Assembly (NCBI GenBank): GCA_034780895.1
Contig: JAUZTB010000087.1
Location: forward strand, 71,566,583 to 71,630,582
Direction of reading: 5' to 3'
From: Rhynchobatus australiae
Lineage: Eukaryota
Length of the DNA: 64,000 nt
Shown here: positions 1 to 64,000 of the stretch, piece after piece
How positions within the stretch are numbered: the stretch's first letter is position 1
Layout: the number at the start of each line of letters is the position of its first letter
The notes under the pieces: model-generated
Database searches by the model: none
Told to the model about the DNA's origin: nothing
The model's input: only the letters and a program-made list of their open reading frames with translations
Position numbers and translations under genes: made by a program

Positions 1-277
1 AGAGATATTTCAGCTACATTACAACAGTGAATATCAATGGAAGTATTAGTTAAAGCTCTGCTTTATCTGGATAATATTGAGCTTTGCTGTAGTGTTATTG
101 CTATACAAATCCAGGCAAGATGCAAGTATCATGATGATTTTACACCCAGTCAAAAATTACAGAGATAAAGCTACAAGGCTATACATGGTAAAAGAGGCTG
201 ACAGGTGGTACAATAGCAGCTTAAAAAGGATCTTACAAAATACCACCTTATCTCCAATATCCCTCTCCTCTTCAAAG

Positions 278-525
278 TTAATCATAGAATTGTACAGCAC
301 AGAAAGAGGTTCTTCAGCCCACAACATCCATGCTTTTGGCTCTTTGGCCATCTACACTGGTACCATTTCTCACATTATGTCTGTACCCTTCTATACCCAG
401 CCTTTCCAAGTGTCTATCTAAATGCCTCTTAAACATAGTAATAGCAAATGATTCCACCACCTCCTCTGGCATCAAGTTCCAGATATCAACCAGTATGACA
501 AAAAAAACTTTTCCCTTCAAATCTA
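278..525 (-). mobile_element. CR1 LINE 3' end
   Basis: Minus-strand peptide DIWNLMPEEVVESFAITMFKRHLDRHL (CR1 ORF2 C-terminus) plus CR1 tail. Confidence 0.85.
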
Positions 526-546
526 TCAAACATTCAACTATATTCA

Positions 547-1126
547 AAGTATTGAGTATAGGAGTTGGGATGTATAAGACATTGGTGAGGCCAAATTTGG
601 AGTATTGTGTGCAGTTCTGGTCACTTAACTATAGGAAGAATATCAGTAAGATTGAAAGAGTACAGAGAAGATTTACTAGATTGTTGCCAGGTCTTCAAGA
701 GTTCAGTTACAGGGAAAGACTGAACAGATTAAGACTTTCTTCCTTGGAGCATAGAAGAATGAGGGGAGATTTGATAGAGGTTTACAACATTATGAGGGGT
801 ATAGACAAAGTAAATGCGAGTAGGCTCTTTCCACCTAGATTAGGAGATAAGTACGAGAGGACATGGCTTTAGGGTGAAAGGGGAAAGATTTAGGGGGAAC
901 TTCTTCACTCAGAGAGTGGAGGGAGTGTGGAACGAGCTACCATCTGATGTGGTAAATGCTGGCTCATCTCAAGTTTTAAGAATAAATTGGATAGATACAT
1001 GGTTGGGAGAGGTCTGGAGGGTTATGGACTGGGTGCAGGTCAATGGGACTAGTGGAATAAAGTTTCAGCACAGACTAGAAGGGCCGAATGACCTGTTGTC
1101 TGTGCTGTAGTGTTCTATGGTTCTAT
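547..1126 (+). mobile_element. CR1 LINE 3' fragment
   Basis: YKTLVRPNLEYCVQFWS...ERVQRRFTRLLPGL...RRMRGDLIEVY, then FFTQRVEGVWNELP and a ttctatgg-type tail. Confidence 0.95.
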
Positions 1127-1949
1127 TAATTAACAAAATATATACCTATAAACGTACTGAAAATCAGGAAAGAAAACACTTGCCTTTTTAATGAAGGATG
1201 AAAGCCCATTTAAATAAGACTCCATAATTTATAAAGCTCGCCAAGAGTGAAAGATGACTTTAGGGGCACAGCAAGAGGTCAGAGGTGCACACAACTGACT
1301 TCCATCTTGTTTCAAGAATTCACTGCTGGCTGCACTGCTGCTGTTACATATTTTGCTATGGACCTGTCAGACAGACATCAAAATATTCTAGACTACTAAG
1401 AATTATATATTAAATACCCTAAAAACAAATTTCATATGCTCAGATTTCATGTAATTACTATTGGGCAGAGAGATATGTTGAAAGGTGCTATATGAATGCA
1501 AATTATCGTTTACGCTAAGGTAACAAATTGTGTAGTCCCACAGTAATGAATGACAAATTTTGATTTATTTTGTTCCCTAATTTCTGGAGTGTTAAACCCA
1601 TACTATCTCAAAATTGAATTAAGTTTAAGCGACAGACATAACAAATGATATTTTGTGTTGTTCTTTGCCTTCAATTCATCAGAACAAGGCATAGACTATA
1701 AATGATGTAAGTGAAATTAAGCTCATAAATTAATAATAGGAACTAGGATTTAATTTTGGAAAACAATTGATGGATCCTGAAATCTTCTGGTTGGAGAAAC
1801 TACTTTGAAAAAAATTACTAAACTCTGTAATTGATGGCAGCAAAATTTAGTTTAAGTGTTTGGATAACTAACTACAGAGCAGAAAATTTTTCAATTTCAG
1901 AGGAGGTATGCTTTTTCCGCTTTCAAATGCCAATGTTACTTGCTTTTTA

Positions 1950-2075
1950 TTCCTGATTTACTACGGAATTCAAATTCCCCGGCAGTTGTGATGTGATTCA
2001 TACTTACCTGTCTCCAGATTCCTTGGACCAGTCCTCTAGATACATGTCCAATAACCTAACCATTATGCTACTATT
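1950..2075 (-). mobile_element. tRNA-derived SINE head fragment (family A here)
   Basis: Reverse complement resembles the head of the SINE at 6507-6852; similar fragments at about 3050-3145 and 45195-45290. Confidence 0.55.
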
Positions 2076-2675
2076 CAATGATCTGTCTGTGAAAATTGTC
2101 CATCAACCAGTCATAATCATTGTTTTCTTTTAGCAAATAACACTAAATAAAGTCTGAAGCCAGAGGACATTATGTAACATAGTGTTATTGTTATACTAGG
2201 GAGGACATATAATGGCTGTAGATATGGTTCAGTGGGCTTGAATTGTTCAGTCAAAACTGTTTCCCTGAATGGTTAGGAAATATGTTCTTACCTGCATATA
2301 ATTGTTGGCTATCTCCTGCATGCTACTCTGACTAACCAGTTGCTAAACTCAAAAGAATCTTATAATTTGCTTCACATTGGCTGCATATAATGTGTATAAC
2401 ACATAATCTTAGAATGGTTTTCAAAGGGCACTCCATGCAGAAGCTTCAAGGAAAAGAATGCATTTTTGAAAGCTTCAGAAAAAAACTGAACTTCCTTTGA
2501 AATTGAAAATGGCCTTGATTCTATTCACAAATTTCAAGATAAAAATATTTTAAACTGATCACAACAAAGAGTGAAATCAAAATAGTAACAATTTTATAAA
2601 TACATTGTTTCAAAACTTATTACACATACAATTTCCTGAATTTCTATCATTGCAAATCTGCTGGTTTAATAACAT

Positions 2676-2803
2676 ATACTCAGGAACCTAGATAATAGTA
2701 TATACAGATGCGGCTGTTAAAATACTCGGGAACCGAGATAATATTATGTACAGATGCGGCTGTTAAAATACTCGGGAACCTAGATAATATTATATACAGA
2801 TGC
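2676..2803. repeat. 46-bp minisatellite running into a gap
   Basis: Unit atactcgggaacctagataatattatatacagatgcggctgttaaa; tacagatgc recurs at 2703, 2749 and 2795; N-run 2804-3022. Confidence 0.9.
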
Positions 2804-3439
2804 NNNNNNNNNNNNNNNNNNNNNNNNNNNNNNNNNNNNNNNNNNNNNNNNNNNNNNNNNNNNNNNNNNNNNNNNNNNNNNNNNNNNNNNNNNNNNNNNN
2901 NNNNNNNNNNNNNNNNNNNNNNNNNNNNNNNNNNNNNNNNNNNNNNNNNNNNNNNNNNNNNNNNNNNNNNNNNNNNNNNNNNNNNNNNNNNNNNNNNNNN
3001 NNNNNNNNNNNNNNNNNNNNNNTCATCATATGGATAGTAGATTTTTAAATTTCAGATTTACTGAATTACTTGCAGTTAAATTCCCCAGCTACTTCAATGG
3101 GATCCAAACTCATGTCTTTCAGGCCTCCAATAACTACCGTGCTCGCATAATCCTGGTAATGCATAAGCAGGCTATGTAACTTCACCTCTCTTCAACCAGA
3201 CTGAAGATTTCTCAGGGAAACTCGCTGTTTATGTTATTGAGCACGAGAGGGTAGGTGACGAGGTAACAAGGTCTCAAACAGGAAGCCGCAGAAGATCAAG
3301 TTCCTACATGTGGTTTGGAAGTTTAACTCCATGGTTTGATTTGCTCTATAATAACTATGTTACCCTCATTTTATTCATAACATAAATGTGGGTCTTAACC
3401 AGTATTAGCATTGGAGAAGCCAAGAAAAGAATTTGCAGA

Positions 3440-3605
3440 TGAAACCTGCATTTATACAGAAAAAACATCCCAAGACATTTCACAGGAGCAGTATCAGAGA
3501 TAAAATTATACCGATTCCCAAGATTAAGAAATCTGACCCAAAGTTCGGTCAAAGAAGAGCATCTTTAAAGAGGAAACAAAGGTGTAGAGTGTTGGAAATT
3601 TAGGC
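3440..3605 (-). mobile_element. L2 LINE 3' end
   Basis: Reverse complement matches the L2-type tail (ctttgacc...ctcctgtgaa...cttggga...tataaatgca). Confidence 0.6.
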
Positions 3606-3807
3606 TACAAGTTACATCGCTAAACTAAAATCAGAAACGTTTATGTCCAAAGTAATCAACTGTAGATGGTTTAAAAGGGCTAAAGCTGCATCAAAAGCTA
3701 AAGCTTATTGGTACAACATTGTTATCAATGGGTAGATGATTAAGGAAAATGATGTGCTGTTTGAGAAAAGATGTTTGGTTTGGTCTGACCAGGATCTCAT
3801 AGTCAGG

Positions 3808-4130
3808 GAGTCACAGAATCATACAGTATGGAAACAGGCCGTTCAGCCCAACTCCATGCTGACCAGTGGGCACCCATCTATATTAATCCCATCTTTCAGC
3901 ACTTGACCCATAGCCTTCCATGCCAAGATGATGCAAGTGGTTGTCTGGAGATTTCTTAAACGCTGTGCGTGATTCTGCTTCCACCACTCTCTCAGGTGGT
4001 GTATTCCAGTTATTTACCATAGTCTAGGTGTAAAAGGTCTCCCTCAGATCCTNNNNNNNATCCTTACCCTAATGCTAACTCCGTGTCCTCTATATATATC
4101 TACCTCAGATAAGGGGAAAAGTCTACCCTA
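3808..4130 (-). mobile_element. CR1 LINE 3' end
   Basis: cagaatcatacagtatggaaacaggccgttcagcccaac is the reverse CR1 tail, followed by ORF2 C-terminal sequence. Confidence 0.8.
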
Positions 4131-4154
4131 ACAAACCTCTGATCTGAGGGCCAC

Positions 4155-4325
4155 ATAAAACCAGAAAGTGATGGGAACACTCAGCAGGCTGGGCAGCATC
4201 TGTGAAAATTGAAACTGAGTTAATGTTTCAGGTCCAAGAATCTTTGCAACCTGAAATATTAACTCTGTTTCTTTTTCCACAGATATTGCCTGGCCTGGTG
4301 AGTGACTCCTGCACTTTCTGTTATT
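4155..4325. mobile_element. Penelope-terminus-derived fold-back element
   Basis: Inverted arms 4162-4233 and 4249-4320 (about 72 bp, 15-nt spacer); same sequence as the termini of the GIY-YIG-bearing copies at 15.4 and 29 kb. Confidence 0.8.
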
Positions 4326-4367
4326 ATTATGGAATGATCCTTGGATGGATTGAGACAGGAGCAAAAG

Positions 4368-4632
4368 TGAGGTTTAAAATGAAAGGGGAAAGATTTAAAA
4401 GGGAGGTGCAAGTGCCTCATGCGCAGGGTGTTGGTATATGGAACGAGCTGCCAGGGAAAGTAGTTGAGGCAGGTACAATAATAACATTTGGATAAGTACA
4501 TGGATAGGAAAGGTTTCGAGGGATCTGGACCAAATGCGGGCAAATGGGACTAGCTTAGGTGAGCTCACACTGGTCGGCATGGATGAGATGGGCCGAAGGG
4601 CCTGTTTCCCTGCTGTATTACTCTACAACTCT
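4368..4632 (+). mobile_element. CR1 LINE 3' end
   Basis: FKMKGERFKREV...GIWNELPGKVVEAGTI plus tail gggccgaagggcctgtttcc. Confidence 0.9.
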
Positions 4633-4633
4633 C

Positions 4634-4738
4634 GAGTCTTATAGAGTCATAGGTGATGGAAGCAGGCTCTTCGGACCAACTCGTCCATGTTGACCAAGGT
4701 GCCTACCTGAGCTAGTCCCATTTGCTTGCACTTGGCCC
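4634..4738 (-). mobile_element. CR1 LINE tail, tail-to-tail with the previous copy
   Basis: Reverse complement of about 4527-4632; runs into a gap. Confidence 0.85.
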
Positions 4739-5804
4739 NNNNNNNNNNNNNNNNNNNNNNNNNNNNNNNNNNNNNNNNNNNNNNNNNNNNNNNNNNNNNN
4801 NNNNNNNNNNNNNNNNNNNNNNNNNNNNNNNNNNNNNNNNNNNNNNNNNNNNNNNNNNNNNNNNNNNNNNNNNNNNNNNNNNNNNNNNNNNNNNNNNNNN
4901 NNNNNNNNNNNNNNNNNNNNNNNNNNNNNNNNNNNNNNNNNNNNNNNNNNNNNNNNNNNNNNNNNNNNNNNNNNNNNNNNNNNNNNNNNNNNNNNNNNNN
5001 NNNNNNNNNNNNNNNNNNNNNNNNNNNNNNNNNNNNNNNNNNNNNNNNNNNNNNNNNNNTGAGGCTATCTGAAAAATATTGCATGAGGTTGTTTTGACAT
5101 TTCTAGAATAATAGCAGCATATACAATTGGGAACTGAGAGAACTGTGCGAAGTTGTCTACAGCCACAGGGATAGCACTGATATGTATTGTATTAAAATAC
5201 ATAAAAAACTACACAAGCAAAATCTTAGAAATTGTGCAGAATCACCTTTGGGACGCATAAGTTAGAAGTCGAAGATACAATGTGGAGATGGTGATTGTTG
5301 TTATTTTGTTCTGAAGGTTGAATGACCTCAGAATTCATGTCTCTCAAATTTCAAGGCTGTTTCATCCAGATTAACCACAGGAATTGAATTTAAAAATTAT
5401 TATTTATAGCCATCAGATAATACAACCACTAGATGGAGAGCTGGTGCTTTTATTTTGTCTGTAGTTTTGGCCCATTTCACATGCTCTTTTTGGATTTGCA
5501 CAGAGCATGATAAGAAATTTACTAAACTTGCCATTGTGGAGGGATGAGAAAACAAATGATTCCTAAAAGATTAAATTAATTACATGGAAACATCATTGGA
5601 GTCAACTAGCCTACTCTGGACATGGTGCACAGAAATCAGAGACAATTGATCTAAATTAGGGACAGATGTTTGTTTATTGTAGTCACTACTTCAGAAGAGG
5701 AAGCACACAACTCATCTCATTGTTCAAATTTTGGCTGATCTTTACGTTCCATAATGATGCTTTTGTTTTATGCTCTCTCATGCCATGACAAAACAACGAC
5801 AAAC

Positions 5805-6480
5805 ACCTTTAGATAAGGCACCTCACAAAATGTTGTTACATTTAAAAAGATTCACAGTTGTGAGTACCATATTAGCATATATAGAGGACAGGTTGAAGGA
5901 CAAAGAGTGATAAGCATGTCTTTTCCAACTTGGCAGACTGCATCTACAAGGTTGCCACAAGAAGCTGTCTCAAGCTCTCATTTAATCACAATGTATATTA
6001 ATGACTTAGATGAAAAGACAAGAAGCTGATGGAAAGACAAGTTAGGTGAGAATGATTCCCAGGGAGAGGCAGCTGGCCTGTGAAGAGAGATCAAGTAACA
6101 CTGACCTATTCTTACTAGAGTTTTAAAAAAGATTTTGCTGGGTGTCATTGAGACATGTAAGGTTCTGGAAATGATTAATACNNNNNNNNNNNNNNNNNNN
6201 GTGTCTCACTGGAGAATTGAGAAGAAGGGGCCATTGTCTCAAGATAGCAAGCCAACAATTTAGGTTTATATTCACTGGAGTTTAGAAACATGAAAGGTGA
6301 TCTCTCTCCTTACAAGATCCTGAAAGGAATTTTCAGGGTAGATGCTGAAAAACTGTTCCCTCTGGAGGGAGAGTCTAGAACTGGGTGACAAAGACTCAGG
6401 AGAGGGTTTAGCCATTTGGAATCAACGTGAGGAGAAATTTATCCAGGGGAGTATGAGTCTTGGTAATTCTCTTTCTAGGA
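5805..6480 (+). mobile_element. Old CR1 LINE fragments (RT region and C-terminus)
   Basis: Degenerate DKAPH...MYINDLDE and LYSLEFRNMKGDL motifs. Confidence 0.7.
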
Positions 6481-6506
6481 AGATGTGAATACAAGCTCAG
6501 TACAAA

Positions 6507-6852
6507 GTGGCACAGTGATTAAATTACAAGCCAACCATCCAGATATATGGGCCACTGATTCAGAGATAAGTTCAAATCTCCCATGACAGCCAGGAAGTTT
6601 AACTCCAAGTAATTATTTAAAAAAAACATCAGAAGTTGTAACCGTGAAACTTCTGGCTTGCTGTAAGAACTCGTCTGGTTCAGTAGTATCCTCCAGGGAA
6701 GGAATTCTGCTGTCCTTACCTGGTCCAGTCTGCACAAATCCAGACCCACCAAAATGGTGGACTTCCAACTGCCACCGCTGAGGAGCAAATATAGATAGAC
6801 AATAAATGTCAGTCTTGCCAGCAACGTTCACATCCCATGGTCGATTAAATAA
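6507..6852 (+). mobile_element. tRNA-derived SINE, near full length (family A)
   Basis: A-box-like gtggcacagtga, B-box-like agttcaaatct, tail caataaatgtcagtcttgccagcaacgttcacatccc shared with LINE family B. Confidence 0.75.
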
Positions 6853-6869
6853 TCGGTTAAATTTAGGGA

Positions 6870-7310
6870 GTGTTTCTATCTCTCCCACCCCTTGAGCTGG
6901 TGAATTCCAAACCACTACCGCTCTCTGGATAAAGCCTCAACTTTTCCCCCATTTCCCTCTAATCCTTATACCAATTGCCTCAACACTTTGCCTCTTGGTT
7001 TTTGACTCCTTGGCCGTGGTAATTAGGTACGTCCTATTTACTCTATCTAAAGCCTTCATTCTTTTTCCCCTTGAAAATCTCCTCTCTCGTGCAATTAGAT
7101 CATTCCTGTATTGTGGTTGAACAAGCATTGCATATAGTTTTAACCCAACCTCCCTGCTTTTATATTTCTGTGCCTTAGTTAATAAATGAAAATACCAGTA
7201 TGTCCTTTTAATGACTTAATTGACTTGGCCTGTCACCTTTAAGGGTCTGTGGACTGGACTCCAAGGTCCCTCTGTTCCTGTACATTTCACAGCTTCCCAT
7301 TTACCACTGA
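6870..7310 (-). mobile_element. Old CR1 LINE fragment
   Basis: Minus-strand KALDRVNR and VVWNSPAQGV remnants. Confidence 0.65.
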
Positions 7311-7709
7311 TTTGTATTTATTGCCATTTCTTTTTTAAACTGTTAATTTTCTACGATCCATTCCTGTATTAATTCAGTCACACATTTACATAGACTTTTA
7401 NNNNNNNNNNNNNNNNNNNNNNNNNNNNNNNNNNNNNNNNNNNNNNNNNNNNNNNNNNNNNNNNNNNNNNNNNNNNNNNNNNNNNNNNNNNNNNNNNNNN
7501 NNNNNNNNNNNNNNNNNNNNNNNNNNNNNNNNNNNNNNNNNNNNNNNNNNNNNNNNNNNNNNNNNNNNNNNNNNNNNNNNNNNNNNNNNNNNNNNNNNNN
7601 NCACTATTAGTAATCTGCAGTCAGCCATCTTCGCCTATGGGTTTAGCACTGGATAATTTGTGAACCACATTAAAAATATTAGTGACTACAACCTGAGTTT
7701 AGGGGTGGG

Positions 7710-7910
7710 GTTAAGGTTTCTTTGACAGCTGTTCCCAAGCTTCCATCACCTGGAAGAACAGCAAGTACGTGGAATCCCAATGACCCTCCCTGCCATGTTC
7801 CACTTCCAGTGACGTCACCCTGATTTGGAAATATAACACTGTTCCTTCATTGCCACTCGGACTAGATCCTAGAACTTCTTCCCCAAGAGCACCGTGGGAT
7901 TCTCCCTGAC
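7710..7910 (+). mobile_element. CR1/L2-group LINE (family B) 3' fragment
   Basis: ctgatttggaaatataacactgttccttcattgcc matches 13146-13200 and 31160-31240. Confidence 0.65.
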
Positions 7911-8524
7911 AGGGCACAAAAAGACTCCCAGTTAATGATAATGTGCAAACGGCCTCTCTGTTTGTTCTCTTGCTGGCTACCGTGCTGGATCAAGCACTGA
8001 TGGTTGAACAGGGATCCCTCAGCCGTCCTCGCTGCAATGCTCAGTCAGTCCTCAGCTTCCCCACCAGAAGTCAGGAATACATTAGAGGTCAGCTGTTAGA
8101 ACACTTCCAGTGTGCCTCTGACTTGAGTGTAACCAGCAGATCTGACCTCCTGCTCCGCCACTGCATTCACCTCCACATGTAGTGGAGCTTCTGCATTGTT
8201 CCCAGCCAAGATCCACAACATCCTGTCCCTCTGTCTTCCACCAGCCATATCTGGTTTGTAAGCAGCAACCCTATTCATTTGAATGGAATTATTAATCTTT
8301 GTCTTGAATAAACTCAGCAGCTAAACTTTCAAAGCCTTCTTGGATATTCGTTAACTCCTTGGTGAAGGCTTATCTTCTCATCTCAGCCCTGAACATCTGA
8401 CCCCTTATTTAGACATTACAGCCCCTACCTTGTCAAGTCCCATAAGAATCCAGTATTCTTCAATTGGATCACCTTTCATTCTTCAAAATTCAAGAAATTA
8501 TTGTCCAGTCCAGTTAATCTCAAC

Positions 8525-8918
8525 TCATAGGAAGGATGTGGAAGCTTTAGAGATGGTGCAGAGGAGATTTACCAGGATGCTGCCTGGATTAGAGAACATG
8601 CCTTATGAGGAAAGGTTTACCGAGCTAGGGCTTTTCTCTTTGGAGCGACGCAGGATGAGAGGCAACCTGATAGAGGTGTATCAGATTACGAGAGGCATAG
8701 ATAGACAGCCAGCACCTGTTTCCCAGGGCAGCAGTGGGCAATACCAGTTGACATTAGTTTAAGGTCAGAGGAGGAAAGATTGTTTTTTTTTTACACAGAG
8801 TGGTGGTTGCCTGCAACACACTGCCAGGGTTGGTGGTAGAGGCTGATACAAGAGGGAAATTTAAAAGACTCTTAGATAGGCACATGGATGTAAGAAAAAT
8901 AGAGGGTTATGGGGGGTG
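8525..8918 (+). mobile_element. Young CR1 LINE 3' fragment
   Basis: HRKDVEALEMVQRRFTRMLPGLENMPYEER...RRMRGNLIEVY; an older minus CR1 abuts it at about 8300-8520. Confidence 0.95.
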
Positions 8919-10164
8919 NNNNNNNNNNNNNNNNNNNNNNNNNNNNNNNNNNNNNNNNNNNNNNNNNNNNNNNNNNNNNNNNNNNNNNNNNNNNNNNNNN
9001 NNNNNNNNNNNNNNNNNNNNNNNNNNNNNNNNNNNNNNNNNNNNNNNNNNNNNNNNNNNNNNNNNNNNNNNNNNNNNNNNNNNNNNNNNNNNNNNNNNNN
9101 NNNNNNNNNNNNNNNNNNNNNNNNNNNNNNNNNNNNNNNNNNNNNNNNNNNNNNNNNNNNNNNNNNNNNNNNNNNNNNNNNNNNNNNNNNNNNNNNNNNN
9201 NNNNNNNNNNNNNNNNNNNNNNNNNNNNNNNNNNNNNNNNNNNNNNNNNNNNNNNNNNNNNNNNNNNNNNNNNNNNNNNNNNNNNNNNNNNNNNNNNNNN
9301 NNNNNNNNNNNNNNNNNNNNNNNNNNNNNNNNNNNNNNNNNNNNNNNNNNNNNNNNNNNNNNNNNNNNNNNNNNNNNNNNNNNNNNNNNNNNNNNNNNNN
9401 NNNNNNNNNNNNNNNNNNNNNNNNNNNNNNNNNNNNNNNNNNNNNNNNNNNNNNNNNNNNNNNNNNNNNNNNNNNNNNNNNNNNNNNNNNNNNNNNNNNN
9501 NNNNNNNNNNNNNNNNNNNNNNNNNNNNNNNNNNNNNNNNNNNNNNNNNNNNNNNNNNNNNNNNNNNNNNNNNNNNNNNNNNNNNNNNNNNNNNNNNNNN
9601 AAGGCAAAGGTCAGGTGAAACATGATTGGGACAAATGTCACCAAGATGATCAAATGCCGAAAAATAGCCTCCTGACATGAAATACAAAAAAGTACCATCA
9701 ACTCTGAGTACTATCACCACACAGACTGGAACAGCTCAAGAAGCCTACTCAAGGGCAATAAATGCTGGCTTTGCCTGTAATGCCCACATTCAAATAGTCA
9801 GTTTTTAAACAAACATTCACCATTAAGGCTGGATCACTCTTGATTGGGAGATTTTAGGAAAACGGAAAGGTGATTCTCAATAATTTATAAGAAATTGCTC
9901 TCAGTATGTGAAGCCTTCAAGTTGGAATGATGCTCAGAAGAGAAGAAATCTTTGCAGCTGAAATGTTTTATGCAAATTAAGGTCTTAGCAATATACTTGT
10001 GCATTGAGGCAGTTCTACAATTTGCTGCACTCACGGCAATGAACGTGGACATGGCTCCATTTCACCTGCACTGTCTGCTGGGATCAGCTACTGTACAATA
10101 CTACAGAGGTTTACCTTGCGTGTAATATCCCAGAGGTGCATGAAACTAACTGAACCTTAGGATA

Positions 10165-10720
10165 AAAAGTGCAAGACCCTGTGGGAAAAGAAGATGGTGA
10201 CCCTGCCCAAGCAAACTGTATAAGTCTGTATAAGTCATTGGTAGATCGCTTCATCGCTAAAACTTTCAACCAAGCATCTAGAGCTTGCTTGGGTGGTGGT
10301 GAGAAGGGATATCCCAGTCAAATCATTTATGCACAGCTGAAGTCTCAGCATCACCACATGTTGGCCTTGGGGCAGCAGTTGCACTGGTGACCAGTCTGCC
10401 ATCCCTTTCCTTCTGAAAGTTGCATTGGCCAAGGTGGTCTGCAAAGAGATGCAGTGGTCTTTGTTGACATTCACGTCAAGCAGCTGCAGGACACAGGACT
10501 CCTTGGTCCACAGGCTGTTCCTCGGGACACACACTGAGTCAAGTGTCAGCTGCTGTTGGAAGATTATTGAGGTGAACGACACCCTCTGGTCTATCTGAAA
10601 CCTGCTGATCTCCCAGTGCTAGGAGCAAATGATACAGAGTGGCATTTTCCAAGGTCCAGGAGTACATGCTGAGGCACATCCTGAAGTTTGGTGCAGGCAC
10701 TACAAAGGAAAGGGCACAGA
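10165..10720 (+). mobile_element. L1/Tx1-clade LINE, ORF2 C-terminal remnant
   Basis: My translation gives KLSTKHLELAWVVVRRDIPVKSFMH and KVVCKEMQWSLLTF...TQDSLVHRLFLGTHTE...CCWKII...DTLWS, resembling the Tx1 zinc-knuckle region; stops present. Confidence 0.75.
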
Positions 10721-11399
10721 AGGACCTCCCACCATTACACCTCTGGATCCCATGTAAAATCCCCTCAGACTGTTTGCTCAAGGACTTCATGTCATTGGAA
10801 AATTGATGTCATGCTGATGTAATCTTGTAAATAAATGGAATGGTATATCTTTCTCTGAAAATTACAACATATGAATATTTTACATTTTATGTATTTGGGT
10901 AAATTTAAGGAATAGAATATATTTTTGGGGAAGAAAATCAAGATAAAAGTTTTTTTGTTGTTCAATCCCAACCACCTGTGCCTCTCCTCCCCTAAATTTA
11001 AAAAAAATATTCTTTGCAATGAGTCCTATTTTAGATCAAAGGCTCACGTAATGTATTCATGCTCAGAGTGCCTGAGTTGTTAATGAACAGACCCTCGACA
11101 ACCCCTGCTGTTTAAGTTCTGTTCTGCTGAGAGAACTTAGAGACCAAATTGATTCTAAAACAAATGATTTCACTTTTTTTTTTGAGAGTGGCCATTTTCA
11201 AAGGTTTGATTTTTAAAAAAATAGTAAAAAAAGAATTTGTACTAAATAAACCTCACAAAAAATGGCAGCTAAATTCAATAGTCTCCGAAAATGATTGTGT
11301 GGAATGTGATACGAAAATAACCTGCTCCTGTTCAGAGTACTGCAGACAGGCACTGGCAATCCAGCTGGTACACACTGCACTTTCCTAGGCTAGAAACTT

Positions 11400-13310
11400 C
11401 AGCAGGGGACCGGTATTGTGAGCAGATAGCATTAGTTAAGCCTTGCTTGGATTTAAAGCTAGCCTGCAAATCTTAAAAGGGGATGTGTATTGTGAATGGA
11501 GCAGGTGCTGGCAGGAGCTGTCTGTCAAGGTACCCGATGAAACAACACAGTTTGGTCTAACATTAGAGGCAGTGGGCTCCAAGTTTTCGGAGAGTACAGC
11601 AGGTAGAGGAGGTGGGAAGGGGAGGAATCTGCAACTACTGCATCAGAACAAAGCTTTGTCATCCTGAAGCACCCAGCTGCGAATGATGGTGCACAATTAA
11701 ACATGGAGGGGGCACAAAGACCAAAGACCATTGTCCTATTCAACAATGAAACCATGCATGTACATGCAATAGGCCGAAACATCTGCAGCAACTCTTAGAA
11801 ATGCCACGGATGATCCACCCGTCTCTATCACAGGACCCAGTCTTCACTCCACAGGATATTAAGAAGTGACCGAGACCAGTAGATACAGAAAAGGCTGTTG
11901 CGGGTCTCACAATCTGACACCTGTGGTGCTTAAGACGTGTGCTCCAAAACCAACCATGCCGCTAATTAGTTCAATAGAGCAACAACTTTGGCATATGCAC
12001 AAAGTGGAAAACTGCCCAGGTACATCACATCCAGAGACAGCAAAACAAATCCTATCCAGTTAATTATTGCCCATCATTCAACTCTCAATCAACAAAGTGT
12101 TGAAAGGAACTGATGACACTGCTATCAAGCAGCAATTAGTTAACAATGACCCGTTCATCACTGTTCAGTTTGGGTTCTGACAGGACCACTCAACTTCAAA
12201 ACCTATTAGAACCTTGTTTCAAACAGAAGACAAGAAAAGCTGAATTCCAGCGGAGAGTGGAGCATAACTGCTGTTGATATCAAGGTGTTATTTGACCAAG
12301 TGTTGAATCAAGGAGCACTCATAATGCTGAAATCAATGACAATTAAGGTGAAAACTTTCCACTGGCTGAGGTCAAACCCACACAAAGGAAAATGGCTGTG
12401 GTTGCTGATGGTCAACCATTTCAGATGCAGTCAAAGTCTAACCATCTTTAGGCACTTCATCCTTCTTAACTCACTAACAGGTCCCTTGCTTATCAGCAAA
12501 GCTGACAGGGTTTCCTTCCTTCTTAAGGTCAGAAATTGGCTCATGACTGCACAATGTTTAATCCCATTCACAACTTCTCAGGGAAAGTAATTTATCTTTG
12601 CTCACAATGAGACCCAGACAGCATCTGGACATCAACAGACGTGGTAAGCAACAAGTGCTCCATGTAAATGCCAGGCAATGACCATCTCCATCAGGAGAGA
12701 GGGCATCACATGTCTGGGCCCTCATTATGAACATCTTGGAACTCACCAGTGGGCAGAAACTCACCTTGACCAGCTATATGAATATTGTGGCCTTGAGAGC
12801 AGGAGAAAGGCTGGGTATCCTGTGGAAAATTACCTCTCTCCACCCCAAAGCATTTCCACAAGTCAAGATGGAATACTCCCCACATGCTTGGACAAGTGCA
12901 GGTCCAACATTAAGGAAAAGCAGCTGACTTGATTGGCATTGCATCTAACAGCTTAAACTTCCCAACCATCCCACTATCAGCCCAGATCCAGGACCCTATA
13001 GCTACAGTATGTACCATCTATAAAATGCACTGCTGCAATGTGTCAAGGCTTCTTTGAAAATTTCATCTAAACCCATGATCTCTATCACCTGGAAGGTGAA
13101 GGGCAACAAGCACATGAAGATCCTCCTGTAAGTCAATACACCAACATGACTTGGAAATATATCACCATTCTCTCATTGTCACAGAGCCTAAATTCTGGAA
13201 CCTCCTACCCCACAGCACCGTGACAGTAACTACATAATGACTGCAATGGTTATAAGACATTTAGGTAAGGGCAACAAATGCTGATCTTGCCAGCCATGCA
13301 CATACCCTCA
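11400..13310 (+). mobile_element. CR1/L2-group LINE (family B), long decayed copy
   Basis: PVVLKTCAP, TAVDIK.FDQV, VKMEYSPHAWTSA motifs; tail gggcaacaaatgctgatcttgccagc. Confidence 0.8.
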
Positions 13311-13889
13311 TATATATGTCACTGTTCAGCTCACCACTTCCCTATTATATACCTATCAAGAAGCTCCATCAAGTCTGGTCCACATACTTTCATCGGGCAT
13401 TCAATGAATGCACACCAATGGCCTTAACAATAAGATATTCAGTGCGATTCTCACCATTTTGGCATCTGAATTATACTCATAGCTCCCCAAATTTCAAATC
13501 ATGGATTTCCTTTGAAATGACCCATCTTACAACTATGGCCTTGAAGGTTTAAAACAAAGTACTTATAATTCTGGTTTGATGTTGGGCAATGAGTACTGCG
13601 TTAGAATAAAAACCTTTGACATGTCATCATTTGGAGAGGGGTGCTTTACAAGTAAAAGGATATAGCTGTTATTCAACACAAGTGTTGCAAGCTATANNNN
13701 NNNNNNTGCAAAAAATGAATCTCACCCCACCTTGCTTGTTTTCTTTCCAGTGTCAAGCTGAGCACATTTAGTGCCAGAATGCAGTGGATTAGACTCAGAC
13801 AAGATTAGAGGTCAGAACAAATCATTCCTTTACTGTATGTGGAACAGATTTCCGGGAGAAACAAATGATCACATGCAGCTTAACTCCTT

Positions 13890-14690
13890 TAAAAATATCA
13901 GGTCAAGAAAGATGTCTTTGCAGCAATGTCTCTTTCTGTTCCAGCTAAAACCACCAGTTGTTGAAGCCATCCATGCCTTACTTAACTCCAGACTAGTGGC
14001 CAGCTTCCCATTTGCCACCCACTGTGAACTTTAGTTCATCCAAAACCTCACTGCCTTTACCTTAAATCACACTGATGTCCAGTCACCCATCAAATCTGTG
14101 CTTACTAACTTACATTGATTCCTAGTACCTTGACCTTAATCTCCTCAATTTTGTGTTCAAATTCTTCTATGGGCTCACCCCCCCCCCCTCTACCTTCATA
14201 ACCTCTCTAAATCTTAATACACTCGTATCTCTATGATCCTCCAACTTTGACCACTTGTGCACAAATTCTCTCTTCCATTGGTGTCAATGATTTCAGTAGC
14301 TGGATTCTCGATTCTTGAGTTCACATCATAAACCAGTGCTATCTACCTCCAAGATATTCCTTAAAACCCCTCTTCAAGCAAGCCCATGGCCCCCTGATAT
14401 AATATCTCATTTTGTGGGACCATGTTGTGGTTAGGTAGGTCAATTGGATACTGTAAATTCCCTCCAGCATGTAGGTAAGTGGTAGAGTCTGGGGGAGGGT
14501 GGGAATTGATGGGAATATAGGAAGAATTAGTCAGGGAACAGGAATGCTCTAACTTGAACAATGGCTTCCTTCTATGCTGTAAGGGAATATGAAAATATGT
14601 CAATTTTTCTTTTATTATGCATTGCAAATTACTTTGGGAAGTATTACTACCTTAAAAGGAGCTAAATAAATGCAAGATTTGTTGTTGAAA
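13890..14690 (+). mobile_element. L2 LINE 3' part, interrupted by a V-SINE-type fragment (about 14425-14592)
   Basis: IHALLNSRL motif; L2 tail taaataaatgcaagatttgttgttg. Confidence 0.7.
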
Positions 14691-15433
14691 GTTTTGTCAG
14701 CACAGATAGATATGGCGATCACAGAAAGTCAATGCTTTCCACACTACAGGCCCCTTACATCTATCAGCTGTGACATAGCAGGAATTGAAAAGTGCGAGTA
14801 GAATTAATATCCAGTAGTTTTTCCTCAGCTACTTTCCCTGACACAGGAGGAACTGTATCATCCTGAAGGGTATATTAATGACTTTGTTCCTTGAGGAATC
14901 AGAGTGCCTCTTTGCAGAAAATTTGAAAAAGATATGATGAACTAAACAGCTTTCCCACCATCTCCCACATTCAGTGATTCTGGAACTTATCCTAGTAATT
15001 CTGATTGTCTTCTCATCACCCACACCGTGCCTTGATTGGAACAGTGCTTCACCAGTTCTGAAAATGAATACTCTCATTAATTTGCAGGCACTGAAAAAAA
15101 AGATTAGAATAACATTTTGAATTTTGCTGAACACAAGCAGGAAATCAAAAGATTAAATTATGACCTCTTTCCTCCAGAACTGTGATATTACTAATGCTCA
15201 GGAATGGAGTCAAAGGATTTGGATCAGGATTTCTACACCAGCTGTGTCATCAGAGACAACGATAAGCATAGGCCTGCCAGTGGAAATAGTGAGCAGAGAC
15301 TTGTTTAAGGATAGATAGAGACCGTGCGCATGTAATTTAATAATTCGTGGGAAGTGAGCAGTTTCAAGCTTTGCAATGAATCATTATTTTAGTTTCACCC
15401 CTCTCATTCCACAAGCCCATCCATATAACAGAG

Positions 15434-16260
15434 ACACAAGGGACTGCAGATGCTGGAATTGGGAGCAACAAACAAACTGCTGGAGGAGCTTAGCAGTTCA
15501 AGCAGCATTTGTGGAGGGAAATGGACACAAGACTAGGCGACCGCTTTGCCGAGCACCTGCTGTCTGTCTGTCATGACTGCTTGGAACTCCCAGTTGCTAG
15601 CCATTTTAATTCCCCTCCCCATTCCCACACCGACATATTTGTCCTTAGCTTCCTCCACCGCTAAGGTGAGGCCAAATGCAAACTAGAGGAACAGGATAGT
15701 CTACAACCCAACGGCATGAGCAGTGAATTCTCCAATTTCAGGTAATCTGTTCCCTCTCTGTGCCTTTGTCTCTCCTCCCGGTCTACACAGTTCCTCCTTC
15801 ACAAATCCAACACCACCCCGCTTCCTCCCAGCCCCCATCACCTAGTTTCTTTCCCCTCCTCTACCGTCTCCATCTGCCCATCACCCACACACTCCTCCAA
15901 ATGGGTACCTTTCCCCCACTGTTCCCATGGGCCCTCCCCACCTTTCTTATTTGGTTCCATGCTCTACCTTCCCCTCCAATTAGATTCCATCAGCTGCAGC
16001 CTTTTGTTGCTTCCACCTATCACCTCCCAGCCTCTCTTGCTATTTCCACCCTTGCCTCCTCCACCTGCCAATCACCCCGCTTCTCCTGAATCCACCTATT
16101 GCTTGTCAGCTCTTGCCCTACCTCTTCCCCTCATCTCTTTATACTGGCAATCTTCCTCTACTCTTTCAGATGAAGGGTCTCAACTCAAACCACTAACTGT
16201 CCATTTCCCTCCATAGATACTGCCTGACCCACTGAGATCCTCCAGCAGTTTCTTTTTTGT
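15434..16260 (+). mobile_element. Penelope-like element (PLE) remnant: inverted terminus, GIY-YIG C-terminal part, pLTR
   Basis: LGDRFAEHLLSVC...LPVASHFNSPPHSHTD...KCKLEEQ...LQPNGMSSEFSNF; 5' arm is the inverse of the 3' end; degenerate TSD 15416-15433 vs 16261-16278 (14/18 identical). Confidence 0.88.
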
Positions 16261-19200
16261 CCCAAACATAAAACATAGCTTCCTTAATGATAAAGGGACC
16301 ACCTATTGATTGAAAAAAAACTATGGCACCAGGCCACAACCAAGGAGCAGAGAGCAGGGAAGAGCAAGTTGACATGTACCAGGCAGACAGTGATCAGCTG
16401 GGTCAGAGGAGAGAATGACCATAATCAGATAAGGTGCTTGTCAGCAGGGAGAGAGATACTGAGATCTTCTTCAGGCAACTTTGTGGGGGGAAGATGGTCT
16501 TGTGGTTAGGTAGGGAGTGATTTTTTTTTCAAGTGTGTGGTCGTGTCCTCAGGAAGAATACATAACTCCTAGTGAACCAAAATTGACCAAAATTCCCAAC
16601 ACAAGATACAGTAGGAAACCCAATGTCAGTGTTGAACATTTTAAACAGGCTGCAAGCTGGAAAAGATATCCAAGATAATTTGTTTATCGAAATACAACTT
16701 TTCTTCTGGACACCTTGCTATGTTACAATGTCACCAAAGTCACTCCATAGATAAGAAGATAGTCCATAAATGTTAGAGTGCTGACAAACTCAAACCAGCA
16801 AAGCATCAATGTTAGACATCAAACATTCCTACATTGGACTTTCAGCAGGCTAACAATGGTACGATCAAAAGGGAGATTTACGTCAATCAAATTGGCACTG
16901 GTGTGACTTTTGCATAATCAAGTGAGAAGGGCTCAGGGAAGATTGGGGGCAACTTGGAAGAACTATTTGCTGAACTGCTCCACATTCTGATTAGTTGCCA
17001 GGGAAGTTCTGTCAAAGATCATGTCAGGTTAAGAGCCAGCAGTGATCAACATTGAAGAACAGCTTGCAAGAAAGAGAGATGTATGTGTATATGTATGCAA
17101 TACGATATAATTAAGGGATCTTATAAATACAATCAATAATATATTACTTTAACTGTGGTATTTGGTCAGCTTTGAAAAGCTGTCATGAGGAGTTCTGTGT
17201 CGTGCAGGTCTGCGAGCATTGACTAATTTACCCACCTGACCAGATTCAGGGTGAACTCCGAGTATGGGTGAAAGAGAAACCACCTACATGGGGCAATGAG
17301 GGAAGAGCTTGTGGAGATGGAGGAAGGTTCAAGGCTCAAGAATCAGTATGTGGTGGATGGAGGGGAGATCGCAATCTGGTTTGGAGCATTGCTTCCAGGG
17401 TGTAGGGAAGCAGTTGAGCCCCTTGAGCCTGGAGGAAATAGTCCTGCTCCTCCTGGGCCACAAGCAATGCTTCAACTGCTCACAGCCAATGGACCTGGCT
17501 CCTCTTGCCTAGTTTTACTGGCAGAGAGCCCAGCCAAAATGGGTAAAAATAGTAGAAAGCATACAAAAATGGAAGCATGCAATCTCCATGAAAGATTTGA
17601 TCAACTAAACCTCCTCTGGCTATTAGATTGGTCACATGCTCACTGATAAATGTGTTGTAATGACAGGAGTCAGTAGATTGAGGCTATTTTGAAATCTTTT
17701 GGATTTTAATTCTTCCCCAAATAAGAAACAATGCAGCAATTAAAATGACCCTTCATGAGACTGCAGAGGAAGTAAGCCCACTCATCTTCACTGTCAAACA
17801 AGGGACCAGTTAGCGAGTGATATGGCACTTCAGGAAGCAGAATCAGAGCTGCACAAACAGGAAAGTGACAATGGCGCTCTAAAGTCCGATGTGGTGCTTC
17901 AGGGAAAAGCAGGATCCTCAGCAAGAATCATCCAATTTGCTGCACCAGAGGTCACAATTCCACATGTGACAGTAGACAGTGAATTCAGCAGTGGGGCACA
18001 GCAGGAAGAGGAGAGGCCTGTAGAAATTTGTGAAAGATGTGGCAGTCCGAGGTCTCTCTGAACAAAAGATGTGCATTGATTTTGTGTCTCTGATGTGCTC
18101 AACATTTCAAAGTTCCAACGGAATACGTTTATCACTTTCCACATTTTGGATTCCAATTTCTAAACAATGATGATAGGCGAGCTCATGTAATATGTTCATT
18201 TCTCCTGAGACTGGGATGCCCCCCTCAGATGTTACATTCTGCTCAGTGGCAGGCTGCAGAGGCCCTATCTGCAGAAGGTTATGACAACATCCAAGATGTC
18301 ATGATTGGCAGATAATGAAAGCCCTTTCGCCCTCCAGTGCGCCTCTAGCCAATGCTACAGTTGATCCAGAATAGAGGGATTTTGGGAAGGTGTTGTATCA
18401 ATCACACAGACTTTTGTTTTTATATTTGGACAGTAACAAAGTTGGCTTAAAGAAAAAACAACAAATGCATCACCATGCTGTTTGATGCAGAGTGAAGACT
18501 AAAATCTGTTTAATGACCCTAGTTTGACCAAGAGGGATATCCATGGAAATATTCACGACAAAGTGCAGATCAAACCAGGCCAGATGCAAGATTGATGGTG
18601 GAAGGGTTGCATGGCAATACTGACAGAAATTACATGAGAAATTGTTGAGAGGCAGGCAAATAATAGATGAATATTAGAGCACAGATTTAGAGGGCCATCT
18701 TTGTATCTTTTGACAAACTGTTTGAGATATATTGGCAGTGCAAATTTTTGCTCCTCACAGGGCACTGCTTTACCGAAAGGGATCATGTCTCCATTCAATA
18801 ATGTTTGAGCCATACATTCCCTCAGAAGTTATAGGGTGGGGAATATATTTATCAGCTATTTATCATTAGTTGCTCTTCCCATTTTTGGAAGAGTCCTCCA
18901 GAGATTGATATGGTTTATCCACGATGCACTTCTCTCCATTTTATTACCCTGGGTTTTGATCATTTTTCTTGGGGTGAAAATGTCAACTTTCATTACGCTT
19001 GGAATTCAGAGGGAAAAAAAATATTACTATTGGGCAGGTAGCTAGGAAATATTGGATGGATCAGATACAGAAACTGCAGAAATAATAATAAGTATAATCA
19101 CATAAAGTATACAGAGTCACTTTATTATTCTTTTAACAATGCACTGTGGTTGTGGCTTTATATGAATAATCCAAAGCAACAGGAAGATAATTTCTTCAAT

Positions 19201-20734
19201 CTTTGCACAATGGATTGTCTCAGAGAAATTCAGGCTTCCAGGCAGGGTCATTGTAATGCTATCAGATCAGGAGACAGGGGCCCTGTGGTTTTAGGGTCAT
19301 TGTATTTGCTGAGAGATGATAGCAGCTAAGTGAGATGCTCCTGCTCCTCAGGATGAGTCCACCTCCATCAGATGGGAAGCTTGTGCACCAGGACCCAACA
19401 ACGTGCTGGGAGAATACAGGTTGTCGGCACTGAGTGAGTTGTTAATGATTCTCAAAATGTTCCCAGGTTTGGATTATCTGGATTTCTGGGACCGGAGAAG
19501 GCAGGTGGAGGTGAAGGGGGATTTACAAATCGCAAGGACAGCTCCAAAGAAGGTGGGGACAGCCTCTCCCTGAGCAGACAGCAGCTGAGAATGGAGTTGG
19601 CTGGGANNNNNNNNNNNNNNNNNNNNNNNNNNNNNNNNNNNNNNNNNNNNNNNNNNNNNNNNNNNNNNNNNNNNNNNNNNNNNNNNNNNNNNNNNNNNNN
19701 NNNNNNNNNNNNNNNNNNNNNNNNNNNNNNNNNNNNNNNNNNNNNNNNNNNNNNNNNNNNNNNNNNNNNNNNNNNNNNNNNNNNNNNNNNNNNNNNNNNN
19801 NNNNNNNNNNNNNNNNNNNNNNNNNNNNNNNNNNNNNNNNNNNNNNNNNNNNNNNNNNNNNNNNNNNNNNNNNNNNNNNNNNNNNNNNNNNNNNNNNNNN
19901 NNNNNNNNNNNNNNNNNNNNNNNNNNNNNNNNNNNNNNNNNNNNNNNNNNNNNNNNNNNNNNNNNNNNNNNNNNNNNGAGTGCAGGGGCCGGGGGGGGGG
20001 GGAGACTGAGGGAGGCACACCAAGTGTGAGCTGACAAAAAGGTAAGGAGACTGGATGGGAAACAAAAACAGGGTTGGTGGGACAGGAGGTGGTGAGAGAG
20101 AAGAGTGCATAGGCAAGGTATTAAGTGTGTGGGCACGTGTATGTGTCCATGTGCACAGAGTGCCTATGTGTGTGCTTAGAGCAAGAGTTTGCATGAGTAG
20201 GTGCACATGAGCTCCAAATTTGTGAAACAGAGCCAGCTCTCCAATCATCTTGGACCTCCTTGCCACTGGGCCAAGAACTCATTCTTTCATGACCGTGTGG
20301 GAGCTGGCTCACAATGGCCACCTAATTTGAAAAGGAAACACACCGAACTGGCGCAGAAACAAGTCAACCTCATCCCCAACAGACTGCTCACAGAACAGCA
20401 ACAGAGTAAAGAAGCCATGCTGCACGATATGATGCTTTCACTGACAGTACTGCAGTAATGACTGCAGATTGTAAGCTCCTTCCTAACAAATGATCAATTT
20501 TAAACACTTCTTCCAGGAATGAACACCTTTGAGTTGGAACCTGAACAAAGAGGCTGTCAAGAGGGGCTCGCTGTGTGCTTTCCCTGCACTCTTTGAGGCA
20601 GCATTCATCCTTCCTCACTCTAACAATACTGGAAGGGAAAAGCAATCACAATCTCCTCTTCTCCAGCACCTGCACAATCCTTTCTTGGACATTACTCTGA
20701 TGAACCTGTAGAGCCACTGGTAAACACTGAGCAC

Positions 20735-21150
20735 CCAAAAGGTTCCATCAGTCATCCCCAGCACCCAGTGAAACACCAGTATTTCTATAAGGAGGCAGGT
20801 GACCTGAACTCGCTGCTGCCCTGGGGATGAGCCAAATCAGATGAGATGCTTTACAGAAATGGGCACTTCTCACCTGTCGAATGCGAGAGAAGTCCCCAGT
20901 TTACCCCACAAATGTCTTGAATGCAAGTCCCTAGTTTGCCCCACAAATGTTTCGAGTAGATGACTTTGAAAGATCTGGAGCTGTGAACTGTGGTATGCTT
21001 CACCTCCACTGATAATGTCCTGCAGGAAGTAAGTGTTGGCCAAGTCTTCCGGCTGGTTGATTGCTTCAGTTGAGAGGTGTCTGATCTGTACTCATTACTC
21101 CTCTGTCAGGTGCTTTAAATTCTACACACAATCCAGGCAGTCTCTGGCTT
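20735..21150 (-). mobile_element. PIF/Harbinger (HARBI1-like) transposase remnant
   Basis: My translation across frameshifts: HLTEE**VQIRHLSTEAI, TLSVEVKHT, SRSF-SSTRNICG, RIRQVRSAHFCKASHLI, VLGMTDGT; collinear with Harbinger motifs up to the first catalytic Asp (GAIDGT). A 35-bp internal duplication at 20890-20955. Confidence 0.65.
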
Positions 21151-22084
21151 GCTTTGCCTCCTGCCCTCCTCCAGCCCTATTGTAATACTGGATTGGGGTG
21201 GCCCATGTGGAGGATTATTCCTGTTGAACATATGTTTTTTCAAAACATCTGTGGTGCTCATCGCACTTTGGTTTGCAAAATCAGAGGGTTGTAAAATGTA
21301 ACCAAAGGCAACCTATTACTGCAATCATTGCCACACTTCAATGATGATTGAATAAGGTTTCCAGTGACTGCCAAGGCTGAAAGCCACAAATTAGTCCAGC
21401 CCCACAATGCCTCAGGCCCTGCTGCACTTTAATTTCTTGGTTTCAGGCAAGAGAGAATGGGCCTCAAAAGAAAGAAAAGTGCTGGTCTTTTCCTTGGGGC
21501 AGAGCTTGGTGATGTGTTGGAGTGGATCACAGCAAACGTGGTCCAAAAACAAAACAATATTAAATAAAAATCAGGAAACTCTGGCATTACAAAAAAAAAG
21601 GCACTTGCATCCAAATTTCTCTCCATTTGTGCTAACAATTTGCATACTCATGTTACTTTGGTGCAGGAGAAATCTGCACAATTATTAGCACTTGGGATCC
21701 TTTCACAGTGGCTTACTGTGGTCTGATGGACTGGATGCAGGAGCAAGATGTTTCACGCATCTGAACTCACTGAGAAATTCATGATGGTACAAGCAACATT
21801 AAATCCTAACTTCATGAGCCAGAGAGGCTTCAGTCCAGTGTTTAACATCAAATGGAAGCGCAAAAGGCCTGCACTGACCTAAATTCAATCAAACTTTTCA
21901 ACTGAAAGTTTTACAACACTTTATGCATCAAATTCCACACAGTCCAGTTACAACTTTACACACATGAATCCTGCCACATCCAAGCTATGATAGTTTACAG
22001 GTCAATTTGGTAATTTTCTCTCCTGAATTGACTGCCCTTCAGCCTATCAGCATTAGCTCATTATAACTATCTCTATAATGCCAG

Positions 22085-22350
22085 CTCTACAGCGCCAACA
22101 ACCCAGGTTCAATTCCAGCCGCTGTCTGTAAGGAGTTGATATGTTCTCCCCGTGTCTGCATGGGTTTCCTCTGGGTGCTCTGGTTTCCTCCCACATTCCA
22201 AAAAAGGCATATGGGTTAGGAAGTTGTGGGCATGCTATGTTGGCGCCGGAACTGTGGCAGTACTTGTGGGGGCTGCCCCCAGAACACTCTGTGCAAAAGG
22301 TGCATTTCACTGTGTGCTTCAATGTACAAGTGACTAATAAAGATATCTTA
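22085..22350 (+). mobile_element. V-SINE (HE1-like)
   Basis: B box ggttcaattcc; V-domain ttctccccgtgtctgcatgggtttcctctgggtgctctggtttcctcccacattccaaa. Confidence 0.85.
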
Positions 22351-22354
22351 ATGC

Positions 22355-22775
22355 TGTTCAAATGCAGTACTGAGGCAGTGCTGCAATGTTGGACATGTTG
22401 TCTTTTAAATGAGGCACTAAACTCATAGCCCAACACTCAAATGGAAGTTAAATATTACAGCACTATTTTGAAGAGCAGGGGAGCTTTCCAATTTTTCTGA
22501 CCAACATTTATCCTAAAATCAACATGACTAGAACAGATGTTAAAACAGAAAATACTAGAAACACTCAAGGGGTCAGGCAGCATCTGTAGAAAGGGATAAT
22601 ATTTCAGGCGGAAATGTGAAATGTAATAGATTGCTTGGTAATTATCATATTTCTGTTAGTGTGACTTTGTAGTGCGCCATGCACTACTGCATTTCAAAAT
22701 TACTTCTCTAGCCACGAAGCCTGTAATGGAATGTCCTGAGGTTGTGATAGATGTATTTATAAATACAAGTTCATT
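22355..22775 (+). mobile_element. DeuSINE (SacSINE1/AmnSINE1-like), with a PLE arm inserted at about 22540-22625
   Basis: Deu-domain gcagtactgagg.agtgctgca...cactattttgaagagcagggga and L2-type tail. Confidence 0.75.
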
Positions 22776-23419
22776 CTTTTTTAATAAGCGTTTGACTTGT
22801 CCACATCTCTAGACAAACCCCAGAAAATAGTTCTGCAGCAGTGCAGACATAAATCAGTTTGTAAGTAGTAATTGTAGGATGTATTGAAATGTGCTGTCAG
22901 ATGGCTCTTAAATACATGACAATATTCCTAAAGAGGTACTTTCACTTCCCCTCTCATTATTTCCATAGCAACATTGCATTTCCATTCCAGTCACTGCGAC
23001 AGAGTTGAATATTAAAGGAAGCCCAGCCAAATTAGCAGTTACCATTTGGATAAGTCAGGAAGCACAAAAGAACCTGCAATTTCAGCAATAGCAACCTATC
23101 ACACTTCTCTTGGAAATTCCCCAAATATACCGCAGTGATTTTTGAAAAGAACATCCCATGATGTGCATGCAATTTTAAAACAGCAGCCTTACAAATAGAG
23201 TATGCAATAAGAAATTAATTCCTGCTGCTGATCACAAATCAAAGGCCTTCACCAATGACAATTGGACTTTCACTTCAATGTATCTCCTATCAACTCAGGC
23301 TGTGGATCATAAGGTTTCTTCCAATCAGCATTAACTGAGGAAGCTTGTTGCTTGGGCCGCCATTATAATTGAGCTGCTTCATTGTCATAAATAAGGCATG
23401 AATATGTGCAAAACAATGA

Positions 23420-23825
23420 GATCTCCAAGGCCTTACAGTCTTCTAAACCAAGCACCTTATTCCGAGCTCTGTCATGAGAAAAGATATCAGCCCAACAGAG
23501 AGAAAAATTTAATGGTGTACTCAAAGCCTCCTTGAAGAAATCAAACATCCCCACTGACTCTTGGGAATCTCCAGTTCATGAATGCTCAAAGTTGAGCAGA
23601 AGCATTCCAAAAGGTATCAAGAACCTCAAAGCCATGCACCAGGAACACCAGAGGCCCTGTGTAAGTCATGGAAAGAGCCATTCCACCTCACCTGCCCCAT
23701 CAGCCACTGCTACCCCATCTATTAAAGAGTTTACTCTTCCCACATTAGCCGCATCAGCCACCTCAATAAACACAAAATCAGGGTAGAAGTAAGTCTACCT
23801 TGATCCCGAGGGACTGCCTGAGAAG
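23420..23825 (+). mobile_element. RTE LINE 3' fragment
   Basis: YSELCHEKR...VLKASLKKSNIPTDSWES; tail gatcccgagggactgcc. Confidence 0.85.
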
Positions 23826-23914
23826 GTTCTTTCATGCACCAATGCCCTGCTGATCCTGCCAAAGTTCACAGGATCATCTTGTTTAAACACAAACAGATGC
23901 TGAGGCAATGTAAC

Positions 23915-24345
23915 TCCCATCTGAAGTATTAGGTTCAAGTCACTCTGCAGAGCTCAAAAATAGAGGCTGACACTCCACAGCATAACTGAGAAAATGTTGT
24001 ACTTAGACTTTCAGACAAGACTTAGAGCTTAATCCATTTCGCAGGTTAAAGGAATCCACGCATCATTTTTGAAGAATATGGGATTTCTTCCTGTTTTCTT
24101 GCAGGATGAAAGCAAATTATCACTTTTGCTAATGATTCACTTTTTCCTCTCAGAATTAACACCCCTCAGACCAATATTTATAGTTGAATTACATCCTTAA
24201 TACTGGGACTTTGCTGTACACAAGTTGGCTGCCACATATTCTACATTACAATAGTGGTTATACTGCAAAAATACTTCATAGGTATGAAATGGTTTGAAAT
24301 ATCCTGCACTATGAAAGGGGTCACAAAAGTGAAAATCTTTCTTTC
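23915..24345 (+). mobile_element. DeuSINE, decayed
   Basis: ggttcaagtcactc head; gggactttgctgtacacaagttggctgcc...caaaaatacttcat tail. Confidence 0.65.
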
Positions 24346-26879
24346 TTGGCTTTCAAAATGGTTCCCTGAAATAATGATGCAGTCTACAAGATTGTTTAAA
24401 CCAATTGTGATTCCTATTACATGAATAGATTGCAACTAAGTTCCAGCAATGTTAAAATGGCATCAAGTACTGTATGCAGAAAACTGAGTCAGGACCATCT
24501 TACACCAGGAACCTGCCCCTGTTCTCCACTGCTGGAAGTTCCTGTCAGTTAAGGAGCTTTAAATAAATGGATGGAAGTACTATGATTTGCACTGCAATTG
24601 GATTTAATGCATCTTGAAACATTACTTGTTTTGTTCACCTTGTTATTTTGCAAGTGCAACAAACACCAGCTTTAAAGCGACACTGTATCTATCAACGAGT
24701 GCTTGGCAAATACTTTTTTTTGCAGAGACAAAGAGAAACATCCATCATGCTCACTATGTTGACTTGAAATATAAACAACACAGTGATGTATTTTGACATG
24801 GCTTATATTTTTCTCTTGTCATTTGAGACAAGAGAATAACAAGAGGTTTACGACTCAATTATTTTATGAAGACAATGCTGTAAAACAAAGGTGTAAATTT
24901 ACAATACTGTCCCCTAACATTTTCCAGTTCAATAATCTTGTTTTATGCCTGCAGTTTTCCGACATGATGCGAGCCATGGCTCTTGCATCCCAGAGTCTGG
25001 AAGTTGTGGATCCAACCCCTACGTGGTTCATGCTGACACTGAGCAAGTGCTCACTACCAGGGTCTCGAGAAGGAAACCTGCCTTAAAAGCCAGAATGAAC
25101 AACTTTGAGGGACTCAATAGATGGACTATCAAGTATGGTGCAGTGGCATGTGGTCCAAGAAGATGCCCTGTTTAATCTTTGAATTCATCAACTCGTTCAA
25201 AGCAACAACAAGTGGTCTTAGTCTTCCATTGGCTTAAATGCCAGGAGAGGGAGGGGTTGGGAGGAGGGAGCAGCAACCTTCATTCTTAACCTAATTGCTA
25301 ACCTCATCCCTCTTTCAGAGAGATCCAAGTGAATGAAGGTCTTAGCTGTGACTGTTCCCAGTGCTAAGTACTCTCCTTACAATTGGTCTTTGGACTCGTC
25401 TGCAAACATTGGTCATATCAGCGTAGTGGTGACACTGTGCTTATGTTCAGTAATCCAGGTGTCATCAAGCCAGTGTCAGTTCCCGATCACCACATGCATC
25501 CACGCTCTCTAAACTATGAGGTATACTCTTGATCAAGGAGATCTGTGTTTCAGCAAGCTTTGGGAATAAAAATTGTTTAAAGCAAATGAGCAGTTGAGAA
25601 AAACAGGCTGCCAATAGTCAAAAAAATATTTTCAAAGCTGATTAAGGTCAGGTCTCAGTATCTGGGCTCCTAAAGTACTGCAGAGGTGGTAATGTTCTTC
25701 CAGGGCTCTGGAAAAAAAAATATCTACAGTGCAATTGAGGATATTTTAAAATAGAAATCACACCACCAAATGGATCTAAGGTCATTACAATGCTGGATGG
25801 CAGGTATGGGTACAAACACATTCTAATGAACATCAGGACAATATAATCAAGAATAGTTCGCAACTTTCTCTTGGGAGTGCAGCCTATGGACTTACTTTAA
25901 CCTGATAGCTAACCCTTGTATTAGATGAGATATGCAAAGATCTCCATAATCCCTCTCATTTTTTGGTAAGATAACCTAGAAGTTGAAGGATGGTGTGAAT
26001 TATGTGGCCTGATACTGGGATGCTGGTGTGCAAAAATTGCAAAAGTGATGTGAAGTAACCANNNNNNNNNNNNNNNNNNNNNNNNNNNNNNNNNNNNNNN
26101 NNNNNNNNNNNNNNNNNNNNNNNNNNNNNNNNNNNNNNNNNNNNNNNNNNNNNNNNNNNNNNNNNNNNNNNNNNNNNNNNNNNNNNNNNNNNNNNCCACA
26201 TAGAAACTATCTAACCTGATTGTTTCATTCATAGCTCCAGTGAAGATGGATTCAGAGGATGCTGAAATGGAGGGAGACTCAGACTTTAGATTGACAATTC
26301 AGGGTTAAGAAGATAAATATCTCCGAGATAGGTATAATTAAATATAGCAATAAAGGAATTTTATGTCCATATTTTAAATGACAGCTTTCTGTACATTGCT
26401 GTTTCTTTATCTGTATCATTATTCAGCATTTCAAATATGTTGCAATCTTTTGAATTAGTATTTCCTCATGAAATGTTTTTTCCATATCAGAATGGCATAG
26501 GCCTTGGATAGACACCTTGTGAGGTAAGATTTTTTCCCATCAAAATTGGGCCTTGCCAAAATGAAAGACACCAGATGCAGTTTTGCTGAAATTGTGCTTC
26601 TGAAGTTGTGCGTCAGACCGCAGGTGGGATGGGGTAACTGAGAAAAAATGACAGTTGTGTCTCCACTTTATCTAGGATAGTATGGTTGCTCCTCATCTGA
26701 TGACATCATAGCCTCCAAATGAACATTCACTAATCTACAATCCAATCCATATACAGTGCTGTCAATAAATTGCAAAACATCAGTTCAATCCAGCCAGACT
26801 GCAAGAAAAGCTAAGGATTTTTATGGCATTGTTTGCCCCTGAGGTTTCAATGGGCTGTTCAATGACTCAAGCTTAACAA

Positions 26880-28530
26880 TTAAGAAATGTGTCTCTTCCA
26901 TACTGTGGAATGAAGAGTTGCACCAACTTAAAAGACAAAGCCTCAGAACAGACAATGCCCCTGCTGAATTTCCAAGGCTCAGTGAGCAGCTTCAGCACGG
27001 ATCCATAATCTCATCATCCACATCTGGGAAGAGGAGGATGTAGCAGGGGACCTCAGAGATGCCGGAATCGTGACCATCCTCAAGAAAGGAAACAAGTCTG
27101 ACTGTAGAGGGATCTCCCTGCTGTTTACTATGGGGAAATTCATTGCCAGGGTTGTCCTCAACTGGTTCCTCCCAGTGGCTGAAATGATCCTCCCCAAATC
27201 ACCATGTGGACTTTGTCCATCTACAGGCAGCCTCGGGCATGATTTACATTGTGAGCCAACTTCAAAAGAAATGCAGGAGTGGCATTAACCACTACATGTA
27301 GCCCTCTTCAACCTCTCTGGACCTTCTGATTTCATCAGCTGGGAAGGAATGTGGAACACCCTCTTCAAATTTGGCTGCCAACAGAAATCCATTCCATCTT
27401 ACACTTTTTTCCATGGTTGCCTGCATGCTATGATCCTAACCATGGGTCCATCTGAGCCAATCTCAGTTAAGGCCAGCGTCAAGCAAGACTGTGTCATTTG
27501 CCTGACACATTTTTCCCCCCAGTCTTTCTTGCTGTAATGCTGCACCTCATGNNNNNNNNNNTGGGTTTGGAAGCCAAGCTCCAAATCATCATTGACTCAT
27601 TCACTAAACCATAAAAGAGTGCCTTACACTCAAAATCTGCAAGGCAAAAGGTCCTCTACCAACCTGCATCCACTGTACAACATTTCTCTCCAAAATTAAA
27701 GGTTCAGAGACAGTTGGGAAGATGTGGATGACTTCCCATATTTTGGGACCTACTTCTCAAAGTAGACATGGATGATGACATTCACCAACATCTTCAGTGC
27801 ACTAGCACAACCTTTGGTCAATTAAGGAGAAGGATATTNNNNNNNNNNNNNNNNNNNNNNNNNNNNNNNNCATGGTTTATTGGGCAGCAGTGATCCCTGG
27901 CCCTCTATGCTTTTGAGATCCAGACTACCTACAAAAGGCACCTCAAGACACTGGAAAGATACCAGCAATGTTACCTCTGCAAGGTCCTCCAAATCCACCA
28001 GAAGGATAAGCAAACCAAGATCAGCATCTTCGCCCAAGCCAACATCCCCAGCACAAAAGTCCTAATTACACATGGTCACATTATTCATGTGCTTGACACC
28101 AAACCCTGAACAGCCATTCCAACTTCTGTCATTACCAGATGGACAGACAAAAAGATTTAAGGATGTGTTCAAAGCCTCCTTCAAGAAATGTAACATCTCC
28201 ACTGAATCTTGGGAATGCCTAGCCCCCGTGGCTGTTCAAAATGAAGGACCAATATTTGAGATGGCACTGAAAATGGGGTCTACCCTTTGGGAGTGCTGCA
28301 AGTTCGTCTGACTGTCCATCAGGAGCACTGGCTTTTGTGGGAGTACACAGAAGCCAGTGTAAATGCCAGAAAGAGTGCACCACCTCACAAACTATTCAGC
28401 CCCATGACCCATCAGGCACCTGCTGCCCCATCTCAGGAAGTGTATGTGGTTCCCACATTGGCCTCGTCAGTCACTTAGTACTCACGGAACTGGAGTGGAA
28501 GCAAGTCATCCTTAATCCCAAGGGACTTCC
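26880..28530 (+). mobile_element. RTE LINE (RT to 3' end), frameshifted
   Basis: IWEEEDVAGDLRDAGIVTILKKGNKSDC-RGISLL, VKQDCVI, KRFKDVFKASFKKCNI, CPISGSVCGSHIGLVSH. Confidence 0.92.
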
Positions 28531-28924
28531 TTCCCTGTATTGGATGGGTAAATTCAAAGATAAATTATGTAAGCTTCTGAATAGTCCAAATACTGTTCAT
28601 ATGCAAGAGAAGTATGTCATGAAATGTTATCCCAAGGAGGGAACTGTAGTAACATCCCACCAAAATCGCACCAGTATATACAGAACAATCAGCTGGGAGG
28701 TCACGAGTCTAAGAGGAAGGAACACTTGATGGAGATAAATTGATCACTAGCTCCAGGGCTGCAGTGCACAGGACATCAGAAGAGCAAAGGTCTCAGCAGC
28801 TGGAGATAAACAGATCGCACATTATGGCTGCTTGCAAGTTATACACCTGTGCAAGCTTAGCTTCAANNNNNNNNNNNNNNNNNNNNNNNNAAAGGAGTTA
28901 AACATCTCAAGAAGCAACACAAAC

Positions 28925-29440
28925 TGGAAATCTGAAATAAAAACACAATTCAACACCTGCCCTTTCACCTCTTTCCTTTCCACCATCCAGTGACTCAATC
29001 AGCAGCAATTCTTTTATAGCTCTTCCAATTTGATGTACTGTACTCTATGCTCACAATTTTGTCTCCTCTGCATCAAAGAAACTTGATGTAAATTGGGTGA
29101 TCACTTTGCAGGACACCCCTGTTTAGTCTGCAAGGGTAACCCTGAGCTTCCAGTAGTCTGTCATTTCAATTCTCCAGCCCACTCCGACTGCAAACTTTGG
29201 CCTCTTCTTATGCTGTTCCAACTGACCTCACTGCAAGCTTGCAGAAGAGCACCTCATCTTCCAAATTGGCACATTACAATCCTGAAGACTTACCACAGAA
29301 TTCAATAATGTTAGATAACCAGCGTTTTCAGTTTGTATCGGAAATGGCAAGTCCTGATGAAGTGTCACTGCCCTAATAAGGTAATCTTATTTCCCTCTCC
29401 ATAGATGCTGCCTGGCCTGCTGAGTATTTCCAGCTTTCTT
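28925..29440 (+). mobile_element. Penelope-like element remnant (GIY-YIG domain and pLTR)
   Basis: SSSNLMYCTLCSQFCLLCIKET, LGDHFAGH...LPVVCHFNSP; terminus gtcctgatgaag...atagatgctgcctggcctgctgagtatttccagc. Confidence 0.85.
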
Positions 29441-29879
29441 TTACTATCTTAATTTACTTTGCTCTGAGGTTGTTTGCTCCAATAATACTGTAGCAACACC
29501 CTAAATTGCCTGCGAACAAACACAGCCTATCCCCAAGCTCAAAAGCTTCTGTGAGTAATGGGTGAGTTCTTTGATCCCATCCCTCCATTTGTTCATTGTT
29601 TTCCTCCATTGGATATGAATACCCATATAACATGCCTAAGATATGTCAGTTTCTGCTGAAGCACCACGGCCTCAAGGGAAAAAAGTAGGTTTTCTTTGGC
29701 TTAGGGCTAAATGCTGACTGCTATTTTGGTTCTTGTTATGTGTGGGATTTTGAGCTTCTCCAGAAATCCAATTAATTGAAGCTTCTTCCTCTCACCCTTT
29801 GCTAAAATCCAGTTCTCACATCTGCACACCACTGTTGGGAAAGCTACTTTTATTCTATTTGCTGCAGCAACATTGTTAT

Positions 29880-31350
29880 CTGGTTATGTTCCACCATGTG
29901 TGGTCCAAGGGCCTGAAGCAGAGACAGGAGTTCAAATCCCAGCACATCAGCTGGGGAATTTAATTCAGTGAATTTAGATAAAATACAAGACTTGTAAATA
30001 CAAAACTCGTGTGGGGAATGATGGCCATGAATTGTCAGACTGTATTACAAACATGAATAATGTTCTGTTACAGCCCAGTCAACCTTGCAAAGTCCTCCTC
30101 ATAAACACCTGGGGACTGGTACCTAAATTAGGACAGCTGTTCTATAGCAACAGCTTGACGTTGTTGTACTTATGGAATCATTCCTTACAGACAAATGTGC
30201 CATATCTTCCATTACATTCTCTGAGTACATCTCGTTCCACAGAGAGGGTAGACCCACGATGGGAAACGGGTGAGAAGTAGCAGCCTTTGGAGTCCTCAAC
30301 ATTGACTCCAGACTCGATGAAGTCTCATAGAATCAGGTCAAACATGTGTAGGGAAACCTGTTCCTGATCACACCTATGGTCCTCCTTCAACTGATCTATT
30401 ATCAGCCAAGTCTCAATCGTCAGAAAAGTAATGGAAGCTGTGGTCAACTGTCCTATCTAGTAGCAAATGCCCATTAATAACCTACTCAGTGATACTCAGC
30501 TTGGGTACACCACTCGAATCCAGACCCCATCACAGCCAAATATGGATCAAAGAGCTGAAATCCAGAGAGGATGTGCAAGTGACTGCCTTTGACATCAGGA
30601 CAGCATTGAACTGAATGTGGCATCAAGGAGCACTGATAAAACTGAGATCAATGGGCATTAGGGGAGAAACACTCCAAAGGAGGATTGCTGTGGCTCTCGG
30701 AGGTCAATCATTCCAGAGTGAGACAGAGAAAAGATGATCTAGCCACTGATCGGAAACTCAACTGGATCAGCTACATAAACATTATAGTCACAGGGCAGGT
30801 CAGAGGTTGGGTATTCTGTGGTAAGTACCTCACCTCCTGACACCCCAAGGGCTTTCCATCATTCACAAGACACAAGTCAGGATATACTTCACGTCCTGGA
30901 TGAGGACATCTCCAATGATTCTCAACAACCTCAACAGCATCCTAAACAAACTGCTTATTCGATTGGTACCCCATCAATGACATTCATTCTCTCCACCACT
31001 GACACAAAGAGGTGGCAGTGTGTACCACGTACAAAACATACTGCAGTGAGACAGCCAGACTACCCTGACATCACCTCCAAAACCCACACTTTCCAATACC
31101 AAGGAGGACAAGGGCAGAAGATGGATGGAGTACAAGAGATCGCTTCTGAGTCACACACATCCTGACTTGGTAATATATCATTGTTCTTACATTGTCATTG
31201 GGTCTAAATCCTAGAACTCTCTACCCGGCAGAACTGTGGGAGTAGCTTCATCAGGAGAACTTCAGTGGTTCAAGATGGTTCACCAAAGACAATTAGGAAT
31301 GGACAATAAATGCTGGCCGTGCCTGCACCATCCAGATCCCGCAAAATGAA
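29880..31350 (+). mobile_element. Family-A SINE head abutting an internally deleted family-B LINE
   Basis: gagttcaaatccc B box at about 29930; NTWGLVPKLG (endonuclease N-terminus); VTAFDIR; tail ggacaataaatgctggcc. Confidence 0.75.
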
Positions 31351-31389
31351 TATAAACTAAAGAAATCTTTACCTAGTCTGGCTTGTAAA

Positions 31390-32320
31390 ATAAATATCAG
31401 GAGTATGCTGCATGGCCCCTGGAGTTTGCTCTACATTGAATAAGATCTAATCTTGGCTTGGGTTCAAATTTCTTCCTTATTCCACATAGTCAGGTTGTTG
31501 GTCTCCAGAGCAGTCAATGGTTAAGTCAACCTAGAATATATTCAAATAATCAGCTTCCACTGCTCTCTGGGGTAGGGAATTCCAAAGATTTATGACCCTT
31601 TGGAAAAGTAATTTCTCCCCTTCTGCAACTTAAATGATTAACCTCTGAATCTCAAACAATACTGCCTAAGTTTGGATTCTAAAACAAGGAGAAACACCTT
31701 TTCAGAGTCTATCTTGTCACATCCCTCTGGCTCTTATGTTGCAATAAGATCACTTCTACTTCTACTAAACTCCAACAAGCATAGGCTCAACCTGATCAAT
31801 TATTCTTCGAAAGAGAACCCCCTCATTCTGGGAATCAACTTGAGTGAATCAGCTCTGAACAACCTCCAGTGGAAATTTACCTTAAACAAGGAGACCAAAA
31901 CTGCATACATTACTCTCGGTGTGCTCTCATTAATGCCTTGCGTAGCTGTGGTAAGTCAATAAAAGGCCAACATTCAACATTCATAATTACCTACTAAACC
32001 TACTTGATAATTTTCTGCATTTCATGCACACAGATTCCTGTACACCACAGAAATCCACAGTCTCTCCATTCCAACATGATGAACAACAATTGGCTTTTCC
32101 AATCTTCCTTCAGAAGAGGACAGTTTCCCTCTCCCCATATTATACTTCATCTCCCAAAATTTTTCCTCACTTGTTTAACCTATCCATTATCCCTTTGAGA
32201 TACTTTGTGACTACCTCACAAGTTGCTTTCCTACCCATTTTTGTTTCACCAGCAAATTTGCTCCAACACAGACCATCCCTTCATGCAGGTCATTAATATA
32301 GATGGCAACTCCAGGTAAAC
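31390..32320 (-). mobile_element. Old CR1 LINE fragment
   Basis: Reverse CR1 tail and ORF2 remnants (ggagaccaaaactgcatac, tcaccagcaaattt). Confidence 0.75.
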
Positions 32321-32510
32321 AGCACTGGTTGACTCTCAACTACCCTCTGACCCTGCAAGCCACTCAAGTCAAGGGGAGTTCAGGATGGGCAATAAATGTT
32401 GGTTTTGTCAATGATACTTGCATTCTAAGATGGAAATATTAAAGGAGACAGATTCCCAATGACTTGTTGGCCAGACTCTTCAGTAAAGGAAAGTAGAAAA
32501 CTTTCCTACT

Positions 32511-32780
32511 GGGGTGGCACGGTAGCTTAGCAGTTAGCGCAACACTATTACAGCACCAACGGTCAGGGTTCGATTCCCGTCACTGTCTGTAAGGAGTTTG
32601 TACATTCTCCCGTGTCTGCGTGGGTTTCCTCCGGTTTGCTCCCACATTCCAAAGACGTATGGGTAGGTTAATATGGGTTTAAAATTGGGCGGCGCAGACT
32701 CGTTGGGCTGAAAGGGCCTGTTACCACGCTGTAAATAAAACTTTAAAAAAAAAATTTTTAAATTTTAAATTTTAAAAAGA
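32511..32780 (+). mobile_element. Young full-length V-SINE with CR1-type tail
   Basis: A-box region tggcacggtagcttagcag, B box GGTTCGATTCC 32567-32577, V-domain, tail ttgggctgaaagggcctgttacc, A/T-rich end. Confidence 0.9.
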
Positions 32781-34299
32781 GAAGAAACCCTGAAAACTTA
32801 GAAAGACAAATTGAACATATAGAATATTGTGCTGTAATCCCTAAAGACGTTACTGAATCATCCAATAGAATCATGGCAATCATCGCTGACACAAGTTTTA
32901 TTCAAACATTATATTTTACTTCCTGCTGGGTGCATTGGCAGAAGATTCACCCGGTCAACAATTTCCAGACAAGTCAAACTCATAACCATGCACCTTTATA
33001 GAATTCTGAGTGATCTTGTTTTTATTTTGGACTTCAGGAAGCAAAGGATATTTTGAAAATCCACATTCCTGCTGAACATTAGCTTTACACATGTTCAAAG
33101 GAAGTATTCTACAATAGAAATCATTAACAATTGCCATTTCACATTGCAAACAGAGAATTATGTGGAACCTGTTACGATACTCTATTTCCTCATTTGCCAG
33201 TGCAAAAGCATAACTTAAGCATTTTAACCTTCTCCATTTCCACGTGTGCATATTGCTCTCACTGATCAATGAAAAATCATTGCAGTCCTTACACTCCCAC
33301 TTCCAACATCCATTGCTGTTGCCCAGTCAGCCCACAGCATCCCTCTGACATTATGTTGATTCATGAGAGCTTGACCAATTCAGAACATTGTGACAAGAGT
33401 TCTTGTGGGATTTTTGAATATCTCATTGTCTTGCCATTTCTGTGATTTTGCAGCCTGTTCAATTCATACACAGCAATTGTAAAGCTAAGCAAATTTTCAA
33501 GAATCCAAAGTATGATGAGTACTTTACAAAGAAAAGTACACTATCATGAGGCAGAGATAACAGAAAGACATTCTTTTGGTTTTCTTCTTCTATCTGAAAG
33601 AAGGTGCAAGCACAATATGTTTATTTAGCATTGGGCCTGCATTCTGCTTTAACTGTTGCCTCCAAACCTGTTCATGCTCACCTGCAACTGCCTTAAAGGG
33701 GCACAATTTAAAATTGTTCCTCTCACTGGGAAATAATATTTTGAAATGTTTCAGGAAGGAGCATTGAAAACTATTGCAAAGGATAAAATGATTGACCAGA
33801 ACAGAACATTTGTATGATCTTTTAGTTGTAGATTGTCACTGAGCAGCCTCACTCAGAGTATGAAACATAAATTGTTGCACATTTAATTTTTTATAAACAA
33901 AACAGACAAGGAATTAGAATTGGGAAGTTTCCAAGTGAAATCTTGTTAATTGACACTATTGTGATAGGTATAGTATTGGACCACTATAACATATTTGTGA
34001 ATGTTGTCATCTGCGAAGGCAGCTGTGGATAGTTTTGGATTGACATCGGCTATGATCCACGAGACATAACCATAAGGATGAACAGTTATGTTAAACCTCA
34101 GTGATATCACTAGGGGAGGACAGATGCAGTGCTCCTCAACAACTGGCCACGAAACTCATTAAGAACTGGTGTAGTCAGCTTTTCAGGATGTCTTGCTTGT
34201 ATTTTTTTTAGGAAGTTAGGTCAACTAAAGCCTTCTTGACACAACACATCGATACGCGGATGCACCACATTATATGGTTGCCATCTAGTCCCAGTTTAG

Positions 34300-34745
34300 A
34301 TAAGTGGTGGTATTCTCACTTTAAAGTCAGAAGATTGTGGGTTTAAGTCCCAGCCCAGAACTTAGGGTGATACTTGCTGTAGTAGTATAATATTGTCTCT
34401 CAGCTGAGGTGTTAAATCGAGTTTCCTACTGCATCTTTAGGCAGATCAAACTCTTGTGACATTTTTCACACAGATTCTCCCGGATTCCTAGTCAATATTA
34501 ATCTAGAATCAAAATCACCAAAAGCATTTAACCTGGTCAATCATCATACTGCCAAAATAGTTCTGATGGGATTTAAATTGGAATTTATGCAGATAAAAAT
34601 GGGAGCTGGCTTAGTCTATCCCACAAACTGGCTGAATGTTTGCCTGCACAATAGTGACTGCACTTCAAAAGCACATCATTGACTGAAGTGCTTTGAGACA
34701 ACCTGCAAACTATGAAAGGCACAACATAAATGCAAGAAATTTCTT
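34300..34745 (+). mobile_element. DeuSINE, decayed
   Basis: agtcagaagattgtgggtttaagtccc head; cacttcaaaagcacatcattgactgaagtgctttgaga...aaatgcaag tail. Confidence 0.7.
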
Positions 34746-37700
34746 CCGATTCCTTCTTAATCAAACAATCTAGGCGAAATGCCACAAAAACTGTAAACAG
34801 ATTCAGAGTCAATGTATGTCAGTGTTGTGCATCACCAGTGTCACACATTTTAGGCCTTTTCATAGATTTGAGTTCATTGATATTGGACACTGCTCTAAGG
34901 AATCCCTATATCTAATGCTAACTAATATACTATCTACCATACTCTAGTGCAACCTACTGTCACCTATTTCTCCTAATATTCAACAGGTAGATGGGGAGGC
35001 TTGAAAAGAGTCAACCATCTATATGAATTGCTAAGTTATGTTTTACATTAATATACAATCTTAATCAAAACTTAATTTAACATCAAACCACTACTTGTAA
35101 GTAATGTTTTTAAGTTAATACTGTTTATCCAGGCCAAGATATCTGCCTCTAACGAGCATGCAACTTAAAATAAATGTTTTACTTTTGTATTAGGCTGAAT
35201 CCCATCTTTCCCCCTCTTTTGAGATTACAACCTACAAGAAGCTCTCTCCCTCTTCACTGATACCCCAGGAGACACATCAATTAAACAGGCCATCTCCCCC
35301 ACAAAATGAATGGATTCTATGTCAGCATCCCATCGTGGACTCAAAGGAATTGATCACCTTAGTGATAAATGGCATGAATGTTCACAGAAATGTGAGACAA
35401 GATAATGGCACAAACTCAACTTTGTTTTAATATCAGCATCATACAAAGAGAGAAAAACATTCATGTTTCATCTCTCAAAACCTCAAACCATTCCAAATCA
35501 TACTACTTCAACGCAAGTGTCAATTTTTTGGATCATTTGTATTTTGGAGAACAACAACAACAACAACTAAGTTGCGTGGAGAAACTGCCTTTGGGCAACA
35601 TGGCTAAATGATGGCCATAAAGCAACTTCAGAGTCAAAAAGAATTTAAAGCATTTACTGTCACACAGAACAATACAAAATAAATAGTTCCACACATGGCT
35701 ACTTCATGCTGTCTTCAGGTCTAATGATGTCTCACACTACTTGCCCAACTATTTCACATTATATTATAGGATAATGTTTCAACTCTGCAGATGAAGAAGT
35801 CAGAATAACTTAAAAAAATGAGAATTCTCCTATATCACACTAATTTTGTCACAAAGACAATATTTGCTAGGTGTCCACATAAATCTTCAATGCATCCACA
35901 GTAACCCAACTGCAATGAGTTATTTGAATCTTAATGGCACATTTGTTATACAGTCAGGTTTTCTGCAAACCTCATAAGCCCACCAGACTTCCTGTTTCTT
36001 ATATATAGAGTCTCCGAGGTCAAATCAAGCTCTAATTTTTTNNNNNNNNNNAGCACGGAGATGATATTCATTGCTTCAAATCCTCCCCTATTTACAACAA
36101 ACATGCTCGTTTCTGACTTTAATTGCTGAAGCACTCACATAAAACAATTAAGAGTTTCTTTCACCCGTTAAAATGACAGCAGCAATATACTGAACATCAT
36201 TGCCTGATATTTGCTCTTTCAGGAAATACATCATATTTATGCTCATTTAAAATGGGCACCTGACATTTCTAGAAAATGGAATGCATAAGGCTGTTCATTG
36301 AAAAAATAATGTTGCATTAAGGTAAGTGGATTTCAGACATTTCTTGAGACTGTTCTAGTTCAATATTTTTTTTCTGCTGACATTTAGGTTTTCATGAACC
36401 CTTCTGCTATTTGTTGCTTCATTCTTTTTGGCCATAGTACAATGGCTTCTGGCAATTGTTTTTTTTTCATATTATGTTCCTATCTGATCTCAGATATGGA
36501 CTGATGCCACTCCGATCAGTTTGCATTTAAGGTGTTCTGTACCATCTGCTTGTGTTGGCACAACCACATCCTCAGAAAATGGTGTAGTTGCATAGGAATA
36601 GGACTGACATAATTAAAGGAGATTTCCTGAAAAAATTAGTTACTTCCAATGGTACTGTATGAAAGATGGCTCTCAAAGGTGATCAATAACAAGGCTAGCC
36701 TGGATGACATGTGCTATTATATCTAGAACTGCTACCAACCATATGTGTAGAGATTGTTGCACTTGCCACATAATAACTGTGGGAATCTGGCTGTAAAAGG
36801 TCAGACAGTAGCCAAACACTGGCTTTGTGCCACCTGCCGTGAGGTTAACCTGCAGCTGCCATGGAGAATAGGTGAGGCACAGCAAGTGACAGAACACATA
36901 AGGGGTTATCAAACATGGTGGTGGGGGATGGGGAAGGAAGGTGGTACGAAATGACTACAGCCTTACGTTTGGATTTTCTTTCTGTTCATTTTTGCCTGGC
37001 ATTTCTTCTCTTCTGATAGACTGCTAAAGGAATAAGAAAGACATTCTTAGCCTTTCCCAAGTGCAGTAGGAAAATTGTTTTCCTTTTCTGACATTTCTCA
37101 GTAAACATCTACATCCCTTAGAAGTTCACGAACCTGTGGTTTCCCATGTCTACAATGGTATGTTCCTCATTTGGGTTTAATTCTGTACCTAATCTCTGTG
37201 TATTTCGGGTAATCCCCACAGAGAAATTGATTCACATTTGACTTTGGATCAAATTATTTGAATGTGAACAACAGTCTGACTGGGAAATGGACACAACAGT
37301 GTCCTTTGCATTTTCTCAAAATGCCCTAGTTGTAAACAATCTATGGATTAAAGAAACAGAATTGAAAGGAATATCAAAAAGTGGAATTTGTGAAACAAAG
37401 TGAGAACTGATTACAGAATTTCCTAGNNNNNNNNNNNNNNTACACACATTGCCACAATCATTTCTCATTCAGTTTCAATTCTCCCCTGCAGAGGCCTGGA
37501 GTAAACTGATAGTTGCTACTAGATCCCAGAACTTGGGGGGACAACTGGTACACTGAGTAGTTCTGAGGTAATACCACAACTAAGACAGCATCTGTATTAG
37601 ATATAAAAACAAATACTGGAAACACACAAACAAAATATTGGACAGCATTTGTAAAATGATACTTAATTCACTTTCTAATGTATTACCCAAACACAAAACT

Positions 37701-38244
37701 GTCTTTTCCACTGCGGATTCTGAGCAACAACCTGCATATTTTCAGTCATTTTCATTACAAAATTCCAGCATTTGTGGGGTTGTTTCTATCTTTGCTTAAA
37801 TATTTCCTCATATGGTTCCATTTGGTTGTCTGTACAATATTTTCATAAATCGCACCACAAACCATTGTATTTGCTCCTGAACAGTGCCGTTATTAGCTTC
37901 TGTCCACTAACACAAATAATANNNNNNNNNNNNNNNNNNNNNNNNNNNNNNNNNNNNNNNNNNNNNNNNNNNNNNNNNNNNNNNNNNNNNNNNNNNNNNN
38001 NNNNNNNNNNNNNNNNNNNNNNNNNNNNNNNNNNNNNNNNNNNNNNNNNNNNNNNNNNNNNNNNNNNNNNNNNNNNNNNNNNNNNNNNNNNNNNNNNNNN
38101 NNNNNNNNNNNNNNNNNNNNNNNNNNNNNNNNNNNNNNNNNNNNNNNNNNNNNNNNNNNNNNNNNNNNNNNNNNNNNNNNNNNNNNNNNNNNNNNNNNNN
38201 NNNNNNNNNNNNNNNNNNNNNNNNNNNNNNNNNNNNNNNNNNTC

Positions 38245-38370
38245 ATTTAAAAAAAAATGTGCTAGGAACATTCAGCCAGTCATGCAGCTTCTGGGAAAGA
38301 GAAATATGCTGACTGACCTGTTGAGTACTTCCAGCACTTTTTAATGTCAGATTTCCACCATTTGTATTTT
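38245..38370. mobile_element. Decayed PLE-derived fold-back
   Basis: Inverted arms tgctaggaacattcagccagtca / tgactgacctgttgagtacttccagca; a weaker copy at about 37605-37775. Confidence 0.6.
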
Positions 38371-39382
38371 ATTTTGATATTCACAAGGGAAGCTCATGTT
38401 ACAAGCCTATTGAGAACAAACTGAAATTATCTATGATGACTTTTCCTCAGCAGAAAACCCACTAAACTGAAAGCTCTTTGAATTGTTTTATTTTAAATGA
38501 ATGCAAGATGCTGCTTCACAATCAACAGTCTGTTTGCTGGTTTGATACCAGCAAAGAGAATGTGCATCTGTTGTGGGAGGACAGGGAAAGGGAAGCATAT
38601 CAGAGGCACGTGGCGTAATTGCTAGTTACCCCCAACCCCACCGACTGCACAATTAAACCGTCAGGAAATTCTACTGTGCTCGTTTTTTTTAAATGCAAAC
38701 TTCAAAGACATCAGATAAATGAAGAGCGGTAACTTCCGTTTTCTGAGCACCATCTACGAACACCCATATACAGCAGACAATTCAAGGCAAGCAAACAAGT
38801 AGTCCGTCCCTATTGAAAGGCGTTTTAACTTTTGGAGTCAAGCAATAGGAATCAAAACTAACCAAACCAATATTGCCGAATACTACAGAAATGTCTTAGA
38901 CGCTGCCTGTACTTAAAAAAAAGAAAAAAAATCAATATTTCTGCAGAATGGGAAGCAAGGGTAAGTAGTATTATTACCGCTATCTCATAAACCACTGAAA
39001 TCAAGACTCCTGGTGTTCGGATTGTCTACCAGTGACATTCAATAAACGAAATCTTCAATTATCGTATAATCTATCACCCTGCTCTCATTTACACACTCTT
39101 CCACACCCTCTGTCAAATTCGGTGCTTGGCAATTTAGGGCAATTCAATGGCACCATTAAACGATGATTCTATCAATCACAGAAAAATAATATGGGCCTTT
39201 CTGAAAATTATGCATCGTTTCTTCAAAGCTCTCACTTCTTAATAATAGACCTGGCTGTCTCCCCGAGCTGTTTTGCAATGCGTCCCACAGATTTCTGCGG
39301 GACGGGTATTTTCACAAGCCAATGCTGCACAGGATAGTGTCCACTACGGACAGCGTACATAGTCTGAATGGTGCACACTTAC

Positions 39383-39423
39383 CCCGAGAGCTTTGCGATC
39401 TTCACAAAGCTAAACACATCCAT
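39383..39423 (-). CDS. FRMPD4: First coding exon (41 bp, phase-2 intron) of FERM and PDZ domain-containing protein 4 (Preso1)
   Basis: Minus strand reads ATG GAT GTG TTT AGC TTT GTG AAG ATC GCA AAG CTC TCG GG|GTAAGT = [13 protein letters not shown](G), matching the N-terminus I recall for vertebrate FRMPD4 ([22 protein letters not shown]...). Consensus donor GTAAGT at 39382-39377; lies in the CpG-rich zone. Confidence 0.93.
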
Positions 39424-40100
39424 GCATGCAGGAGGCTCTTTAGCTCTTACTTCAGCTCCATACTGCGCCTCTATTCAACTAGGTTCGGGCTACATACGGA
39501 AAGGAAAGCTTCCTTTTCTCTTGCTCTGAGATTCGTGCCTCTATTCCACTCCAGGTTTAGGCAGCATTGGTTTCTCTACAAAATATTGTGCTACAGAAAG
39601 CAAGTGTTCCAATTCTCCCCTCCCCTGCCCACAGCCAGCACCACACCGCTACCATTGGCCCTTACAAGACACTCTCAGTCAAATTTCATCACGCCGGAAT
39701 AATGAGCAGGAGCGGCACAGGCAGCGGCTCCGGGGAAACGTAAATCACTGCTGGTGGGTGTCTTAAGCTCATCTCGCGTTCGGCCGGCTGGAGGCAAACG
39801 CTTCTCTTCCCCCGTTTCCATCAGACGGTGCTGGATGACAAATGAAAGAGGCAGTGGCAGCAGGATTATGACAGAACAAAAAAACAAATGGGTGCAATTA
39901 CAGCGCTTCAGTCCGAAAGGCGTTGTTTTTGGCAGGCACACTCCCTTTCTCTTGGCTCTGGGGTTTCCTGCGTTAAATCGAACATTTTAACTTCGGAGGC
40001 TGTTCGCTACCCAACGAAAATCACCATACCTTTTCCCACCAAGTGTAACCCTGTGAGTTGTTATGGCAACTGAATATCCATGGTTTAAATCAGTACAGGT
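39424..40100 (-). promoter_or_regulatory. FRMPD4 5' leader and proximal promoter (CpG-enriched)
   Basis: CpG cluster at about 39690-39830 (gcggcacaggcagcggctccgggg, tcgcgttcggccggc) in an otherwise CpG-depleted window; no recognisable repeats; directly upstream of the ATG. TSS not determinable. Confidence 0.7.
40057..40070. promoter_or_regulatory. RFX X-box-like motif
   Basis: GTTGTTATGGCAAC vs consensus GTTRCCATGGYAAC; right half perfect; inside the promoter zone. Confidence 0.4.
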
Positions 40101-40518
40101 GGACCTACTTCCCTGGAAGTGTGCCTGAACCTTTGTAGAGTTTCAGTTGGCAATCTCATGGTGTTCCTTTTATTAAGGATTGCAAAAGCATGCAGGTAAC
40201 AACAAAGAGGCTAAAATAAACCTTCATTTTCCAGCAACTTTACTTATAAATCTGGATATTTTCCTCTCTTTGATGACTTAATAAGGGAAAAGAGCACCCC
40301 ATTAAATCAGTATCAAGAAGCTAACATTATCTTTGTCCACTGTAAAACAGATGCAATTTAAGTTATTTTTTTGTATTTATTCATGGGGACTCGAGTTGTT
40401 TCCAAATACTTTCAGAGATGTTCAGTAAACACTGGTCGCTCACGCCCAGACCAACGTTCAGCTTTGTCGTTTATTCAAAGCCTGTCCAAGTTTGGGGAGC
40501 AGGTTTCAGAGAAAGGCA

Positions 40519-40590
40519 ATTGGAGTTTGGCGGGAGAGGGGGCGTGGCCCTTCTGCGGATCTGATATAAAGCCTCGGTGCACGTCAAATG
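40519..40590 (+). promoter_or_regulatory. Candidate divergent core promoter: inverted CCAAT, GC box, TATA, CRE-like
   Basis: ATTGG 40519-40523, GGGGCGTGGC 40539-40548, TATAAA 40565-40570, TGCACGTCA 40578-40586, in classical order on +. Confidence 0.4.
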
Positions 40591-40819
40591 CGGTTACCAG
40601 CAAAGGACAGTCATGCCTGTAGAAGAGCAAGGGAGGAATAAGTTTCAGGCAGAAGTGTCGCTGGCGGCTGTGAGGAAGCTGTAGCTAGTTATTTCCAAGC
40701 CTGCAGCTGAAACGTCTTAGACTGTGTGCATCTCTATACACACAGCTAAGAACCCCGGATTTTCATTTCGAGACCCTTTTTGGATCAGTTACTGATAGCC
40801 AACTAGTTAAACACTGTCT

Positions 40820-41962
40820 CTCATGGAGTAATAGAGCACCGAAACTTGGCCCAAATCGTCCATTGCAGATCATGATGCCCACCAAGCTAGCCCCATTTGC
40901 CCGTGTTTGGCCCATATCCCTCTGAACCTTCCCTATCCATGTACCTATCCAAATATCGTTATTGTACCTGCCTCAACCACTTCCTCTGGCAGCTCATTCT
41001 ATATTTGCACCACCTTCTGCGTGATGACATCGCCCCTCAGGTCCGTTTTAAATCTTTCATCTTAAATCTATGCTCTCTGGATTTTAGTTCCCCTTTTCAC
41101 CCTCTCTATAACCCTCATAATTTTTACACACCTCTATCAGGTCACCCCTCAATCTCCTATGTTCCAAGAAATAAAATCCAAGCCTGCCCAACCTCTCTCT
41201 ATAACTCAGGCCCTCGAGTCCTGGCAGCATCAATGTTGATCTTCTCTACATTCTTTCCAGTTTAATGATGCTATTCCCATAACAGGGTGACCAAATCTGT
41301 ACACAATACTTCAAGTGTGGTCTCGCCAATGTCTTGTACAACTGCAATATAATGTCCCAACTCCGATACTCAATGCCCTGACTGATGAAGGTCAGCTTGC
41401 CAAACAATTTTTTCACCACACTGTCCAGCTTTCGATGAACTATGTTCTTGTACTCCTCAGTCCCTCTGTTGCATTACACTCCCCAGGGCCCTACCATTCA
41501 CCGTATAAGTCCTACCCTGGCTTGATCTCCCAAAATGCAACAGTTTGCAATTATCTGAATTGAAAGCCATTTGCTATTCCACGGCCCACTTACCCAGCTT
41601 ATCAAGATCCCCTATAATTTTTGATAAACTTCTTCACTGTCTACGATACCACCTATTTTAATGTCATCTGCAAATTTACTAACCATGCCTTGTAAATTCA
41701 CATCCAAATCGTTTCTGTACATAACAAAAAACAAAGGTCCCAGTACTGACCCCTGTGGCACACCACTAGTCACAGGCCTCCAGTCGAGAAACAACCTTCG
41801 AACATCACTCTCTGTTTCCTACCATCAAGCCAATTATGAACCCAATTAGCCATCTCTCCCTGGATCCCATGCAATCTAACCTTCCAGACTAGCTTGTCAT
41901 GCGGGACCTTGTCAAAGGTCTTGCTCGGGTCTATATAGACAACATCCACTTCCCTACCCTCA
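40820..41962 (-). mobile_element. CR1 LINE (RT core to 3' end)
   Basis: WRPVTSGVPQGSVLGPLFFVMYRNDLD...VSKFADDIKIGG; CR1 tail at the left end. Confidence 0.95.
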
Positions 41963-42727
41963 GCTACCCCATGATGCAGGGCTGCCCACTTTGGAGAAAC
42001 GAACAGGAGTCATCTTAGATCTGTACAATTTAAACTTTCCACTGACATGTTGTATAAATGCTGACCGAGTGGGTTATGTCAGAATTTACCAGCTTGTCTG
42101 CTGTGAGCCATACACCTGAAGCAGAGAGTCCTGCCAGAAAATAAGAGTAAAAAGCTGTGCCTGCCTCAAGAAACAGCCTGTCTGTACTTTAATCCAAGTT
42201 CACCATCCTATTACAACTATTGCAACTGCTCTTGCTCCTTGAATTTATTTAGCTGAAATTGGTTCAGCTGAATTATAATTACAATGAGAAGAACTTTCAG
42301 GCAATCAACAATTAGAAATCACTGGTGGCTTGATTGCAGGTTTTCTCATACCTGGTGAATTTAGAAACTTCATAACTTATTAGGACTTTTGCAGTACACG
42401 AGGCCATTGGGCAGATTGTCTTTATATTTGGACCAGGGATATGTGCCATGGGAAATTAAATTGCTCAGAGAAATTTGTCCTGGTCTTACAAGAATCCACA
42501 GCTGCAGTGTGGAATGTTCAACAAGGTAGTGATGCTGGGAACAAGTAAAAACAAAGCTGAGCATTTTTCATAAGCAAAACTTACAGAAATTTGGCATTCA
42601 AACTTGAGCCACATTTATGGGCACAAGATCAGGAAGCCAGTTTTGAAGTGTCTGTGGATGTGCAAAAATTGGCTGAGGTATCCTAAACTGTGCAAGACCA
42701 TTTTCTGGGAATCAACGAGATACGGCA

Positions 42728-43014
42728 TCTTTATTAGTCGCACGTACATTGAAACACACAGTGAAATGCATCTTTTGCGTAGCGTGTTCTGGAGCAGCCT
42801 GCAAGTGTCGCCACGCTTCCAGTGCCAACATAGCAGGCTCACAACTTCCTAACCTGTACACTGTTGGAATGTGAGAGGAAACAGGAGCACCCAGAGGAAA
42901 CCCATGCAGACACTGGGAGAACGTACAATCTCCTTACAAACAGCAGCTGGAACTGAACCTGGGTCACTGGCGCTGTAATAGTGTTATGCTAACTGCTACA
43001 CGACTGTGCCTGCC
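42728..43014 (-). mobile_element. V-SINE, same subfamily as 22085-22350
   Basis: Reverse V-domain (ggaaacaggagcacccagaggaaacccatgcagacac) and matching tail. Confidence 0.88.
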
Positions 43015-43171
43015 ATACCTTTGCTCTTTCCAGAAATAATTCCTGGACTTTGGTAACATAGAATGAAGTGAAGATATGGGGTAGATATCACTGGGCAGAG
43101 GGACGAAAGCCAATCTAATTGGTTGAACTAAATGTGCTCTGTTGACGTCCTGTTTCCTCATAACTTTTACT

Positions 43172-43825
43172 TCTTAGGCTATCCCTCAGGATCTAGAATG
43201 ACCTGATTTCATTCAGGTTCACTGGGTTGTGAAGTGGCTGATGAATCCAGCGTGGGAACTGAAGACTCTTCCACAGATGGGACAAGAAGCTGCTGGTGAG
43301 GCAGATGAGTGGGTAATTTGTGGGGTGGTGCACTCCTTCTATCACTTAGCAGGGCTTCTGTGTGCCTGTAATGCATAGATTTTCAATATCATCCTGAATG
43401 CTCCTTCTCCACTTTGAACAGTNNNNNNNNNNNNNNNNNNNNNNNNNNNNNNNNNNNNNNNNNNNNNNNNNNNNNNNNNNNNNNNNNNNNNNNNNNNNNN
43501 NNNNNNNNNNNNNNNNNNNNNNAGATTTTCAATATCATCCTGAATGCTCCTTCTCCACTTTGAACAGTCATCGGCCAAGGATTCCCAGGATTAGGAGGGA
43601 ATGAGGCAATTTTTCAAGGAGGCTTTGAGCATGACCATAAATCTTTTCTTCTGTCCAGCTGGTAATCTTTTCCCGTAATAGAGCTCAGAATAGAGCATCT
43701 GTGTTGGGGGTCTAGAGTCAAGCATGCAGACAATGTGATTGCCCTACAGAGCTGACTGAGTGTAACTTAGGCTTAATGCTGGGGATGTTGGTCTGGGAGC
43801 AGACACAGGCATTGGCTCGTTTTTC
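43172..43825 (-). mobile_element. RTE LINE 3' fragment
   Basis: LADDCSKWRRSIQDDIEN; reverse of the RTE tail; spans a 100-N gap. Confidence 0.85.
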
Positions 43826-44228
43826 CTTATTACTGTTTTACTTCATTATTTAAAAATATTATCATTTCCAAACTAATTGTCCACCTATAATTATGTACAT
43901 ATGGAAGTGATCTTCAGGTAGGTGTTTGTCATAAGGTGTAGATTACTTAACCCTAAGATTCCGTAAGGAAAGATGCACAGTGAGATTAAAACCAATGAGT
44001 GACATGGTTTCTAATCAATTCCTCTTAAAATCAACATGTTTTCTTAATATCGAGAGTAGGTGTTTTTTTTAATCTCTATTGACTGTGCAAGCAGATCAAA
44101 TTGATAGAAACTGGACGGAGGCTCCCAGGTAGTTCCTGACGAGTACTTTTGTCTGCAGTTGCACACAAAACCTCAACCAGACTGACCTAAGTGTGATCCT
44201 GATCTCAGCCAGGGTGAAAGCAGATTTA

Positions 44229-44395
44229 GTGACACAGGAGATTGCAGAAGCGGGAATCTGGAGCCAAAAAAATAAACTCCAGGAGGAAATCCAGATGAAG
44301 GATTCAGATGAAGAGACTTGACCCGAAACATTGACTATCCATTTCCTTCCACAGATACTGCCTGACCCGCTGAGTTCCTCCAATGGTTTGGTTTT
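44229..44395 (+). mobile_element. 167-bp non-coding PLE-derived insertion with a 14-bp TSD
   Basis: Flanked by identical TGAAAGCAGATTTA at 44215-44228 and 44396-44409; contains cagatgaagagacttgacccgaaacattgact. Confidence 0.85.
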
Positions 44396-46609
44396 TGAAA
44401 GCAGATTTACCTTGTTGTCACTGAGCTGGGAAGGGTCAGTAAATCTGCCTGGGTTCCTCCTGCCCCTGGTTTAAATGCAATGAGTATTGCCGAAAATAGG
44501 TGCATCAGGTGAGGATAATATTCAGCTCAGCTGTGATTGGCAAAGTCTGCCAACAGTTTAGGATCACATATGGAGAGTGACCACATTAGTACAGCATTGG
44601 AAAACTGCCAGTGTCTGCATTGCATCAATCAACACCTTCTGAAATGGCACAGAGAAAATGAAGGGAAAAGTCTGTCCATCACTTTAGCTACAAGTCTCAC
44701 ACTTAACAACATCCTTTTTACCAGTACAAGCACTATGCATTCACCTCAGGTGCAAAACAAAAAGGAAATTCTGGGAGATTCTGCTTCTAACAGTTGGGTC
44801 TTATACAATAACAGATAGCCTGAGAAGAGGCAATCTGAAAGGAGACTGAGAAAAGTGATCAAAAGGCATCGAGACAGTTTTCCACATAATTAGTCTGAAA
44901 ATCAGCTTTGACAAACATCAGAAGTAGGTTTACAAATGTGCAATTCCAAGTTGGATCTTGTGGACTGCGTGCACAGTGGGAATTTGAGAGNNNNNNTTTG
45001 AACTTCACAAGCCTGAAAGAATTTCCCAATCGTTTACTGTAACAGACAGCAAGCTGTAGAGGTCTCTGACACCTGTAAACAAATTCCCAATATTGTGGCA
45101 CCTGGTGCAAAATACTGTGCCAGCAATGTGAATTTACAAAGTTGTCTCAATAGATTTGGAGGTATGAGAGCCTAATTGTTATGGACCAGCCAATGGCCTT
45201 TCCAAGTACAAATCCCAGCTGCTGTAGTGGGATATGAACTTGTATCCTGGATTATAATTAGTCCTTATGCCAACAATTTAACAGCAACTTCCCTTGTGCC
45301 ATCTTAGACTCTGAATGGGTTGGACTGAAATTGCTTGTCCTACTTTCTTGTCACTCATTTAGAACAAAATGGTATTGTATCATGGAGTAGTAGAATGAGA
45401 TTTCCATGAATGCTGTTCATTCATTGGTACTCCGGCGGCACAAATATATAAAATCTTTCATCATATTTTATATAAACATCATATTTTTCTAAGCAGATAA
45501 AGCTATTTAGACAGGCTTCTGCAGCTCCACAGAATTCTTGTCCATTTCCCATTATTAGAATCTCTTAACCTGGCATGAAATTCACAGGATCCCGATTTAA
45601 GCACAAAATCTCCTCATTGTTGATTGGCATTTTAATTGCTCAGTGTGTTAAGCAGGAACCCAGTCAACAGATCAGTTATCCATTGCATGCTTACGACTTC
45701 CTTCAAAAAAATATGTAACAGACAGCTGGCAGTTCCAAGGCTACAGTTCATACCTGATTAACAGCCTTCAGCTCTGTGCCAGCTGTTGATGCTGCACGTG
45801 ATCTATATGCATTCTGGAAAACACTAGATTTAACAAGGAATTTAGAAAAAGTTATTTACTGGCTTACATGATTATTGGTCCATTCATTGTACCACAACAA
45901 CAAGGTCAGTAGGGAAAATCTCATAAGGCAATTTCATGTTGTCTGTGTTCGTGATGTAATTGCCTGCTGTAGTTATTACTTTATATATTAGCAGCATTTA
46001 TACCTTGTGTTCTACTTGAACTATTTGAATTTTCTCACATGTACACTGGTACTTAGGGTGGAACTACCACACAACTTTTTGTGTTAAATATTGCGTGGCA
46101 TCGAAAAGCTCACTGTTAACTCAAACTGAATCTCTGTGTTACTCCATCCACTTACTGAAAATTTAAACAGCTAACACCATTGAATCTATTAATCCACAGC
46201 TACCAGCAACTTCAGAGCAGACCCATCAAATTGCTGAGAAGTCAAGCAATAAACAAACACGTCACAAGATATAAACTGAGGAAGCAAAAGATAAAACTGT
46301 AGGCAATCAAAATCTCAAATGGATATACAGATAGTTTCTCAGTATCAGGAAAAGGATTAAATTAATGTAGTACCTGAAGAATCTTCCAGAGAATTAAGTG
46401 GGATGTAGAGGAGGAGTCGGGGAAGATAGTTCCATTCTGCTCCTCCACCTCATATGCAAGAACACAGAGAAAAGGAGTTTGTGCCATTTTCCTAGAGTCC
46501 CCATGGAGCTTCCTTCAGAGGATGAGTGTCAAGAATTTACATTTAGATACCACTTGGCATTTCATTAGAGAAATTATTGAACAATGTATGATCTATAAGT
46601 ACTCATCAG

Positions 46610-46955
46610 GGGAAATGACTAGAAGCTTAGCCAAAGAGCAGGAAATGTTTTAGAGGAGAATGTGTGCTGTTAGGGCCTTGGCAGCTAAAAGCATGACCAG
46701 CATTGGTGAAGTGATTCAAGTCAGGGATACATGAGGGACCAACAATGGAGAGGCAGGGATACCTCAGAGGGTGGTAGGGTTTGATGAGAGAACATAGACA
46801 GCAAATGAGCAAGGCCACGGAGGAATTTGAAAACAATGAGAACTTCGAAACTGGGATGATGCTGGACCAGTGGCCAATGTAGGGATGCAAACATGGATAG
46901 TATATGAATAGGGCTTCCTGTGAGTTAGAATATGAGCAACATAATTCTGGGTGAA
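46610..46955 (-). mobile_element. L2 LINE 3' part
   Basis: Reverse strand has ctacattggccactgg, a ggccatgccttcagc-like segment and ctctttggctaagctt, typical of the L2 end. Confidence 0.7.
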
Positions 46956-47857
46956 TTTCTCTGGAACATTCGCCTATTATTTTTTTGTTTGTGATTAAAC
47001 TCCTGAATAAGAACAGATGACAAATCACAAAAATATGCTCTACTGTTCTATCACCTTTCTGGTGAATGCACTTAAATCAAAGCAATTACAGTGTTCTCTT
47101 TTTTTTCCCTCTGTACGCAGCACAAAATGAGCAAACCAAACTGAATATCAAAGGGTCAGTCAGACTTGACTCATAGAAGACAACTAAATGACAATGACCA
47201 AATACTTGAAAAACTAACAANNNNNNNNNNNNNNNNNNNNNNNNNNNNNNNNNNNNNNNNNNNNNNNNNNNNNNNNNNNNNNNNNNNNNNNNNNNNNNNN
47301 NNNNNNNNNNNNNNNNNNNNNNNNNNNNNNNNNNNNNNNNNNNNNNNNNNNNNNNNNNNNNNNNNNNNNNNNNNNNNNNNNNNNNNNNNNNNNNNNNNNN
47401 NNNNNNNNNNNNNNNNNNNNNNNNNNNNNNNNNNNNNNNNNNNNNNNNNNNNNNNNNNNNNNNNNNNNNNNNNNNNNNNNNNNNNNNNNNNNNNNNNNNN
47501 NNNNNNNNNNNNNNNNNNNNNNNNNNNNNNNNNNNNNNNNNNNNNNNNNNNNNNNNNNNNNNNNNNNNNNNNNNNNNNNNNNNNNNNNNNNNNNNNNNNN
47601 NNNNNNNNNNNNNNNNNNNNNNNNNNNNNNNNNNNNNNNNNNNNNNNNNNNNNNNNNNNNNNNNNNNNNNNNNNNNNNNNNNNNNNNNNNNNNNNNNNNN
47701 NNNNNNNNNNNNNNNNNNNNNNNNNNNNNNNNNNNNNNNNNNNNNNNNNNNNNNNNNNNNNNNNNNNNNNNNNNNNNNNNNNNNNNNNNNNNNNNNNNNN
47801 NNNNNNNNNNNNNNNNNNNNNNNNNNNNNNNNNNNNNNNNNNNNNNNNNNNNNNNNT

Positions 47858-48095
47858 TCCTTTCGTCACTCAACATACCTTTCCTGTTACCCTCCCTCAT
47901 GCCTTCCTTTTTGTTCTTTGCTCCCCTCCCCCCCTTTCACAGTATCTTAAAACTTCCTCAATTCTAACTTTTTCCAGTTGTCCTGAAAAGTTACTGACCT
48001 GAAGCGCTAGCTCTATTTCTCCCTCCACAGAGAAAGCCTGGCCTTGAGTATCTTCAGCATTTCATGATTTTTGTTTTCAGCTATCCAGCAGATGT
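47858..48095 (+). mobile_element. PLE pLTR remnant
   Basis: Pyrimidine-rich pLTR body, then ctgacctgaagcgctagctctatttctccctccacaga...ttcagcattt. Confidence 0.7.
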
Positions 48096-48409
48096 GGACA
48101 TACATGTTCATGATTGACATAATGATTGGCAATCCAACTGTGCCATAACTTGGCTTGAAGTCTTTTCCCTTTTAACCGATGTGTATCAGTGTGATCCGTT
48201 ATAGAACACAAATAATAACAAATTTGTTTTTATTTTGGCCTTTAGTGACGAGGACGGTCATTGTCCAAGTAATTCAGATAACAGTGTTTAAAAACAGTAA
48301 CTCAAATTTTGTGAAAGAAATTCATTGCAGGGGAGGTGGACTTCAACAGGGGTTCCCTATTCTCCCGCTGTAACTTTGGTGGAATATTAACAGAAACACT
48401 GCACCTTAT

Positions 48410-48598
48410 GTGCAAGGTCAGTGAGTGCATTCAAAACCAAGCTCAAAAGATTTCTGGATATTAAAGAAATGAAGGGATGTGGAGATAGTGATAGAAAATG
48501 ATGCTGAGGTAGATGATCAGATATGATCTTAATGAATGGCAGAGCAGGCTGGAAGGACGAAATGGCCCACTCCTGCTCCTATTTCATATGTTATTATG
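48410..48598 (+). mobile_element. CR1 LINE tail
   Basis: gaatggcagagcaggctggaaggacgaaatggcccactcctgctcctatttcatatgtt. Confidence 0.85.
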
Positions 48599-50339
48599 CT
48601 TTTGTGTGAATTTCTACTTACATAATTTCTCTGCAAATGTCCACTGACATTACTCATAAGAAATTCAATCCCATCATCTGGCTCGGTGGCTTGGTTGGGA
48701 TGCAATAATCCATGAAGGGGGCAGGATGCAATGACTGTAATCATCAGTATATAACTGACAAAAAATGATGTGAAGCCAAATGGAAATCATTATTAAGTTA
48801 CCAAATTATTTTAGTGTTCAATAAAGATTTAGAAACCAGTGCCTGTGTTTTATTTTGTGGTCTGTATCACCTTTGGTGATGAATTATTCTTTGCATTTTG
48901 CTGGAAGGAATCTGCACATATCTATTACACATTTTGCCAGTGAGACTTAAACAAAAAGAATGGTCCTCACCCAGATTTACCTACCCTTAAACTTATGTGA
49001 TGTTTTATGTGAGCATCTTACCTGAGAGTACCACAAGCAGAGTGGAGATGTTAGGTGCCTCTTCTGCCTGGCCAGTCAAATGCTTTGCAGTGGCAACAGC
49101 TCAGTTTGTATCAAGCAATTGTTTCCTACCAGCTGCTGTGAACAGAGCTATAAGTGGAGGAACCTATTCTACAGAACGAGGCATGATACAATGAATAAAC
49201 AAACACCAAGATTGCTTCATTGTGGAAGCTTAACATCAATGTTTTAAAAGAACAGGGTGCACCTGTAGTGTGGATACAATTAAGGTTAGCCAGTGTCTTT
49301 AGGATCCTTTCTTAGATTTTTTTAGAACATCTGTTCATTCCATATCATCTCTGTAATACCATGCAATAAGTGGTCAGTGTTAACTCGTTAGGCCGAAGGG
49401 TCTGTATCCGTGCTCTAATGTGTGGCACAACACACCAAATTCTGGATTGGAATTCCTGCAATCCAAAACTATTTTATTTTTCCCCAGTATATTTTTCCTA
49501 ATGTGACTGCCTGTTCACACTCTTGACTCCAGGGCAACAGTTAGGCACTTGCTTCACTTTATGGTGATATTGTTGACTGTTACTAACCTTCTGATCCTAA
49601 CCACACAGAATCCAACAGTGCAGTTTTGCATGGAAAATAGGTCTATTTATAAATCTGCCTGAATTTATTGACAGATTCACAACAGCCACCAACTTGTTGA
49701 GAGAAAAGGAAATGATGTGATTGATGTTAAGATCACAATGTAGTANNNNNNNNNNNNNNNNNNNNNNNNNNNNNNNNNNNNNNNNNNNNNNNNNNNNNNN
49801 NNNNNNNNNNNNNNNNNNNNNNNNNNNNNNNNNNNNNNNNNNNNNNNNNNNNNNNNNNNNNNNNNNNNNNNNNNNNNNNNNNNNNNNNNNNNNNNNNNNN
49901 NNNNNNNNNNNNNNNNNNNNNNNNNNNNNNNNNNNNNNNNNNNNNNNNNNNNNNNNNNNNNNNNNNNNNNNNNNNNNNNNNNNNNNNNNNNNNNNNNNNN
50001 NNNNNNNNNNNNNNNNNNNNNNNNNNNNNNNNNNTCCGTTACATACATATACTTCGCAAACAGTTCTGCGATGTATCATTCACAATCTTCTCCAATCCAG
50101 GCAAAACATATTTTATCTTTACTCTTGGTTTTAAATCCTTTAAACAGCTTCTTTCTGCACTACTGTATTTTCTCTTGCACAGTACTGAAACTTTCTGTTA
50201 AGAGCCTTATGACAAGCCACGTTGAACGTCTCCTCAGAATCCATAAGCTTTACAACAATTGTATTATTTTTATCTAGTCTATCCATCACACTTCAAAGCC
50301 TTTTAAACTTAGACAAGAGGTCACTACCCATATGATTTT

Positions 50340-50760
50340 TTTAAAATATTCTTTCATGGGGTATTGGCTTCACTGGCAAGGCCAGCTTTTATTACTTACC
50401 ACTAATTGTCCTCAAGAAACTGGCAGCAAGTCATATTCTTAAATCGCTGTATATTATAAATATAGCTAGGTAGGGAGTGCCCAGATTTACGAAGGGACAG
50501 TGATATATTTCCAAGTCAGATGGTGTGCAAATCAGAGAGAAACCTGCAGGTAGTGGTGATGGTCTGTAGCTAAGGGCCTTGTTTTGCTGGAGATGGTCTT
50601 TGGCCTATCACCTGTGCAGTATGAATGTCACTTGCTTTTAATTGGCCACTGCCTGAATATTGCCAAGGTTTTCCTGCATGAGGATACATCCCACTTTGTG
50701 ACATGAAGAATTGTTAATGAAACTGAATGCCCTGCAGTTATAAGCAAATGTCCCTGATTG
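50340..50760 (-). mobile_element. Family-B LINE remnant
   Basis: ctggcaaggccagcttttatt and gatatatttccaagtcagatgg are the reverse of the family-B 3' end. Confidence 0.7.
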
Positions 50761-51629
50761 TAATTCCTAAACCAAACTCCTAAGACTAGTCAGACTTGTC
50801 AAGGAACCTGAATGTTTCTGAATGTCCATGACATTTGGAAACTTTCAAAAACTATTAAAAATCAATGAAAAAACTAAATGTTTAAAATTATTGATGAATA
50901 CCTCTTAAATAATTAAAAACATCTTAGGAAAAGTAAAATTAAATTATTTTTTAATTATCCATGTCACTTTCAGCCATTCCTCTACAGATAAACAAATAGC
51001 CTTGTCGTTTATGCATTCATGCAAGGATTCCTTTTATATCCTGCAGTTTTGCACTTCAGATCTCCTTTCCTGACTCCTCTATAACTTTCAGACCTTTCTT
51101 CTATCAGGAGTTTTGCAATTGTAATTTGGTAACTTGAAGGAAATCACTGCTGTCATTTTCTTTATTGCTGTTTCACTAATTTAAATGTTTTTAAGTTTCA
51201 TATTAATTCTAATGGACCAAAAAATTGCTGCTTTATACCAGTAGCACCGGAACAAACAGCTGATATTTATTCCAAATCCCCAGATATTGACCTGCTCCCT
51301 GATCGCATCATGATCCATAACGGCAAGGCATCACAATGGCAAGTCCTTCTGTGATATTAGTTCTTGATAGGCCTAATAGTTTTCTGCTGTTTCACAGGCC
51401 AGAATAAGACCTGCTTATAAAACATCCCTAATTCTGATTTATGATTGAGAGAAGGCCAACAGGGAAGTAGTTGAAGATGATTGAACCTAGGGAACTGCCT
51501 AATTTGCACCATACTTACTGCATAGATATGCAACAATCATGGGGGGGGGGGCTTATCACGAGCAGCACATTCTAGCCCAACGTTTTTTTTATCCATTGAA
51601 CCCAATTCCTCAAAGACTCCCTCTAGTCC

Positions 51630-52050
51630 AGTAAACAAAGACTTGCATTCATATAGTCTCTGTTAGGGCCTCCAGACATCACAAAACGCTTTTCAATCAA
51701 CAAAGTACGTTTGAAGTGCAATCACTGTCGTGATGTAGGAGGCATGGCAGCAAACACGCGGCAAGTTGTCACAGTCAGCAAAATAATATTGACCAGGTCA
51801 TCTGCTTTAGAAATGCTGACTGAGAAATAATGTTGGTCGGAACGCCAGGGGTAACTCTCTGGCCTTTTGTCAAAAAAGTGAAGTACGATATATGTCTATC
51901 AGTAAACTCAGATAGCACCTTGGATTACCATCTCTTATGCATGTTGACATATCTCTCTCTGTACTTCACTGTAAGCCTAGATTTCTGTGCTCTAACCTCT
52001 GAAGTGCAATTTAACCCACAACTTTCTGTCAAAGTGCTACTGACTGACCT
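51630..52050 (-). mobile_element. DeuSINE
   Basis: aaagacttgcattcatatag...tttgaagtgcaatcactgtcgt...aacccacaactttctg is the reverse DeuSINE. Confidence 0.75.
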
Positions 52051-54009
52051 GTGGCCTGAAATATAAAAGTGCATTTATTTTGCACTTTATCGATTCAGTA
52101 ATAGCTGATTGCTGCTGCTGACCTATTAATTTATTTGCTAACTTTTCCCATGATTACAGACACTATTCTTCAAAGACAGACCATGCTCTATGTCTCTCAG
52201 GTTAAAGCTGCAACTGAGGGTATCATGAACAAGTCTGTCCATTGCATTGCATTTTAATTATTGAATGCTTTTTTAGAACAAACGCATCAAATTTAGCAAA
52301 CTGGAGAGCAACATTAAATTAATTTGCTTGAAAGAAATGTTTCTGAGCTGTTAAAGTACATCTTAAAACCAGGTCAGTTTGGATCCATTGAACTAAAATA
52401 GAGTTTTGATAATTTACGTTTTAGTCATGGAACTAGCGAAAGCTAAGGACATCCATTTAAGCCATCACCAGCAATTTGGTGAATAGGGAAGATTGGCTAC
52501 TTGTACTATTCTTTCCAGGAATGAATTTCCAACTGAATGTGAAATATATATTTATTCCAATTTAAAACAACCTTCAATAATATGCAGAAAGAAATTTTTG
52601 AGATTCTGAAGACAAATATCTTTTTATTGGAAAGTTCTGTCAGCAACGTTGGTTATCTTTATTCCCAGCACTCATCCTACACGTAAGTTTGGAAGATCAA
52701 CGCTTCCTTCTCTTTTGTATAGTCATGAATAAATCTCTTGTGGCTCTTAAATGCTCTTTCCACTATTTTCTAAGAATTTTAATTGGAATGGTGACATGCA
52801 CATAATTTGAGGTCCTCTGATGAGCATGGTCAGTCAGGAAACTTTCTTTTTATAAGTGCTTTTATTTGGAAGATTATTTATTTGTTTGTTTGGCAGCCAA
52901 TCTCTCATGACATCTCCAGGCATGATCTGTGTTCAATTGTTTCTTTTGGAGAGCAGATTGAAATTCCTCTGGATCAGGACCATCTCAGTTTTGCCCCTCC
53001 TCAAACAAGTGATTGATATTGTCAGACCTGAGCTTGGAGAAATTTATGGAAAATCGGCTTCTCGATCTAACCAGAGACCTGTGGAGATTTAACAGGCAGC
53101 TGATCATTGAAGCAAAAGAGAAGCTTGACTGTCTGTGGTACTAACAGCCACTCTTAGTTAAGCTACTAAAGCAGATTAAAGAAATTAGAAGGAACCTTGT
53201 GGGGGAGGGTTTGTGGTTATGTCACAGGGTGCAGATGATGGGGGGAGGGGGGCAGAGTTGGGAGGGAGATAATGATGGCCAGGAGAGAATGTATCCATGG
53301 GCAATTGGGTTGGGAGTCAAGTGGGTGGGCTGGGGCTGGGCAGAAAGGAGAATGGTGGAATTTGGGAGCAGGAGAACCTTCCTGGTCCATACTGGATGTT
53401 GCACAACAGGTCCTCCACTGTGGGTGAGGTTTTCCGAAGGAAACCTTATTTGTATGTGCCCAGGATTTAATGTCCATTTCTGGTATGGGCAATCATACTG
53501 TGAGTTTTTGGCAGTTATCATTATGTTCAGCGATATAATATTGGTTCAAAAGGATCACATGCTTGTTGTTTATCAGATTTGCTTGATGTGCTAGCTTTGT
53601 TTGTGGAACATAAGATGTTTGGGCTAGGATTGGTGCATATTTCACTCATTACATCAAATTCTACAGGAAAACTAAAATATAACACGTAAAATGAGAACAG
53701 ACTGTTTAGCTTGTTCCTACAAATACCAATACTGTGCCTCACCTTAATTTTTCAATCTCCTGATAGATAAGAATAACCAAGTGTAAAAGCAAATAAGAAG
53801 CAAAGGATGATGTTCTGAGATCCATCCCACACTCTCCCTGCATAAGAGGCTGGATGGAGAATTGCCCAACAATCTTGACAAATATAGCTTCTAAGTCAGC
53901 ATTCAAAACTGCTGGACACATGTAGTATTTGATCAGCTTCACCTGTAGTTTTCGTCTTCACGTTTTTTTTGTAGCTATATTTGCATCCAGTTCTTTTAAA
54001 GAGTTAATG

Positions 54010-55235
54010 GGAATTGATTGCACCTATCTTGTTCTTTTTCTCTGATCCCTGGGCACGCTGGGGGTTTTTAATTTTGTATCCATGTCCTTTTGTTGTCCTG
54101 CAGTCAAAATGTAAGTTATATAACCTGCTTACATGCATGCTTTTCAACATTTTAAAGACCTGGATTATATCTCCTTCAATCTTTCCTCCTTTAAATCTAG
54201 GCAAGCCAAGGTTGCCTGTTTATCTTCTTAATAGTCAGGAAATAATCTTTATCACTCCTTCACTATCCCTCCCAATATATTGTTGTCCTTTTAAAGACAG
54301 ACATTCACAGCACTGCACAAAATATTCCAAAATTGATTTTTTACCAGTAAGATTTAAAGGGTCGGAATAATCTATTTTGATATGTGATCAAATGCCCTTG
54401 AGATGCATTCTAGTGATTAACCTTGTTGAGAGCACTGCACATTGCCTATATGCTCAATAATCACACTCAGTTTATCTGCATCTTTGCTGATGGAACCCTC
54501 TCCACATTGTATATATTTATTGCATTCCAGATCGNNNNNNNNNNNNNNNNNNNNNNNNNNNNNNNNNNNNNNNNNNNNNNNNNNNNNNNNNNNNNNNNNN
54601 NNNNNNNNNNNNNNNNNNNNNNNNNNNNNNNNNNNNNNNNNNNNNNNNNNNNNNNNNNNNNNNNNNNNNNNNNNNNNNNNNNNNNNNNNNNNNNNNNNNN
54701 NNNNNNNNNNNNNNNNNNNNNNNNNNNNNNNNNNNNNNNNNNNNNCCCGCATGAGGTCCATATCCTTCCTTGCCTTGCCTATTCAAGTGCCTGTCTAAAT
54801 GTCTCTGAAACATAGTGATTGTATCTGATTTCACTACCCCCTCTGGCAGTGAGTTCCAGACATCAACCACTTTCCCCTCACATCCTCCATAAAGCTCGTT
54901 CCTCTCACAAATCTATACCCATCGGATTCTGACTATCTACCTTATCCAAGCCTCTTACAATTTTACCCCTTGCCTCCTTTGCTCCAGGGAAAACATATCC
55001 AGCCTACTCAATCCCCCCCTATATCCAAAGTCCTTCAAATCAGGCAACATCATGGTGAATCTCCTCTGCACTCTCTCCAGCACAACCACATCCCTCCTCT
55101 AGTGTGATAACCAGAACTGCATACAATACTTCAAGTGTGATCTCACCAGTGTATTGTAAATGTGCAGCAAAACATCCCAACTTTTGTATTCTATACCCTG
55201 ACTTATGAAGGCAAACATGACATCTTGGATTAATT
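54010..55235 (-). mobile_element. Two CR1 LINE fragments separated by a gap
   Basis: EGDIIQVFKMLK...TKGHGYKI; VDVWNSLPEGVV; IYNTLVRSHLKYCMQFW. Confidence 0.85.
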
Positions 55236-58136
55236 GGCAATTGTATATTCTCTTAACGATTAGTATAAATCCAAATAGTTTCCTGTGTAATGCTATACTC
55301 GCTGTGCCATTTCTGACTACTCTCCTATTAACTGTCTTCTGCTTTCTGCTATTTAGCCAACTTACAATACAGCTGGCTGGTGAGAGGAGGCACATGGAAA
55401 TCTCCCTTTGCCAGCCAGCAAAAGGTGCCTGCAGCCCCGCAGCAGCTGGCAAATCCATCCCCATCCATCCTGCTGGTCTCCCAAATGTTCATTCATATGT
55501 ATGCGGTGTCCATAAGTTAGGCATTCATAGCCTGGGGAGGACCTGTACTTTAAATGTAAATTTTTTTCACTTGAAAGGTATTCAAAAGATTTGTAAGTGT
55601 CATAACAGAGCCTCTCGATTTTTATTCAATTTTATTAGCTGTGACTCAGCTGGTAGTACTTTTGCCTTTAAGTCAGAGGTATTTNNNNNNNNNNNNNNNN
55701 NNNNNNNNNNNNNNNNNNNNNNNNNNNNNNNNNNNNNNNNNNNNNNNNNNNNNNNNNNNNNNNNNNNNNNNNNNNNNNNNNNNNNNNNNNNNNNNNNNNN
55801 NNNNNNNNNNNNNNNNNNNNNNNNNNNNNNNNNNNNNNNNNNNNNNNNNNNNNNNNNNNNNNNNNNNNNNNNNNNNNNNNNNNNNNNNNNNNNNNNNNNN
55901 NNNNNNNNNNNNNNNNNNNNNNNNNNNNNNNNNNNNNNNNNNNNNNNNNNNNNNNNNNNNNNNNNNNNNNNNNNNNNNNNNNNNNNNNNNNNNNNNNNNN
56001 NNNNNNNNNNNNNNNNNNNNNNNNNNNNNNNNNNNNNNNNNNNNNNNNNNNNNNNNNNNNNNNNNNNNNNNNNNNNNNNNNNNNNNNNNNNNNNNNNNNN
56101 NNNNNNNNNNNNNNNNNNNNNNNNNNNNNNNNNNNNNNNNNNNNNNNNNNNNNNNNNNNNNNNNNNNNNNNNNNNNNNNNNNNNNNNNNNNNNNNNNNNN
56201 NNNNNNNNNNNNNNNNNNNNNNNNNNNNNNNNNNNNNNNNNNNNNNNNNNNNNNNNNNNNNNNNNNNNNNNNNNNNNNNNNNNNNNNNNNNNNNNNNNNN
56301 NNNNNNNNNNNNNNNNNNNNNNNNNNNNNNNNGTCATTTTTCAACGGGACACAAAGGGACATCTTTCCATCATATCCCATTAGATTTCTCAACCAGGATC
56401 ATTGTACTTGTAGCCTAAACTAATTTTATGGTCCTCTGCTTATAGACTAATGCATTGACTTGATATCACTATCACAACAGAATGTGTGCATTTTGTTTAA
56501 AAAAAGAAATGGAGTAGGAATTGTCTATCTACCTACTGCAAAACTGATCAGATTAATCTATTCAACTTTTGCTTCAGCATTGCCTTTGTAGTTATCCATT
56601 CATTAATTGTTGAGAAATTGTGAATTGTTGAGAAGGCCTATTCTGCCTGTGGAGTACTCGGACTTTAATGCAGCATTTACAAAGGCAGATGTAATGCTGC
56701 TCTTGAATGTGATAAGCTTTTATTACCTTATTATTAGATGATCCAGTTAGTTATTAGTTTTTACAGTTATGGGCCCGATAACAGCAATAGAATTTTTCCC
56801 AGTTCTCCTATTCATTTTATCTTCCTTTTTGAAAAGCAATTGCTGGTGCTTTCAGAGTGAAATCACTGCAAATAAAATGGCTCCTTTTTGTTGTTTATTT
56901 GATATTGGTACTGATGCGAGACCCAACAATTTTCACGAGCTTGATTTTGAACAGCCAACTCCTCACTCTTCCTTGTGAGATGTTACTGACAGTGAAGTGG
57001 GACTTCCTTTTATGTACTCATTGTTATTTGCAGGAGAAGCTACAAACATGGGTTTTGCTTTACATATTTTACCAGGTTCATTTGTACAAGTCCTGCCTTG
57101 GAGCAACCAGAATATCTTACATTTAGAAAAGATCTCATTCAGCAAAGTAATTAGTCACATGCTATGGTCACCAAGGGGATGACAATAGAACTCCACCTTG
57201 TAACTCCTCATATGCATTTTCCCTTAAACTCTTTTGGAGGCAGGTCAAGGCCATACTTACTAAAAAAAAATGTAAATTATTTTATTTTACAAAAGTGCAG
57301 AGTAACAGTTATTACTATTGGACTCACTTTATTCACAAACACAACGTTCCATAAAATAACACAAAATAACAAACCCAACGTGCTTCCCCAAATTGTTGCT
57401 TGACTTGAATGCATAAACCTTTAATAGATTTGGTGCCCTCTAACATATCGAGAAGTCTGAAATGGTAAAACCAGGAGCAATCTCTATAATGGGAGGTGGA
57501 TGAGTAGAACAAGCAGAAGGGTGCTTCTAAAACCAGGATATGTTTTTTAGACAGAGAGAGAGGGGAAACTCAGCTTAGAAATAAGTGTGGCGATACAGCT
57601 GTGTATAAATATGTTGCCTTGTATTGTGAAATCTCCTTGAGATCAAGGAGGTGAGTTCTAAGTTAGCTAGACCAGACACAGTTAACAATGTGGAAGATAC
57701 ATTTAAGCAGGAACTGAAGGTCTAACAGGAACGAACAGCACTCTAAAGATAGAATTTCATCACCGTGATATCTCAGAAGGCCAATATCTACATCCCAGGA
57801 GGAAGGCAAGGTAACCAGTTCATTTAGCTCATTAGATGAGGTTGCTAAGTTTTGGAAACATTGTGAACGATGAGCATGCAGACTTTAATCTATTCAATAG
57901 ATTGGCTGTCTAATGCTGTTAACCTGTCAGCAGTGTAAGGAGTGCAATCTTAAATTAATCTCACTAATTTATATCAATGTCAGACACTGACCTCTTGTTA
58001 CCAGCAAGCGGCTGAAGCTAAATTACTGTGACACAACTTAACAGCCTTTGTAACCTTTATTATTTCTTTCATCAATTAAAAACAACTTGTACGTGTACAA
58101 TACCTTTCCCCAGCAAAACATCCAAGGCATTTGACA

Positions 58137-58287
58137 TGAAAACTCTTTTTTACCAAGGTTTTTGACATAAGTCTTAACAGTTCCTTGTTAGGGGCTGGCG
58201 TCAAATCCTGTTCGATGGCACTTCTTTGAAGTGTCCTGGGACCTTCTACTTTAGGAAAGGCACCATGTAAGTTTAAGTTTTTGTTGT
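58137..58287 (+). mobile_element. L2 LINE tail
   Basis: ctttttaccaagg...ggcgtcaaat...ctgggaccttctac...aaaggcacc...ttgttg. Confidence 0.6.
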
Positions 58288-58474
58288 GACTAACCCTACC
58301 AATGAATATTTTACATGTTATAGGAATAAGGTTAATAAACAATTACCAGCTCATTGCTTTGATGTCTGATTTTGCTGATCAGCAAAAAAAGCATAAGGTT
58401 CATTCAATTGGTAGATTGTACAGTTCTTGATGGGATGTTAATGGTGCAAATGTGAATAGAACCCCAATTTGTTG

Positions 58475-59340
58475 AATCATAGAAAAATCATAGAGATTTA
58501 TGTCACAGAAAGGAGGTCATACAGGCCTCAGAATTCATGCAGCTAAAGATTTACTGATCCAACATAATAGATCTCAGTCCATAGACTTGTAGGTTATGGT
58601 TCAAGTTCTCATCCAGTGCTGCCTCAAATGTGATGAGACTTTCTGCCTTCACCTCTCCTTCTGCCTCCACTACCCTATCATGTGAAGAGTTCCTGACCCA
58701 CTCTAATCTTTGGGTAATTTCTTTTTCTTCAAATTTCATCCTTTGATCAATTAACTAATCAGTCCAGATCTCCTAGTTAATGATTTCTCTGATAGATGAC
58801 ATAGGGTGAATATGAAGGACCAATCACAGTGTTCCNNNNNNNNNNATTTCTAGTCACGTGCTCTTAAATTTCCCCTGCACCCTCTCCAGCACTACCACAT
58901 TTCCTGTAACGTGGTGATCAGGACTGTTGACAGTATTCTAACTGTCCTCTAACTTGAGTTACTTAGTATACAGTTCTGGTACGACCTTACTGTTCTTCTG
59001 TTCCGCTGAAGGGTCTTGCACCGAAACATTGACTGTTTATTTCCCTCCATAGATGCTGCCTGACCTGCTGAGTTCCTCCAGCACTTTGCATGTGTTGCTT
59101 ACTGTCTTCTATTCTGTTGCTTGACCAATTAAGGCAACTATTGCATAAGCCTTTATAACCTGCTCACCTACCTGTTTGCTGCCTTCAGATATCTGTGGAC
59201 ATCCAACATAAGATCACTGTCTTCATCTACATGTGTTAATACTCACTATATATCATGCATTGTTGTGCCTTGTTTGCCTTCTCCAAATCCATTACCTCAC
59301 GATTCTCTGGATTGAATTCCTTTTACTGCTTATGTGTCTA
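58475..59340 (-). mobile_element. Old CR1 LINE with a PLE terminus inserted at about 59004-59097
   Basis: Reverse CR1 tail and ORF2; insert flanked by imperfect repeat cttactgttcttctgttc / cttactgtcttctattc. Confidence 0.75.
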
Positions 59341-59369
59341 AATTTCCATTAACACTATTAAATTAAAGG

Positions 59370-60105
59370 ATGAGGCTTCTAAAGTTTCCAGAAACATGAG
59401 GCTTGTGGAATGAAAGCATTTTAGAATTAAGCAAAGGAGGACCAAGAAATTGATAAAGAGAGGCAAGATAGAAAATGAAAGTAAATTGGCGCGAAACATG
59501 AAAACAGACTTTAAAAGAAGAAAGACCAGCAAGGACAAATATGGGGCCCAGCAAACAGAGACAGAAGAATTTATTCAGGGAAATATAAAGAAAATAGTAG
59601 AGGAATTAAACAATTATTTTGTGCCCGTCTTCAAAGAAGAAGACATTCAAAACCTGCAGAATAAATTAGAGAATCAAGGGTCCAGTAAGAATAAAGAACT
59701 GAAGAAACTAAGTATTCATCAAAATTTAGTACCAGAGGAATTGATGAGCTTTGAAGCTGATAAATTCCAAGCAGCCAATGATCTATAACCCAGATAATAG
59801 AAAACTTTAAAAAGATGAATAGGACTGAGCATATTCAACATGATTTATGGAAGAAAAATTGTGGAATAGGTAAGGAGAAACCTGTCAACCTGGTGCATTT
59901 GGATATTTGAAAGATTTATGAGAAAATCTTATACAGAAGTTGGTCAACAAGGATAAAGCACATGGAATCAGGAGTAGTATACTGACATGGATAATTATCA
60001 GACAAAAAGCAAACAATGGGAATAACAGATCCTGATTAGGTTGACAGACTGATGAGGTACTGGGTGTGAATTGTTGGCATCCATCTATATCAATGATTTG
60101 CCTGA
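59370..60105 (+). mobile_element. CR1 LINE, ORF2 linker to RT region
   Basis: RGKIENESKLARNMKTD...EELNNYF, LVHLDI*K, IYINDL. Confidence 0.8.
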
Positions 60106-60917
60106 TGGGAAAGGGGGCAGTGTATATGCACCTGTCTGCATCAATAGTGCTGAGGTCAAGAGGATTCAGAGCTTCAAGTTCCTGGGAGTGAACATCACCA
60201 ACAGCCTGTCCTGGTCAAATCACGTAGATGCCATGGCCAAGAAANNNNNNNNNNNNNNNNNNNNNNNNNNNNNNNNNNNNNNNNNNNNNNNNNNNNNNNN
60301 NNNNNNNNNNNNNNNNNNNNNNNNNNNNNNNNNNNNNNNNNNNNNNNNNNNNNNNNNNNNNNNNNNNNNNNNNNNNNNNNNNNNNNNNNNNNNNNNNNNN
60401 NNNNNNNNNNNNNNNNNNNNNNNNNNNNNNNNNNNNNNNNNNNNNNNNNNNNNNNNNNNNNNNNNNNNNNNNNNNNNNNNNNNNNNNNNNNNNNNNNNNN
60501 NNNNNNNNNNNNNNNNNNNNNNNNNNNNNNNNNNNNNNNNNNNNNNNNNNNNNNNNNNNNNNNNNNNNNNNNNNNNNNNNNNNNNNNNNNNNNNNNNNNN
60601 NNNNNNNNNNNNNNNNNNNNNNNNNNNNNNNNNNNNNNNNNNNNNNNNNNNNNNNNNNNNNNNNNNNNNNNNNNNNNNNNNNNTGACCTCACGATCTACC
60701 TTGTTGTGACCTTGCACATTATTGCACTGCACTTTCTCTGTAGCTGTGACACTTTACTCTGCACTGTTATTGTTTTTACCTGTACTACGTCAATGCACTC
60801 TGTACTGACTCCATGTAACTGCAGTGTAATGAATTGACCTGTACGATTGGTCTGCAAGACAAGTTTTTCACTGTACCTCTGTACAAGTGACAATAATAAA
60901 CCAATACCAATACCAAT
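60106..60917 (+). mobile_element. Rex1/Babar-clade LINE 3' part
   Basis: PVCINSAEVKRIQSFKFLGVNITNSLSWSNHVDAMAKK; 3' end tttttcactgtacctctgtacaagtgacaataataaa(ccaata)n. Confidence 0.85.
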
Positions 60918-60994
60918 GAGGGGACTTTGATAAATGGCAAAGCAGGCTCAAAGAGCAGATGGCCAACTCTTGCACCTATTTCTTATGCTCTCCT

Positions 60995-61285
60995 AGAGTC
61001 AAAGACTCATTAGGCATGGAAACAGGCCCTTCATCCCAACTGGTTCATCTGACAAGATCCCCATCCAAGCTAATCCATTTGCCTGTGTTTGGCCCATATC
61101 CCTCTAAACCTTTCCTATTCATGTACCTGTCCAGGTACCTTTTAAATGTTGTAAATGCATCTGCCTCAACCGCTTCCTCTGGTAGCTCATTGCATATACA
61201 GATCACCCTCTGGGTGAAAAAAATGCCCCTCAAGTTCCTATTAACTCTCTACCCTCTCACCCTTAACATATGTCCTCTAGTTATC
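60995..61285 (-). mobile_element. CR1 LINE 3' end
   Basis: RGIFFTQRVICICNELPEEAVEADAFTTFKRYLDRYM. Confidence 0.92.
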
Positions 61286-61717
61286 TTCTTAATATATCAA
61301 CATAGAACATGATAACATTCCCTGGTGTCCTGGCAACATTTATCCTCAATCAATATCAAAGAAGCAGATTACCTGGATAACCACACTATTTGTAGGAACT
61401 TTCCATATGCAAATTGACTGTTACCATGACAACAGTTCTTTGGGATATCATGAAGGGGATAATATCTTTTTCTGCTGCAGCATATTTTCCTGCAACACTA
61501 AAAATGGAAGAATAATGCCAGGTACACAAAGGCTGGCGAGTTTTTGACCAGCCCCAACACCATCTGGCAAATGGCCTGCTCTGTATCATAAATTTTCTAT
61601 GATTCCACAGGGATAAAAAAAAGAAAAAAAGAAAATTTTCATGTTTTGAATAGATACTGCGTAATAATGAATTGTGAGGTTTGGATGCTTCACAGATTCA
61701 CGATTTCACAGTAAGAT

Positions 61718-61834
61718 ATAGAACCATAGAACCATAGAACAATACAGCACAATACAGGCCCTTCGGCCCACCATGTTGTGCCACCCATCAAAACACACCT
61801 CACACTATCTAACCCTTTCCTCCTGCATATCCCT
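61718..61834 (-). mobile_element. Young CR1 tail
   Basis: (atagaacc)n tail; about 4 differences from 63294-63402 over about 110 bp. Confidence 0.88.
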
Positions 61835-62159
61835 NNNNNNNNNNNNNNNNNNNNNNNNNNNNNNNNNNNNNNNNNNNNNNNNNNNNNNNNNNNNNNNNNN
61901 NNNNNNNNNNNNNNNNNNNNNNNNNNNNNNNNNNATCTCAGCTCCACAAATACAGACTCATGAACCATCGTGGTTTTGAAACCAGTTGGTTGATTCTATT
62001 TATGCTCCCTGTACTATAACGAACTATAACACATCTGTAGGATGGGGAGGGGGGAGTTATATCTGCCAGCTGCCTGTTTGCCCCTGAAGAATAGGTGATC
62101 AATAGGAATTCTGGTGGGTACATTGGATAGCCATTAACCTACCAGAGAGAAGGTGCAAT

Positions 62160-62300
62160 GGAATCAAAAATACAAGGTCTTGCCCAGGATGTGACCCAAC
62201 TGAGGCACCCTTAAACTTGAAGCGAATGGCGATGCAAGATGCCCAGCAGCATCATTGTCATGTTCAATGTAACAGCAGCAGGTCTGAACAGTGTACAGCT
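62160..62300 (+). mobile_element. Possible Tx1 ORF1 remnant
   Basis: Weak: RM*PN...GTLKLEANG resembles the GIWT...VTLKVDANG motif I recall from Tx1 ORF1. Confidence 0.25.
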
Positions 62301-62594
62301 TCACTGTGTAGAGCAACTTAACCATCAATCGGTTGGATGAGGAGGTCCAATTGCATTCCACTTGCAGCAGAGGGAGGGGGCCCTCTGAGTTGCTGATTTT
62401 CCACTGCACAAGCAGTCCCGTCATTACACGAACAGTGAAGGTCCCCAGTCTGGCATTCTCAACCACATCCTCGGTACTGCATGAACTATCAGGGATACTT
62501 TTCTTTTAGTCCGTTTCTCTTTTTGTGATATCACTGGACAACTATTTACTGGAAGCCATTCTGCTTATGCATCAGGAATACCATTTACCCTGGA

Positions 62595-62872
62595 AACACA
62601 AGGCAGACTGCAGATGCTGGAATCTGGAGCAACACACAAGATGCTGAGGGAACTCAGTGGGTCAAGCAGCATCTATGGAGAGAAATCTGACTGTGAAATC
62701 ATGAATCTGTGAAACATCCAAACATTGCAATTCATTATTACTCAAGATGTCAGCTCTGTTCAAAAGATGAAAGCTTTCCAGATGAAGGGCCTCGACCTGA
62801 AACGTCGACTGTCCATTTCTCTCGGAAGATGTTGCCTGACCTATTGAGTTCCACCAGCATCTTGTGTGTTGC
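62595..62872 (+). mobile_element. PLE-derived fold-back with the best-preserved hammerhead-like motif
   Basis: Inverted arms about 62629-62686 and 62814-62872; CAGATGA-AGGGCCTCGACCT-GAAACGTC-GACTG at 62779-62811. Confidence 0.85.
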
Positions 62873-63293
62873 ATGTTATTTTTCCTGATGTTTCTCCCTT
62901 GGTGATGTAAGTGATATACGTCTTTCAGAACTATCCTATTAATCTTATTGGGTGCTTCTCGGGGAGGTCTAGTTGTTGGGCATCAATACTTATCATTTGG
63001 CATGGAAGGAATCCAGCCAATCAGCACACACCTATATATACATCTGCTAAAAGAACCCTAAGGCAAACCTTGTCATCAGTTTTTCCATTGGAAGCCAGCA
63101 GAAGCAAGGTTTGCCATCTGGAAAATTGATGGAAGCATGCAGCTATTAAATTCCATGTCAATCAGAAGTAAAATTGCTGGACAAAGATCATATAAACTGC
63201 AAATAATTTATTGTGCTTAGCCGTGAGTTAGTATGGTAACTGGTTTAGTTTTGTTCAATATCATGGTCGCAGCTTTATCACATCGTTCTTCTA

Positions 63294-63766
63294 ATAGAAC
63301 CATAGAACAATACAGCACAATACAGGCCTTTCGGCCCACCATGTTGTGCCGCCCATCAAAACACACCTCACACTATTTAACCCTTTCCTCCCGCATATCC
63401 CTCTATCCCACATTCCTCCATATGCCTATCCAACAATCTCTTAAACCTGTCTAATGTATCTGCCTCCTCCACCACCACCCCAGGCAGCGCATTCCATGCA
63501 CCCACCACTCTGTGGGTGAAAAACCTCCCTCTGACATCTCCCCTGAACTTCCCACCCATAACCTTAAAGCCATGCCCTCTTGTCTTGAGNNNNNNNNNNN
63601 NNNNNNNNNNNNNNNNNNNNNNNNNNNNNNNNNNNNNNNNNNNNNNNNNNNNNNNNNNNNNNNNNNNNNNNNNNNNNNNNNNNNNNNNNGCCTCCACACC
63701 ACATTATAGGAAGGACGTGGAGGCGTTAGAGAGGGTGCAAAGGAGATTTACCAGGATACTGCCTGT
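63294..63766 (-). mobile_element. Young CR1 3' end, with an oppositely oriented CR1 piece after the gap
   Basis: KTRGHGFKVMGGKFRGDVRGRFFTHRVVGAWNALPG on minus; 63698-63766 reads HYRKDVEALERVQRRFTRILP on plus. Confidence 0.9.
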
Positions 63767-64000
63767 TTTGTTTCAGTGTGGTGGCTTGAGCTACTGGATG
63801 TGTCTTCATGCAGATGGAGAGCAGATTTCTCCAGGGCAATTGCTCCTGATTTTGGGCACTCCCTTTGTAGCACACTGCACAAAGTGGAGTGAAGTTTGTG
63901 GAGCCCAGCCTCAAACCAGTTCCCAGCACCATCAAGCTGAAAATATGGCAGCAGGAAGAGTAATGTTGATGAGTGAAGGAATCCCAGAGAACATAATTCA

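What the first reader, a model, noticed from the sequence alone, without database searches (positions are those of the whole stretch)
62779..62811. Minimal hammerhead-ribozyme motif in the termini of a Penelope-derived repeat family
Seen: at least six related copies (16167, 29354, 44305, about 47980, 59003, 62779) share one position in the terminal repeat. Combining them gives AGTC-CTGATGA-A-GGGT(CTCG)ACCC-GAAACGTC-GACT: stem I AGTC (29350-29353) / GACT (62807-62810), core CUGAUGA (intact at 29354-29360), stem II, GAAA, a palindromic ACGU in place of helix III, and a GUC cleavage triplet (62804-62806). Established: metazoan Penelope-like elements carry minimal type-I hammerheads with palindromic helix III, proposed to act as dimers. 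Inference: this abundant repeat is ribozyme-bearing. No single copy here is fully intact.
Basis: partly seen in the sequence, partly recalled or inferred. Interest (0 to 1): 0.7.

Follow-up and report, generated by a model that had tools for sequence, protein, structure and literature searches.

The report
Penelope hammerhead lineages with mutated cores
The motif is a known kind of tiny self-cutting RNA at the end of a Penelope-type jumping gene, but this copy comes from one of two lineages that spread widely with a changed catalytic core predicted to cut poorly, which suggests the element does not need to cut its RNA to be copied.

Summary
Observation confirmed. The repeat is the terminal repeat (pLTR) of an RT + GIY-YIG Penelope-like element (PLE), roughly 4x10^5 fragments genome-wide. 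It carries the published metazoan minimal type-I hammerhead. Stems I and II show one compensatory change each in an older lineage.

The copy at 62779 cannot fold as a hammerhead. It lacks stem I's 5' strand and belongs to a lineage with a fixed U4A core change; another lineage has A9C. Both have ORFs under purifying selection and account for 54 of 78 scorable copies outside the oldest cluster.

Copy 5' ends pile up at the ribozyme's 5' edge (40 of 77), often with a cap-like extra G, and not at the cut site (4 of 101). So the hammerhead likely forms the first 36 nt of the mRNA, and copies are made from uncut RNA. Cleavage was not tested.

The scan has reported PLE hammerheads many times (782 notes, three in this genome), and the capped-start reading on other DNA. 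The lineage-fixed core variants appeared in none of my searches.

The parts
62777..62875 (+). Short sense copy of the PLE pLTR (lineage B): hammerhead region plus short tail; 5' end 2 nt before C3, inside stem I's 5' strand
   Evidence: boundary -2; B flank
62779..62786 (+). 5' half of the core, CAGAUGA plus bulged A (9a); A at position 4 is the lineage-B state (U4A)
62787..62798 (+). Stem II and loop, decayed here: C.A mismatch at 10.4:11.4, G.U at 10.1:11.1
62799..62806 (+). GAAA, palindromic ACGU (A15.1-C15.2-G16.2-U16.1) and C17; predicted cut site after 62806
62807..62810 (+). 3' strand of stem I; its 5' partner is mostly missing in this copy
62829..62875 (+). Tail = first codons of the element's ORF (ATG at 62829-62831, 50 nt after C3)
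   Evidence: L359, L366: this frame runs into the PLE N-terminal domain
62592..62686 (-). Inverted arm: long tail without the hammerhead
   Evidence: (I11, D18)
62687..62772 (-). Spacer between the arms: inverted copy (80%) of unique host DNA at 61637-61715
   Evidence: I5; 2 matches in the genome
15431..15527 (-). Inverted tail arm at the 5' junction of a longer lineage-B copy
15528..16163 (+). End of the GIY-YIG endonuclease coding region (about 15528-15746, broken by stops) and pyrimidine-rich 3' UTR
16164..16260 (+). Decayed lineage-B hammerhead and tail of that copy
29350..29448 (+).
44303..44398 (+). Decayed short lineage-B copy
47975..48074 (+). Strongly decayed copy with an E-like flank
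59003..59096 (+). Decayed lineage-A copy
4157..4326 (.). Overlapping inverted pair of old (E) copies
22542..22608 (-). Old (E) tail fragment
38249..38344 (.). Inverted pair of tail fragments

Best explanation
This is a worn, 5'-truncated end repeat of a Penelope-like retrotransposon whose minimal hammerhead likely forms the first 36 bases of the element's capped mRNA, and it descends from a lineage with a fixed U4A core change predicted to cut poorly, so copies were likely made from uncut RNA. Steps: (1) shown: one ORF (RT, CX4CxxC linker, GIY-YIG) with the hammerhead plus tail both downstream of it and just upstream of its start codon (partial tandem). (2) inferred: transcription starts at the A of stem I's 5' strand (YYA+1NWYY initiator-like in lineages A-D and in most E copies with upstream sequence); the predicted cut is at mRNA base 32 and the ORF ATG at base 55. 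(3) inferred, by analogy with anole PAc: reverse transcription is primed at nicked DNA and starts inside the tail. On the 5' tail it runs about 95-150 nt to the cap and gives the very common short copies, often with an extra G; on the 3' tail it gives longer 5'-truncated copies such as 15528-16260. (4) inferred: canonical lineages (A, D, E) can probably self-cleave weakly, as dimers through the ACGU palindrome or with help from the element protein. That would remove the cap and act as a processing or braking step, not a step needed for copying. (5) shown at sequence level: lineages B (U4A) and C (A9C) amplified about as much as the canonical ones.
For: PLE identity: RT motifs upstream of GIY-YIG in EN-selected loci. 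Majority ORF stop-free for 531 codons with LYT, AMG, YID and YIGET motifs. Homologues of about 900 aa carry RVT_1 plus GIY-YIG, best hits in rays and sharks. The tail lies 100-760 nt downstream in 13 of 29 EN-selected loci. L366 reads 3'UTR-hammerhead-tail-ORF start; the L359 frame matches PLE N-termini at E 5e-13. Hammerhead: exact counts A 363, D 801 and E 11, controls 0. C2.1-G1.1 to U-A and G10.1-C11.1 to A-U. A-D differ at only 1-4 of 36 nt among A, B, C, against synonymous pS 0.36-0.48. Core variants: position 4 is A in 109, C in 53 and G in 7 exact copies. Loci chosen only by EN/3'UTR of a B copy have A4 in 18 of 22 and U4 in 0; those chosen by a C copy have C9 in 7 of 10. dN/dS 0.19-0.21 between lineages. 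EN tree separates A, D and C from B. 54 of 78 non-E copies in position-chosen samples carry A4 or C9. CUGA mutants show low activity in a type III hammerhead (PMC9901934). 5' ends: 40 of 77 end at +3..-8 against 4 of 101 at +25..+31. Extra G in 14 of 20 non-templated -5 bases, against 1 of 50 long copies. PAc hammerhead mutants still insert in vitro (PMC11167929).
Against: No cleavage assay and no cap-based start mapping. RNA reads from another organism show no pile of ends at the start or the cut site, and cover both strands. Each compensatory change is one event on one old lineage. The tool's tests on pair counts are not above shuffles (421/500, 498/500), although cells paired and covariation score are (0/500). 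Helix III is not kept in the 11 exact E copies (ACAU). The outer stem I pair is broken in C and D. The pairwise dN/dS cannot date the core changes, which may have arisen just before each burst. The youngest lineages (A, D) keep a canonical core. U4C is tolerated in a viroid (PMC3088659). I found no mutational datum for A9C. 11 of 14 extra-G junctions also have T at -6, which a cap alone does not explain. 5' boundaries come from local alignment and are uncertain by a few bases. Cluster E (57 of 161) was left out of the boundary test.
Confidence: 0.75

Rival explanations
1. Cleavage is required, and the U4A and A9C RNAs are cut in trans: in a hammerhead dimer the catalytic strand of a canonical RNA (A, D or E) cuts the intact GUC site of a variant RNA, since the lineages share stem I and the ACGU palindrome.
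For: B and C keep the substrate strand and stem I unchanged; the changes hit only the catalytic strand. Chimeras L042 and L279 show that lineages' RNAs or cDNAs met. Dimer activity is published (PMC4209133).
Against: Copy ends show no peak at the cut site. B and C also keep stem II and GAAA. B is older than A and D, so partners may not have been co-expressed.
Confidence: 0.1
2. The variant cores are active: U4A and A9C (or a C inserted between G8 and A9) are tolerated natural variants once the protein chaperones folding.
For: Natural core variants with residual activity exist (PMC3088659). The rest of the motif stays conserved in B and C. PAc cleavage needs protein.
Against: Single changes in CUGA give low activity (PMC9901934). 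All rows seen in the published alignment keep U4 and A9 (part 2 of 3).
Confidence: 0.12
3. The pile-up of 5' ends is not a transcription start. It reflects a 3' splice site (pyrimidine tract plus CAG ends exactly in stem I, as the D. virilis intron does) or fold-back of the cDNA once stem I has been copied.
For: (Y)nCAG precedes the core in lineages A-D, and the AG is kept where its pairing partner is lost. The D. virilis intron ends at helix I. About 10 of 22 short copies are preceded by an inverted tail.
Against: No shared exon and no 3'UTR piece upstream of 22 short copies. No GT..AG joint into that site among the joints shown (35 not shown). The other ends of the inverted joints are scattered. 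The extra G fits a cap.
Confidence: 0.15
4. The motif is kept only as a DNA promoter or RNA hairpin, and no lineage cleaves any more.
For: Monomers of A, B and C fold into a long hairpin that buries GAUG against CGUC, and both core changes leave it intact. PLE clades without hammerheads thrive (PMC8557442).
Against: The youngest lineage D changes only free positions (N7, loop II, H17) and loses that extra helix. PAc's motif does cleave with protein.
Confidence: 0.1

Closest known systems
Minimal type-I hammerheads in pLTRs of metazoan PLEs (Cervera and De la Pena 2014, PMC4209133; read parts 1-2 of 4 of the main text, part 2 of 3 of supplementary file 2 and a keyword search of it; file 1 not searchable)
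   Same: CUGANGA plus bulged 9a, G10.1-C11.1, GAAA-C-G-U-H with no loop III, 3-5 bp stem I, pyrimidine-rich 5' flank, mostly solo truncated copies, pairs on opposite strands; the pufferfish rows have the same C-G palindrome.
   Different: Stem II is only 4 bp. Two whole lineages carry U4A or A9C, seen in none of the rows read. No chondrichthyan row was found (shark, Callorhinchus, Leucoraja: 0 hits in file 2).
PAc, Poseidon element of Anolis carolinensis (Frangieh et al. 2024, PMC11167929; read parts 1-2 of 4)
   Same: Hammerhead at the pLTR-ORF junction; tail equals the first part of the ORF; two groups of 3' ends; no RNA ends at the cut site; insertion independent of cleavage in vitro.
   Different: Here the ATG lies 22 nt after the cut site, not at stem II. 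The element has a CX4CxxC linker (Neptune/Nematis trait per PMC8557442). The core changes are natural and lineage-wide, not engineered.
Neptune-clade EN+ PLEs (Craig et al. 2021, PMC8557442; passages read)
   Same: C-terminal GIY-YIG with a CCHH pattern, CX2-5CxxC linker before it, partial tandems, inverted 5'-truncated copies, tail.
   Different: Clade not tested by phylogeny; Nematis also has the linker.
Non-LTR retrozymes (Li et al. 2026, bioRxiv 10.64898/2026.07.22.740005; part 1 of 5 and passages read; supplements not seen)
   Same: Type I hammerheads derived from PLE pLTRs; reported in one chondrichthyan.
   Different: Retrozymes are tandem arrays with a hammerhead in each unit. These copies are solo or inverted pieces of an ORF-bearing element; no head-to-tail array was seen at the loci compared.

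Membership tests
EN+ Penelope-like element | Single ORF with PLE-type RT and C-terminal GIY-YIG | tested here: met
   Motifs and a 531-codon stop-free majority frame; homologues with RVT_1 and GIY-YIG above or near cut-off. Genomic fragments alone gave RVT_1 at E=0.0011, below cut-off, and no GIY-YIG hit.
EN+ Penelope-like element | [quoted passage not shown] | tested here: met
   3' copy after the EN; 3'UTR-hammerhead-tail-ORF start in L366, and hammerhead-tail-ORF start in L359. Shown from different copies; no single complete element was fetched.
EN+ Penelope-like element | Optional tail and inverted 5'-truncated arms | tested here: met
   3' ends run from +88 to +153 with groups near +90-113 and +128-145 (56 of 75 loci scored); inverted arms at 62592-62686 and 15431-15527.
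Neptune clade | CX2-5CxxC linker between RT and EN | tested here: met
   CX4CxxC in L011 and L049 translations; definition from PMC8557442.
Neptune clade | Placement in an RT phylogeny | not tested
   No named reference PLE proteins were in hand.
PLE minimal hammerhead (family level) | Core CUGANGA-H ... GAAA-N-N-U-H | tested here: met
   Lineages A (363 exact), D (801) and E.
PLE minimal hammerhead (lineages B and C) | Invariant U4 and A9 | tested here: not met
   B has A4; C has C9 or an inserted C. They are derived variants of the motif.
PLE minimal hammerhead (family level) | Stems I and II with covariation; G10.1-C11.1 pair | tested here: met
   85% of cells paired; both-side changes at 1.1:2.1 and 10.1:11.1; position-chosen copies p=0.002 and 0.0008. 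Both changes sit on one old lineage, so this is weak support.
PLE minimal hammerhead (family level) | Palindromic 15.2-16.2 allowing dimers | tested here: inconclusive
   ACGU in A-D; ACAU in 11 of 11 exact E copies and mixed in the E cluster. Predicted minimum-energy dimers are not the hammerhead dimer.
PLE minimal hammerhead (copy at 62779) | Able to fold as a hammerhead | tested here: not met
   Stem I 5' strand truncated, U4A, stem II mismatch; different predicted fold.
PLE minimal hammerhead (family level) | Self-cleavage after position 17 | not testable with these tools
   Needs an assay; genomic 5' ends show no peak at the site.
Non-LTR retrozyme | Tandem units each with a hammerhead, no ORF | tested here: not met
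   Copies are pieces of an ORF-bearing element; no array at 30 + 20 self- or cross-compared loci or downstream of 75 loci. Not surveyed genome-wide.

The most novel reading that the evidence does not exclude
Natural knock-outs of the Penelope ribozyme: two ORF-intact lineages in sharks and rays fixed different catalytic-core mutations and still made on the order of 10^5 copies. The hammerhead occupies the capped first 36 bases of the mRNA, so cutting would decap it. It is a self-limiting brake rather than a processing step, lineages that lose it burst and then die out, and only lineages with a canonical core persist.
Probability: 0.3. Interest if true: 0.68.

Novelty: new variant of a known kind. 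Interest (0 to 1): 0.45.

Why it matters
The role of hammerheads in PLEs is open. They were proposed to process precursor RNA (PMC4209133), were dispensable for insertion in vitro (PMC11167929), and may be mere passengers (PMC8557442). This genome offers matched natural lineages with canonical (A, D, E) and altered (B, C) cores on near-identical scaffolds, plus junction evidence that the motif starts the mRNA. A short set of cleavage assays and 5'-end mapping could then show whether cutting is needed, regulatory or irrelevant. The motif itself, and this worn copy, are ordinary.

Tried and rejected
Rfam scan of the window: no hammerhead family at E<=10. Pfam on genomic EN fragments: nothing, so identity rests on motifs and homologues. 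The empty RT and EN columns came from an invalid tblastn option and were not used; blastn shows B and C colinear with the A ORF. U4A as random decay: rejected (109 A against 7 G; linked to its own flank, 3'UTR and EN). B and C as ORF-less derivatives: rejected for the part covered. Spliced 5' exon on short copies: none found. Target-site duplications: two plausible 7-mers among 23 loci, not clearly above the swapped control of 9 in 506. Monomer folding energy is not unusual against shuffles (z -0.8 to +0.5). Sequencing-run search: no RNA holder listed on record; this is not evidence on expression. Reads of three RNA runs from one study of organism F showed no pile of ends; they mix many passive copies, so this is uninformative on cleavage. 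The first walk toward the element's 5' end did not reach it; the second did. Lunse et al. 2017 (PMC5785218) is not held and could list such core variants. Literature searches for the variants and for chondrichthyan cases found none in the listings. Look-ups in the scan's own notes by sequence and by variant words were empty.

Full report
1. Observation. A profile built from seven window copies finds 13 family hits at E<=0.0011; the best control hit had E=0.016. No window copy passes a strict minimal-hammerhead descriptor, and Rfam has no hammerhead hit. The composite is real: 363 exact matches in the 2.23-Gb genome, 0 for the reversed pattern. In 116 stretches chosen by position only (115 of 10 kb plus the window; 1.01 Mb without N), a profile of the downstream flank alone gave 187 hits. 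That scales to about 4x10^5 fragments, counting inverted arms separately. Of 161 scorable copies, 2 were fully intact by core, stems and palindrome.

2. The element. A GIY-YIG-type frame lies upstream of the motif in some loci and at window 15528-15746. Among 29 other loci chosen by that protein, 13 have the tail 100-760 nt downstream on the same strand; nine loci ended within 200 nt. RT motifs lie further upstream. The lineage-A majority frame is stop-free for 531 codons. Homologues of about 900 aa carry RVT_1 plus GIY-YIG, and the closest named ones are from rays and sharks. A CX4CxxC linker precedes the endonuclease, a Neptune/Nematis trait (PMC8557442). Walking upstream reached the start of the element. 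L366 reads 3'UTR, hammerhead, tail, ORF start, and in L359 the frame from an ATG 50 nt after C3 matches the N-termini of the homologues (E 5e-13). So the tail is the first part of the ORF, as in anole PAc (PMC11167929).

3. The hammerhead. It fits the published metazoan consensus, including the bulged base 9a and the loop-less C-G palindrome (PMC4209133). Clustering on the downstream flank alone gave five groups. A is canonical. D is canonical with N7=A, H17=U and another loop; it is the least diverged, with 801 exact copies. E is the oldest, with U2.1-A1.1 and A10.1-U11.1. B and C carry core changes. On 30 chosen copies, 85% of cells pair; the covariation score and cells with double changes beat all 500 shuffles, but the pair-count measures do not (421/500, 498/500). 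In 108 position-chosen copies the two pairs covary (p=0.002 and 0.0008). Both changes map to one lineage, so they count as two events. Among A, B and C the 36-nt motif differs at 1-4 sites once CpG decay is set aside (raw majorities 3-6). Synonymous divergence is 0.36-0.48 and the adjacent 3'UTR differs at 17-32%.

4. Core variants. Exact counts for position 4: U 363, A 109, C 53, G 7. A4 travels with its own flank (7 of 12 scorable B-flank copies, against 1 of 10 A-flank). Thirty loci chosen only by the EN/3'UTR of window copy 15528-15860 gave 22 non-self loci with the motif region: 18 A4, 0 U4, 2 other, 2 deleted; 7 loci had no motif region. Lineage-A EN loci have U4 in 8 of 10 readable. For lineage C (CUGAUGCA; 62 exact), 7 of 10 non-self loci have C9; 19 of 30 had no motif region, many because of N or contig ends. 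A tree on 46 EN segments, without the motif, gives clades A (0.995), D (1.0) and C (0.96), leaves B as a star-like group, and shows two chimeras, L042 and L279. Majority ORFs are stop-free over 254 (B) and 400 (C) codons, with dN/dS 0.19-0.21 and dS 0.49-0.76. Among 105 of 161 copies with the 5' half present, 54 of 78 non-E copies carry A4 or C9 and 18 carry U4 plus A9; 20 of 27 E copies are canonical. Identity to own majority orders the lineages B (85%), C (88%), A (91%). A4 is also present in reads of organism F (about 13% in X21) and contigs of organism G. Single CUGA mutants have low activity in a type III hammerhead (PMC9901934, passage). For A9C I have only the general statement that most core changes are drastic (PMC3088659).

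5. Copy ends. Among 104 non-E copies, 5' ends are rare at the cut site (4 of 101 at +25..+31) and common at the motif's 5' edge (40 of 77 at +3..-8). In 75 exact-match loci, 22 end at 0..-8 against 3 of 45 at -18..-26. Following a lead from note e1-8159683, I tested the base before AGUY. In short copies it is C 19, G 14, A 4, T 2; G makes up 14 of 20 non-templated bases (expected 0.26, p=6e-5), against 1 of 50 in long copies. An extra G is the known mark of an RT copying a cap (recalled, no call). The site also fits the initiator consensus YYANWYY (recalled motif; sequences), and D. virilis Penelope has a pLTR-internal promoter (PMC2377424, passages). The same bases resemble a 3' splice site, but no shared exon precedes 22 short copies and no such joint is shown in RNA reads.

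6. The copy itself. 62777-62875 is a short lineage-B copy that begins 2 nt before C3. It lacks most of stem I's 5' strand, has a stem II mismatch and folds differently, so it is predicted to be inert. An inverted tail arm lies at 62592-62686. The 86-nt spacer between the arms is an inverted copy of unique DNA 1 kb upstream (2 matches in the genome). This would fit priming on both strands with a template switch to nearby host DNA (inference; PAc extends both strands).

7. Mechanism and rivals. The best reading is a capped mRNA that starts at stem I, internal RT initiation in the tail, and copies made from uncut RNA. Cleavage at base 32, if it occurs in A, D and E, would decap the message. Shown: anatomy, counts, lineage states, end distribution. 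Inferred: start site, cap, cleavage, and low activity of B and C. Rivals are trans cleavage in mixed dimers, tolerated variants, a splice-site or fold-back origin of the ends, and a purely structural motif. Canonical clusters (E, A, D: 81 of 161) and variant-rich clusters (B, C, mixed: 79 of 161) are about equally abundant, so loss of the core did not clearly raise copy number.

8. Novelty. PLE minimal hammerheads are known, and this scan holds 782 notes on them in at least 42 genomes, three in this genome. The capped-start reading was noted before on other DNA. Lineage-fixed U4A and A9C cores were not found in the paper listings, nor in the scan's notes. Lunse et al. 2017 was not seen, nor supplementary file 1 of PMC4209133 or the bioRxiv supplements, and any of them could bear on this. 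Further papers seen as passages only: PMC6765202, PMC12192606, PMC6155905; PMC3088659 section 8 was read whole. Verdict: new variant of a known kind, interest 0.45.

Noticed in passing
window 62687-62772 and 61637-61715: The spacer inside the PLE palindrome is an inverted 80% copy of unique host DNA 1 kb upstream, likely captured during insertion.
   Followed up: partly
L042 and L279: Chimeric copies: lineage-A endonuclease with a lineage-B hammerhead end, and lineage-C endonuclease with a lineage-A end; points to template switching between lineages.
   Followed up: partly
core AUG (A6-U7-G8), e.g. window 62782-62784: In A, B and C the core's AUG opens a 21-codon frame that overlaps the main ATG out of frame; D lacks it (N7=A). 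It could damp translation of uncut RNA, but lies only about 8 nt from the predicted cap.
   Followed up: no
L029, L076, L210 1497-1536: Monomers of A, B and C are predicted to pair core GAUG with CGUC, an inactive hairpin extending stem I; D does not form it.
   Followed up: partly
short copies such as L023, L068, L070, L080: 11 of 14 extra-G junctions read TG before AGUY; the T is not templated in lineage A and is unexplained.
   Followed up: partly
L006 1391-1438: A piece of the ORF's 5' region is joined directly to the end of the 3'UTR and hammerhead: an internally deleted derivative.
   Followed up: no
L359 about 1330-1500: The element's N-terminal coding region holds a run of 42-nt Pro/Ser/Ala-rich tandem units.
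   Followed up: no
window 61726-61834 and 63294-63402: Two 96% identical copies of another repeat flank the finding; it looks like the 3' end of a CR1-type LINE on the minus strand (recalled, not tested).
   Followed up: no
genome: U4C occurs in 53 exact copies, 15% of the U4 count; a transition hotspot or a further sub-lineage.
   Followed up: no
window 2676-2803: Three tandem 46-nt units running into an N stretch.
   Followed up: no
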